Shown piece by piece: positions 1 through 64,000 of a DNA stretch of 64,000 nucleotides. How positions within the stretch are numbered: the first letter of the stretch is position 1; each line of letters begins with the position of its first letter. The position numbers were made by a program, and so were the translations under genes. The stretch is from Sphyrna mokarran (taxonomy: Eukaryota). The stretch covers positions 21,576,001 through 21,640,000 of the forward strand of contig JAGIQG010000014.1 of NCBI GenBank assembly GCA_024679065.1, read 5' to 3'. The notes beneath the pieces were generated by a model that saw nothing but the letters and a program-made list of their open reading frames with translations, searched no databases and was not told the origin of the DNA.

Positions 1-576
1 TTTTGTTTGTAATTTAGTAATGTGGCACTAGGTGGCAAACATCATTTTAATGCTGATTCTATCTAATATAATACGTCAATGAAAAATAAATCACTTGAGG
101 ACAATGATGTTATAAGAATAGCTTATTGAGAGTGAGCATGAAAATCTGCCTTTCTTGAATATTGCATTTTTTATGAATAGTGTTTGATTGCTCTTCGACA
201 ATGTGACATCACATCTGCAGGAACTATCCCTTTTACATTTGTATTTACTATTGAAATAATTTTGTTCTCAGCCTACGTATTGAGCACCAGTTGCTTTGCT
301 GTGCTCTTGCTCTGCATGTAGCCAAAAAAACATGATCACTCCTATTAAGGATAGAGAACAAGTGCTGGCCTTGCTTAGAACAGCTGAAAAAATTATTTAA
401 AAATATGCAACTTCAAGAGTGCTGATTTCTTCAACTGAGTGTTCATTCTTTGCATGAATTTATACATACAAGTTTTTAAGGTAAAATATTGAACCTGTAA
501 TTTCTTCCTTTACATTCTTACCCAAACTCATTTACATTTTAGGTTTCAGTTCTTTACTCCAGAACAGAAAAAAAAG

Positions 577-870
577 TTTGCATTTATATGATGCTTTTCA
601 TTATCTCCTGTCATCCCAAATTGTTTTATGGCCAATTAAGTCCTTTTGGAGTGTCGTCCTAGTTTTATTGTAGAAAACAAAAAGGAGCCAAGTCGTGCAC
701 AGCAAGCTCACAGAAAGAGTAATGTGTTCATGACCAGATAATGTGTTTTAGTGATGTTGGTTGAGGTTAAATATTGTCTGGGACACTTTGTTCTTTTCTA
801 AATGGCACCAGGATATATTTTTCATCCAGCTCAGAGGGAAGATAGGAATTAGCTTGAAACATCTCATGCA
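577..870 (-). mobile_element. DeuSINE-like SINE (SacSINE1/AmnSINE1-related), degenerate
   Basis: Reverse strand reads ...CCTCAACCAACATCACTAAAACACATTATCTGGTCATGAACACATT...GAGCTTGCTGTGCACG...ATATAAATGCAA, matching the Deu-domain and tail as recalled. Confidence 0.7.
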
Positions 871-1318
871 TCAAACAGATTAGACATCAATGATCTCACC
901 AAGTTAGACAAGGTAACAATGGACATTCATACTTTGTGCAGATGCCACTTCACATTTGGTTAATGTGCAACAACAGATGTATGAGTGAACAACTTCGTAT
1001 TATATGAGTCATTCATTGCTTCCCTGGATGTTAGGTTGTGAGTGAAGGAACAATTACAGGGGATTTGAACTAAGAGTCAAAGAGACTGTCACAGACGCAA
1101 ATACCTTACTTTTTCTCCAAAACCCCTCTCATCAAAGCTGAACTCCTTGTGGTTTAAAAACTCACTTATTGCTGTAAAGATAGAGTTCTTAAAGAAAGAT
1201 TCCAAATCAATTTACAGAATTATTTTTCGAGCGAGAATACCCAATACCACTAGTTAGTTTAGAACGTTATTTTTCAGCAGTAAACAAGGATTCGGACAAT
1301 CTGTGAATAATCGCTTAT

Positions 1319-1500
1319 TGTAATAACTCCACGGAGGCAAAAGTCCCATCACCAAGTTACTTTATTTACACCATACATCTGTACACAGCCAACTCTCTAG
1401 TTGGTCACTGCTGAAAGCAGGCTGGGAGTCTGACCCCTGCTTTAAATAAGGAGCAAGCTGGCTCCCTGATTTAACTATCAATTAAGATTCATCAGGTATG
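1319..1500 (-). mobile_element. LTR-like fragment
   Basis: Minus strand has GTAAATAAAG...GGTGATGGGACTTTTGCCTCCGTGGAGTTATTACA, similar to the terminus of the + strand copy at 58432-58482. Confidence 0.5.
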
Positions 1501-1504
1501 TCTT

Positions 1505-2260
1505 TTGACAACCAAATAAACAAAGTCAAATTAACTTAGGGACAAATTAAAAGGGGCAGCTCCCCAAAAGGAAGGGGACGGCCCGAACAAAAAACAAATT
1601 TGAAAAGAAACTTAAAACATCACATTAAAAAATGCTGATCTTGGAGTCTATAACACACCCCAGCCCCTGCAGTGCCCTGTGGGCATGGAAGGCGTCAACT
1701 GCATCGTGGACACCGCATGCTCCCTCTCCAAGGGCACCTGGCTGTGAATGTAGTCGCAGTAGAGGGGCAGAAAGTCAGGATGGATGGCTCCCTCGATCAC
1801 CCGCTGCCCGGGCATATTGACCCCATGTCTCATCAGGCCCAGGAGCAAGTTCACGAGAAGGTCACCTGTACAGGAAACACCTTTGTGCAGTGATAAAGGG
1901 CATGGAGGACATTTCAGCACATGGAGTGGGGCACCTGACTTGTGGGGGGGTGGGGGTGGGGGGGGTGGGGGGGGGTGGTGGTGGTGTGGGGGTGGGTCTA
2001 AGCTTTGCGCCAATGTGGAATTCTGCCCAAGCAGGGGAACACTCGGGCGGGATCCCACCGCACACCTGCAGCACTTTGAGACCGCGTGCACACTCGGGGC
2101 CAAGCATGACCGTCCTTAGTTCTTGGATGGCTTTGGTCGTGCACTAGATAGCCTCCCCCGTGTGCTCAGTCAGCGCGTGGGGGCTCATCCAGTCCATTCC
2201 TCTGCCATCCAGCACGTCCCCAATCTTGGTCACCCCAGTGTCAGTTCATACTCTAGCAAG
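1505..2260 (-). mobile_element. L1/Tx1-clade LINE 3' fragment, degenerate ORF2 C-terminus plus T-rich 3'UTR
   Basis: Minus translation DLLVNLLLGL...IEGAIHPDFLPLYCDYIHSQVPLEREHAVST resembles Tx1-type ORF2 C-termini. It is frameshifted and interrupted by a G-rich tract. Confidence 0.65.
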
Positions 2261-2373
2261 CTAATATTATTAGCCTGGCTGAAGTCATTTTTTGTTATTT
2301 TTTACTTGGCCAAGTTTTAAGACCTGATACTTCATTGAATTTTGTTTCTTTTATGCGTGCATGGGGTGCATAC

Positions 2374-2428
2374 GTGTGTGTGTGTGCGTGCGTGCATGTT
2401 CATGTGCATGCATATGTGTGTATGTGTT
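2374..2428. repeat. Imperfect (TG)n/(TGCG)n microsatellite
   Basis: gtgtgtgtgtgtgcgtgcgtgcatg... seen directly. Confidence 0.8.
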
Positions 2429-2761
2429 GTTTTTGCATTAATCGGTATTACATCTTAAATTTCTTTTGTTAATACTTTACCTGAATGAGCTTTAGTAACA
2501 AAATTGACCCTTCACTTGTTAACTTAAGGAATCAGATTGGCTTATTTATTACATTGAGTGATGCACAGGTAATATATATGTTAAAATTCAACCTTGCTTA
2601 CATTAATGTCTGTATAGCCTGTTGTATGTCTATTGATGTTTATTTATGTCTCCTTTTTACATCCACAGGTGATTCGGTCTGCTTTGTTGGCCAACAAGGG
2701 GCATACACGCAGTAGGTCGTGCGAGGGTTGCTCTTGGATGTTGCTTCGAGAGTTGCCTAGT

Positions 2762-3300
2762 GCTTATGGTATGCTAGCCTTTATAGGAAGGGGTATAGAC
2801 TACAAGAGTGACGTTTAATGTTGCAGTTGTATAGAACATTGGTTAGATCTTATTTGGAATACTGCATCCAGTTCGGTCACTTTACTACCGGAAGGACGTG
2901 GAGATCCTGGAGAGAGTGCAGGAGAGGTTTACCAGGATGCTGCCTGGTATGGAAGGACTGGGTTACGAGGAAAGGTTCGGCAAATTGGGGCTGTTTTCTT
3001 TAGAAAGATGGAGACTGAGAGGAGATCTAATAGAGGTGTCCAAGATTATGAAGGGTATAGATAAACAGTGGTAAGCTTTTTCCAAGGTTGGACTCAAATA
3101 TCACGAAGGGCCACAGGCTTAGCGTGAGAAAGGCAAGGTATAATTTGGATGTTAGAGGGAGGTTGTGGGAGTATGGAACGCACTGCCAAGTAAGATGGTG
3201 GAGGCAGGCATGCTGGAGTTATTTAAGAGATACTTAGATAGGCGCATGAGCGGAATAGGAATGGAGGGATATAGAAGACTGATTTAAGTAGGGATCATGA
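2762..3300 (+). mobile_element. CR1 LINE 3' fragment
   Basis: AYGMLAFIGRGIDYKS, MLQLYRTLVRSYLEYCIQF and RLRGDLIEV motifs with frameshifts, paralleling the long CR1 at 12.6-15.6 kb. Confidence 0.85.
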
Positions 3301-3504
3301 GCCTTGGGACATTCCTGTGAAGTGCATAAGTTGTGCATGTTATTGATGTATTTCTGTTTTATCCTACAGGTACTTTGATCCGCTTTGTTGTCCAACAAGG
3401 GGCATATACATGATGGGTCATGAGGGGGCTGCTCTTGGATTTTTCGAGACTAGCCTAGTGCTTCATGTCGTTAGTGTATGTTTAAACTGGACCAGTTGAT
3501 GGGT

Positions 3505-3812
3505 AACACGACAGCTGAGTGACTATCACTATTGCTGTGCAGATACAGAGATTTGGGCCAGTATCTGTGGGAGTTTGCGATTCTCCCCGTGTTTGTGTGG
3601 GTTTTCTCCGGGTGCTCCGGTTTCCTACCACGCCCCAAAGATGTGGTCTTAGGCTGATTGACGAAACAAATTGTCCCTAAATTGTCTCCCCAATTTGGTT
3701 CCAATGCAGATTTCCATAAGATAGACAAGGGTCATGGGTGGAAGAGGGAATGTTAAAATGGCAGTGCAGGCTCGTTGGGCCAAAGGGCCTCTTTCCCATG
3801 CTGTGTTGTTTT
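3505..3812 (+). mobile_element. V-SINE/HE1-type SINE
   Basis: Core GGAGTTTGCGATTCTCCCCGTGTTTGTGTGGGTTTTCTCCGGGTGCTCCGGTTTCC plus CR1-like tail GGGCCAAAGGGCCT. Confidence 0.8.
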
Positions 3813-5498
3813 TTGATCTTTGGCACACAAATTTGCACCCCCTTTATTGTGGAGTCCACTAGAGGTAGACAAAAATGTCGACGATCAACGTAAAACTTGA
3901 ATAAGGCACTGACTGAGTGTTAAAATGGGTGGCGTGGGCTTGTAGGGCCAAAGGGCCTGTTTCCTGTGCTGTGTTGTTTTCTTATTCTTTGTTCTTGCTA
4001 TAGCTAACCCAGGAATGGGATAGCAATTGGAGTCAGTTCATTCTTCCTAATCTGGTGATAACAAAAAACAAATGTAGCAAATTGGAGGGGGAGGGGGTAA
4101 ATTTAGAAAGATGGCAAGTGGGTTACTGAGACGAAGTGGAAAATTTATTCTCCGGATTGTAGATCAACCACGCATCTTTAAAAAGAAGATTGCAAAGTTG
4201 TCGAGTAAATCCATCCAGCTAAAAAAGAGACTACTTCTCGATTCAGGATGGCATGAATAATTAAAGGTTAGAAATGAACTAAAATTGAAGAAAAGGACAT
4301 GGCAGTGTGTTAAAACTGATGAAAAAGGAGAATATATAAGTAAAGACAAGTAACTAAGTAAAAAGAGGAAAAATTAAGATATATGAAGGGGTCTGTTGAT
4401 TGTTCATTTCCTGAAGTACTTTTTCCAAGCCTAGTAGACCCTTCAGTAAATTTAGACTATTTTACATATTCAGAAACACTCAGACAGTTACTTCCTCATA
4501 CAGGGTATAAATCCAGAGGGCCAGTAACCCTGACACTCCACATAATGTACACATGCAGGGCTCACTGATTGGACAAATCATTGCTGCCTTAATCAGGGAG
4601 CTTGTATTCTAAGAGGTCCACATTGTGAGCCTTGTTATAATCTTTATGTCCCTCCCTCTCTGGGACCAAAGAACATCAGCAGTTGAGAGCCTCTTGAGAT
4701 GTTTAAGCTCTAGGTTTGGTTCCTCAAGCTCTACATCTGATATAGGTGAGATGTAGTGAACTGGTTCTCATCTCTTTTGTCTAGCGCACTTTCTTCAGGT
4801 AGTGAGGGAATAGACCGGGCTACGTCTGCTATGTCCAATAACTGGAACTGGAGAGCAGGAACTGGCGGCTCTTAAAAGAGTTTCCACAGCTTCTGACCAC
4901 CTGAAAGTTTAAATGTCCAGTTATTTCCTTAGGATGGCATCCCCTATGCGGGGGTGGAGGGAGTACATAAAGTGACTTGAAAATAAACATGGGGATTTCA
5001 AAACTCGCACCAGACTGAGAGTGATCTTACAGATTAGCATCCATCTAAGCTGGAATGACAAAGAGTTGAAAACAGTCTTTTGCACATTATTTTGAGACTG
5101 TGTCTCAAAAGCTTCATAACATGACTTACTTCTGTTTGTTTGGGTGCATTTCATGTCTTTGATGTCAGGGAGGGAGGTGCCTGGATAATATATTTATCCA
5201 GAGTTGCCTCCGTACTGAACTCACAGAATTCAACATAGCACAAGCTGTAACTATCCGTGAATCAATTTCTCAAACTGTTGGTTTATTCTCCTTGTCTGGT
5301 AAGTCACTTAATTCCTTCAAACGCAAGTCAATATTTTTTAAATTTAAATTTAATACAACTTGTTTTCTAACCTTACCATGCATATAAACGGTTTCTCGCC
5401 ACTGCTCATGAAGAAAAAACTTGTTTTATTCAGTGATGCTCACAATCAAGGCAGTCACAGAAGTATAAGAAATGGGGCGTGAAGTTTATATAGAGCAA

Positions 5499-6310
5499 TT
5501 TGATTTGATTTGATTTATAATTGTCACATGTATTAATATACAGTGAAAATTATTGTTTCTTATGCGCTGTACAGACAAGATGTGGAAATGCCGGCATTGG
5601 ACTGAGGTAAACACAGTAAGAAGTCTCACATCACCAGGTTAAAGTCCAACCAGTTTATTTGATAGTAAACCCACAAGCTTTCAGAAATGCTGTTCCTTCA
5701 TCACGTGTGTGGGAAGTTCTGATCAGAGAAAGGTATATAAACAGTTCTGTAAACTGTGTGTGCCTTTAAACGCCCTTCTCTGATCAGAACCTTCCACACA
5801 CCATAATGAAGAAACAGTGTTTCCGAAAGCTTGTGGATTTACTATCAAATAAACTGGTTAAACTTTAGCCTGTGTTGTGAGACTTCTTATTATACAGGCA
5901 AAGCATACCGTTCATAAAGAAGGAAATGAGAGAGTGCGGAATGTAGTGTTACAGTCATAGCTAGAGTGTAGAGAAAGATCAACTTAATGCAAGGTAAGTC
6001 CATTTCAAAAGTCTGATAGCAGCAGGGAAGAAGCTGTTCTTGATCAGTTGGTATGTGACATCAGACTTTTATATCTTTTTCCTGACGATGGAAGAGAGAA
6101 TGTCGGGGGTAACTCAGGTCCTTAATTATGCTGGCTAATTTGCCGAGGCAGCGGCAAGTGTAGGCAGAGTCAATGGATAGAAGGCTGGTTTGCATGATGG
6201 ATTGGACATTCACGATCTTTTGTATTCCTTGTGATTTTGGGCAGAGCAGGAGTCATACCAAGCAGTTTTACAACCAGAAAGAATGCTTTCTATGGTGCAC
6301 CTGTAAAAAC
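5499..6310 (-). mobile_element. Rex1/Babar-type LINE 3' end with (ATCAA)n tail, interrupted by a Penelope hairpin element
   Basis: Minus translation FYRCTIESILSGCKTAWYDSCSAQ. The tttgatttgatttgattt run at 5499-5517 is the tail. Confidence 0.7.
5579..5890. mobile_element. Palindromic Penelope pseudo-LTR pair with two degenerate hammerhead motifs
   Basis: 5597-5735 is the reverse complement of 5770-5889. Flanks TGTACAGACAA (5568-5578) and TATACAGGCAA (5891-5901) form an imperfect TSD. Confidence 0.8.
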
Positions 6311-9300
6311 TATAAGAAAACATCTCAAGGTCAGCAATGGGAAATAGGCTATAGATAAACTGGTTTGGTGATGTTGGTTGAGAGATAATTGCTGACCAAG
6401 AGAACATCTTCCCTCTTTAGAATCATCTGAGTGTGGTCAAAACCAGAAAGAGGAGATGGGCAACCAGAATGACCTGTGTCCTCAACACTGCCAATCTGCA
6501 GCACTGCCAATGTGCTGCCCCGACCCATGCCACCATCCCACAGCTGCCAGTTCATACATGATTCAGACTGAACACCAGTTCAGCACTGACAACACGATAC
6601 CCTTTGCTGACCGTACTGCTACAATACGTGCCTTGATGTTTAATTTATTTAATCTGTCAATGCTTGCAGTTAATCACCCCGGATTCTGTGGAATATAGAG
6701 AGTTTCTCAGCATTTCCTTGTTAATTAGGCTTTCTCTCTCACCTCTCAGCTTGAAAACTGTACTGTCACAAGTTGCCTGAAATGTAAGTGGATAATAATG
6801 CAATGTGGGCACAGAGGTTGTGGGACCTCGATAAGTGACGGGACAGATATTGTCTTAACTAACGAAATTTAAATATTGAAAAAGAAATTAATATCAATAG
6901 CAAAAGACAAAGCAGTGAATTTTACAGCCCTTTTCGCTGGTAGGATTTTCCAGTCCAGCTGATGTCAATCCCATGCAACAGGTTCCCATGCAAGGCTGGA
7001 GACTGCAGACATCAGCAGAACTGGAAGACCCCACCACTGACCACTGGTGAGTTGTGTCAGCTGCTGAAAAACACAGGGGTGGGTGGGGCGAAAATCCCAT
7101 CCAAGTGATTTAGAGTCCAGTAGGAACAGAATGAGAAAATAAAAGGGACAGCAAGGTTAGATTAATAGAGAAAGAAAAACGAGATCTAAAAATAAAGTAA
7201 GAACCAGGAATACAGTAATTTGTTGAACCTCAGGATTTGAGAGTGAGCTATTGTTTTTGTGAGGATAAAGGAGGAGTAACTTGTGGTGATTCACAACCCA
7301 CAGAGTGTCTCTTCCTCACCACAGGTTTATATACTTTATGGTTTACATACAAGTACCAGCATGCATATTATAGAGCCGCCCTTGTTTTGCCAGCAAGATC
7401 AGGCCCAATAATTAATAAATGGCCAGTGTAATTATTGATACCACTGTTCAAATTAGAGAGCAAGACTCTTTTAGACTGATTACATCTGTTTTTTTGGGGA
7501 TTTTTTTCAAGCTTGTGTTTAGATGATGTTTGACTAATAAATACTTTGCTTTGGTTAAAAACCAGATATAGGCATTTACAAATCCTTGAATGGACCAGGA
7601 CAAGCTAAGACAAGCAGATTGCATACAGTTTGAGAGAGAGAGTTTCTCCCACTGCAGTGCTACACGAGGTCAGAAACTAGAGTCCAGTGTTTGATGGACA
7701 TGATAGACCTTGTTTCTCATGAAGAATGTAGCGTGGCTCAGTTATTTAAACTGTTTCTTTTATCCTATGTACAATGTGTGTTACAATATATAAAAGGTGG
7801 ATTACTGAGCGGGCACATCACCTGTCTGCTATACACAGTCTTTGACATCTGATTGTTGATGTCTCAAATATATCAGTTGTTTTTCTAGCTGTTCCCAGTG
7901 AGGGGATATTCTGGTTCTGCCGACTATGAACCCTGCTATGGGTTTCCCAATGGTGGAGGATGCAAACAATGGGAAAACTCATTGACAGTTGCCAATGGCA
8001 GGCCACCTCCCAGCGAGAGGGTGGAAAATCCTGCCCATAATCGACATTCATTAGCATCTCTATTGTTTTAACCCATGACACCACAGGCGGGATTTTACGG
8101 CCTCGCTTAAATGAGACCAGAACTTTCCACCCAAGGTCAACAGACATTCCCATTGTCCGCCCCTCGCTCGCCCCAAATTCTCTGGTGGGCAAAGCTGTAG
8201 AATTCCGGTGTACACTTCCCCACAAGTATACTATCTGCTTTTTTGAGAACAGTGTCAACTACATCAAAACTATGTACATCACATTTACTTTCAACTATTT
8301 ACACATGTTTAGGAACACCAATAGGTGAGAAGCCAGAAGTTCATTTTAAGGGATTAGTGACTGGAGGATGAATACATCAAGTTGGATTATTTTCTGGATA
8401 GCTGATCATGTCGCAAGTCATTTGATCACATGACAGTTAAGTGCACATGTCTGATCACATGACACTTGTCCACAATTTGCAAAAGTTGTTTGCATTTACC
8501 TCACAACCCTGCCCTCGCTATGTTTATGTACCTTTGCTTCCTTGTGGGAGGTTTTGATAATTGGGCTGAGAGGCAAATTAAGTAGACAGCCAAATGGAAA
8601 CCACAATCGCTAATTTGCTCCCAGGTTTCTGGTAGTCGTGCCCAAGGGTTACAGTTTCCACTCTGTCAGACTCCTCAACAATTCAGGAGGGTCAGCAACC
8701 CAATGAAGGGGCAACTAACCTGTCAACTGTCTAATATCAAACACAAGCTAGTCATCATGTCAAGAGAGTGAAAAATGGTTTGCATCTTTGGCTCAATGTG
8801 TTGAAGAGAAGATACAAATCTTCTAAAGGAAGGATATTAAAAAAAACAGAATTCCTGTCATTGATGTCATGAGGACAAAAGTGTACAGGAAACTAAGTTG
8901 AAATTTGCTACCAATTGAAATGAAATGCACATTCAATATAATTAGAAAAAATTGAAACTTGAGATTGGTAACCAAAGGAATGCTAGCTAGGAGTATTGTG
9001 ACTGGAGGAGCAGTGATGGAGGAAGGGTGCTTGAGAGGGATGAGGGGTGAATGAGGAGAGGTGATGGGGGGGTAATGTGAAGCAATGATGGGGGAGGAGT
9101 GATGAAGAGGGATCTTGATAAAGGGAATAGGTGATAAGGGAGAGGGGCAACAGAATAGTGCTAGCATTGTAGAAACATTATGCCCTCATAACTAAAGCTA
9201 TGATGGATGGAGGAGTGGTGCATGAGAAAAAGAATTAAGATGAGCTGATTGGAGGCTTGTTGACTGACAAAGTGCTTGTGGAGTGAGACAACTGAGGATG

Positions 9301-10021
9301 TATGATTGGAGACAATTGGTCCCCAGTGGCAGAAACTGTTGACTTAGGGGGTGGTAAAAGCTGGGATTTGTTTAGATCGTTCAAGGCAGTGAATTGCAGC
9401 AGGGAATGGTGAGTGAGTGTTATGGCTTTTTTAACCTCCGGACAGTAACTTATCTTATAAACTGAGGATTCAATGAATGTCAAGTCTTTTAAAACAAAGA
9501 CTGTCATAACGGAGGAAGGATATCAGATAAGGTATATAAATTAGCAGTGGTAGTATTAATTTCATCCATTGATAGGTTAATGGAAGAGTATAAGTGCTTA
9601 AAGTCAGAGCCAGTAGGTGTATTGGGTCCCAGTTGAGATGAAGGTAGATTGCAGCTCACAGAGCTGAACAACCGAGAGAAACTGGGTGTGGGAAAACTGA
9701 GATTACATGCCATGCTGGATCTGAAGAGCGCAGGAACAGCAGTAGGTCATTCAGCCTCTTGTGCCTGTTCTACTATTTAATTAAACAATGGCCTGATCCC
9801 CACTTTGACTCCATTTAAAAGTCTTTGCTCCATTCCTCTTATTATACTTATGAAACAAAAATTGAAATATCTCTGCCTTGAAAGGTTTTATTGTCATCCA
9901 ATATCTATTGCCCTTTGGCAGAGAGAATTCCAGATTCCTACTAACATTCTTGCGAAAAATGCTTCTTGATTTCATTTCTGAATGGCAAATGTTAATTATG
10001 AGATTATGTCTCAATATTAGA

Positions 10022-10350
10022 ACCATAGAGTCTCTATAGTGCAGAAGGCCATTCAGCCATTGAGTCTGCACCGACTCTCTGGAAGACCATATTCAACACC
10101 CTCACCCTACCCCTGTAATCCTGAACATTTAGCATGGCTAATCCACCTAACCTACACATTTTGACACACCAAAGGGTAGCATAGGCAATCCACCTAACTT
10201 GCATATCTTTGGACTATTAGAGGAAACCAGAGCACCCAGAGGAAACCCATGCAGACACAGGAAGAATGTGCAAACTCCACACAGACAGTACCCCAAGGCC
10301 AGACTTGAACCTAGGCCTCTAGCACTGTGAGGCTCCAATACTAACCACTG
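10022..10350 (-). mobile_element. V-SINE/HE1-type SINE
   Basis: GGAAACCAGAGCACCCAGAGGAAACCCATGCAGACACAGGAAGAATGTGCAAACTCCACACAG is the reverse core; a tRNA-like head lies at ~10350. Confidence 0.85.
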
Positions 10351-10650
10351 TTATGAATGAATATTGGCTTGCCACGTATTGAAAATCCAGTGCAGCCTGT
10401 TCCCTTGTCACTTCTAAAAACACATTGCTGCAGAAGCATTTCCTGGACAAACTCTAGTAAAACTGATCCTATACAATTAACTATCGAGACAAATATGGTG
10501 CAGCGTTGAGATTTTAGATGTTTTTCTGTTCTGAGTCCTAGGCTCGGGAAGAGAGAAATGATGAAGAGACTCTGAATAGATCAGGACCTCATTGGAGTGA
10601 ATAAGCAAAGTAAACCAGATATTTGCTAATTTAATAATGGATCAATAATA

Positions 10651-10672
10651 TTCCTGTTAAATTCTCCTACAG
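10651..10672 (+). promoter_or_regulatory. Splice acceptor ahead of the UGT coding exon
   Basis: ttcctgttaaattctcctacAG ends 25 nt upstream of the ATG at 10698, consistent with a non-coding upstream exon. Confidence 0.65.
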
Positions 10673-10697
10673 GACCTATGAGTCATTTCTATTGAAA

Positions 10698-12311
10698 ATG
10701 GGCTACTGTGGATTGAGGAACGAAGTGCAGATTGCATGTGTTCTGGGTGCCATCATCAGTTTCTCTTCCCCTATCACTTATGGAGCTAACATTCTGGTCG
10801 TACCTATTGATGGAAGCCATTGGATCAACATGAAGATTCTAATTGAAGAACTGAGATGCCATGGTCACAACATTACTACCCTTTATTCATCCAAGGCTTG
10901 GTACATCAAAGAGAGTCCTGATCTCTATCAATCAATCACTGTGCAATTGCAGGGTGGAACTACCAATTTTGATGATTCAAGTGGAATACAACATTTTCTT
11001 CATAAGTTGCTGACAGCCTTACGACGTGGTCTTACACCATGGGCTTTTATTCAAGTCCAGTATCAAATGGTTTCCTTCCTGCGTGAATGGCACCTTTGGG
11101 CTGGAGAGTTCATTACTAGAATTTTTGAAGATGAGAAATTGTTGAAACAGCTCAAGGACGCAAAGTTTGACTTAGTACTCACGGATCCCGCTCTTGGTAT
11201 CGGCTCAATGCTTGCCTATTATTTGCGAGCTCCTTTGGTTTACAATGTTCGATGGATCACGAGGGGAGAGGCTCATTTTCTCTTTGCTCCATCACCACTC
11301 TCCTACGTCCCTCTACGAGGGTCATGTTTGACGGACAAGATGAGTTTTCTCCAAAGAATTCAAAATGTTTTACAGCATCTCTTTGAGCTCTTCATTTCTG
11401 AGTTTTTTATTCACCCTATATACAATGAAGCCTGCAGACGTTACCTGGGCACAGACATAGACATCAAGACTATTCTTCTCCAGGCAGATGTGTGGCTGAT
11501 GAGAGTAGATTTTGTATTTGAATTTCCAAGACCAACCATGCCAAACATTGTGTACATCGGAGGTTTCCAATGTAAATCACCAAAGCCTTTGCCTGTGGGG
11601 CTTGAGGAGTTTGTGCAGACCTCAGGGAAGTACGGGATTATCGTCATGTCTCTAGGGAGCCTCGTCAACTCTTTGCCGCTGAACATTACAATGAAAATAG
11701 CGGAGGCCTTTGCTCAGGTACCTCAGAAAGTAATTTGGAGACACAATGGAGAGATTCCTCCTAATATAGCCAATAACACACTACTTGTAAAATGGATCCC
11801 TCAGAATGATCTGCTGGGACATCCTAAGACACAAGCCTTCGTTGCGCATGGAGGGACAAATGGAATTTATGAAGCCATTTACCATGGGGTGCCAATCGTT
11901 GGTCTCCCTCTGTTTTATGACCAGTTTGACAACTTAATTAGGCTTAAAGTCCGAGGAGCGGCCAAGATAGTTGATGCTGCGACCATGCAGTCAGCGGATC
12001 TACTGCAGGCACTCAATGAAGTCATAAATGACACATCCTATCGGGCTAACATGCAGCAACTGTCTGCTCTCCACAGAGACCAACTGGAGTCCCCAATGCA
12101 GAGAGCTGTTTTCTGGATTGAATACGTGGCACGGCACAGAGGGGCAGCCCACTTACGCTCTGAATTTTACCATCTCCCCTGGTACGCCTACTATTGTGTA
12201 GACGTGGTTGCTGTGTTCTTGTCTGTGTTTCTAATTGCTGCAATGATGATCGTTTTAATCTTGAAGAAATTTTGTAATGTCGCAGGGAAGAAAAAACAAA
12301 AAATTCAGTAG
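10698..12311 (+). CDS. ugt5: UDP-glucuronosyltransferase, single coding exon, UGT5-like (537 aa)
   Basis: Signal peptide; catalytic His in DGSHWINM; LTDP; UDPGT signature WIPQNDLLGHPKTQAFVAHGGTNGIYEAIYHGVPIVGLPLFYDQ; C-terminal TM helix; KxKxx ER-retrieval end (KKKQKIQ). YNVRWITRGEAHF and ADVWLMRVDFVFEFPRPTMPN resemble fish UGT5. The ATG is in strong context (AAAATGG); the ORF track starts two codons earlier at TTG. UGT identity is secure, the UGT5 subfamily is less so. Confidence 0.9.
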   Translation: MGYCGLRNEVQIACVLGAIISFSSPITYGANILVVPIDGSHWINMKILIEELRCHGHNITTLYSSKAWYIKESPDLYQSITVQLQGGTTNFDDSSGIQHFLHKLLTALRRGLTPWAFIQVQYQMVSFLREWHLWAGEFITRIFEDEKLLKQLKDAKFDLVLTDPALGIGSMLAYYLRAPLVYNVRWITRGEAHFLFAPSPLSYVPLRGSCLTDKMSFLQRIQNVLQHLFELFISEFFIHPIYNEACRRYLGTDIDIKTILLQADVWLMRVDFVFEFPRPTMPNIVYIGGFQCKSPKPLPVGLEEFVQTSGKYGIIVMSLGSLVNSLPLNITMKIAEAFAQVPQKVIWRHNGEIPPNIANNTLLVKWIPQNDLLGHPKTQAFVAHGGTNGIYEAIYHGVPIVGLPLFYDQFDNLIRLKVRGAAKIVDAATMQSADLLQALNEVINDTSYRANMQQLSALHRDQLESPMQRAVFWIEYVARHRGAAHLRSEFYHLPWYAYYCVDVVAVFLSVFLIAAMMIVLILKKFCNVAGKKKQKIQ

Positions 12312-12603
12312 GGTCCACCCATCTGATATAATTATTACTTTGAATTTCACATAGAAATTTATATCCCTGTATTAGTGCTCCTCAATGTCTTTAATAATGC
12401 CAATTAGTATAATGATTGCTTGGCAATGTATAAACTGAGTGATCTGTCACAGGCAAAAGCAATATTTTGTGTGTGGGCACTGGGAAACATATTATGTATT
12501 GAATGAAAGGGAACAACAGCCTGCATTTTAATTATTGTTTTGGAATAATCCAATGAATCACAGAATCATAACAGCACAAAACAATACCATTTGGTCCATC
12601 ATA

Positions 12604-15600
12604 CATAGAACATAGAACATAGAACACTACAGCACAAACAGGCCCTTCGGCCCACAAGTTGTGCTGAACACATCAAAACCTACCCAGCCATAGACCTATC
12701 TATAACCCCCAATCCCATTGGATCCCATATACTCATCCAGAAGTCTTTTAAGCGAGTTCGCCTCGACCACCACTGACAGCAGCCGATTCCATTCACTCAC
12801 CACCCTCTGAGTGAAAAACTTTCCCCTAGCGTCCCCTCTGTACTTGCTTCCCTGCACCTTAAATCTGTGCCCTCTCGTCGCGACCATTTCAGCCCTGGGA
12901 AATAGTCTCTGAGAGTCCACCCTATCTATTCCTCTCAACATCTTGTAAACCTCTATCAGGTCGCCTCTCAACCTTCGTCTCTCCAGGGAGAACAGTCCCA
13001 GCTCCCTCAACCTGTCTTCATAAGGCATGCCTCCCAATCCAGGCAACATCCTTGTAAATCTCCTCTGCACCCTTTCAATAGCTTCCACGTCCTTCCTATA
13101 GTGAGGCGACCAGAACTGCGCACAGTACTCCAAGTGTGGTCTGACAAGGGTCCTATAAAGCTGCAGCATTACCTCCTGACTCCTGAACTCAATCCCTCGA
13201 TGAATGAAGGCCAGTACACCGTAAGCTTTCTTAACCACATCCTCCACCTGGGAGGCCGATTTGAGAGTCTTATGGACCCGGACCCCAAGATCCCTCTGCT
13301 CTTCCACACAGCTAAGACTCCTACCTTTGATAGTGTACTCATTCATCCCGTTGGATCTGCCAAAATGGACCACAACACATTTATCCGCGTTGAAGTCCAT
13401 CTGCCACTTCTCCGCCCAGTCTTGCATCCTGTCGATGTCATGCTGCAACTTCTGACATCCTTCCAGACCATCCACAACACCACCGCCCTTCGTGTCATCG
13501 GCGAACTTACTCACCCATCCCTCCACTTCCTCATCCAGGTCATTTATGAAAATGACAAACAGCAAGGGTCCTAGAACAGATCCCTGCGGCACTCCACTGG
13601 TGACCGACCTCCATGCAGAAAAAGAGCCACCCACAACCACCCTCTGCCTTCTGCAGGCAAGCCAGTTCTGGATCCACAAGGCCAAAGCCCCTTGGATCCC
13701 ATGGCCTCTCACCTTCTCAAGAAGTCTTGCATGTGGGACCTTGTCAAATGCCTTGCTGAAGTCCATGTACACCACGTCCACTGCTCTTCCTTCGTCAATG
13801 TGTTCAGTCACATTTTTGAAGAACTCAATTAAGCTTGTAAGGCACGACCTGCCTTTTACAAAACCATGCTGACTATTTCTAATCAACCTAAACTTCTTCA
13901 AATGCTCGTAAATCTTGTCCCTCAGAAGCCTCTCCATCAGCTTACCAACCACTGAGGTCAGACTCACCGGTCGGTAATTTCCAGGACTATCCCTGTTCCC
14001 TTTCTTGAAAATAGGGACCACATCCGCAATCCTCCAATCCTCCGGAACCTCTCCCGTCTCCATCGACGACGCAAAGATCATCGCCAGGGGCTCTGCAATG
14101 ATATCCCTCACCTCCCACAATAACCTGGGGTACATCCCATCTGGTCCCGGAGACTTGTCTATCTTGATAGCATTTAAAAGTTCTAATACATCCGCTTCCT
14201 TAATATCTACATACTCAATCTTTTCAGTCTGCTGCAAACTTGTAGTGCATCCTCCCAGATCACTTTCCACTGTGAATACTGAGGCAAAGTACTCATTAAG
14301 CACCTCTGCCATTTCTTCCGGTTCCATACAGACTTTTCCCCCTTCACCTTTTATAGGTCCTATCCCTTCTCTTCTCATCCTTTTACTTTTCACATATTTG
14401 TAGAAGGCCTTGGGATTCTCCTTAATCCTACCAGCCAAGGCCTTCTCATGACCCCTTCTGGCTCTCCTAATTTCTTTTTAAGCTCTCTTCTATAAGCCTT
14501 ATACTTCTCTAGATCCCCAACATCTCCTAGCTCTTTGAACCTTTTATACACCTTTCTTTTCTTCCTGACTATGTTCACCACAGCCTTCGTGCACCACGGT
14601 TCCCGCGTCCTACCAAAACCTCCTTGTCTCACCGGAACGTTGTCGTGCAAAGCTCCAGACAAGCATTCCTTGAATATCTGCCACCTTCCTTCTGTGCTTT
14701 TCCCCAAGAACACCTCCTTCCAGTTTATTCGCCCCAACATCTGCCTGATGTCTTCATATTTCCCCTTATTCCAGACAAACACCTTCCTAGCCTGCCTGAT
14801 CCTATCCTTTTCCAATGCAAGGGTGAAGGAGATAGAATTATGATCTCCATCCCCAAGATGCTCTCCTACCGAGAGATCCATCACCTGTCCTGGTTCATTA
14901 GCTAGTACCAGGTCCAGTACAGCCTCTCCTCTCGTAGGCTTGTCCACGTGCTGTGTCAGGAAACCCTCCTGAACACACCTAACAAACTCCTCCCCATCCA
15001 AACCCCTTACCCTTGGGATATTCCAGTCGATGTTTGGGAAATTGAAGTCTCCCATCACAACAACTCTGTTATTTCTACATCTGTCCAGTATCTGTTTCCC
15101 TATCTGCACCTCAACTTCCCTGTCACTATTGGGCGGCCTATAGAATACACCCAGCAACGTCACCGACCCTTTGCTATTCCTAACTTCCACCCACAGAGAC
15201 TCCGTAGACATTCCCTCCTCGGTATCCACCTTCTCTGCAGCCATGACACTGTCCCTGATCAACAGTGCCACTCCACCACCTCTTTTGCCTCCCTCCCTGT
15301 CCTTCCTGAAGGATCTGAATCCCGGGACCTGTAGTACCCAGTCCTGTCCCTGAGACATCCAAGTCTCTGTAATGGCCACCACATCACAATCCCAAGCAGC
15401 AATCCACGCCCTAAGTTCATCCACCTTATTTACTACACTCCTGGCATTAAAATAGACACAGCTCAGTCCCTCAGACTGGACATTTCCCTTCTCCCCCACG
15501 CGTCTAACCTGCCTCTCATCCTGCCTAGAGTCCTTCCCTACCTGGGAGCTAACTTCCTTGCTCCCAGTCTCCACATCACTATTCCCTCCCCCTAACCTTT

Positions 15601-15655
15601 CTAGTTTAAAGTCCCCCCAGTAGCCCTAGCCAGTCTTCCCGCCAAGATATTTACC
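12604..15655 (-). mobile_element. Young CR1 LINE, 5'-truncated inside ORF1, with near-complete ORF2 (APE endonuclease + RT) broken by one frameshift
   Basis: ORF 14390-15574 has YFNARS, AITETW, FYRPP, MGDFN and GDHN. ORF 12696-14438 has KSPGPDG, YRPVSLTS, GVPQGSVLGP and KFADD. The frameshift is near 14470, the (TTCTATG)n tail is at 12604-12626, and the ORF1 end NILAGRLARATGGTLN* is at ~15600-15650. Confidence 0.95.
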
Positions 15656-16042
15656 TTATTGATTTTTTTAAAGTGCTATTTTAATTTGTCCCACCATCAC
15701 ATTTTACTCATAATGCTGCAAACCTTTCTTTCTAAGTATATATCCAATTCTCTTTTGAAACTACCACTATGCTTTTTCCATCACTCTATCAAATGCCATA
15801 ACAATTCACTGCATCACTCTGCTTACTTTTACCTCCTATTCCAAAGCCTTAACATTTCCCTTACAACAAAGGCAACTTTCCCATCACATGCCTCCCACCT
15901 TCTTTAATAGTTTAAAGCCAACATGAAGAAGTAGTTAATGGTGAGATGGGTAAGAAGCGCAAAATGTGAGAAAGGAATTAGAAAGAAAGATGCTCTCGCA
16001 GGAGTTTCTTCTTCAGAGATTTGCATTGTTACACATTATCAG

Positions 16043-16250
16043 GGGCGGGATTTTCCATCCACCACCATGGCGTGTTTTGTGAAGGTGGAGGAGGCCCACA
16101 ATTAGCCTGCAATGCAATTTTTTTGCTCCCGTCACTGCAAAGGGGTTTCCCATTGTAAGCACTCCCTGTTGCTGAGAAACTCACTTTCTAGATTCCCTGT
16201 CAATGAGACCTGAAGATCCCATGGGTGGAAATGGCTGGAAAATTCCAGCC
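16043..16250. mobile_element. MITE with GGGCGGGATTTTCC...GGAAAATTCCAGCC termini
   Basis: Imperfect terminal inverted repeats (TIRs). Related copies at ~6915-7102, ~7900-8210, ~25690-25882 and ~46066-46193. Confidence 0.6.
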
Positions 16251-16899
16251 AAACTTTTGAACTGCCTTTTCCAGAAGGAAAAAAATACAGTAAATATTTG
16301 GAAATGACTAGTCTGAACTGGAATTTGGTTTTAAGACATACAAATGTGCTGGTTAGCTGAATTAGCCATGGTAAATTGCCCCTCAGTGTCTCTCAAGATA
16401 TGTAGGCTAGGGAAATTAGCCACGGTAAACGTGTGGAACTACGGGGATAGAGTAGAGAGAGGGCCTGGATAATTCCTTCAGAGAGCTCAAGTTGGGTTGA
16501 ATGGCTTCCTTCTACACTGTAAGAATTCTATGATTCTAAGACCAATTCAGACCAATACCGGTCATTTCTCAAGATTTACTGTTTGTTTTTCTGGTTGGCC
16601 GAGCAATTGAACCCTGGCTCCTGAGCCTGGAAAATGTGCTACTTTCTCAGCCTCCTCAATCCCCTAGTATGCTGCAGCCATTATTCCAAGACATTATGCT
16701 TGATATTATCTCATCTATCATGCTACTGAACAAAGATTACAGTGTCCAAGGTGGTGGAGCAAGTACATTAGCAAACCGGAGTGAGATTTCCAATTCTCCA
16801 CCACCATCATACTCATATGAAAGGAGGAACTGATGAGAAACCATTGGCATTTTCGAGCACTTGTTTAATTTTTGTGGGTAGGAATTAAGATAGCTTTGA

Positions 16900-17110
16900 G
16901 TGGCATCTCGGTCTTTTGGCCAAGATGCAAATGAGATCAAACCTTGGAGGAGGAGCTATGCCTACTCCAATCAGCTTGGAGCATGTAGGTCAAGCCCAAG
17001 ACAGAAGGTAAGAGCCTGCCTTGTCAGCTTGGATCGGGAATGTCTCAACTTTTTGAGATTCTGAATTGGACTTGATTGGATTGAATTGGAATTAAAAACA
17101 AAAAAAAAAT
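16900..17110 (+). mobile_element. Putative SINE-like element with U2 snRNA-derived head and poly(A) tail
   Basis: GTGGCATCTCGGTCTTTTGGCCAAGAT matches U2 nt 1-27 (ATCGCTTCTCGGCCTTTTGGCTAAGAT) at 22/27. The element ends in ATTAAAAAC plus an A-run. Confidence 0.55.
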
Positions 17111-17869
17111 TCTGTTGTATTTTTCAGAAACAGCGACTGGATTTGAATCTTAGCCCTGACTAATCAGACACATGTTGCCCATTGGTTGTGAAAGATACAA
17201 AGTAGGAGAGTCCAGCTATCACAGTGTGTGCCTTCATGAGATGGAGGCTGATAATGCAGGGCTCACCGCAACGTGACAGTCATTGGAATTAGGAATCTGC
17301 TATGCAGCTACGTGTGGGAGTAAAAGTGGGGTTTAGCTGCCTGGCTTTGGGCTGTTTTTATTAAAATTAGGGAATAATCAGGAGCTTTGGCAGCATTGGA
17401 AGGTGAGGAATGGAGGCGGGGAGGGGGAGGATCAGACTGCAGGATCTGGTTCCTGGACAAAATGGTGGCCCAGAGTTTTGTGCCTGGGGTGGTGCACAGA
17501 GTTGGGAGACTTCCTAACTCTGCAAATCCAGGATTTCAAAATGCCTTCTCACAAGTCAGATTTCTAGTTGTTGAAGGGGCAGTTGGGGGCAGGTGGATTT
17601 GGGTTGAAAAAGGAGTTCAGGCAGGTGTCCATGGAATGAGTGAAGCATCTGTTGAGTACAGAGGCAGACTGAGCCCAAAGTCTGCCTCTGTGCACTAGCA
17701 CTGTCTTCAAATAACTTTAAGAAAAGATTAAAATAAAAACAGCTTCCATGTGCTTCATTCATGCCAACTTATACCCTCAAAATCCACTCCCCCATGGCCT
17801 TTCATACTCTTTCTGCAAACCCATGCCCCCACCCACAGCGCTTACCCCCTTCATGCCAATCCATCTAGT

Positions 17870-18030
17870 ATTCTTGGACTCTTCCTTAACAGATTTGACA
17901 ACTTTGACAGTTCCTTGCCAGCTCTTTAACTGCTGGACAATCCTTTGAAAGCGCTTTAATAGGTGGATAGTTCTTTGATAGTTGGACAGTTTTTAGATAG
18001 CTGGACAGTTCTGTGGCAGCCTAACAGTTC
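17870..18030. repeat. Degenerate short tandem repeat (~17-19-bp units, core (T)GGACAGTTCTTT)
   Basis: Recurring gctggacaatcctt, gtggatagttcttt, gttggacagttttt and gctggacagttct. Confidence 0.55.
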
Positions 18031-18419
18031 CAATGAACTTACGTTTAATGTTAACAACCCCAAGTGGTGCTTTACCTCTCCAAAAGGCCTTATTTTATCC
18101 ATGAACCGTATTCAAAGAGGTACCTTACCTTTTCAAGGACTGCCCAAAAATGTCCACCAAATCAGACATCTCCTCATGTGTACTAATGTACAATTTGTGG
18201 ATTTCCAATCCTGGCCTCAAAAAAAATCCCTCCTCTATGCAGCAGCAGTGAATTAATTGGTGTCTATGAATTATGTAGACGATAACTCTGGTCTGACTAC
18301 AATCTTGCCTCACTGAGAATGGGAAATTTCAAGTTCAGGTGTGCTACTTGGGGTTTTTGGTCATTTCTGGAATTTTTGCCACAATGAAATCTGGACCATC
18401 ATGGAGTGTGAGTCTCACA

Positions 18420-18722
18420 TGATCTGTGATAGTCATGTTTTGCACCCATAAGGGTGACCTCAACTGGGATCTTCGGTTCATGTCACATTACATGCAACCC
18501 CCACCATTTAGCCTGGGCTTGCAAAATCCTGCATTCCAACCATTATCTTGCAGTTGTATTTTGTCCATATATGTCGTGTTTATGAAACCTACCTCTTCAT
18601 TCACCTGACGAAGGTGCAGTGCTCCAAAAGCTCGTGATTCTAAATAAACCTCTTGGGCTTTAATCTGGTGTTGTGAGACTTTTTACTGTGCCCATTCTCA
18701 ACTAACATTGGCATCTCCATAT
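18420..18722 (+). mobile_element. Penelope-like element 3' end (pseudo-LTR) with mutated hammerhead motif
   Basis: ORF-end-like CTCAACTGGGATCTTCGGTTCATGTCACATTAC, then TCAC CTGACGA A GGTGC AGT GCTCC AAAA GCTC GTGA (18601-18637), then the tail shared with the hairpin elements. Confidence 0.75.
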
Positions 18723-18959
18723 CAGTAACAAAGAGAGAGCCATAGAAATTTGTTATCCCTGCAGACTTGCTAAATACCACCACCTATCTTCAAAGGTAAA
18801 CAATGGATTTTGATCAAATGACTTGTGGCCTGCAAGCCATTCATTCATGGGCCACAATACATCAACTAAGCTTATGGTCTTTGGAAAGTTTTAATATTAT
18901 GTTCTGAGACTCATAACTTAGCCTTCTCTAAGCTCCAGTCTTCAAACATCAAAACAGAA

Positions 18960-19458
18960 GTCTTTTTGTTGGTAAACACTTCAGTGGTCATGAGTAAGTG
19001 TTCTCCAAGGTGGCTTCATGACACACAACAGCACAGAGCGGCTGATCAGAGACTGATATGCAAGTTCTGCACACAAGGATGGCCTCAACCAGGATCTTGA
19101 GTTCACGTCACACTATTTGTAACCCCCAAGACTTACCTGGGCTTGCAAAATCTCACTTACTGTCCTGTCTGGAGACAATACACATTTCTTTAACCTATGC
19201 TTAATGCTATCTCCACTCACATTGACTGCATCTTTAAGATTTGATTAGCTATAAAGACTCACATTCTAAGCAGTATTCTGTAAATTGAGTGTAAGCCTTT
19301 ATATGCCCTGTTTGTGATTAGAACTCCCTATTCACCTGACGAAAGGGCACAGCCCCGAAAGCTAGTGACGTTTGCTAACAAAAAAACCTGTTGAACTTAA
19401 CCTGATGTGAGACTTCTTACCATGTTAACCCCAGTTCAACATCAGTATCTCTACACCA
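18960..19458 (+). mobile_element. Penelope-like element 3' end (GIY-YIG tail + pseudo-LTR) with hammerhead motif
   Basis: GGCCTCAACCAGGATCTTGAGTTCACGTCACACTAT, then TCAC CTGACGA A AGGGC ACA GCCCC GAAA GCTA GTGA (19332-19368). Confidence 0.75.
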
Positions 19459-20934
19459 TGGTTTCAAACCATCAGGGGGCAGAAGAGATACTGAAAGGTA
19501 ATTTATCATGGAAAATCCACCTAACCTGCATGTCTTGGGACTGTGGGAGGAAACAGGAGCACCTGGAGGAAACCCATGGAGACACAGGGAGAATGTGCAA
19601 ACTCCATACAATCACCCAAGGCTGGAATTGAACTCAGGTCCCTGGTAGTGCTAACCACAGTGCCACCAGTATTGTTATGATGGGTTCTGGAGCTGTATGA
19701 TCTTGACAGCATTGCCAAGCAGGTTATTACTGCTCTGTAAGTGCCACTGAATAGCATTGTCGATGACACCTTTTGTCACTTTCAGTGGGGTGACGGGGTG
19801 GTAATTCACTGGATTAGATTTGTGCTGTTTTTTTCTGGACAGGACATAGCTGGGCATTTTTCTACATCGTCAGGTGGATGCCAATGTTTCAGCTATACCA
19901 GAATAGGGGCTGGAGGAGGTGACTGAGGAAGGGGATGGAAGAATTTTTAAAAGTCGGATGAGAATTTTGAAACTGAAGTTTTATCAGACTAGGAGCCAAT
20001 GCAGGTCAGCGAGCACACACGTGATGGATGAATAGGACTGAGTGAATGTCAGGATATGAGAAACAGAATTACGATGAGCTGAGTTTTATCCAGAGTGGAA
20101 AACAGAAAGTTAGCCAGGCTTGCATTTTAATAATCAGATCTCGCCCAGTACATTTGTCTTTCTGTTCGATGGCTTCGAACCACCAGAGGACAGAAGTGTA
20201 TTTTTCATTCAATTGCAGCATGTTCACCCACAAAAAAATGTCAACATTCCACCACGTGGCTCCAACAGTACGCAGGCAACAAGGAAATCTTTGCACTCTG
20301 GGTCCTGGTAATGTTTTCTGAAAGGCAATATTGTTGCAAGTTTTCACAATCCCCAAGTCCGGAGGTGAATACGTTGAATGTGGCTGACCAGAATAACAGA
20401 AAATCCTTTCTATATGAAAATCAATTCATACAGAGCAGACAAAGAAAAACCAAGGGGACTAAAAATCAGAGTGAACTCTTGCTGCTCAATCGAGGATCAA
20501 CTCAGTAGATGGGAACGAGGCCAACATAGGTTTGAAAGCGTACACACTGGAAAAGATCTTCTGGTCTATTTAGCTTGACCCAGTTAATATATTTACTACT
20601 GACCCCCGACTATATGTTCTCCTGGAATGGCTGATGGGACGTATTAATGTGGTCAGCTCACTTGTACAGCAAGATATAAGGATGAAAAGTTGCCACATGG
20701 TTAACCAGTTTGAGGAGATGTAATAGTAATTGCTTACAGTCCATGCTACACGTGGAAGAGAGGGAAAAACCCATAAATGTCTCTGATCACGCTGCTACAC
20801 ATCACGTGACTATTGGTTTACAAAACATAATGGCTGATAGAACAATAAAGAATTTTCAGGAACACTTTGAGGAAAATGAATTGAAAAGTCTTTTGCAACC
20901 CCTCAAAGGCAATCAGAACGAGTCCATTTTAAAA

Positions 20935-21210
20935 ATAATAATTATTTATTAGTGTCACAAGTAGACTTACATTAACACTGCAATGAAGTTGCTGCAAAAA
21001 TCCCCTAGTCACCACTCTCTGGCAATTGTTCAGATACACTGAGGGAGAATTTAGCATGGCCAATGCAAGCATGTCTTTCAGGCTGTGGGATGAAACCAGA
21101 AAACCTGGAGGAAACCTGTACAGACACAGGGAGAACGTGCAGAGTCCATACAGAGAGTGACTCACACCAGGAATCGAACTCAGGCCCTGCCGCCGTGCCG
21201 CCGTGCTGCC
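20935..21210 (-). mobile_element. V-SINE/HE1-type SINE
   Basis: Reverse core GAAACCAGAAAACCTGGAGGAAACCTGTACAGACACAGGGAGAACGTGCAGAG, with a tail variant shared with 25172-25460. Confidence 0.75.
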
Positions 21211-21637
21211 CAGATCACTCTGGCCCTGATAAGTCTGTGTTGTGCCTTTCTTTTATATGAGTGACCTCATCCAGAAACAGATCTGGCCACTCACTCAAAA
21301 GATTTCAGTGAAGAAATGTCTATCACACGGGTCAGCAGCTTAATCCAAACGTTCACTAGTCCCAGGAAAGAACAAGCTCCTGACATCAACCTGGAGTTTT
21401 TATTTATTTGTTCATGTAGTGTGGGCATCAATGGCTAATCCAGCCCATTCCTAATTGACTTTGAGAGTTCCTTTTTGAACCATTGTAGCCAATCAGGTGT
21501 AGGTACACCCACAGTGTTGTTACAGGAGGAGTTCCAGCACTTTAACCCAACAAAAGTGAAGGAACTGCAATATATTTCCAAGTCGGGCTGATGAATGGCT
21601 TGGAGGGGAACTTGTACCTAATGGTGTTCCCATGCAT

Positions 21638-21936
21638 GCAGCATAGTGGCCCAGTGGTTGGCACTGCTGTCTCACAGTGTCAGGGACCCGATTCAATTCC
21701 TGACTTTGGTCACTGTGCAGAGTCTGCACATCCTCCCCATGTCTGCATAGGTTTCCTCCGGGTGCTCCCGCTTTCTTCCACAATCTGAAGATATGTAAGT
21801 TAGTTTAATTGCCCTTAAGTATCAGGGATTAGCAGGGTGAATATGTAGAGTTAAGAGGATGGGGCCTGGGTAGGATTGTTGTCGCTGTAGGCTAGATGGA
21901 CTGAATGGCCTCCTTCTGCACACAGGAATTCTATGA
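21638..21936 (+). mobile_element. V-SINE/HE1-type SINE
   Basis: tRNA-like head GTGGCCCAGTGGTTGGCACTGCTGTCTCACAG, V core, and tail GAATGGCCTCCTTCTGCAC...ATTCTATGAT. Confidence 0.85.
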
Positions 21937-22139
21937 TCAGCAGCCCTGATAGTTGGCTTCTGAGTGACAAAGGTTATCCACAGAAATGGTAGCTCATTGC
22001 ACCAGTGAGGGTACCCAAAACAGAGAAGATATAATGACAGCCACGGGAGCACCAGTGCCATTGTCGAGCAGATCACCAGCTTCTTGAAAATGAGGTTCCT
22101 GACAGATCAGGAAGAGCATTATACACATGTGATCACGCA

Positions 22140-23390
22140 TCCCTGATGGTGATGGTATGCTGCACCCACCATAACATTCCTTTGAGGATGAGGATAGAGC
22201 AGATAGGCTGAGGGCAAGGATGAAGAGTAGTTAACAGTGCTATCAAGTGGCACTTATTAACAAATAAATTGCTCACAGTGCTCAGTTTGAGCTCTGCTGG
22301 GGCCATTTGGTTCCTGACCTCATTACAACCTTGGTCCAAACATGCTGAACGCAAGTGGTGAGGTGACAGTGGCTGTTAAGACAGCATTTGGTCAAGTTTG
22401 GTACCAAGGAGTTCCAGCAAAACTGAAAGCAACAGGAATCAGTGGAAAAGCTCTCTACTGGTTGGAGCCAAATCTAGTGCAAAGAAAGGTGATTGTGGTT
22501 GTTGGAGGTTAATCCTCTCAGTCCCAGGATATAGCTGCAGGAGTTCCTCAGGGTTGTACCCTGAATGTAAGCATCTTTAGCTGCTTGGTCAATTGTTCTC
22601 CTCCATCGTAAGGTCAGAAGTGGGGATGCTCATCGATGATTAGCATCATTCATGACATCTGATACTGAAGCAGTTTGTGTCCAAATGCAGCAACACTTGA
22701 CAACATTTGAGCTTGGGTTGATTGCAACAAGTAGCCGTCATGTCACTTAAGTGCCAGGCAACAACCATCTCCAACACGAAAAAATTGAACCTTGAAATTC
22801 AACAGCATTATAGTTGTTCAAATCCTCCACTATCAATATTTGAACCAACCATATAAAAACTGTAGTTAACAGAGCAGGACAGAGGCTGAGAATTTTGCAG
22901 TCACTTCCTGACTCTCAAAAGTTTAACAACCATCCATTATGCATAAACGAACAATGTGTTGTAATATTCTCCACTTTTCTGGATGAGTGTGGTCTTTGAG
23001 AAGATCAATGCCATCCAGGATAAAGCAGCTCATTTGAATGGCACTCCATCCACTACTGATATACTATAGCAGCAGGATTTATTATCTACAAGATGCTCTA
23101 CCGTAATTGGCCAAACCTCCTCTGGCACCACCTTCCAAACTCATGACCTCTACCACCTCAAAGGATAAGGGGAGCAGACACATGGGAATAGTATCAAATA
23201 CAAGTTCTCTTCCAAGCCACTCACCATCCTGACTTGGAAATACATTTCTGCTTCTTCAATGTCACTGGGTCTAAATCCGGGAACTTACTCCGTAACAGCA
23301 CTATGGGTGTATCTGCATCAGATAGACTGCAGCAGTTCAAGAAGGCAGCTCACAACCACCTTCTCAAATGGGCAGCAAATGCTGGTCCCT
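22140..23390 (+). mobile_element. Degenerate CR1/L2-group LINE 3' region
   Basis: GCAGGAGTTCCTCAGGG (GVPQG-like) at ~22540 and tail GAAGGCAGCTCACAACCACCTTCTC. Related pieces at ~19690-19900(-), 21405-21630(-), 36870-37410(-), 40870-41100(-) and 63140-63425(+). Confidence 0.65.
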
Positions 23391-25171
23391 TGTGAGAATA
23401 AAGATCTGCACGTGATGGCATGATTTCTATTTTCTATGCAATAAAAATCAAGTGTTTTTCAGCATTTTTAAATTCCTACTAGTTTGGTTTTGAAAAATCC
23501 TATTGCAATATCCAGATTTTGGATTATACCCCAGTATTAAATTTTTAAAAGAAAAATTGACAATTTGCTGACAAACCATAAGTAAACATTTTGAATAAGT
23601 GAATGTGAAATATCTTTCCTTCTATATTAGGTTCTGCTGGGTGTTTTATGCTACTGCTTAGAGTGCTTCCTTGTTTAGTAGGACTCAAACAGGTTACTTC
23701 TGATGAGGAGGAGTTCATACTAGACTGAATGAGCAGACAGTTAGCAGCAGTCATTAATTCACAAGACATCCAGATCAAACGCTCTGAATGCACGCCACAA
23801 AAATTCAAAGATTTTTTTTGTTGCCTATCCACGTGAACCGAGGTTGTCATGATGTTCACATCTGCTTCATTCTCTGTCCTCACACCATGCATTCATCACT
23901 AGCTCACAATGTACGCAGACTGGCATCCAGTTTGTAGGGCTTCCTCTGAGACTTTTACAAGAGGCCACTGATTGCATTTCCCATCCAAACTGTTCAGCTC
24001 CTCCATCTCAGATGGCCAATACGTATCCAACTACAGCATGGTTACATAATGCACAAAACCAGTGAAGCAGCATTCTGTACACTCAGTGCATTGACGCACT
24101 AATTCAATATTACGCAGTGAATTCATGATGGGAGACATGATCCATGTAAGAGCAGAACTAATAATGATATTGAGCTGAGGGTATTTAAGGTGGTAGAATT
24201 CAAATTAAAGCAAAAAAGCTTAAAGGTAATAATCCTTTATCTCAGCCACCTGCCAATTGGCAGAGGATCAAGCAGATCTCAGGATTAAACATCCAACTCA
24301 AAGAGTGAAGTTGTAAAAGGGGATTCAATTATAGGGCACTCGTCCTGATACTGGGGAAAGAAGGAGCTGTCCCACTTAAATCATTGTGATCAGTTAAGAT
24401 GGGAGACGGTTTGTTGCAAACAAACGTGAACTTTATTGGGATGTTCACAGGTTCATTGCCATTTTACTACCTGCAGCATAGCATGGATGCCATCCATCAC
24501 TTACTTGATAGAAGAGTCAGACAACCAATCCCATTGCCACAATTAGTAATAAGGTCGTTGAACTAGCAGTACTAATAGAGATAAATGGTTGAGGTATACT
24601 CACCATTAAAGATATATGGTTACAAGGTGACAATGTTGAGAGATAAAACATCCCAGAGTTCACAACATTTCAAGAAGACAAACAGAAGAGCAAGTGAGGA
24701 GTTTTAGTTGTAAAGATGGCATAATGATAGCAGCGAGAAAGGACCTTGGCTCAGAGAACAGGAAGTATAATTTGTATGGGTGGAAGTTAGAAAAAAGGTG
24801 ATCAGGAAACACTGGTAGAAATAGGTTTTAAACTGCCTAATTGCCATTGGATAGAACATGTAGAATGAAATAGTTGGAGCATGAAACAAATACAACGTAA
24901 TAGATATAGTTGGGAAGGGGTCTAAGTTTCATTTAGATTGGACAAATCGCATTAGCAAAGGTTGTTTTGAAGACACATTTGTAGAATGATTTTATGACAA
25001 TATGTTGTGCAACCAACTGGAGTAAAGCTATTTTAGATCCAATATTGTACAGGTTTAATTAGTAACTCATGCAACAAAATGCTGTGAAGAAAAAGAATCA
25101 TAAAACAATTTAACTAAGCAACACCCCCCGGTTCCAAACAAGAACCTTGAATTTAATCCAATTCAATTACA

Positions 25172-25460
25172 TATGGCACAGTGGTTAGCACTGTTGCCTC
25201 AGTGCGCTAGGGACCCAGGTTTGATTCCCAGCTTGGGTCACTGTATGTGTGAAGTCTACATGTTCTCCCGTGTCTGCATGGCTTTCCTTCGGGGGTGCCC
25301 ATTTTCGTTCCAGAGTCTGAAATACATGGTGGTAAGATGCACTGGTCATGCTAAATCTTCCCTCGATGTACCCAAACAGATGCGGGACTGTGGCAACAAG
25401 GAGATTTTCACAGTAACTTCGCTGCAATGTCAATGTAACCCTCCTAATGACACTAATAAT
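25172..25460 (+). mobile_element. V-SINE/HE1-type SINE
   Basis: Head GGCACAGTGGTTAGCACTGTTGCCTCAGTGCGCTAGGGACCCAGGTTTGATTCC (A/B-box-like), followed by the core. Confidence 0.8.
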
Positions 25461-25939
25461 TAAATTTGAAACTTAAATTTAGATAAGTATGAGAGTAGAA
25501 TTGGATAAGGCTGATTAGAAAAATGACTAAATGAACATACTCCAGGGGCCAAATGGCCAACTCCTGCTCCAATTATATAAACCCTCTAGAAAAGGAAATT
25601 CAATTACCAATGTAGCATTCGCAGTGTTCTCTCATTTCAAAAGGAACTAGCTTTTGTCACAGGTAGCAGCAGCCCTCATCCAGCACAGTGGCTGGAATTC
25701 TCCAGGCATTTACGTTGGTGGGATCTTCTGGTCAAGCTGACAGCGCACTTCTGCCAAGGGTTTCCAAGCAGCAAGGAGTACATTCAACCGGAAATCTGTT
25801 GAGAATGGTGGGAACCAGAAGATCTTGCTGCTGGCCACTGGCAGGCTGCTTTTGTGAAACACAGTGGATTGTGCAGGAAATCCTATACAATGTGTGTCAT
25901 CCGACCAATATCAGCCACCTTGAGCCATATAGTCAAACT

Positions 25940-26332
25940 CAAGTTGCAGACAGGGCATTCCACTCCCTAATCACTCTTTGAGTAAAGAACCTACCTCTGA
26001 TATCCGTCCTATAACTCATACCCCTTAATTTAAAGCTGTGTCCCCTCGTGCTAGCTTTCTCCATCCTAGGAAAAAGGCTATCACTGTCCACCCTATCTAA
26101 ACCTCTAATCATCTTATATGCTTCAATAAGATCCCCTCTTAGCCGCCTCCTTTCTAACGAAAACAACCTCAAATCCTTCAACCTCTCTTCATAGGACCTG
26201 CCCTCCATACCAGGCAACATCCTGGTAAACCTCCTCTGTACCCTCTCCAATGCCTCCACATCTTTCTTATAATGTGGCGACCAGAACTGCACACAATACT
26301 CCAAGTGCGGCCGCACTAGAGTTTTGTACAGC
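25940..26332 (-). mobile_element. CR1 LINE ORF2 C-terminal fragment
   Basis: ORF RPHLEYCVQFWSPHYKKDVEALERVQRRFTRMLPG...FFTQRVIREWNAL. Confidence 0.9.
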
Positions 26333-26612
26333 TAAGTCTGCCATAATCATTAACACACAGTCTTGCAAATTAAATCCAGCTTAATGAATTCATGTAAACT
26401 AAATGGTGTTATCAAACAAGTTGTGGAATTCAAAATATGCATATTTACTTAAATTTAAAAATTTGCCAGAAAACATTAAATGAAAATACAAGAGAAAAAT
26501 AGGATGACAGGGTATTAACATGTAAATGTAATGTAAATCTTTGAATGCAATTAGATTTTTATGTGTACTTGGTCATCCCATGATTCGAGTGGAGTTAACT
26601 TTTTAAGTAAGT

Positions 26613-26950
26613 GGGGAGGCAGTGGTGAATGATATTGTCACTGGACTAGTAATCAGGAGACTCAGGATGTATGCGCTGAGAAGGCAGGTTTGAATCCCAC
26701 CATGACTGATGGTGAAATTAGAATTCAATAAAAATCTGGAATTAAAAGTCTAATGATGACCATGAAATAATGGTCATTAAATCCCATCTGGTTCACTTAT
26801 GTCTCTGTAGGAAGAAAATCTGTCATCCTTACCTTGTCTGGTCTACATGCGACTCCAGACTCACAGCAATGTGGTTGGCTCTTAAATACCCTCAGAGATG
26901 GTCAATAAATACTGGCCCAGCCAGCGATGCCCACATCCTCATGAACAAAT
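26613..26950 (+). mobile_element. tRNA-derived SINE, second family
   Basis: Head with B-box-like GGTTTGAATCCC and tail AATAAATACTGGCCCAGCCAGCGATGCCCACATCC. A second copy at ~43360-43835 is interrupted by an HE1-type fragment. Confidence 0.7.
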
Positions 26951-26958
26951 AAATTAAC

Positions 26959-26996
26959 TTTATTCTGGTTCTGAATATATTTTATTTAATTTTATT
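26959..26996 (-). terminator. Cluster of three AATAAA signals, candidate 3' end of the DPYSL transcript
   Basis: tttatt at 26959-26964, 26981-26986 and 26991-26996, at the far end of the repeat-poor stretch following the DPYSL stop. Confidence 0.5.
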
Positions 26997-29900
26997 TCTC
27001 TGTTAATCCACTGGCTGGTGACTGAATACCATTGTTAGCAAATAGTTAGTTACATGATGTTGAGATGTCATTTTATGTAAGGCAGTGGAGGCTATTTTTG
27101 AGGGGGTGGAAACTAAAAGAGACCTTGGGAATGTTAGCAATTGTGTTTTCAAAAATTGGACACCATGCCAGAAATCCAGCAAGTTAACACCATGCCTGTT
27201 AAAGGCATGCCTGCAATGAAAGTGACTAATCATATACCTTTAACCCTCTGAGTTGGATCAGTGCAGGGGTTTGTATTTGTTAATTTTTTTTTTAAAAGTG
27301 TTCCCTTTCTTTTTCCCCTGAAACATTTCACCAAACCTTTAAACTGGCAGAACGGGCAAAATGCCTGATGCCTGGCGTTCAGAAAAATTTGCTTGCAATG
27401 AACTGGAACACAGTCAAAATGAAAATGATAAATTCAACACAGTGTGTCCTTGGGAAGCCATATTTGCATAAATTTATTAGTCCAAGACATGTACTGTAGA
27501 TACAAACATAATTAAATACAAGAAACAATTTCTAAACATCAATCACCTTGGTAAAGTTGTCCTTACATCTTTTTAAATCACAGGCATTTTTCTTTTGGAA
27601 GAAAGTGGTAATTAAAAAGTCAGCTATTCAAACCTCATTAACTACAGAAGATTTTAGTGTTTTTGTTTGGAACCTGAACTGAATCAATGTGAACAACACA
27701 CCTAGTACATCCTGGAACAGAGGGTCAACACACCTCCCATTTAACTCCCGAGTTCTTGGCTGCATCATGCTGTCTGTAAGCTGCATGTATGATGAAACGC
27801 TCCAATGCATCAGTAGAAATTAAGTGAGTGAAACTTTAGAAAGCCTTCATCAGTTGGCACGTCAATTAAATACTGGACAAAGGGACAAAGGAGATGCACT
27901 GCTCAGTTATTAGTGAGCCACAATAATTAGAAAAATGATGGACAGATGGCAGCTATTTGAGGTCTCGTGGACAAAGTTATTGTGAATTTATCCTGTTTCT
28001 TTCAATTCAATTCCTCCCCCAATTTAGAATGAGAGGGTAACTGCATTTAGTTTCCACTAAACAGCAAACTCTCCATGAGACATGGTGGCTTTCTGTACTA
28101 CTGTAGACCATAACCTTCTCTGGTCTCTGATGGCCTTGATTTTAAAATGTGACCTATTTGGAAGCATTTTTCAATCAAATACGACCCAGGTCCCTGTGCC
28201 TAAGTGGGTTTATAATCCACCTCGCTCATTTCTATAATAAATGCCCCATCTTCAGATCTTGGGAAAGTTGAGGAGAAAATGGGACTATATAGTCAGGACA
28301 CTATTTTAGCAAGGCTTTCCCCCCCCCAAATCCCACAAGAGACCACGTTCTGTTGGAGGAAAGGGTTCTCTCATGTCCCTGCTTTCCTTTTAATCTGATG
28401 AAAGGAATACGTTCATCATTGTGTCAAAATACTGTTCTTCCATTCTCTGACAAGCTCATCATTTACAATAGAAGATATGCCTGTGAGAGGAAAAGGCGCA
28501 TGTTATTCACTAAGAACAGCATCCCAGCTGTACGGGGGGTGTGAAGGGTGAGTTACTTCTTCTTATTAAAAAAAAGGGTTTCTTTTAAATGTTTATAAGT
28601 GAAGATGAATACAGGTTTGACTATACAGCTTGTACTCAAACAAACATGAAGTATCGGAAGCATTTGCTTGAGGGCTCCCTAGTCATATCATTGCTAAATA
28701 TTCCACTAACACATTGCTGGTTGGAGGAAATAATCCAGGAGCATTGGGGAAAAAAAATGCTGCTTTTGTACTGTTTTAAGGCTGGATAAAATATATTCAT
28801 TAAAATAAGTCCTTGCTAAGGAGAGGGTCATGGTGATACTAACACACAGATGTAATACCTCATGGTTAGTCAGTAAGTAGGGTGGTGTTGAGAGGTAGTA
28901 TGTGCGCAGTTGTGTGTGCGCGTACACACACATACAGGCAAGCAGCAAAATAAAGAGTGTGAAAGCACTTTAGGTCTCTGAAGTAATGCAATGTATGACT
29001 TGACGAGCCAATTCCTAGAAAATTCAGCATCATGCACAACGTTTAACATGAATACACATCACAACTATTGTTCTTTAAAAGGATGCATTGATTACAGAGT
29101 GTTTGACGCTATAGCCAAGAAATTATAAAGAAAAAATTACAACTTTTTTTTTCAGGGCGCACTACGAATTTGACAGATCAGCCCGTGAATCAATCAGATT
29201 TATTTTCACAATTCTGTCCCCCATCTTCTCTCGAGCGGGGTGGGGGGGTGGTGGGAAGGAGGAAGCAATCGTCTTCAAAATAAAATTATCTGGGAAGCGT
29301 CATTTCTGAAGAGGAATTAAGAGGGGCTGCTTAACGGTATGACAACGGTGAGACTAAATGTTGGAGCTAGTGCAATTTAGAAGCGAAGCCAATTTGTCCA
29401 GAAACAGAGGGGATAAAAAGAATTTACATGACATGTTTTTTCAGAGGGACAGTTTCACCGTACGAATATTTGCGTTTCAATTACGTGACTTCAAAGGACA
29501 TAATCAAATTTGATATCAAGTTAGAGCCAAAATTTCAGTGAAGAGTGAGAAAACAGTGCAAAACCTTCAGTTCTTTCCTCAAATTAGTTAATACACTTAA
29601 ACAGAAGGCTCACAAACCTAGGATTATGTGGATAGGCCTGGGTGGTATTGTGGTTGGTGCAGACTCGATGGGCCGAATGGTCTACTTCTGCACTGTAAGG
29701 ATTCTATGAATTACAGATAATACACGAGATTTAAATTAGAAGTGGACCTATTCTGAGGGGCACTGTAGAAATTTAAATAAGGCGAGTTATTTCCTTTGGG
29801 ATGATGAATAGGATCTACTGGAGAGGGGATGGGGAAATGTTGTGAAAACAAATTAATAGAAAAATCTGTAATCTTTGCATCCCTACTATCAACTTGTAAA

Positions 29901-30151
29901 CTGTGACAGCTTAAGGCTAAATAAATGAAAACAAGAACATTCTTAAAGCGATGGCAAAGTAGCATTTCTCATCAATAAGGCTTGAGGCACTGTTTATATT
30001 CAATCCAAAGTAACCATTTATTTTGTTTTCTTTTGTAGGACAAACACAATTATCTTTTTTTTGCTTTTCTTTGCAATACGTCATCAATACAGCACAATTT
30101 CTTTCTTCTCTCCCCCTCTTTCTCTCTCTCTCTTCTTTCCCACTGCAAGCT
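26960..30151 (-). other. Probable ~3.2-kb 3'UTR of the DPYSL gene
   Basis: Directly follows the TGA at 30152 and is markedly depleted of repeats, with only a SINE tail at ~29620-29710. The end point is inferred. Confidence 0.5.
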
Positions 30152-30240
30152 TCAACTGAGTGAGGTGATGTTTGAGCGGCCACCAGGAGGCGCGACGATG
30201 CGATGACCACTGCGACGAGGGCCGTCGTCAACCTGAGCCC
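30152..30240 (-). CDS. dpysl3: CRMP/dihydropyrimidinase-like protein, last coding exon (G)[28 protein letters not shown]
   Basis: Acceptor ccttcctttcacttcacAG at 30241+; the phase-1 join with the upstream exon keeps frame. [15 protein letters not shown] is the CRMP1-4 C-terminus. Length and terminal ITSLS fit DPYSL3 best. The family is secure, the paralog tentative. Confidence 0.85.
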
Positions 30241-31029
30241 CTGTGAAGTGAAAGGAAGGGAATGGGCATGAAGCAGAGTGGCTCTCACAGGATACCAAAA
30301 ATCCCCATCCCCTCACCCATTCTCCCTCCTCCTCACCTAATATTCCACTCCCCCCCCCCCCCAACTCCACTGACCCTCTCCCCATACACTCACAAACACC
30401 AGCTTTTTTTTCTGTCCTTGATAAGGAGGTCAGTCCGGTTTGTGTTAAATCAACGACTCATCATAATCAATCCATGACATCCCCATGTGCCTTGCTGAAC
30501 TATAGACAGCAGGATTTGTCCCAATATTGCAGCAGCAAATCAGTCAGTCGACACTAATTAGCATGGGTGCCATTGGCCTTGACACCTTAACGCAGCAAAG
30601 GTGTCTTCAGGTGATATCTCTCTACTTTCTGAATCCCCCTCACCTTTGGCATCCACCTCCAGTTAACGAAGAGTTTCTTTTCCACTCTCTGTCTTGGTTG
30701 CCCCCATCCCTCCCTTGCCTCATTCATCGTTCTGCCATTAGCCACTAAACAAGGTAGCCAAGCAACCAGCTGACGCTGATAAACTAAATGGAAAGCAGGC
30801 CGCTTATTGACTGGGAGACGGGTGGGAACTTGGTAACCAGTCATGTGAACTCCTCAGTTTGCAGCATGATAGAAATAATCCGAGGCAGATTGTACTCTCC
30901 CTAACATCTCCTACATCATTTGTCTGCTAACCTCAATTCACCTTTCCTGTATCCACTGAACATTCTCAACTACATAAAGCATCAGTGTTTACTTCTCAGC
31001 TTAGGCTAGCCAATATGGATATTTACAAA

Positions 31030-31600
31030 CGTACAAAACAGGAGCAGACATTGGCCATTCAGTGCCTCGGATCTGCTTCACCATTCAGTAAGATCATGGC
31101 TGATCTGTTTGTATTTCCAATTCCACCTTCACATCCCTCCCCCTAACCTATGATTCCCTTGCCTAACAAGAATCTATCTACCGCAGCCTTAAAAATATTC
31201 TATGACTCTGCCTCGTTCGCCTTCTGAGGCAGTGAGTTCCCAAGTCACAAAATCCTCAGAAAAAATTCTCCTCATCTCAAAGAGCAATGCCCGATCTTGA
31301 AACAGTTCCCCCTAGTTCTGAACTCACCCACAGGAGGAAGCATCCTTTTCCCATTCACCTTGTCAAGACTGCTCAGGATCTTATACTCATCAATCACATC
31401 ACCCCTTTGGTCTTCGAAACTCCAGTGGAAACTAACCCAGCCTTTCAAACCTATCCTCTTAAGACAACCTGCTCATTCCAAGTACCAGTCTAGTAAATCT
31501 CTTCTGGACCATCTCCAAAGCATTTACATCCTTCCTTAAATACGGAGGCCAAAGATGTGGTCTCATCAATGCTCTGTATAACTGAAGCATAACATCCTTA
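31030..31600 (-). mobile_element. CR1 LINE 3' fragment, old
   Basis: Reverse CR1 tail GGAGCAGACATTGGCCATTCAG...AAGATCATGGCTGATCT. Similar pieces at ~9730-10010, 34940-35760, 52085-52480, 54110-54340 and 56860-57660. Confidence 0.65.
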
Positions 31601-34600
31601 TTTTTATTTTCAATTTTGACACATATGGGTTGACAAGGTTGACTGGATAAGCACTGGGGACACTAAGGTGGTGCAATGGAGCCTATCTTTTGCGGAAAGA
31701 GGTAATTTAAATCTCTCTCTTCACATAGGTACCATGAGCTAATGCAATTCCAAATCCAGTTACTCCCTTAGCTTAAGGATGTCGACCTATTGACCAGATT
31801 GTAGGAATGGCTGTTGTAGGAAGTGTACCATTGGAGATTTGGGGTAGGAGGGGTCCTAATGCACAGAAAGGGATCTCAAATGAGGTTCAAGGGGTTAGAA
31901 AACAGAGCACAAGAGAACATCACACAACTTTATGATCTGTCTTGGAATTGACCTAAGAATATTTGACCATTACACTGCGTGGGGGCAATGTGTTTTGCTC
32001 CCCATTCAACTCTATATATATTAAGAAGACCACAAAAAGAAAGTAGCAACTAAGAGTTAGGGAAGCTGAGCACTCACCCCATCAACATCATGCATCATTA
32101 CAGAGAAGTTTTATGCCTCGCAGGAAGGTTTAAAGTGATTAAAAAAGCAAAGATCCCAGAAACAGTATATGTATTCACTCAAGGCACACACAACAGATCA
32201 ACTGTTTGGCTTTCGTTCAGGGCCAATATCAAAATAATCTTCAAACCATATAAAAAAGAACAGCCTGCAATTCCAAGCTAACATGTTCTGCATTACTTCA
32301 CTCTTTACCAGTTTAGAAGTAAAAACAACACAGTTGGAAAGTGGGGGAACGTGGACTGTTCACTTAGGCCTGTGTCCAATCTATTTCAGTAGATTAAATC
32401 CATTTAGTTGTATTTACAAAACAAAACTCCCTTTGACTCGAGGGCACAAGTAATTTTGATTTTTAAACTTGATTGTTCCATACCTGCATTTGGTTTTGTA
32501 AAACCATCAGTAGTTCTTCCTATTGAAATGAACGGAAATGTTTAATTGACAACGGCAATTGGCCAACTTTCGGAAGGGCTCTAACAATAGCTTCACATCG
32601 TCACCTTTCATGATATTGTTTTTTCATCAAATAATTGCTTCACAGAGTACTCTCTGGTATTTTGAATAATTTTAATGAAAATTTCATTCTCATTAAAAAC
32701 AGACATAAACATCAACAACATTAATAAGGCACCTTGAATGTATAAAATTGCTTCACATGGGCAAAGGTTAAGCAACATCACTGGCCTGGTTGAATGCCCC
32801 CTGTGTGTGCGTGGACTTCAATCGACCAATCAGCTGTGTGAAAGCCCCAAGGAAACACAATCCTTACTTGTGATTGGATGGGGATGATCATGGTGCCAAC
32901 TCTGCATTGCCTCAACATCAAATGACCAAAAGAAGGCAAGACCGTCGTGGGGGTAGGAGGTAATGGGGGTCTAGATTGGGGTAGGGATTTCTTGAGCAGC
33001 AGTAGGTTTTCCAGAGTTTGGGGGAACATTTCTGCTCCTCACCACCATGAAAATGTATGTAGCAATTACCCGCAGATTCCTTTCATCTATTTAACTGCTG
33101 ATCACACCCCTACCCTCCTCCATCCATTTTCACTATGCTGTTGACCTCATGATCTTCTCTTGTAACACTAAATGTAAAGTATGGCATCAGTTATTCAATT
33201 TGATTAATCTTTCTGTCATCCAAATATTGCAGTGTTATTTTTTGCAGATGTGCAGAAGCTTGAAGCATGATTAAAATGGTCAAAACAGAACAGCCAGCAG
33301 TAAAACATTGAAACCAACTGACTGAGGTCACTTCAATGACTAATACCACATATTGTAATAGGCATTTCTTAGAAAATTCTCAGAAACTAGCTCCTCCTAA
33401 AGCCAATCCTGAACTTTAAACTTGAGCGGTATTTTCTTCCGATTCAAAACTTCCTACTCAGTCCTCAGTCAGTAAAACACTGATCCAAAAGGAAAGTGAA
33501 GGTCTAACTGATGAAGACGCCTCAGTACTGTGAAGGCAATGGGAGAGGCTAATTGAAGGTGGTGGGAAATCAGCCAGAAACAATGCTCTTGATTCTCATC
33601 CAGCACTGGCTGGTATGGACATCAACTGTGAGAAGAATGTAGCCCCACACTTCCAAGGACTTGCTGATCCAAAGATGTGCGGGTTATCTGAATTGGCCAT
33701 GCTAAACTGCCCTTCATGTGAGGGGAACTAACTAGGGTAAATGTTTTGAATTAGGGTGATAGGGCCTGGATGGGATTATGGTCAGTGCAGATGGGCCAAA
33801 TGGCCTCCTTCTACACCAGGATGCTATGATCCCTTCTGGACCCTTATCCTGACATGAAGACTAGGGAGTGAGGTACCAGACGGCTACAAAGTGTGCATGT
33901 CAGCATACTCCATTATGTTTTGGACAGCGTGGTAAGAAGAAATTTCAAAGGGAAGAAAGTTAAAAGCACTTCACGGTAAAACAGCACATTTAAATGTCAT
34001 TTCTAAATCAAGTAAAGAATACTCACCAAAGCCTGGTGTTGCTCAATCCTCCGAATCAAACTCTCCTTCACAAACCATGGGGAATGATCCAAAGCTAGCA
34101 TAGTGTGACTGGACAAATTTTCTGGTTACCTATCTTTTTAAGACGTCTCGTCCCTCAAACCTGCACCCTGTACAGTGCCCTTAAAAGCTCCCTTGTTCCC
34201 TTTGACTAGTCAAGGCCTCAATTCAGCACCTTTGCCAAACATGACAGAGAAAGCACCTTCCCTTTGAAGAGCTGATATCTGTCGACTTAAGAGCACATTT
34301 CCCAATCAAAACAAGGCTCAATCTCTTCCCACTCACATTATGTTTTCTTGAATTGCCTTCCAAGCATGATGAAGAGCCAGATGGAAACTGCTGGAAAGGC
34401 TGGTGCGTTCAGAAAGTTATCTGGAATATGAGTGCAACCTTCCCACACATTAATATTCCTTCATCTTTCTCCTTATAATCAATTACTCATAAGATGGAAG
34501 TCCCGAAGGTGAAATAAATTCATGGTGGAATGTTACTCATTTACATGTTGCTCCAATAAAAATACAATTCATGTCTACTCTCTGTCTAAATATCCTTGTG

Positions 34601-35965
34601 TTGAGTATCATTCAACAGAGCAGGGTTGAGGATTGGTAAGGCTGTAACAATTCTACTCCATCCAGCTCTGGGTGAATCCGCTACCCATCCCCCAACCCAC
34701 ACTCCAGCATTTCTCCTGTCTGTGGATGAGCAGGCCCATTTTCATTTTGACTGCATTCCTCAATGACGTGACTGAGGTTTTAAACTCCCTGTGGAGCTGT
34801 AAACTCCCCATTACTGTCTTGGATCCCTCCTCCCTCCCCACACTATCTGAGGGAATGAGAGACGGAGAGAGAGAGAAGCTGAACTTCCTGAGTGATGGTT
34901 CAGGAATGTGGCTGGGCAGCAGATATTTAACTGCATAAAACCTTACAGCACAGAGACAGGCTACTCAGCTGATTGTGCTGACATCTGCTATTCAAAAACT
35001 TTGCCCAATTAGTTGCAGTCCCCTGCTCTGTTCCCCTTAGTCTTACAAATCTCTCATTTTCAATTATATATCCAAATCTCTTTTGAAAGTTATTACTCTA
35101 TTGGTCTCCAGTAGCTTTCATTCCACAGCATTCCTGACCATAACAACTCACTGGATTAATAAATTTCACCTCATCATCCCCAGTGGTTTATTTCGCCAAG
35201 TAACTTACACCTCCGTTTCTTGTTTCTGACTAGCCAATCAGTGGAAATATTCCCCCAGAAATTCTATAAAAATCTCTCAAAAAATGTAAAAACCTCGATT
35301 TCGTCTTCACATAATCCTCTTTTCTATAACAGGAATGATCCTGGATTCTCTAGTCTCTCCATATAACTGGACCCTCTCATCTTAATACCAACATGGTAAA
35401 TGTCTACTGAAACCTCTCAAAGGCCTTCATCCTTTCTAAAATGGGATTCTCAAATCTGGTGACAATAGCCTAGCCATTTACACAGAAACTTACCATTCTT
35501 CCTTGCTTTTCTATGCCTAAGAAAGCCAAAGATGTTTTTTCCTAAAAAAAACCTTTGCAAACGTTTCTTGCCATCTTTCAAACTACAAGTTAGCCCCACA
35601 AGTCTTTCTGTTCCTGCACCCTCTTTAACATTGTACAATTACCTCTCTTCATTTCTGATTCCAAAATGCACCACTTAGCACTTCTCTTCAGCATCCTCAA
35701 GGCTTTACATTCTTCCTAAAGTGTAATACTCAAGAGGGACACAATAATCTAGCCAAGCTCAAAGCAATGAGTTCTAAAAGAATGCCATAAACATGCTGGT
35801 ACACCAACCAACTGACAAGAACCCAGTGTTTTCTTAGAGTGACAAGGATCCCATCATGTTGTCCTGCTGGCTACTGTTATCATTGAATAGCACACCATGG
35901 TACATGGAAGATTCAAATTAGATTATCTGGAGTTAAAAACGGGTTTCTTGATGCTGAGCTCTTAC

Positions 35966-36125
35966 CTGAAAGACTGAAGCCAGATTGATGTAGATTTCGA
36001 ACTGGTTGGGGCTGTTTGGAAGGGGATGTCTTGGCTGATGCTGATGGGGTTCCTGCTTTGGGGGTTCCTAGGTCGTACACTGGGCCATCGTACATTCCCC
36101 TGGGTACACCACGCACTTGTGCCAA
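35966..36125 (-). CDS. dpysl3: CRMP/DPYSL penultimate coding exon (160 nt) [53 protein letters not shown](G)
   Basis: Acceptor ctctatctttcctAG and donor TCAG|[15 protein letters not shown] and [13 protein letters not shown] are diagnostic. The T-P/T-P/S/S-P-x-K cluster corresponds to CRMP2 T509/T514/S518/S522. Confidence 0.9.
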
Positions 36126-37519
36126 CTAGGAAAGATAGAGGTGTACATTAGATGTGGACTGCAGTTATACAGAGCGAACGGTCAGGCCTGGCCATGATGG
36201 TGCCAAGAAAGAACTATTCCTGTCTTGCAGTCTTTGAATTTCTCATAGTTTATCTCTTAACATACTTCCTTCTATCACTTGGCCATCAAACACTCAATTC
36301 TTTCACTAAGGCAGTGGCAAGGCCCCAGATCTTTGCCAGCTATGCTGCTGCTAGATGGTACATTGTTAGAGCAACTCTTCCTGTTTCTCCAGAATTGCCA
36401 CCACATGAGGCGGATTAACCGAGGTGGAAAGGATTTTGCCAGAGCCAGATCCATTTCAGTGCAACATATGGCCAAACTATAGATAAGAAAGCAAGGAATA
36501 AGAGAAAAACACAACATTCAACTTGTGGAGCCTAGCAAGTATACACATCATGCACAAAAAATTCCCACACATCCTTTCCACAGCTGGCAAGTCCCTCAGG
36601 AATAACAGCATTCCATGAATTACTTCTAATAATCCTGAATTCCTTTCCTAACCATCTATTCTTCATCAAAATAAATGAACAACAATTTATAGATTGTCCT
36701 TTATGATCTCAGGGCAACGCAAATTCCTTTGCAACCAGTAAAGTGTTGTAATGTTGTACACTATTGTAATGTTGAAGTAAAACTCTCCCTAACCCATGCC
36801 ATCCTATCCACTTGCATGTCACTGATGCTGAGAGGGGAGGATTGTGAATTACATCATTCTTTCATGGAAAGTGGGCTCCATTAACAAGGCCAGCATATGT
36901 TGCCCATCCTTAATTGCCTTTGAGAAGGCGGTAGTGAGCCAACTTATCGAACAGTTACAGTTCATGTGGTGCAGGAACACCCACAGTGCTGTCAGGATGG
37001 AAGGGAGTTCCAGGATTTTGACCCAACGACAGTGAAGAAATGGAGACACAGTTTGAAGTCAGGATGGTGAATGGCGTGGAGGTGTAATGGTGCTCCTGAT
37101 GCTCTTGTCCTTCTAGGTGGAAGAGGTTGTGCATTTGGAAGGTACTGTTGAAAGAGCTTTGGTGAGTTGTATTAGTGCATCTTTTGACGGTACACAAAGC
37201 TACCACTGTGTATCAGTAATGGAAATAAGGAATGTTTAAGGTGGTGAATTGGTCAATTGGCTGAACAAGTGGGCTGCTTTGTCCTAGATGATGTTAAGCT
37301 TCTTGAGTGTTGTTGGAACTCCACTCAACCAGGCAAGTGAAGAGTATTCCAACATAGCCCTGACTTCTGCCCTGTAGATTGTAGTCAAACTGTGGGGAGC
37401 CAGAAAGTGTTTAAAAACGATGTAAAGATAAGTTCAGCAATGACAGGGGTCATTCAGTTTAACTCTAATGATGGAGAAACCTCTAGAAACAACAATGATA
37501 GACAAAATAAAGTCACACA

Positions 37520-39130
37520 GTCAAAAGCAAGTTAATGAAAGAAAGCCAGCATGGATTCCTTAGGGGAAAATTGTATTTAATTAACTTCCTTGAGTTTCTT
37601 GAAGAGGTGACAGCAAGATGTGAGGAGGGCAATGCTGTTAATATAGTGTACATGGACTTCAAAAAGGCATTTAATTTAGTTTATTTTTATTAGTGTTCCA
37701 AGTTACTGTGAAAATCCCCTATTTGCCACACTCTGACACCTGGATACACTGAAGGAGAATTTAGCAGGGCCAATGCACCTAACCAGCAGTACTAACCACT
37801 GTGCCACCATACACTCCCCATACTCTCATTGAGTAAACAGGGAAGTAGCCACCCAGATGCCACAGAGGCAGCATGGTGACACAGTGGTTAGAGTGTCACA
37901 ACACCAGGAACCCGAGTTCAATTCTGACTTCGGATCACTTTCAGTGTGGAGTTTGCACATTCTCCCTGTGTCAGTGTGAGCTTCCTCCAGGTACTCCAGT
38001 TTCCTCCCAAGATGTGCGGTTAGTTTGATTAACCATGGAAAATTATTCCTTAATGTCAGGTGAAGAGCAGGATAAACACGTGGGGTTACAAGGATAAGGT
38101 CTGGGTGAGATTGTAGTCGGTTCAGACTCCTTGGGCCAAATGGCCTCCTTCTGCACTAAAGGAATTCTATCATGCTATGAGATAAGAAATTTGAATAATC
38201 ACTACTGTCTCTCAGCCAACGTTCCTCAGTTTGGTGGGAGGTTTGTGGTAGAGCTCCCCAGGGATCAGTGTTGAAATCCTTGCTTTTCCTGATTTACGTT
38301 AATGACCTGGGCCCTGGTGTACAGGACAAAACTTTATAAAACTTGGAAGCATTGTAAACTGTGGGGACAATAGTGTAAATTTGGTGAAATGGACAGACAG
38401 GTGGCAGATCAGGTTTAATGTAGAGAAATATGAAATGATCCATTTTGGTAGGAAGATCGTGCAATATAAGATAACAATTCTAAACAGGAGCAGAGAGACC
38501 AGAGTGTTTATGCGCAGGGATCTTGGGGGCATGACAGGTTGAGTGCAGAGTCAATAAAGTATCCTGGGCTTAATTAATAAGACAGAGAGCACAAGAGCAA
38601 AGATGGTTGTTAAACTTATGTGTAAAACTCTAAATTTGTCTCCAGCTGGAATATTGCATCCAATTCTGGCCACTGCATTTTGGGAAAAATGTGAGGGCAT
38701 TGCAGATAGTACAGAAAAGAATGATTCCAGGGATGAGAAACTCTGATTGATTGGAGAAGTTGGGACCATCTTCCCTGGAAAAAGGGTGAGAGAAGATTGG
38801 ATAGCGCTGTTCAAAATCGAGAGGTTTGGACAGAACAACTAAGAAGAAAATATTCCCACTTGTAGAAGGATTGCGAACAAGTAGGCACAGATTTAAAGTA
38901 ATTAGTAGAAGAAGCAAAAATGCATGAAGAAGAACTTTTTCACACGGCAAGTGGTGAAGGTCTGGAATGCACTGCCTGAGAGGTGATGAAGGCAGCATCA
39001 GTGGGAACATTGAAAAAAATGGATCATTATCTGAAAAGAAAGAAAGTGCAGCTTTATGGGGAGAAGCAGGAAAAACGCACAAAGCAACTGTTCATTTGGA
39101 GAGTTGGTGCAAATACGATGGGCCGAATGC
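37520..39130 (+). mobile_element. Degenerate CR1 RT region interrupted by two HE1-type SINEs (~37680-37810 minus, 37870-38172 plus)
   Basis: SQHGF and YMDFKKAF-like coding at 37545-37670, PQGSVL-like at ~38255, and C-terminal CR1 motifs to ~39130. Confidence 0.7.
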
Positions 39131-39180
39131 TCTATAAAAATAAAACTTAAAATTCCCAGTCTCCAATCTATTCTTGCACC

Positions 39181-40511
39181 TGTGGACCCAATTTTACTAT
39201 TTTCATTCTAAGAGCTAAATTTGGGCATAATGCAGATCCAACTTAGAAATCTGGTTTCAGGAGCCCCTATATTCACTCAGCCTGAAAAAAACCCGCCACT
39301 ACCATTCGTGCTGTGGGCAGGGCTTAGCACGTCCAAAACAATCGGAGCTCTGAACTGCGCATGCGCAGTCGGAAAACACTTTGAAAAAACACACCCGTGT
39401 CAGATCACTCCCAGGCCACAGAAAGCGGCCCAGGATTGAAAAGTGGGAGAGATGGTGCAGACACACATCACCGTCCTCCTTATCCATCCTGCCCCGCTAC
39501 CCACAGAAATCAGTGTCCCCTCATCCACCCACCCCTCCCCCCTCCACTACCCACAGATATCACTGTCCCCATTTCCACCGCCCTCTCCTCACCCCCCGCA
39601 CCGCTACCCAGACTGTTCTCGTGCAGAGTTGCAGTGGACACCCCCCCCGGTCCCCTCTACCAGAGATCCATTTGCACTCCCAACCCCCCCACCACCAGAG
39701 ATCCATCTGTCCCCTCCACCAGTGAGCGATCGGCTTCCCCCACACTCCCACCAGAGGTTCATCTTATCTGCCTTCCTTCTCCATCTCCCTCCCCCCCCCC
39801 CCACAGAGAACAAGCTGGCCTCACTCCCCCTCCCCCCAAGAGAATGGTGTGGCATCACTCTCTTCCCCTCCCCACATCACAGAGGAACAGCTGACCTGCC
39901 TCCTCCTCCTCCCAACCCACCAGATAATGATCAACTCTCCCACCTCCCCCTAACCCGCGCACCACCACCACCATCGGATAACAATCCGGGCCTCCCTCTC
40001 TCCTCCCCCTCTCCATCAAAGATACATCTGACCCACCTCCTCCTCCCCCTTCCCCACACCCCCTGCAAACCAGGCAACAATCTGGCCTCACTCTCCTCCT
40101 CCCCCACCAGAGAATGATCTTAGGCCCCATTGCCCCCTCCCTCCCCCCAACCATCACTGATCTGAATCAGAGACCGTTGGAAACTCTGAACCCGCTTCCT
40201 TCAGCGGCTGGAGCGCCCGATTCAGGCTTTTATTCAGCAGGTTCATTTTGGCGTGATTCCAGATTGGCGAACGTGGCAGTAAAGGAGGAAATGCTGATGT
40301 AGTTGGGCGGGCAGTTCATTAATTCAACTGAAATGCATGCAAATGCATTTAAATTGCCGTCACGCCTGTTTTGGGTGCGAAGCGGTTTGCTGCCATTCCC
40401 AGGTTTCAGTAAAATGGCCACGTGTGAATCGTATTAATGGCCTCACTCCCGGCTTTACCACATCTTCACACCCGAAAACGGGCACGACGCAATGGTAAAA
40501 TCGGGTCCACA
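39181..40511. mobile_element. 1.33-kb non-autonomous DNA transposon with 21-bp TIRs and C-rich interior
   Basis: Left end TGTGGACCCAATTTTACTATT; reverse complement of right end TGTGGACCCGATTTTACCATT (19/21). No coding similarity. A related left end starts at ~63660. Confidence 0.7.
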
Positions 40512-40547
40512 ATGTTTAATTTTGATCTGTTCAATTTTTGGTGAAGG

Positions 40548-40852
40548 ATCATAGATTCATAGACTTCTTACAGTACAGAGGTGGCCATTTGGCCCATCAA
40601 ATCTGCGCCGATGACAATCTCACCCAGGCTCTATTCACGTAACCCTGCATATTTACCCTAGCTAATCCCTTTGACACTAACGGTCAATTCAGCATAGCTG
40701 ATCAACCTAACCTGCACATCTCTGGGGATTGTGGAAGGAAATCAGAACACTTGGAGGAAACCCACGCAGGCACAGGGAGAACGTGCAAACTCCACACAGA
40801 CAGTGATCTGGGCCAGAATTAAACCCAGGTCTCCGCTAACCACTGTGCCACC
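40548..40852 (-). mobile_element. V-SINE/HE1-type SINE
   Basis: GGAGGAAACCCACGCAGGCACAGGGAGAACGTGCAAACTCCACACAG, plus a reversed CATAGA-type tail. Confidence 0.85.
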
Positions 40853-42501
40853 ATATAACCGTACCCACCTCAGCACGTTGAATGGCGGAGGGGTAGACAG
40901 ATAACTTAGCAATACCACTAACGTCAAGGGAACGTGGCTGGATTCTCTGTTGTTGGGAACGCTCATTGGCCCTGGCAATTGCGTGGTGTAAATGTTGCCG
41001 CGCGTCAGCCCAAGCTTGAATGTTGTCTAGATCTTGCCGCGTACGGACACAGGCTGCTTCAGTACCCGAGGAGTAACCGTATAGTGCTGAACAATGGCTG
41101 CAGTCACAAGTGAGGGAAATCAATCCTACAGGCATTCAATGGGTTAAACTTGGATAAACATACAGAGCTTCAGTGATAAATAGGAATGCTCAAGTTCTGC
41201 CAGGAACATGCAATACCCCATGGAAAATATTGCCGAAGACGTTCAGCATATTGATAGGCTGGCAGTAATTTATTTGCAGGGTGGCAGGAGCATGTATAAA
41301 TATTATTACAAGTCTGCACTAATTAACACTAATCCATCAGCATGGTACTAGGAAAACTAAAACCAGATGTTCCACGCGAAAAAAAATGATAACGGGATTA
41401 GTATGAATTACTGCTGGATCCACGATGAGTTAACGGGTGAATCAACAACCTGACATTTCCAATCTTTGCAGAGTAGGGCTGATGAAAAGGGTTTATCTGT
41501 TATTCAGAAACTCAAGGTGAAGGGCCAAGGCAAACCAAACAAGCATCACCAGACGAAAAGACGACGAGAAACGCAAGATAAATCAAATAGCAGAAGTGAT
41601 ACCCGCGCAGGTTTTAATAGTCTGCAGATTGTAAGGAGGAAGAAGCAAAGCAGCCGATGCTTGCTGCATTATGAACTCAGAAACATCGCTCCGATGGTGA
41701 CAGGAGCTTGCCTCATCCAACAGGATTGCGCAAAAATCTCCGCAATCGTCTTTAAAAACTTCTGTTTATTTGTCATCGGAATGAAGAAATGGTCAGATCC
41801 CTAAAATCCCACCCTCTGCTCTTTGAGCTGTTGTAGTTATTGGATGGATAATTTTATTTCCCTTCATCCAAGTGGTGTTGACCATCTGGTTGCTGCTCGA
41901 TTTGCTGACCTTTTGACTCAAGGCCAGTGCAGATCCTGCCTCTTTCAGTGTCTAAACACACTCACCCAGCAAGGAGTCAGGTGATAGGGCCCAGCATGGG
42001 GAGGGGAATTGGGAACAGGGGTCAGAGTCCAGCAAGAGGGGAAGGGGGATAAGATCCCAACAAGGTGGACAAAGCCCAGGGTTTTGAAGGGGAAACAGGC
42101 CAACAAAGGGGACGGGGGTGGGGGGAGGGTAAGAAATGGACTGAAGCCCAATGGGGAACATTTTGCCCCACTTTTGCCTGAAACTATGTTTAAACCCCAG
42201 GCATTACAGTATACGGAGGAATGGCTGGTTTCTGGAGCTTGGTCACAGATCAGTCACAATCACACTAAATCAACTCCTGTTCCTTTGTTCTCAATGTGTT
42301 TTATTTGATAATCTAACAGTTGCAGTGCTACAAGAAAACTCAGTGCACGTGAGGTACTTTGAAATATTTCTGAGCAACATTTTCTTTAAGTTTAATTTAA
42401 CCATTGCACCTGTGGTTTGCACCAAGTATAACTGGATATTTTTACTGGGAGGAGGGTACACAAACTGAATTCAGGCCCATCTCTGTTTTGAGAATTCATC
42501 A

Positions 42502-42797
42502 TGTAGAGATGCCAGCGTTGGATTGGGGTAAACACAGTAAAAAGTCTCACGACACCAGGTTAGAGTTCAACCAGTTTACTTGATAGTAATCTCAAGCTTT
42601 TGGAAACGGTGTTCCTTCGTCAGGTGTGTGGAAGGTTCTGATCAGAGAAGGGCATATATAAAATATATGCCCTTCTCTATGCCCTTCTCTGATTAGAACC
42701 TTCCACACATCTGACGAAGGAACACCATTCCGAAGGCTTGTGAGATTACTATCAAATAAACTGGTTGGACTTTACCCTGATGTTGTGAGACTTCTTA
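42502..42797. mobile_element. Palindromic Penelope pseudo-LTR pair with a hammerhead motif on each arm and a 14-bp TSD
   Basis: Exact direct repeat TTGAGAATTCATCA at 42488-42501 and 42798-42811. Arms ~42538-42655 and ~42679-42797 are reverse complements. Confidence 0.9.
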
Positions 42798-42984
42798 TTG
42801 AGAATTCATCAGCAGGGGGAGCTCTTATACTACTGAAGTTTTACCATCCACATCTAGCCATAACTGGGGCAGGCTAATTCTATAACTGACTCGAGTAGGC
42901 TAGCTCCAGACTGCGGACAATGATCTGGTCTGTGTGTGATAACTTATACACACACGTATAAGTGGGGGCATGAATGAAGATACA

Positions 42985-43270
42985 TGAGAGGGGAGTGAAG
43001 AGAAGAAAGGAGAGAGGCCCAAGAACGGGAAGGAGGGGAAAGGAGAGAGAGAGAGCGCAAATGGAGAGAGTGAGAACGAGTACTGAGAGTGAGAGAGAGA
43101 AAAAACAGAGTGAGAAGTCAGAGAGAGAAAGGGTAAGTGAGTACAGAGAAAGAGTGCACAAAGAGAGAGCAAGAGAGGAAAGAGAGAGAAAAATAGAGCG
43201 AGAGTACAGAGAGAGAAAGCGCGCAGAGATTGTGAGAGAGAACAAAGAGAGGGGGTGCGAGGAGAGAGAA
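42985..43270. repeat. GA-rich low-complexity purine tract
   Basis: About 290 nt dominated by GAGA/GAAA. Confidence 0.85.
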
Positions 43271-45054
43271 TTGAGTAGGCATAAACATGCAAAAGTAGTA
43301 TTTAAATATATCACTGTCAAGCTATTTGGTACTGTCAACAGACATGCTAAAAATCAAGGGACACAGTGATATTAACAGTGGACTCAGAATCTAACGAATC
43401 CCACCAGTACAGATGGTGAAATCTGAATTCAATAAAAATCTGGAACTGGAAGTCTAACGATAATCGTGAAACTATTGGTGATTGTTATAAAAACCTATCT
43501 GATTCACTACCTTTAAGGAAAGCCCAAAATTTTGTGGGTTAGATTGACTGGCGGCACTAAAATGACCCATAGTGTCAGGGGGATTAGCAGGGTAAATATG
43601 TATGGTTACAGGAATAGGGCCTCTGTTGGATTATGGTCAGTGCAGACCCAATAGGCTGAATGACCTCCTTCTGCACTGTCAACATTCTATAATATCTGCT
43701 GTAGTTACCTGGTCTGGCTGACATGTGATTCCAGATTCACAGCATGAGATTGACTCTTAAAAACTGTCCTCAAATCAATGGCAATTCTGAATGGGCTGGC
43801 CCAGCCAACCCATGCTCATACCCCATGAATGACTAAAACAAAACTGTCAAAAGCATCTGTCAAAAAGAACTGTGAAGGCAAGTAAAAGTCCTGCACTTGA
43901 AACCCCAGGGAAAACAAAACATCTAGAGGTTTACAAAATGATTGCTTGTGATTTCACTCTGCTGCCATAAGCCTGAAGATTCCATTTTCTGGGTTAGTAC
44001 TGTATGACTGATTTCACAACTATACATTATCACAGCCCTTTCACAGTTTGATTGACAGCTACATGTGTTTATAGACTCTGAAGTGGGGGTTTGAACTGTC
44101 ATAAGGAATGCACACTAAAATGAAATATTTGTTGTTATAATACTGTATTAATGCAGTTGCTATAACGCTGTGCTGATATTGCTGGAACGGGATGCGAACG
44201 CAATATTTTCTAATTCCAAAAGAGAAAGTGTCACCAAACAAAGACTGATACCAAATTCAGCAGGTAATTGCTATAATGATTTATTTAGCAAAGGAGTGTA
44301 AATATAGTAAATGTTTTTAATGAATGAAAATGTTTTTCAATATAGTGAAGTCTACAATGATGCTTAAAACTGATTTTATATATAAAATTATCATTTATAA
44401 GACAGAATACATGAATCACATAAGAGAACATGAATATAGGTGACCAACTCATTTGTCAAAAAAATGTAGGTTTTAAGAAATTTCTCAAACTGGTAGAGGC
44501 AAAGAGGTTTAAAGAAGGAAATCCACGTGCCTAGGCAACTGAAGCACGGCCACCCAATGCGGAGTGATTAAAATCAGAGATATTTAAGAGGCCAAAATGA
44601 AAGGAATACAAATATCTCAGAGTTGTATGGCTGGAGGAGATTACAGAGATAGGGAGGAACAAGGCCAAGAAGTGATTTGAAAACAAGATGTTAGTTTTAA
44701 AATTAAAATGTTGCTTGACTAGGTCTTCAATAGCATCAAGTCTACTGAGGGTAGAATGTGGGAAGTTGACCAGGTGTCCATTAAAATAGTTTAGAGGTGA
44801 CAATGGATGAGGTAGTCAGACTCCGGTGATGTAAGTTGAAATAACCTTGGTGATGGTGCAAAAATGCGGTTGGCAACTCATCTCGGTCAAATATGAAAGC
44901 AATTAGCAAACAGTTTGCTTCAGGTTAAAGGGGATGCAGTCACTAGCTGGGAAATAGAGTTTGGAATAGAAACTAAAGATAGCCAAGAGGGCAAACCAGG
45001 GCTTATCTTTATATCTCATCCAAAAGATGACACCTCCATCAGTGCTGCACTCCG

Positions 45055-45265
45055 GGTGGACAGTTGGTTGGCTCAGTTAGCTGGACTGCTGGTTTGTGAT
45101 GTGGAGAGATGCCAACAGCGCAGGTATGATTCCCATACCTACTGAGGTTATTCATAAAGACTCTGCCTGAGGTGTGGTGATCCCAGGTTAAATCACTAAT
45201 AGTTAGCGCTCCCCCTCAAAACGGAGAACAGCTTATGGTTGTCTAGGACTCTGGAGACTTTACCA
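45055..45265 (+). mobile_element. tRNA-derived SINE, third family, nested in DeuSINE-like remnants
   Basis: A-box-like TGGCTCAGTTAG and B-box-like GGTATGATTCC. The flanks resemble the 577-870 family. Confidence 0.5.
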
Positions 45266-46297
45266 TATGCCCTAAATACTACACTGATGTCTCTGGAATA
45301 GGACTCAAACCCACAACCTTCTGATTCCAAAGGAGAAAGTGTAACCAAACAAAGACTGATGCCATTTAGATGCTACTCAATGATTTGAATTGCTACGGGA
45401 TATTCTTAAATGCCTGCCAAGTGAAACTATAATGTAAATCTTCCAATCTCCCGCTCAAAATGCTTTGACTGCAAGTGAGAGTTTCCAGCAGATCTCCATT
45501 AGAAAGTATCACTGCGCTGTGATATGGAGAACTGAAAATATAATCCTCAGGTCTTTACTACTGAAACACTTAACAACTTGGCCCTAATCAAACATTTATG
45601 AATTAAAACTGAATTGTGTACTAGACGTGGAAATCCTTCTCCTGCTAAACATGTGCCCCATGCAGTGGAGCTTGCTAATTAGGGGTAAGCAGAGAGATTG
45701 AAGGTTTATGACTCTCAGCTGAATGTTGTAAACGTTTTCGGGGGCAGGGGGGATGTTTCAGGCAAGGGTGCAATTTCCTAATTAACAAGGCACTGGCTCC
45801 ATTACTGTGGATCATAGCAGCAAGGAACATGTCATGCTGAGAGCATAGCAGTTTGTGCTGTCTCAATAATTAAAAAAATGAAAGGAAAAAGCTTTATTGA
45901 AAGAAAGCACATCCATTTTGGACAGACTGGCCTAGAGGAATCATTTTGAGTTAGGCCAAATGTGAAATGGAGAAAGGACATGAAAATTGGAAGAGATGTC
46001 CAGCATGCAGCTGACCAGACAGTGCCTGTGTTACACAACATTGGCCAGAGGCAGAATGACTCCATGGACGGGACTTTACAGCTTTGCTTGTCCCAAAACC
46101 GTAAAATCCTTCCTGAAGTCAATGGACCTTGCCATTGTCCGCTCCTCGCCCACTCTTATTCCCATAGTGGGCAGGGCGATAAAATTCAGGCCCAATTTTT
46201 CCTATGAACAGTGAACATGAGAATGAACAGAATTAAAGAGCAGCAAGTTTTAAAAAAAAGACTTTCAATCCAATTTTAATGGTTGGAGTAGGGTAGA

Positions 46298-46321
46298 GGG
46301 GGGGGGGGGGGGGGGGGGGGG
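46298..46321. repeat. Poly-G run
   Basis: Uninterrupted G homopolymer of over 20 nt. Confidence 0.9.
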
Positions 46322-46439
46322 TTAGCAACCAAAAGTAATTTCTGTTGTGCCAACAGCCTCACAATTAGCAGCAATGCACTTTGCTGTGATTTATGAAGTT
46401 TCCTTTAGAAGAAAAGAATTTTTCAAATACTTGAATGGA

Positions 46440-47950
46440 AACAAATATATAGCGGAAATACAAGTCAGACAGCATCTGTAAAGAGAGGAACAGAGTCTAT
46501 GTTTCAGGATAATGACCTTTCGCGAAAGCAAAGAAAAAGTTTAAAAATGTAACAAGTACAAAGATGGGGAAAGGAGGGAGGGCGAGGGGAGAACAAGAGG
46601 AAAGGTCTGGAAGGCAGCAGGGATTCAATGACAAAACGTACATTGGAATTGAAGGAGGTGAAAGAGCACTTGTCGCTTCTCCTCCACGTATACGACATGT
46701 TGTTCTGCAAGGGGGAGGGAACATATTGAGATGGTTGAGGAGGCACATTTAGGAATAAAGGAAGGAGAGGGGAAGGGAAGATGTGTTTGGTGGTGGTGTC
46801 ACACTTGAGGTAATGGAAATGGCTGAGGATTGAGTATGGAGAATGGTGGAGCGCAAGTGGAGGTAAAAGGTCCTATCGTAGTTCCACGAGGGAGCGAAAA
46901 GGGCAAGACCAGATGGAAACAGGATGGATGCAGTTGGAGGCTTTGTAAACCTTGGCAATGGCAGGGGCAGAGGAGTCTTTTAATGAGGGAAATGACAGAC
47001 ATTTCAGACGTACTGGTATGAAATGCTTGCATTATCAGAGTAGATGCAATGGAAATGGAGAAACTGGGATAACGGAATTCAATCCGTACAGGTGGTGGGG
47101 TTGGAAACGGAGGAGTCAGGGCAGCTGTGGGAGTCAGTGGGTCTACCCCCAGAAATGGAGACTGTGAAATTGAGGAAGGAAAGGCAGAGTCAGGGACGGA
47201 CTATGTGAAGATGAGAGAAGAGTAGAAATGTTGTTGAAATGTTCCAATTCAGGGCATGAGCGGAAACGGCAATGACATATTCATCAATGTGCTGGAAAAA
47301 AAAGAGATGGGGGGGTGGATGGGGTTGGGGTACCAGATTCAGACCAGGAATGTTCTGTATATCCCTTAACAAGGCAGGCATAGTAAGATCTACACAGATT
47401 CCTATAATAACATCTTTGAGGAAACGTGTTGAGTAAAAAGTTGTACAATGCTCGCTGGAGCAGCAGAAAGGTGAATTGGGTCTGCCTATGTTCTAGGAAG
47501 AAGCAGAGAGGGTTCAGAACATCTCATTGGGGAAATGGAGGTGCAAGGTGCTAAAAATCCCCTAATAAAGGGAAAGATAGAGTTAGGAAACTGAGAACTG
47601 GAGAAATGAAGGAGAGCAACTGAAGAGTTGGGCTGGGAAGAAACCAAACAGTGGGAAGAAAAATTAGTCACAATGGAAAGAAATCACTTCAGTGGAGCAA
47701 GAGCAAGCTGAAACAATGGGTTTACCAAGTTGTGGCTCTTGGGAAGGAGATGGAAGCAGTATATAAGGTTTGGAGGACTTTCAAGCTGTGGCTCTGCAGG
47801 GAGCATCTCCACAAGAGCCAAGATAAGCAACAATCTTGGAAATGCTGCCTTAATGTTGGGTAGTGGAAACATGGATCTGAGAAAGTGATGCCCGAGAGTT
47901 GACATTCAGCCTATGCAGGTGGAGACTGTTTGATTAGATAACAACAGTGG
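46440..47950 (-). mobile_element. Degenerate Penelope-like retroelement (RT and downstream Cys-motif remnants)
   Basis: Minus translations PHLFFFQHIDEYV (RYIDD-like), IPLSQFLHFHCIYSD (IPFSQFLRLRRICS-like) and KCSFTS, with a decayed hammerhead-like stretch near 46500-46530. Confidence 0.65.
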
Positions 47951-48002
47951 AGATTCTATGATGGCAGCTCCCCACCACCTTCTCAAGGATGTTTTGGAAA
48001 AA

Positions 48003-49083
48003 AAGGACTTAAACTTCTGAATATCCCTCTAATTTTTCTTTCCCTTTAATTTTTTCTGATCCCACTCAACCATCCATATCTTTTGTGCTTTCAGTATCCC
48101 CTCTGACCTTCCACTTCCTGATGTTAAACAATCAGCTTTCAGAAAAAAATACCTCAGCTTTGTCCTCTAACACCTTCACCACAATTAATTCCATCACCTT
48201 CACCTCCACACCCACTTATGAGTGAGCAGTCTTTCCCTGACCAGCAGGCCCTTCCTCAGAATTCCCATTTCACATGGATGCCTTCTTGTCTTTCATCCTC
48301 TCTTAGATCTTTCATTGGGAGCTGTTGGTATGATATGGGGCAGTACAGTGGTTAGCTCTGCTGCCTCACAGTTCCAGGGATCTGGGTTCAATTCCTGGCT
48401 TGAGTCACTGTCTGTGTGGAGTTTGCACATGCTCCTCAAGTCTGCATGGGTTTTCTCATAAGAAATTATGGTTCCTTCCCATAATCCAAAGATGTGTGGG
48501 TTAGGATGATTGGCCATGCTAAATTGCCCCTTAGTGTCAGGGGATGTGTAGGTTAGAATGATTAGCGGGTTAAATGTGTGGGATTGTGGGGTTAGGGCCT
48601 GGTGTGCAGACTTGATGGGCCAAATGGCTCCTTTTGCACTGTAGGGATTCTATGCTTCTATTCTACAGCATCCTCCTTGTTAACAGATAGAGATGTTCAG
48701 AAAGCAGTAAGCTAGAATGAGTGAGGGGAACAGAGAAACTGAGACAGCCAATACCATACCAACAGTTCCCAATGAAAGATCTAAGAGAGAATAAAAGGCC
48801 AGAAGAAGTGATCCGTATGGAATGGGGATTCTGAGGAAGGGCCTGCCAATCAGGGAAAGACTCCCTTACTCAAAAGTGGGCGTAGGGATGAAGGGGATGT
48901 AATTAATTGCGAGGGAGTAAGGGGACAAAGCTGAGGTTTTTTTCTGAAAAGTGATTTTTCAGCATCAGGAAGTGGAAGGTCAGAGGGGATTCTGAAAACA
49001 CAAAGGATATGGCCGGTTGAGTGGGATCAGAGAAAATTAAAGGGAAAGAAAAATTAAAGGGATATTCAGAAGTTTAAGTCCTT
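48003..49083. mobile_element. Foldback element with ~335-bp imperfect inverted arms, with an HE1-type SINE (48336-48665, +) in the loop
   Basis: AAGGACTTAAACTTCTGAATATCCC... (48003-48336) is the reverse complement of ...GGGATATTCAGAAGTTTAAGTCCTT (48751-49083) along its length. Confidence 0.85.
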
Positions 49084-49855
49084 GCTCCATTAAAAATCTT
49101 GACACAAATTTATGTAAGTAAGAATCAAAAGTGGTATTCCTAAACGTGTTGTGTCATTATACTGGCAACCTTTTCATTCCAGAGATGCCCAATTCTGCTA
49201 TGTCCAACGCATCAGATAGGTTAGTAAAATGCTTGAATTATGAGGGGATGCAAACCATTGCCAATCATTGTGGTGCGAAGACAAAGATCCACTGTCAATT
49301 ACCTGAACCTGGTTATTTCTGAATATGAAACTAAACAGAATTTTCTATTATTATGTCACCTTCTATTTCAAAGGGCAGGAGCCTAAAATGGAAATCAGTG
49401 TGATAGGGAAACACAATGTCCTCTGTTAGAATTTACATACCCATCAAGGGTACACAAAACACATCAAGGCTCAAACTCTCATGCAAATGGGAGGCCTTCT
49501 CAATAATACATCTGGAATTCCTGAGCAGAGGCCATAAGGATGCTCAAGGAAATATTTTTATCTGCTCTTGGCTGAGCCTTTCTGCCTGATAGAGATATCC
49601 ATGACCCATGGTCCTCACTTCTTTGATATGCAAAATACATTGTATTGTAACTATCATTGTGCCAAAACAGCTCAAAAATATATTGTTCTATTACATGGGT
49701 AAGCAACAGACTGTCCATTGTTGTTCATGCCCAATAACTTCAACTTCCAAAGCTATGTAGTAACCATGGTTATGAAAATATTTAGCTAGAAACTAGCTTT
49801 CTCCAATCATGCAAAGTCACTCATTTGGCTGTTGGCTCATCTTTTGACTAAGGTT

Positions 49856-50188
49856 GGGTTGCCAGCTCTCAGCAGCAATCTTGGGAAATTGAAGGATTAT
49901 TATTCCCCTAGACACTGTGGTAAGCAACCCAGAAAAGTAACATTAAAAAAAACATCATTTTCTTTAAATATTTTCACTGATTGAAAAATCGCTGGAGATT
50001 GGGGAAAAAAAAATTGTTGTTTGATCTACAATCAGGAATTATTCAACTGGGTAGACTGGGGGATTTCATTTTTCTGTTGGAATGGGATTGATATACTGAG
50101 TGGCCAATGGTAAGTCTGTGGGGGTGAGTGGTTGGCAGCAGGAGATAGTGATGCAATCTCTGGTTACATATTCAGAGTTGGCAACTCC
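49856..50188. mobile_element. MITE-like element with GGGTTGCCA...TGGCAACTC termini (hAT-like)
   Basis: Short imperfect TIRs; a similar end TTGGCAATCCTA at ~63478-63488. Confidence 0.45.
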
Positions 50189-50449
50189 GGCTATCGGAGA
50201 TGTTGCCCTGGTGGCACTGCACTGTGACTGTAGGGGCAGTGATCTTAATGGTAATTGTTGCTTCAATGACACCCATTAAAAGGGCTTTTTAATGGAATGC
50301 ATCCGTGTCCCCATGACGTCAGAGAGGGGGAACTTGTGTTGCATTGGAATTGGCATTTTGCAGTGTCAACATGGTGGGAAAGAATTGCCACTCCCTAGAA
50401 GCTTCTAGCTAGCAACTCTAAAGCTTGTACAATACAGGTCACATCAGAG

Positions 50450-50793
50450 AGTAGTGCAGAAGAGGCTATTTGACCCACAGAGTCTGCATCGATTCTCTGA
50501 TAGAGTAACTTACCCAGGCCCTCTCCCCCACCCCGTAACCGCACACATTTCCATGACTAACCCATCCAACCTACACATCTTGGGACAGTAAGGGACAATT
50601 TAGCATGCCAATCCAACTAACCTGCACATCTTTGGACTGTGGGAAGAAACCAGAGCACTTGGAGGAAATCCATGCAGACACGGTAAGATCGTGCAAACTC
50701 CACATAGACTGTGACCCAAGACTGTAAATGAACCAGGGTCCCTGGTTCAATTCCCGGGAATTGTGAGGCAGCAGTGCTAACTCACTGTGCTAC
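50450..50793 (-). mobile_element. V-SINE/HE1-type SINE
   Basis: Reverse core plus head TGTGAGGCAGCAGTGCTAACTCACTGTGC. Confidence 0.85.
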
Positions 50794-52656
50794 GCCAGTC
50801 CAATCAAATACAGATCTTTCCCTCTTTCATTCAGTACAAGTCCTGAATTACAAAATTTTCTTGCAAAGCGTCTTAATGAGACAACAATCTGCCTTAGTGT
50901 TTGTAGTAATGAGCCTCTTCCAATCGGGCAAATCCCGGTGATGAGCTTGAGCTAACTAACTTCTGGGAATTGAAGTATTTGGTCACATTATTCTCACTCT
51001 CGATAAATAGTTATTAGCATTATCAGTAGCTTTGTTGTTACTCTACTTGGCTTCCTGTTTTACGATATTACAGAGTTAAAAAGGATAGAAAATTTCATAC
51101 AATTCTTTTTCAAACAGCCAAAGGAAGTGTGATGGTATACCAACATCTTTCATAAGCATTTTTAAAGATTTAATTAGAGGAAAGTAACATCTCCAAAACA
51201 GCAATGTAACAACTAAGACATTGTGCCACGGTAATGACCCTGGGAGTGGTGAAAGGAATCATTGTAACTGTTTTTAAATGAAAGTGGTGTCAGATGGTGT
51301 GCAGTTGTAATCTAAAACTGCAGTTGCTCACTCACCTCCCCCCCCAACACAAGTACTAGGCAAAGTAAGAAAGTTCCAATCCCGTTGACTATTGTGACAC
51401 TGGGAAAGCAGGGAGGAAAATAATAAAAGATCATGTTGATTTTTTTTCATGGATTATGTCACCTCAAACCAAGTCTTGAATTGTCCTTCACTGACTCAGC
51501 GAACCAGCACTCAGGTCCTGTGCGGGTGTGGTTGAACCTCTAACCAACAATGAAGTTTCAATGCCAATTAACTTGGGTACTTTGTGATCCTATCCCCTAC
51601 CAACCACTGCACACAGACTTCCTCTGATCTCATACATATCCCCCACCATTCATCTTCCTGCACATGTCGTAGTTGCCATCATGTTCTGCCACTGCTGATG
51701 CCAGCACTTTTTTTTATGGTGCACAGTCACTTGAGATGGATCATTACAATCCCTGGGCATCCTTGTATGGGAAGAGTGGAAAACCAACTTGATCAGAAGG
51801 CCAGTCTATATTTGGCTCTCTGAGGCCCTTGAATCTTCCAAATTAAAGACATGTGATATAAAAATCCAAGCATCCAAAGTAAAAGCCTTCAAAAAGATGC
51901 CCAATTAAATTTGAGCTAATTATTGAGGCTGTGATTGCTGACACAACAGCTGCAGAGAGTTAGCTTGGCACACAGTCGTGAGATCAGCAGTGGGAGTTTT
52001 TGAGTTGCTATTCTAGTTTAGTGTGAGGAGTTAGTGATTAATTAATGCCAATGGAATTGAATACTTTTTAAAAGATTCATTGAAACTAGAAGTAGGTGGA
52101 GGCTATTCGGCCTTCGAGCCTGCTCATCCACTCATTTTGATTATGGCTGATGGTCAAATTCAATATCCTGATTCTCACCTTCTACCCCACATCCCTTCAG
52201 CCCCAAGAACTATACCTAATTGCTTCTTGAAATCAGACAAAGTTTTGGCTTCAACTACTTTCTGTGGTACTGAATTCCACACATTCCCCCACTCTCTGGG
52301 TGAAGAAATTTCTCCTCACCTCAGTTCTAAAAGGTTTACCCCTTATCCTCAAACTACAGGGCCCCAATTCTGGATTCCCCCACCATTGGGAACCTTCTTT
52401 CTTGATTTATCCTGTCTAACCCTGTTGGATTTTAAAAGTTTCTGAGACCCTCCCCCTTCTCACTTTTTTAACTTCTTGAATATAAAGCTGACAGGCTTAG
52501 ACCAATTACTTCCCTTCTAGTCATGAGAAACAGAGCAAGTCTTTAGTTTATTGCAGTATCTCTACTTCTGAGTTAGAAGTAAAAGGTTCAGGTCCCACTC
52601 CAGGCAGGCAACCTGAGTGAAGGACCACAATATGTTCTCTGGATATTGAGTCGACA

Positions 52657-52823
52657 TGATGCAGAGATGTTGGCATTGGACAGGGATAAACACAGTAACA
52701 AGTCTCACAACACTCTCCAGTCACCTGACGAAAGAACAGAGTTCTGAAAGCTAGTGATGTTTATTACCAAATAAACCTGTTAGACTTTAACCTGGTATTG
52801 TGAGATGTCTTACTGTGTTTACC
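52657..52823. mobile_element. 167-bp Penelope-derived hairpin insertion carrying a hammerhead motif
   Basis: Flanks GAGTCGACA (52648-52656) and GAGTTGACA (52824-52832). 52687-52713 pairs with 52795-52821. Confidence 0.8.
52721..52757 (+). ncRNA. Minimal type-I hammerhead ribozyme motif, core intact
   Basis: TCAC CTGACGA A AGAAC AGA GTTCT GAAA GC TA GTGA: 4-bp stem I, 5-bp stem II, CUGANGA and GAAA boxes, palindromic AGCU stem III, predicted cut after CUA. Activity untested. Confidence 0.75.
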
Positions 52824-52945
52824 GAGTTGACACCCAGCGATGATTCCAGACTGGATAGAGTGACCAGAGGCTCAGCAATGGTTTTCCCACCTGAGTAAAA
52901 TTTTACAACACCAATTTTAAATCCAACCAATTTATTTGATAGTAA

Positions 52946-52985
52946 ATCCGCGAGCTTTCGACTTTACCGCCTTCGTCAGGCGAAT
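52946..52985 (-). ncRNA. Minimal type-I hammerhead ribozyme motif, core intact, sense to the DPYSL pre-mRNA
   Basis: Minus strand ATTCGC CTGACGA A GGC GGTAAA GTC GAAA GC TC GCGGAT: 6-bp stem I (one G-U), 3-bp stem II, predicted cut after CUC, followed by a pseudo-LTR tail to ~52900. Confidence 0.7.
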
Positions 52986-54364
52986 GCCATTTGCCACCTG
53001 AGTTAGAAGCACAAGGACTTCCTTGTATAAGTGCTTCCATACTCCGCCACAGTGCGTGTGCATGTTTTGGAAGAAGGCAATTTTTTTTCCAAACTCCTTT
53101 GTGATGTTTCTTTTCCCAGAACTACTATTCAAGGTTTAACTTAAGTGGAGCAAATGATTTCCTGAGCCTTGAAACAAGAAGGAATTGAATACTGAACTAA
53201 CCAAAGATTGAAAATAGACGGACATCACTGTGTGCGCTACAAGTCATAACTAAGTGAACAAACTTTCCGACTGGATTAAGTAAGCCAAACTGAAGTGACA
53301 GCTACTGACATGAGTAATGTATCCTAACAGATTGAGAAGTGCTCCAGGCTCTTTGCGCAGGAATGTTTCACAATCGCATTTTTGCCCAGTTCCTTCTGCC
53401 CAAGAATGAGCTCCATATATAGTGGAGCTGTACATCAATCAGGGGAAAAAAAATTCTTTGAACTCTTCTCTTCATCTGCTTTCTGGGACAGAAAGGTGCT
53501 GACATCATGTTGGTGCAATGCATTTGCGAAGTATTACATTATAAAGCGGTGAAATGTCCATTTAAAGAGAGAATGGATTTCTTTGCCCCTGTTCTGCTTT
53601 CCTTCATTTTGAAGCACAGGAAATGGAATCGGTTGTTCAGCCCATCAAGCCAACTCTGCCGTTTTGTTAAACATAAAACCACAGAAGGATGTCATTTGGC
53701 TCATCTTGTCCATGTCTGCCCAAAGTACTCTCTCTAATCCCACCCTCCTGCACATGGCCCATTGCCCTGTCACTTACAACACTTAAAAGTGCTGATCCAG
53801 GCAGTTTTAAAAAGGTCTCTGCTTTTATGTAAAAAAAGTTATTGCTCATGCCGGCTCTACACCTACTGCCACTTAACCTTGAAACTATGTCCCTACTTGT
53901 CATCTTTTCAACCCTGTTCCTCTCTTTTACCATTTTCTATAATACCTATTTTTTTGGGATATCTTAGTATGATTTAAACATCTCAATTGACTCTGCATCA
54001 ATGGCCTTTACACGGCAGCGAATTTTTGTAATACTTTCACACAGATCTTTTTCAACAGATTCAACTCTGTACTTGTTGACATGTATTGGCCGCTAGCACA
54101 TTCTATGAAAATAGGAACAGGAGTGGCATCAAGTCTGTTCCAATATTCAATGGCATTATGCTAAATTGTGATCTAACTCAATATACCCACTATGGCTCCA
54201 CACCTCCCAGTACCTTTGGGTAACAAACATTTATCAATCTCTAGATTTATGATTGACATTATCACCCAGCATCAACCGATGCTTGTGCATGAGTTTTCTA
54301 AACTTTTAATATGTAGCGTGTTTTCTAATTTCACTTGCCCCAGATCACTTCAATATATATAGCG

Positions 54365-55118
54365 AGAGGTGACAAATGCGGAAAAGTGTGAGGTGATTTA
54401 CTTTGGTAACAATATGTGTACAGAATATAGGGCTAATGGTAGGACTCTTAGTAGTGTAGATGAGCTGAGAGATCTTGGTGTACATGTGCATAGGTCCCTG
54501 AAAGTTGGTATTCAAATTGATAAGGTTGTTAAGGCGGCGTAGAGTGTTAGCTTTTATTAATAGAGGGATTGAATTTCGGAGCTGAGATGTCATGTTGCAA
54601 CTGTACAAAACTCTGGTGCGGCCACACTTGGAATATTGAGTACAGTTTTGGTTGCCACATTATAAGAAAGATGTGGAGACATTGGAAAGGGTGCAGAAGA
54701 GGTTTACCAGGATGTTGCCTGGTATGGTGGGTAGGTCTTATGAGGAAAGGCTAAGGGACTTGAGATTATTTTCATGAGAGAGAAGAAGGCTAAGGGAATG
54801 ACTTAATTGAGGCATATATAATGATCAGAGGGTTAGATAGGGTGGACACAAGGGGACATAGCTTTAAATTAAGGGGTGGTAATTATAGGATGGATGTTAG
54901 AGGTGGGTTCTTTACTCAGAGGGAAGTAAGGGTGTGGAATGCCCTGCCTGCAGCAATTGTGGACTCACCAAATTTAAGGGTGTTCAAATGGTCAGTGGAT
55001 AGGCATATGGATAGCATTGGAATAGTTTAGGTTAGAGAGTCATAAGATTGGTTCCATTGGTTGGCGCAACATCGAGGGCCGAAGGGCCTGTACTGCACTG
55101 TAATGTTCTATGTTCTAT
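54365..55118 (+). mobile_element. CR1 LINE 3' fragment with (TTCTATG)n tail
   Basis: LQLYKTLVRPHLEY and VRVWNALP motifs; tail GGGCCGAAGGGCCTGTACTGCACTGTAATGTTCTATGTTCTAT. Confidence 0.9.
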
Positions 55119-55214
55119 ACCAGTGAACTGTTTCTCACAATGGCATAGCTATTTGCATACACTGATAACTTAGCCACGGTATTCCAAGTGAAAGACTTCA
55201 CCCCGCTTACTCCA

Positions 55215-55805
55215 ATATGGGGTTGTTGGGAATCAGGGCCTATTTCGATGGATACAGGGCAATAAACATGGGACTGGCGGGTTGGATAGAGAGAAATTTG
55301 ATGAGTGTATTCAGAAGGAATTTCTCATTCAGTATGTGGATGGCCCGGCTAGTGATTTGGGAAAACTTAACCTCCTCTTGGGAAGTGAGAGAGGGCAGGT
55401 GACAGACGTGTTAGTGAGAGATCACTTTGGGACCAGTGACCATAATTCTATTGGTTTTAAGATAGCTATAGAGAATGAAAGGTCTGGCCCAAAAGTTAAA
55501 ATTCTAAATTGGGGCAAGGCCAATTTTGATGGTATTAGGCAGGAACTTTCAAAGATTAACTGGAGGAGTCCATGGGAAGGCAAAGGGATGTCTGATAAGT
55601 GGCACACTTTCAACAGTGTGTTAACCAGCGTTTAAGGTAAGTGTTTTCCTCTTAGAGGGAAGGGCAAGGCTGGCAGAAATAAGGAATCCTGGATGACTTG
55701 GGATATTGAGATCCTGGTCAAGAAGAAGAGAGACACATAATATGCAAAAAAAAGCGGCATTGACAAGTTGGGCCGAAGGGCCTGTTTCCATGCTGTAAAC
55801 CTTTG
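55215..55805 (+). mobile_element. Internally deleted CR1: endonuclease region joined to a 3' tail
   Basis: ORF FDECIQKEFLIQYVDGP...HFGTSDHNSI...LNWGKANFDGIR, then GGGCCGAAGGGCCTGTTTCCATGCTGT at ~55770. Confidence 0.75.
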
Positions 55806-58194
55806 TAACTGGACTCCAATCCTTCCCAAGTGAACGACCTTCAGGATATTGGGAAAAAAACTCACTCACTGAAGATCTATGTTCTCAAGAAGCCTCTTTC
55901 AGAAGATAGAGGCTTTGGCCAAACATTACCTAGTCTGTCATTTCAGCCTTCAATTCGGACAACTTGAAGGCGGTGAAGAGCTTCATATCCAGTTTTGTGG
56001 TCAACCACCTATCCACATCCAAAATATCACGGCATCGCTCTGAACCATATACTGAGCAGCCAGCAACACCTCCAGAACATTGGATCGAGGTCAAGACAAG
56101 GAAACTGGCTCGAATGAACCAACACACTTAACTATTTCATTCATCCCATTCTGTCGAACAGCAGAGCACTCTGGCCCAATCTGGCTCTGGAGCCACTTCA
56201 CAAATGAAATCCACCTAGGAAGCGGTGATAATTATTTCTGGGGTGTTGAAACCAGCACAGTTTGAGTAGCTCCCCATGCTAGCACATGTTAACCTTCCTG
56301 ATGTCTGCAGAGAGAAAAATCCTCCTCAAAGAACGTGACCGTCTGACAAATAATGAAGCACTCCCATTGACACACAACTTTGAATAAACCTATGCATGCA
56401 GCTGAAATCCCACAGTTCCTACTGGAACGGACTCCACTCCCTACAAACTCCCTACAAAGATGAAACTTCTCAATTATGCACTGCCCGGTTGACAAAAAAA
56501 AAAAATCACCTACCCCAATCTGACACAAGTGGCAAAGTCTCAGGTTTTAACCTTTATCATGGAGAACCTGGGCTATCCTCAACCACTCAAGATTCAATGA
56601 GCCTTTTTCTGTGCTGTAGAGCTCTGTGACTCTATGATTCTGACTCTTCTGAATGGATTGTAGAAGATGTGATCACTCACACCACAAGTGGAACATGAGA
56701 AATATCTCACATTGTGACTGTGGTCATCCAAGTCAGACCATGTACTGAACTCCTGCCCTGAGTGAACCATTCACACTGTATCAACTGAAGTCAGTGATTG
56801 AACCGTTAATCTTGTCAATGAGGTATAACTGCTTCACTGCAACCATACGAATAATGAAAAACATCCTAAAAAGCATGGCTTCCATTTTTAGGCTATGTCC
56901 CCTTGTTTAAAGTTCCCAAATGGTTTCTCATTATTTACTCTAGTTGCTCCTTTTAATACCTTAACAGCTTTGATACAGTCACCCTTCAATTTTCTAAATT
57001 CCAGGGAATTATGGTGGTAAATATAGACCGAGTCCTCTTCAACGCTAATTGTCCATCCCAATGTGTGGTGCCTGGAACTGCTTACAATTCTCCAGCTGTG
57101 ACCTAACCAGGGCTTTGTATAGCTCAGGTATGACTTCTACCTGCTTGTGATCTAGCCCTCTAAATATAAAGGGCAGCAACCTATCAGCCTTTTTCATTAC
57201 TATGGTCATGAAATTTTAATGGGCTAGGTACATTACCCAAGTTGGGATTTCACTGTTCCTAGCTTTTTACCAATTGTAAAGTACTCTGACCAATTTGTTT
57301 TAGGCCCAATACAAGTAACCTCCCATTAACCCATGCCGAAACCTACTTACCACAGATATATCTATTCACATAATCTGTTAATGTTCCTAATCATAAGAGA
57401 ATTTTATGCTATCACCTAGACTGTTGAAATTGCCACCTATTTTTGTGGCATTGGTACATTTAGACGTGTGGATTTTCATCCCCTCATTGAGACTCCAATG
57501 AAGATCCCTGCAACACCATTCATCACATCTTGCCAACTGGCGTACATTCCCATCATCCTTCCTTTTTTCCAACCACTCAACCAATCTCCTAAACAAGTCC
57601 TTAGTTCCATGAACTTCAACTTTAGCTAACAATCTCTTTGACAAATGCTGTCTGGAAGTCTACACACGTGTTATCACCTTATCCTATTTTATAGATTCCA
57701 GTAATTTTATGACAAAAGATATTGTTATACAGCCTATAATTCCTTTGGTTTCTTCTTCACTGTCTCTCTTTCTCTCTCAAATTTCTCAAGATGCAGAATG
57801 ATTTGTGGAATTTTCCAATCTCAATTCCTGCATCAAGAGAACTTTTGAAGATTGTAGGTAGGAGAACGTCAATACCTTGATTTTAAATGTCTCATCCTTG
57901 TGTTTGAATTCACCAATCTTCTCATCTCTGTAACCTCCTCCAGCTGTACAACCATCTGAGAGATGTGTGTTTCTCCAACTTTGGACCCTTGTGAATTTCC
58001 CAGTTCCTTCACTCTGGCATTGGAGTAGGCACCTTCAGTGTCTTAGGGTTGAATATCTGGAATTCCTTCCACAAAACTCTCCTATGTCCTGCTTTAAGGT
58101 GCTCTTTAAAGTTTGTCTGATTGGCTAAGTTGTTTGTCATCTGTCTTAATGTCTCCCTCTTTGGCTTGATGGCCATCTGATAACCACCAATATG

Positions 58195-58482
58195 CATTAT
58201 CATGATAACCATTGGAGGGAGGGAGAATAGAGATGATGGGATCATCAATAGATCTCCCCCCCTTGGGCCTTTTAGAGTACAAGCTTCTCCATTAAGCTAG
58301 TGGAGGCTAACCCAAGAGGAGAGGAGGAGCAGGGGATTTAGAACAAGTTGGCTCCACTCAGGCCAACAGTTGAAGGACTCCAGGGTTTGATTTATACATT
58401 ATAGCCTCAGGAGCAATACTTTATGCATGTTGTAAATAAAGAATGTTGGTGACAGAAGACTGGCCTCGACGAGATTATTACA
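58195..58482 (+). mobile_element. Solo LTR-like element
   Basis: Ends GTAAATAAAG...GGTGACAGAAGACTGGCCTCGACGAGATTATTACA. ATGCA on both sides (58192-58196, 58483-58487) is a possible TSD. Confidence 0.5.
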
Positions 58483-61400
58483 ATGCACCTTGGGATATTT
58501 TACTTTGTTGAAGACACTGTAGAATTGTTTTTGCTTCGCTCATTTTTTTTTCAGATTATACCTGTTAATGTAGGAACTAAGATCTCTGCAGTAAATAAGC
58601 TTGTCTAATTAACTACACAAATTATGGAATGATAATTTTTTTCATGCTTGTTTTCTCCTTCCCTCTTCTGCAAGTGGTGTCTCATGCAGTGGCACCTGAC
58701 CAGCCTTTGGCTTCTTGCCCAACTGGACAGTCTTCTTGCTTGTCCTTGGACAGCGAGTGCCACCAGCCTGTACAACTGCATGGGAAGCAACACAGCTATT
58801 GTCTGTTCATATCCAGCAGGCTAAAGACTGGACAGCGATCAGATACAGGAATCCCAGGGGCATATGTTTTCTTCCCCCAGCCCAGGAGCATAACCCAAAT
58901 TCCATCTCATCTTAGGGTGCATGTTAGGGTTCCATAATCCATCTCAACTCTGCACCAGGGGGAATCAGGATCGAGACTGGGTGGAGATTTTTTTTGGTCT
59001 GGATGGTTCAGTTCATTGAATTGAGCCAACTACGCATCAAGGAAACTTCTGATAGATAGTAAAGGCCACTTAACTGTCCAGAGTAACAGACAAAACTACA
59101 GGATACAAGTTGTGCTTCCCGTGCATGATGTTAATAAGCTCGAGCAGACAATTCAACTCCTCTATTAACAAAGACAAAGTCATTTGGCTGTCTGGGGCAC
59201 CAGGGTCACTCTGCTCCAATAATTACTAACAATGTATAAATCTCATTAAATGCTGAAACAGATAAAAATGACAACAACTCTCCAAAGCCAACATTAAATA
59301 TATTGTCACCTGATACATTCCAGGATCAGGAATACTTCAGTGAAAACATTTTATTCTTTGTCTATACTGGAGTTTCAAGGTTGTCTGGGTCCTGTTCATT
59401 TGATGTTTTCCATAGTCCGGGAAAGGGGCGGGGGGAGGGGTGGGGTGGGCAGGGCAGCAATAACCGCTTTGTTTGACATGAGTTACTGCTTTAAAAAGTC
59501 AGGAGGGAGGGTGGCATTTTGTTTTTTTTTCCCTAGTGAAATGAAAGGGATTGAGCGAGTGAGGTATTGGGTTCAGTCTTAATGCTCAAAGGCTACGGTT
59601 TCTAATGCTCTGTTACCCCTAGATCAGCAGCACAGGTCAGTAATGTGATACATTCTCCTAACTTATCCAATTATGTTTATTCAGAAATCTGCTCTCCTTA
59701 ATGTTAATTGTAAATGAAAACATCAAGCATTGCTGACTTCAGATAAAAGCTTTTAAAAAGCAGATTATTGCAGACTGATGTTTCGATGATTTCTCCCATA
59801 CCACATTTTATGAAGAATCCATTAAATACGTTCATCAACATTAAAATAATTTAGTAATGATCATGAAAGTCTTTTATAATGTCTTTGTTACATCCTGACA
59901 AAAGATCAACCCAAGCAAGAATGGCTCTGCATCAGGATGTACAAAGTCTCATATACGAAACACAGATTTGAGGGGTAAGGGCTGTAGAATTTTAACTTAA
60001 CTGATCCACCAACTAAAAGGAGCATAATGGGTGGGAGGTGTCATAGTTCCCGCTTTCTAGTGGGGATGCAGTATAGGCAAAATTGCTGGCTCAGGGAAGG
60101 CCGTTTGTCCACGTAGAGAAGTGAACTAGTCCCAGCATTTCAGGAAAATGTTGCCCGGGTGGCGCAGGGGAGGGAAGGGGCCATTCCGAAAACCGGCAGC
60201 ATGGAATCATTAGCCTCAGGAGGGGTTCAGAGGGATCTTTGGAGAGGCAAGTGCGAAATCAGAAGCCTTCGTGCGTGGAAAAAGATCAGGGGTTTGGGGG
60301 TTTTGTCAGATGGAGAGCTGGTGTTAGGAGTGCAGAGGAGTTGGTGGGAGGACGGAAGGGTCAGAGAAGTGTGGAATATACCTGACCCAAACTCGACCAT
60401 TTTGGGGGATGAAGAGTCAGAGCAAAATTCAATGGAACAATAAGCAGGTGAGGAGGATGTCACACATGGTAAAATTTGCAGACAGAAACATGCCAGACAA
60501 GCATATATCACACATGGCACAATGTAGACCAAAGCATATTAAACACTCTGCAACTGAAGCAAGTTAAAAATGGGTAACTTACAGGGACAAATGAAACATG
60601 GGACAATCAAAAAGAGCAGAATGTAGGACTAAGGGACAATGCAACCTGACACGTAGCTATGGCTGGATCAGTTGACCACATCTATTTGTGGTACACTCCA
60701 CATTTACTGCCGGAATTAATGCAATGACTTCTTATTATTCCTGCAAATTGAAGTAACATTGGAATATAGCTGGATTCGGAGGATCAAACCACGAGGGCAG
60801 ATTAGACAAGCCAGCATTGCGCTCCAGCAATTAAGGATAAATGGTGATTTGATCAATGTTTTTCACGGCATTAAGCAGAACAAATAAGGCAGATAGAGGG
60901 AAACAATTCCCGCCAGCTGGGGAGTCTACTAGGAGGCACAGTCAATGAGAACATTCATATATAGTACAGGACAGACATGAAAAGAAGTTTCAAAGTCCCT
61001 TCCACAAACATAATTGGAGCCAGATTAAACATTATTTTAAAACTGATGGATTTCTGTTCAAAAGGGTGAGGAGAATGGCACAAAAACAGATTTTATGCCC
61101 AACTTGTGAATTAGCCATGAACTGTGGAACAAGCAGGAAAATCAGAATAGTATCCTCCTACTCTCACTATTACTAGCGTCAGATATCTGGCTTCACAAAT
61201 GTAAAGATTGTAAAGAGATAATTTTTGACAAGACCCGATTATTAATTGAGATTTGACTTTGGGAGGAGACGGGAGCCATCCAAGTATGCGCAACTCCCGG
61301 GCAATGTCGGGCCCTGGAGGAAAATAATTCCAGCAGTTTGTCGGAAATAAAGTAAAACAATATTCTTTCCTGAATTATGAAACATTTGTTGTGCTTTTGT

Positions 61401-62459
61401 CTTTAAAGGTTCAATAGTAAAACCCACCTCAAACTAGTTCAAGGAAGTTCTCAGTTATGTTATGGCAAGGACAGAGGCCCCAAAAATTTGAGAAAGATTT
61501 TCAGAATAAAGTTATGGCTAAAATAGTGAACTTTATTAGTGAACAGAATTAACAGATGGACAAATGAACAGACATTTGGAGATCCTCTCCAGTTCTAGGT
61601 ACGGCCCTGTGTTGCCTATTCTTTTTGACAATGTTTATCTTTCTTGATCTCTTGCACAAACAGTCAGGATCTTGGGATGTGCAGATCCTGGCAGCAGTGG
61701 GGGAAGGGAGTGCAAGTGAAGAGCATCAAATTCTCTCACACACAAAGTGACATTGTCAGCTGCATCTCGCAATTATGTAGGGGGAGGCAGAGGATTAGGA
61801 GCAGGAGAAATTGGTTCTCGTCTTCTGCACTATCCACTGTCCTCGTAACTCTTGTCTGACATTCCAGCAGGAGAAATTATTCAAGAAATACAACTCAGCT
61901 CTGGACAGGGCAAATTGAACAGAAAGCAGACGGCTTGGAACATTTAGCAAATCTGATACTCAAACTCAACATCTAGTAATTGGGACTTGGTCTCAGAACC
62001 ACTAAGCTGTTATTACGTGTGGTCCAGGAATGATGAATAGGGCTATGCCAGCATTCAATGAGATCATGGCCAATCTATAAACCAATTCCATCCAACCATG
62101 TTTGTTGTCTATTTCTAATGACCTATCGTCAAAAAAAACTATCAATTTCAATTTTAAAATTTACAATTGACAGCATTAATTGTCTTTCACAAAATAAGTC
62201 AATACTCCTCCATGTTTAACACTACTTGAAGGAAGGATTGAGGGCGCAGAATGCATTCTAGGTCGGGGACTTCAATGTCCATTGCCAACAGTGGCTTGTT
62301 AGCACTGCTACTGACCAAACTAGCTGAAGTCTGCTGTTGCTTAAACTGAGGTCTGGGTCAGGTGGCGAGAGGATCAATAGTAAAGGAGGATAGCTCACCA
62401 GAATTGTTGAGGAAATTAATAATGGATTGGGGACAGGATCTGAATAAAATTAATGCAAG

Positions 62460-63135
62460 CAAAACATTGATAATAAGATGTTAATTGAACTAAAGAGTGA
62501 CAAATCACCAGGAGCTGACCGTTTCCATCTGAGGGTGTTAAAAGAAATTGGGGAGCACATTGTTGATGCCTTAACTGTAATCTTTCAGAGTTCCCTAGAT
62601 TCAGGAGTTGTCCCTCTGCATCGTAAAATTCTCAAGTCACTTTGCTTTTTACAAAGGTGAAAAAGGAAAACCAGGTAATTACAGAACCTAACATCTGTGG
62701 TGGGGAAATTATTAGAGTCTATAGTCAAGATTAGGTAACTGAATATCTAAAAAAATGTTCAGTTAATCAGAGGGTCATGCCTGACAAAACTCATTGAAAT
62801 TTCGGGAGAGGTTACTAAGGTAGTTGACAGGGGAATGTCTATGGAAGTTGCTCATATGGACTTCCAGAAGGTATCTGATGATGTGCCACATAAAAAGCTG
62901 TTAACTAAGGTAGAAACCCATAGAACTGACAGCAAATTGCTGACAGGGCTGGGAAATTGGTTGAGTGGCAGGCGACAGAAAGTAGAGACAATGTGTACAT
63001 ACTCAAATTTGCAGGATGTGACTAGTGGTGTCCCAGAAAGTTTTGTGTTATAGCCTCACTTAATCACATCATTTATTAATGGCATAGAAAGTCAGGTGTC
63101 CAAATCTGCTGATAACATACATCAGGTGGCATTGT
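62460..63135 (+). mobile_element. Degenerate CR1 RT fragment
   Basis: LKSDKSPGADRFHLRVLKE, MDFQKVSDDVPHKKLL and VTSGVPE motifs. Confidence 0.85.
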
Positions 63136-64000
63136 AGACATGCACAGACTCCAGTGTCCATCTACAAAATGTACTGCACCAACTCACCAAGGCTCTTTCA
63201 ATAACGCCTTTCAAACTCACCATCTCTATCATCAAGACAGACAAGGACAGCAGATGCATGAGAACACAACCTCCTGCAACCTCCCTTCCAAGGAAACAGC
63301 CATCCTGATATGCAAATTTATCAGCGTTCCTTCATTTTTGCTGGGTAATATTCCTGAAATTCCAAACCTAACAGCACTGCAGGTGCACATCACCATCTTC
63401 TGAAATGCAATAAGAGATGGGCAATTGGAGGATGGAAGTCATGTGGTGACACTACCCAGTGGAAATCCAATCCCAGTTGGCAATCCTACAACCTGGCATC
63501 ATGTGATATTCCTGTATTTGGGTACTCCGCTCTTCCAGGAACTTTCTACAGGTGCCAAAGGTGGGAAAGCATGCACAATGGATCCTGTCCTTGCCCAAAT
63601 CCAATTCTCCAACACCCAGAAATTGATCCTGCCATCTCCTTCTGCCTCTACTAAAGATGTCAGGTGGAATTTTACAAGACTTTAAGTGTCCAACCAGCAC
63701 AAAAATGGCAGAGTTGCTGATCTGTTTTTTGGGCAAGTTTTTATGCCCAATTTTACACACTCAGTTTTTGAAAATATGGGCTGGACTGTTTCTAGCCGCT
63801 AGAGGCAGTGGGCGGAGTCTAATTCGCCAGACACCCGGCAGCTTCAATCGGAGCCACAAATTGTACGCGCAGGAAAAGCGAGGAAATAGTTCTGCTGACA
63901 GAACTCTCCCAGGCCAAATACAGCCACCTCCTCCCCTCACACAGACATCAGAGATCTTCCCCAACATAATTAACCCCATTACTCTCACCACACCCTAAGC

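Follow-up and report, generated by a model that had tools for sequence, protein, structure and literature searches.

A multi-copy, A-tailed shark element with a U2 snRNA-like 5' part is probably a SINEU-like retroposon

A short element of about 207 nt in a 64-kb stretch of shark DNA (the whole stretch analysed, hereafter the window) belongs to a multi-copy, interspersed, A-tailed and non-coding family with a U2 snRNA-derived 5' part. Thousands of contigs with varying 3' flanks carry this family, in line with the proposal of the initial annotation. We consider it probable that the family is a SINEU-like non-autonomous retroposon, which would have originated independently in sharks and would be moved by a poly(A)-type LINE of the Tx1 clade; the partner and the promoter are parts of this reading that we infer. 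A second abundant family, in sharks, would mean that SINEs have originated from snRNAs repeatedly in vertebrate evolution. Its start site, cap, polymerase and partner LINE would be determinable from the many copies, the several genomes and the RNA data.

The 5' region of SINEU elements comes from U1 or U2 snRNA, and the 5' region of the shark element appears by sequence comparison to be U2-derived. The U2 reference was L016, a vertebrate-type U2 gene from a metagenome contig, which gives 190.7 bits with the Rfam U2 model. Against this reference, the identity reported in the initial annotation was reproduced: positions 16900-16926 agree with U2 nt 1-27 at 22 of 27 positions without a gap. With one extra G allowed, 16903-16933 aligns with U2 nt 4-33 in 26 identical columns of 31 (local score 35). 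This score was reached by none of 2000 dinucleotide shuffles, and the highest U2 score elsewhere in the masked window was 27. The alignments of the family members begin at 16902/16903, which is the start of the U2 segment. The differences from U2 keep and extend stem-loop I, as had been claimed: in the hairpin at 16903-16928, pairs form at 10 of 11 positions (one is G-U), and the three outermost pairs are absent from the Rfam structure. The match stops at nt 33, which we take to be the start of the branch-site recognition arm. The earlier description of a likeness ending near the branch-site region, followed by a body unlike U2, is sound, since 1278 of 2000 shuffles of the body score equally well against U2. 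An origin of hairpin unit 1 (Table 1) from U2 stem III, suspected by eye, was rejected because 599 of 2000 shuffles were as good under lenient scoring.

The comparison with the Rfam U2 model (RF00004) that had been proposed as a check gave weak scores. The element aligns with the model at 12.6 bits (E 2.1, model positions 7-26) and, in a second scan, at 10.1 bits (model positions 1-35), but these scores are far below the gathering score of 46. The same hairpin gave 9.1 bits with Rfam U7, and the Rfam scan of 3 kb returned no U2 hit. A U2 gene in the sense of RF00004 would have the branch-site arm, stem IIa, the Sm site, stems III-IV and at least 46 bits; the element gives 10-13 bits and covers at most model positions 1-35.

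Table 1. Features of the element copy and its 5' boundary in the window
Feature	Position	Strand	Basis
U4-like 5' addition of the window copy (tentative), overlapping the first three bases of the element	16892..16905	+	U4 nt 1-7 and 11-17
U2-derived segment (U2 nt 4-33), stem-loop I extended to 10 pairs, UUUU loop at 16914-16917	16903..16933	+	26/31 columns, 0/2000 shuffles, pair table, Rfam
Hairpin unit 1, with a 10-pair upper stem, a small internal loop and a lower stem that has one bulged G	16935..16982	+	Pair table
Hairpin unit 2: lower stem and internal loop as in unit 1, other upper stem	16988..17035	+	Unit comparison, repeat D1
Third hairpin	17042..17059	+	Fold, pair table, family letters at 17052 and 17059
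Short, imperfect tandem repeats of the 3' end, GGAATT among them	17062..17093	+	Repeat D3; family depth high in bin 17066-17091
A-tail with one C, the genuine 3' terminus of the family	17094..17109	+	Loose ends at 17097-17111

The body consists of twin hairpin units, a third hairpin and short repeats (Table 1). The similarity between hairpin units 1 and 2 was matched by 36 of 2000 shuffles, and the spacing of repeat D1, 53 nt, equals the 53-nt period of the two units. An inverted repeat (16944-16953/16961-16970) lies in unit 1. The family-majority letters at 16941 and 16981 mend two broken pairs of unit 1, and those at 16989, 17005 and 17019 restore or upgrade pairs of unit 2. Among the family-majority substitutions listed inside the element (n=8), seven restore or upgrade a pair and one is in a loop, as judged with a pair table that was drawn by hand after the variants had been seen and with the listed variants only; one of the seven, at the 17049-17052 pair, closes merely a 2-nt loop. 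This pairing suggests a master RNA with more complete pairing and a decaying copy in the window. It does not speak for selection on the window copy, which is an old, decaying insertion without sign of function. Whole-element folding of this decayed copy is little above shuffles (z -1.63, 9/200), and Pfam gave no hit on the one stop-free segment of at least 60 aa that overlaps the element.

At the 3' end, the short ATTGG/ATTGA repeats and the A-run that had been noticed are both present. The ATTAAA motif fared differently as a separate poly(A) signal, because its final three letters belong to the tail. A 3' poly(A) tail, as in SINEU, is thus seen both in the A-run of the window copy and in the position of the loose ends of the family.

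The dispersal of the family was analyzed with four of 24 listed public runs, aligned to positions 16650-17400 at 80% likeness: X1 (organism A), X2 (organism B), X10 (organism C) and X17 (organism H, guessed to be RNA). The X1 flanks are nearly identical to the window, and X1 is possibly from the same source sample. The numbers of aligned contigs were 4586, 4799, 2344 and 129 in the four organisms, respectively, most of them 90-95% like the window copy. In X1, X2 and X10, the summed contig depth over 16910-17091 was 58,000-248,000, as against 4-16 in the flanks, and the median depth ratios of element to flank were 13,400, 15,500 and 26,400, respectively. A figure of about 10^4 is a rough order of magnitude, as summed contig depth is not copy number. 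The repeated sequence is confined between 16884 and 17117, and nothing outside is repeated. The loose ends on the 3' side, at 17097-17111, have a median length of 255 and an agreement of 0.33-0.45 in X1, X2 and X10; such long, disagreeing ends are as expected for dispersed copies with variable A-tails. As in SINEU, there are many dispersed copies with one structure: the depth is about 10^4 times that of the flanks, the majority letters are common to four organisms, and the 3' flanks are unrelated.

A single-copy body, which the initial annotation had named beforehand as a refutation of its proposal, is excluded by contig depth and count. The same data bear on the reading of the element as a lone truncated U2 pseudogene, or a chance match beside unrelated DNA. 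The window holds no second copy of the element and the Rfam score is low, as this reading would have it, but thousands of contig variants span both head and body with sharp ends in four organisms, and we regard it as hardly credible. A pattern scan for the head-body junction found no match in metagenome contigs; three matches in viral contigs and one in prokaryote genomes, each 21-22 nt long and not extending further, were discarded as due to chance. In one X1 contig, 17108 is followed by 16913, so that two units of the element stand head to tail elsewhere in the genome. Tandem copies are also frequent in SINEU (PMC4494074).

The 3' flanks also bear on whether the element inserts into U2 genes, as the initial annotation had considered. 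The LINEs Keno (Tx1) and Utopia (RLE) are followed on the 3' side by U2 from nt 39 (PMC4640811). The shark element could be a U2-targeting non-autonomous relative, with a U2 piece that belongs to the target gene as its 5' half, and its likeness does stop at nt 33, near the nt 38/39 site of Keno and Utopia. However, neither the flank in the window nor the 3' loose ends of the family are U2, the 3' flanks disagree among copies, and the altered U2 piece moves with the element to thousands of sites. Targeted insertion is a very unlikely explanation of the family; at most it could be the origin of a master copy.

The 5' end of the family extends beyond the U2 segment. Among the loose ends listed, those at 16902/16903 were found in 46, 28 and 22 contigs of X1, X2 and X10, respectively; they are short, with an agreement of 0.71-0.79. 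In their 30-letter consensus, the letters from -28 to -1 are identical across the three runs and form a leader, in which a 6-bp hairpin is followed by AATTTTT and then by a linker rich in A. At -30, each of the three runs has another letter. This difference suggests that the unit begins near -30, and a longer upstream part is still allowed by the 30-letter consensus. Loose ends at 17015 (41, 44 and 28 contigs) arise because a one-base insertion clips many copies there. Since the leader-end counts resemble those at 17015, the leader of about 28 nt is probably common in the family. U2 is therefore probably near, not at, the very 5' end of the full-length element. Nine leader letters are the same as a stretch at the U4 Sm site printed in PMC13253345 (a comparison by eye, with no control), and U2 has a U-run similar to that of the leader. 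The leader itself may thus be snRNA-like.

It is worth considering another interpretation of the shared upstream sequence, in which the element is the 3' UTR end of a longer or internally deleted, Tx1-like LINE. The copy in the window would then be a 5'-truncated fragment and the U2 piece an internal relic, for example of an ancestor in a U2 gene. Sequence shared upstream of 16903 in 46, 28 and 22 contigs would be natural for such a LINE, a structured 3' end with poly(A) also fits, and Tx1 LINEs exist in sharks (PMC8455134). On the other hand, the three leader consensuses diverge at -30, some contigs (records 9 and 19) are long upstream of 16903, possibly with unique flank, and an element of the Keno type would be expected to carry a U2 5' piece on its 5' side, not its 3' side (PMC4640811). 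We consider a LINE tail unlikely.

The copy in the window has no leader, and the U2 piece is its head; the leader motif of the family is absent from the window at up to three mismatches. In place of the leader, all 14 letters of 16892-16905 match the U4 5' primer shown in PMC4148344, with one 3-nt gap, and PMC13253345 gives the same U4 5' end. Scores as high were found in 2 of 4126 window zones and in 11 of 5000 conditional controls, for a match noticed post hoc with about ten snRNA ends to choose among. The depth is at flank level in the bin 16858-16883, just upstream of the U4-like stretch. A U4-derived 5' addition on the window copy is suggestive only. Such an addition would parallel the U1 additions on single SINEU-2 copies (PMC4494074).

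The sequence GGAATTAA occurs at 16881 and at 17088, the positions given in the initial annotation, but it does not serve as a target-site duplication: the second copy precedes the A-tail and lies inside the high-depth stretch of the family. A systematic search for a duplication adjoining the ends gave 5/7 at best, which 362 of 400 random flanks equalled. Two other candidates were rejected, namely 16883-16891 with 17108-17116, which agree at only 6 of 9 positions, and the T-rich pair 16862-16873 with 17113-17124, which agree at 10 of 12 with a score that 35 of 400 random flanks reached in a narrower search range.

The age of the insertion can be estimated from other organisms. In a contig of organism B (record 32), the 3' portion of the element is joined to the 3' flank known from the window, with 32 other letters and 11 gaps in 353 positions. 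A second contig of organism B (record 25) runs from the 5' flank into the first 14 nt, which is too short for bridging, and in organism C the evidence for a shared locus extends just to the tail (record 16). Since organism B has the same insertion locus, the insertion is older than the split that corresponds to about 9% flank divergence. The element is an old, fixed copy present at the same locus in a second organism. An insertion common to species is a possible presence/absence marker for shark phylogeny.

The proposed transcription has to be weighed against a polymerase III SINE, in which internal A and B boxes would overlap the U2-like hairpin and the first GATCAA stem, and the U2 likeness would be secondary or partly due to chance. 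A scan with consensus motifs placed a B-box-like 9-mer at 16935 and, at 16917, a loose A-box; the family letter at 16989 makes a second B-box-like 9-mer 59 nt past the A-box (by eye), and the Rfam U2 score is weak. Such boxes are common, however: the window contains 19 matches to the B-box-like motif and 66 to the loose A-box, while the strict A-box has no match in the element. No tRNA was found, the U2 match is above all shuffles, the GATCAA letters are accounted for by base pairing, and a T4 run lies just ahead of the A-box. T4 runs can be read through in certain SINEs (PMC4758252). Taken together, these facts make a polymerase III SINE improbable. SINEU elements have an internal oligo-T without a recognisable polymerase III promoter; the shark element has its T4 at 16914 together with the box-like matches that are common in the window. 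In PMC4494074, the transcription of SINEU is left open, and snRNA genes are said to have no internal promoter. Polymerase II is preferred here because the T4 loop argues against polymerase III, an argument also made for SINEU (PMC4494074).

For the SINEU-like retroposon that we favor, the full-length unit would be about 225 nt plus the A-tail. It would comprise, in order, the leader of about 28 nt with its small hairpin and Sm-site-like U-run, U2 nt 4-33 with a stronger stem-loop, the twin hairpins, the third hairpin, the short repeats and poly(A). In the proposed mechanism, U2 nt 1-33 would have been captured into a master, which would be transcribed by polymerase II from an outside promoter and mobilized by a poly(A)-type LINE. 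Tx1 would be the natural candidate partner, since the whale shark is reported to have Tx1 and to lack full LINE1 (PMC8455134). Reverse transcription of the window copy probably ended at the U2 hairpin, or jumped there to U4 RNA.

A bolder version of this mechanism is that the family mimics snRNAs. A master RNA that has the Sm-site-like leader and the reinforced U2 stem-loop I, and lacks the branch-site arm, would be transcribed by polymerase II, as snRNAs are, and would then go through snRNP assembly; the RNA would be Tx1-mobilized, and single copies would acquire 5' ends from snRNAs (U4 in this copy). The snRNP assembly would protect the RNA and bring it back to the nucleus, where it would meet the Tx1 machinery and real snRNAs. 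We regard this version as rather doubtful. If it is true, SINEU-type elements would have arisen a second time, independently, among vertebrates. The shark family, of about 10^4 copies, would also be the first for which transcription and maturation follow a concrete route that can be tested.

The initial annotation took a Tx1 relic in the window to show that a possible partner clade is present. No such relic was found by tblastn, which detected only CR1/L2-type relics in the window; the queries were CR1 proteins and L1/Tx1 peptide motifs, a choice that makes the search insensitive to Tx1. Pfam analysis of 296 of the 315 stop-free segments of at least 60 aa showed only UGT and CR1 domains above the cut-off, the 19 omitted segments comprising two frames of low complexity and, for the rest, alternative frames of the UGT and CR1 ORFs. 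The 3' end of the element was also compared with the CR1/HE1-like tails in the window, with a best score of 28 against a shuffled mean of 26.4 and maximum of 33.

Several other features of the window were observed. A young CR1-type LINE at 12699-15625 (- strand) encodes an endonuclease and a reverse transcriptase in two long frames and has a TTCTATG-type tail. It is inserted directly 3' of the stop codon of an intact, single-exon UDP-glucuronosyltransferase (UGT) ORF at 10698-12311 (+ strand; 537 aa), the protein of which is 90% identical to that of Carcharodon and 84% to that of Rhincodon. A reverse-transcriptase relic at 22363-22593 (+ strand) is 32% identical to the CR1 copy and probably belongs to another LINE lineage. 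An abundant SINE-like repeat with a CR1-type tail, which we take to be HE1-like, occurs at 16340-16540, 10037-10351, 37868-38180, 48336-48661 and many other places. Two inverted copies of about 340 nt, at 48003-48339 and 48748-49083, are 85% identical and separated by 400 nt; a non-autonomous DNA transposon could have such arms.

In other eukaryotes, six metagenome contigs (L009, L019, L041, L058, L065 and L118) contain the 5' end of U2 up to about nt 28-42, after which the sequence is unrelated; they may be truncated retrocopies or junctions of U2-headed or U2-targeted elements. Contig L067 (1-1760) is an array of U2 head fragments: the U2 stem-loop I motif matches nine times within its 1760 nt, although Rfam gives nothing at the gathering score. 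In contig L128, a U2 gene is broken in the branch-site arm by about 70 nt with a GC start and an AG end, like a spliceosomal intron. An intron-like insert in U2 has a fungal precedent.

No description of a shark snRNA-headed SINE was found in the open literature searched, to which Repbase, Dfam, subscription journals and the supplements of genome papers do not belong. Given its abundance, the repeat probably already has some label in de novo libraries. Known shark SINEs such as HE1 and SacSINE1 are tRNA-headed, and HE1 has a CR1-type microsatellite tail. The element differs from tRNA-headed SINEs, as it has no tRNA (Rfam included) and no strict A-box, and its tail is unlike the CR1 and HE1-like tails in the window. 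Unlike HE1, it ends in an A-tail, and it does not resemble the CR1 and HE1-like copies found there. HE1 and SacSINE1 are the two shark SINEs named in the spiny dogfish genome paper (PMC10468316), and the element resembles them in being a short interspersed shark element.

With Keno and Utopia (PMC4640811), the element shares a U2 break point near the branch-site arm. Those elements are autonomous, whereas the shark element is non-coding and dispersed and has no U2 on its 3' side.

The closest parallels are the SINEU elements, which Kojima (2015; PMC4494074) reported in crocodilians only, with none outside. They are described there as having short U2 heads, poly(A), internal oligo-T and template-switch 5' extensions, with target-site duplications sometimes absent (PMC4494074). 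At its 5' end, SINEU-3 has about the first 32 nt of U2, comparable to the end at nt 33 in the shark element; unlike the shark body, which has no U2 likeness, it has an extra 83 nt from the middle of U2 (same paper). Moreover, 313 of 347 SINEU-3 copies lie in Mariner-N4, whereas the 3' flanks of the shark element vary. A target preference of the Mariner-N4 type, which SINEU shares with a Tx1 family in crocodilians, is not found at a flank agreement of 0.33-0.45, a value at which a 13% preference like that of SINEU-2 would escape detection.

The shark element is most similar to SINEU-1J and SINEU-1 (PMC4494074): they share a short U2 5' piece, a body of other origin, poly(A), an internal oligo-T, thousands of copies and 5' additions of snRNA pieces, and for neither has a LINE with a common 3' end been identified. 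Unlike these elements, the shark element has a leader of about 28 nt before U2 and a twin-hairpin body, its possible addition is from U4 rather than U1 or U2, and no common target element was seen among its copies. As it does not show the Mariner target preference, we do not file it as a member of SINEU; an origin independent of the crocodilian SINEU is more likely.

Follow-up and report, generated by a model that had tools for sequence, protein, structure and literature searches.

Two hammerhead ribozyme motifs, A and B, lie on opposite strands within one DPYSL3-like intron and are terminal-repeat hammerheads of Penelope-like elements (PLEs), left by two truncated insertions and most likely inert in the host gene, a reading that we hold with a probability of about 90%. 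The ribozyme would act in the RNA cycle of the element itself, either as a dimer or together with the element protein, and would be kept by selection in source copies only. The cores at this locus are still intact, presumably because B is young and because A has so far been spared hits to its core. In the pre-mRNA of the DPYSL3-like gene, B is predicted to fold back on antisense A, which would prevent the active fold.

Minimal type-I hammerheads in a DPYSL3-like intron

Direct reading and a descriptor scan of the window (the whole 64,000-nucleotide [nt] stretch of DNA that was analyzed) identify both motifs as minimal type-I hammerheads, 188 nt apart (Table 1), and bear out an earlier note that described two opposite-strand hammerheads with intact cores and paired stems. 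Each has the CUGANGA/GAAA/UH core closed by helices I and II. In A, stem I pairs positions 52720 to 52724 with 52754 to 52758 (5 bp, including one G-U), stem II pairs 52733 to 52737 with 52741 to 52745 (5 bp), and the core consists of CUGACGA (52725 to 52731), an extra A (52732), GAAA (52746 to 52749), GC, and UA as the UH (52752 to 52753). In B, stem I pairs 52985 to 52980 with 52951 to 52946 (6 bp), and the core consists of CUGACGA (52979 to 52973), the extra A, GAAA (52959 to 52956), GC, and UC as the UH (52953 to 52952). Stem II of B has 3 bp, and a private change at base 52968 abolishes the fourth pair present in family copies.

Helix III is absent from A and B, and both carry the palindromic AGCU, as do 75 of 84 family copies. 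The extra nucleotide, A in both motifs, is also A in 81 of the 84 core-intact copies. B has the G10.1-C11.1 pair, for which A carries A-U instead; this pair is G-C in 36 of the 84 family copies, G-U in 38, A-U in 6, and something else in 4, a spread consistent with CpG decay of G-C. The stem sequences of the two motifs had been said to differ completely, but A and B are homologous and align end to end. With a tight core pattern, the window yields 3 matches and 100 shuffles yield none, so the motifs are not products of chance; a loose pattern gives 12 matches in the window against a shuffle mean of 7.2, which is not significant. An Rfam scan with a threshold of E ≤ 10 turned up no hammerhead family, an uninformative outcome that is probably due to models expecting helix III.

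TABLE 1 Positions of the hammerheads, the two insertions, the host gene features, and related element copies
Feature	Position	Strand	Details
Hammerhead A	52720..52758	+	Minimal type-I, antisense to host gene; predicted cut 52753/52754; A10.1-U11.1
Hammerhead B	52946..52985	-	Minimal type-I, sense to host gene; predicted cut 52952/52951
TSD of insertion A, left	52648..52656	+	9 bp, 1 mismatch vs 52824-52832
Inverted duplicate of PLE 3' end with tail, without hammerhead	52657..52713	-	Model positions 241-296
5'-truncated pLTR 3' end, older subfamily A	52712..52823	+	Best local relatives match 102/112 nt
TSD of insertion A, right	52824..52832	+	
TSD of insertion B, left	52883..52896	+	14 bp
5'-truncated pLTR 3' end, young subfamily B	52897..52989	-	93 nt, tail absent
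TSD of insertion B, right	52990..53003	+	14 bp
Last exon, coding part to stop codon, DPYSL3-like	30152..30240	-	
Penultimate coding exon, DPYSL3-like	35966..36125	-	Acceptor closes ~29.7-kb intron containing motifs
Donor of ~29.7-kb intron	~1.9 kb past window end (L031:1857)	-	
Young B-subfamily PLE copies with open frames	L098:1866-4346, L099:2527-4935, L100:2854-5130, L101:2274-4574		

Exon matches within the window and just past its end identify the host gene as DPYSL3-like, on the minus strand; the exon just past the window end scores best against DPYSL3 (97 bits, versus 85 for DPYSL2). The two exons in Table 1 uphold the placement of the motifs inside a DPYSL intron, and both motifs fall within the same intron of about 29.7 kb; the orientation of the exons likewise agrees with the claim that B lies on the DPYSL sense strand. 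The PLE fragments in the known gene span comprise 6 in sense and 4 in antisense orientation, numbers too small to speak to an orientation bias. A fragment of another high-copy repeat occupies 52300 to 52435, just upstream of the motif region.

A young and abundant Penelope-like family

The repeat bearing both hammerheads is the end of the pLTR in a Penelope-like element. Queried against its own genome, A returned 4,302 first-look candidates and B returned 1,232; among the 40 of these 1,232 that were scored, 39 are other full-length matches at 97 to 98%. All 19 of the retrieved B copies have intact cores, and 11 have open reading frame (ORF) pieces nearby. Copies have a common 3' end and a variable 5' end, with RT and endonuclease pieces directly upstream of A-type and of B-type ends, and the longer copies hold open frames of 759 to 827 amino acids. 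Compared with Pfam, the long ORFs matched RVT_1 above the cut-off in three of three cases and GIY-YIG with an E value of about 3e-4 in three of three, the latter with scores (21.2 to 21.4) just below the cut-off of 22.6; three short pieces of broken ORFs gave no Pfam match. This association with an RT and GIY-YIG ORF substantiates the link, drawn previously, to the minimal type-I hammerheads of Penelope-like elements, with their palindromic AGCU. The proteins closest to the PLE ORFs are from sharks (83 to 87%). Between RT and endonuclease the ORFs read a CX4CXXC linker, which falls within the CX2-5CxxC pattern; a linker of this type between RT and EN is described as a mark of Neptune and Nematis (PMC8557442), and by the linker motif alone the shark PLE would be assigned to a Neptune-type clade.

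B differs from a young multicopy subfamily at only 3 positions and, judged from its sequence, is a very young copy; its family may have been active recently. Several other copies have the same frameshift in the RT region.

The frequency of the repeat was estimated from 60 evenly spaced 10-kb stretches (600 kb, drawn from five large contigs only), which contain 49 fragments (37 A-type and 12 B-type), with at least one in 27 of the 60. Genome-wide, this extrapolates to about 2.3 x 10^5 PLE ends (bootstrap, 1.5 to 3.0 x 10^5). The motif is spanned by 26 of the 49 sampled fragments and its core is intact in 11 of these 26, for an estimate, extrapolated from the 600 kb, of about 5 x 10^4 intact cores in the genome. 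The window itself contains 9 fragments of the repeat in all, 6 of them besides the A and B insertions. A longer A-type pLTR end lies outside the gene at 19172 to 19456 (plus strand) and has an intact core at 19335 to 19364, and a diverged pLTR end at 18520 to 18723 (plus strand) has a broken one. A-type ends form tail-out inverted pairs, accompanied by TSD-like repeats, at 5579 to 5894 and at 42500 to 42814, the latter in the same intron as motifs A and B, and all four of their cores are broken.

The family displays 5' truncation, fixed 3' ends with an optional tail, inverted adjacent copies, and TSDs: its 3' ends form two groups about 35 nt apart (measured from the cut site, approximately +59 to +67 and +96 to +101), and it includes tail-out inverted pairs whose TSD-like repeats reach about 15 bp. 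About 100 nt separate the cut site from the apparent ORF start downstream of it. Piling up of 5' ends at the hammerhead cut site was considered and rejected: after removal of 14 duplicates from 218 fragments, 3 of the remaining 204 start within 6 nt of it, with no peak. In these 204 random and gene-region fragments, 5' boundaries are commonest immediately ahead of the hammerhead, 24 to 50 nt upstream of the cut site, an excess that may reflect a truncation bias or an alignment artifact of subfamily divergence.

Relationship to described elements

A and B belong to a class described in 2014, including their arrangement as an opposite-strand pair (comparisons with published systems refer to the accessible portions of the cited papers). 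The minimal hammerheads of PLEs (Cervera and De la Pena 2014, PMC4209133) have, as A and B do, a type-I core without helix III, an extra nucleotide at 9/10.1, a palindromic 15.2-16.2, and a short helix I; they occur in thousands of mostly solo, truncated copies, as in the shark, and as dual motifs 100 to 700 bp apart on opposite strands, like A and B. On primary structure, A and B thus possess the tested features of this class, from which only A departs, by the absence of G10.1-C11.1. Helix II has 3 to 5 bp in A and B versus 7 to 8 bp in Schistosoma (PMC4209133), and the roughly 5 x 10^4 intact cores extrapolated for the shark exceed the 4,000 to 9,000 given for coelacanth and Xenopus (PMC4209133), counts obtained by different methods. 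Sharks are not among the organisms named in the accessible text of that paper.

The shark family also resembles EN+ PLEs of the Neptune type (PMC8557442, PMC11167929), which have one ORF combining RT with a GIY-YIG at the C terminus, together with pLTRs, 5' truncation, an adjacent inverted truncated copy, and a 30- to 40-bp tail at one end, a tail that has been explained by two RT start sites (PMC11167929). Unlike full EN+ PLEs, the A/B locus retains no PLE ORF. The ORF of the anole element Poseidon starts inside the hammerhead (PMC11167929), whereas the apparent start in the shark PLE lies downstream of the cut.

A literature search of incomplete coverage listed no paper on shark PLE hammerheads, so such elements may already be in print. 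The A/B pair in itself matters little, being one more among some 2 x 10^5 retroelement ends, and only evidence of B cutting host pre-mRNA would raise its importance. The young shark PLE family, with its long open frames and many hammerhead variants, is usable for probing the role of PLE hammerheads.

Predicted masking of B in the host transcript

The earlier note proposed that B could cut the DPYSL intron; its predicted pairing with antisense A, together with decay of cores at the rate of their flanks (see below), leaves this proposal unsupported. In the predicted fold of the sense strand from 52650 to 53005 (MFE, -108 kcal/mol; z, -4.05), B pairs end to end with antisense A, and its core is paired in both the MFE and the centroid structures. 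Since A is on the opposite strand, no cis dimer with B can form, and the convergent layout is predicted to mask the B core and to offer no dimer activation. Among the copies found, the closest in sense orientation with an intact core lies at a distance of about 44 kb, and the core of the sense copy at 42500 to 42659 is broken. As a bare motif, B has a stem pair probability of 0.28, versus 0.87 for family copies, and this falls to no more than 0.02 when flanks of 10 to 20 nt are included. Ordinary young B copies are also predicted to misfold in context (stem pair probability of at most 0.09 with 40-nt flanks), so folding alone does not distinguish B at the DPYSL3-like locus. A paired, selected switch-off through the two changes in the hammerhead of B was rejected, one change being common to 36 other copies and only one being private.

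In published work, a lone minimal hammerhead failed to cleave and dimers were weak (PMC4209133). The hammerhead of an anole PLE cleaved only with protein and was dispensable for insertion in vitro, and the binding site of the anole protein was hypothesized to lie in the initial 172 nt of its ORF (PMC11167929). It is quite unlikely, in our estimation, that B occasionally cuts the DPYSL3-like pre-mRNA, as an unselected side effect, through PLE protein or through AGCU pairing in trans with an abundant PLE transcript. B does lie in sense orientation with its core intact, it has G10.1-C11.1 and 6 bp in stem I, it belongs to a young family with long open frames, and protein-assisted cleavage in vitro has the anole precedent. 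However, B ends before the ORF, inside which the anole protein site is hypothesized to lie (a different element, and a guide only); its stem II is weakened by the private change; its stems are predicted scarcely to form with short flanks and its core to be paired to antisense A; and anole RNA-seq is reported to contain no reads ending at the hammerhead site (PMC11167929). A broader proposal, that young sense PLE hammerheads cut host pre-mRNAs when given protein or partner RNA and that antisense A is a safety catch allowing B to be tolerated, is decidedly improbable; if true, tens of thousands of intact cores would constitute a transposon-switched layer of intron cleavage in the shark genome.

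Selection in source elements and decay after insertion

Inverted pairs produced in the same insertion event cleanly distinguish decay that follows insertion from selection acting in source elements. The two arms are assumed to be identical at insertion, so any differences between arms represent later decay only. In the 27 distinct same-event pairs (reduced from 29 by dropping L077 and L106 as duplicates), non-CpG differences affect 14 of 228 core sites and 277 of 3,481 flank sites (P = 0.37), and CpG differences affect 27 of 58 core sites and 41 of 98 flank sites (P = 0.62). Both cores are intact in 7 of the 27 pairs, and excluding loci picked with a motif-containing query gives the same result. 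The earlier note had itself held that cores decaying like their flanks would count against a functional reading, and such decay is what the family exhibits, with 41 core differences in these pairs against 39.1 expected. With its few pairs, this test would overlook selection confined to a minority of copies, and there is room for some selection on cores after insertion; a further point on this side is that both cores at the A/B locus are intact.

Pairing within the stems speaks to the source copies. Of the 624 cells that the first four pairs of stem I and of stem II make up in 78 distinct variants with intact cores, 560 are paired, compared with 213 to 284 in slid controls and a maximum of 494 in 1,000 column shuffles (a shuffle that ignores relatedness). 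The stems therefore covary across subfamilies, indicating that the fold is kept by selection in source elements. Relative to the family model, a comparison that mixes source differences with later decay, non-CpG differences are fewer in the core (8 of 261) than in the flanks (504 of 5,229; P = 1e-4; 29 copies obtained with a query lacking the motif), and 11 cores are intact versus 6.8 expected. After base matching, with 17 polymorphic columns dropped, there are 6 core differences versus 11.8 expected (P = 0.047). We ascribe the lower core divergence from the family model to selection in source lineages.

Two independent insertions

Motifs A and B are two independent PLE insertions from two subfamilies, each with its own TSDs, and not one unit. 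Motif A was previously placed in a 167-bp hairpin with a 9-bp TSD. The TSD stands, with one mismatch, and encloses exactly 167 bp, but pairing is limited to 27 nt (52687 to 52713 with 52795 to 52821) because the hairpin is due to an inverted duplicate of the element 3' end, a 57-nt copy that includes the tail, as is usual for PLEs (PMC8557442). The 14-bp TSD of B was missed in the earlier note. In a TSD search, control lengths reach 10 bp and only repeats of at least 11 bp, present in 14 of 43 units, are clearly above chance; what supports the 9-bp TSD of A is that its two copies are placed exactly at the ends of the insertion.

In the sequence of events that we envisage, A would have inserted first, leaving the inverted duplicate of the 3' end and a tail at just one side, and B would have followed later, by chance, 60 nt away. 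At each event, the PLE endonuclease would have cut the target and RT would have copied only the last 90 to 110 nt of the pLTR. By genome-wide extrapolation, about 1,400 B fragments are expected by chance within 200 nt of an A fragment.

Two sequencing runs from more distant genomes, X4 and X8, have flanks that are about 90% alike. In these runs, one contig of single-copy depth covers 52844 to 52877 and 52994 to 53300, with 93 and 84 letters left of 52994, and the left-flank contigs continue into the A arm. This contig arithmetic fits the presence of A and the absence of B, as we infer for both runs. Separately, relative to A, B has a far greater summed contig depth in X1 than in X4 or X8 (52878 to 53013; X1, X2, and X3 versus X4, X7, and X8), which hints that subfamily B expanded in this lineage, depth not being copy number.

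The apparent absence of B from X4 and X8, despite the similar flanks, bears on whether B is now a domesticated regulator of DPYSL3 acting from its intron, in the manner of the amniote RECK and CTCL/C10orf118 hammerheads (PMC6155905). Those ribozymes are type-I and located on the sense strand of introns, properties shared by B only, which also has an intact core; they are few-copy, are conserved across amniote lineages, and resemble retroelement hammerheads that have tertiary contacts, whereas B is young, multicopy, and minimal. Being neither few-copy nor of canonical, Rfam-matching architecture, separated by just 3 differences from a young multicopy subfamily, and one of some 5 x 10^4 intact cores in the genome, B is very improbable as a domesticated regulator.

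A and B can also be compared with animal non-LTR retrozymes (PMC7229834; bioRxiv 10.64898/2026.07.22.740005), which are, like A and B, noncoding, PLE-related, and equipped with type-I hammerheads and TSDs of more than 4 bp. Retrozymes are same-strand tandems with mostly canonical hammerheads and circular RNA (PMC7229834), whereas A and B are opposite-strand, solo, minimal fragments and do not form same-strand tandem units each with a hammerhead; in its accessible text, the retrozyme survey (bioRxiv 10.64898/2026.07.22.740005) covers one cartilaginous fish. That the 330-bp stretch holding A and B is a single retrozyme-like miniature mobile RNA, as the earlier note offered, is exceedingly improbable, for although two hammerheads lie within 270 nt and the RNA folds strongly, the motifs are on opposite strands and from different subfamilies, their TSDs are separate with a spacer of about 50 nt between them, a tandem repeat search at the locus found none, no scored match among the A and B candidates spans both parts, the left flank gave a single match as a lower bound, and neighbors as close as these are expected by chance.

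A 19-nt direct repeat of host sequence (52568 to 52586 and 52998 to 53016; 17 of 19 positions alike) flanks both insertions and has a short word in common with the B target site.
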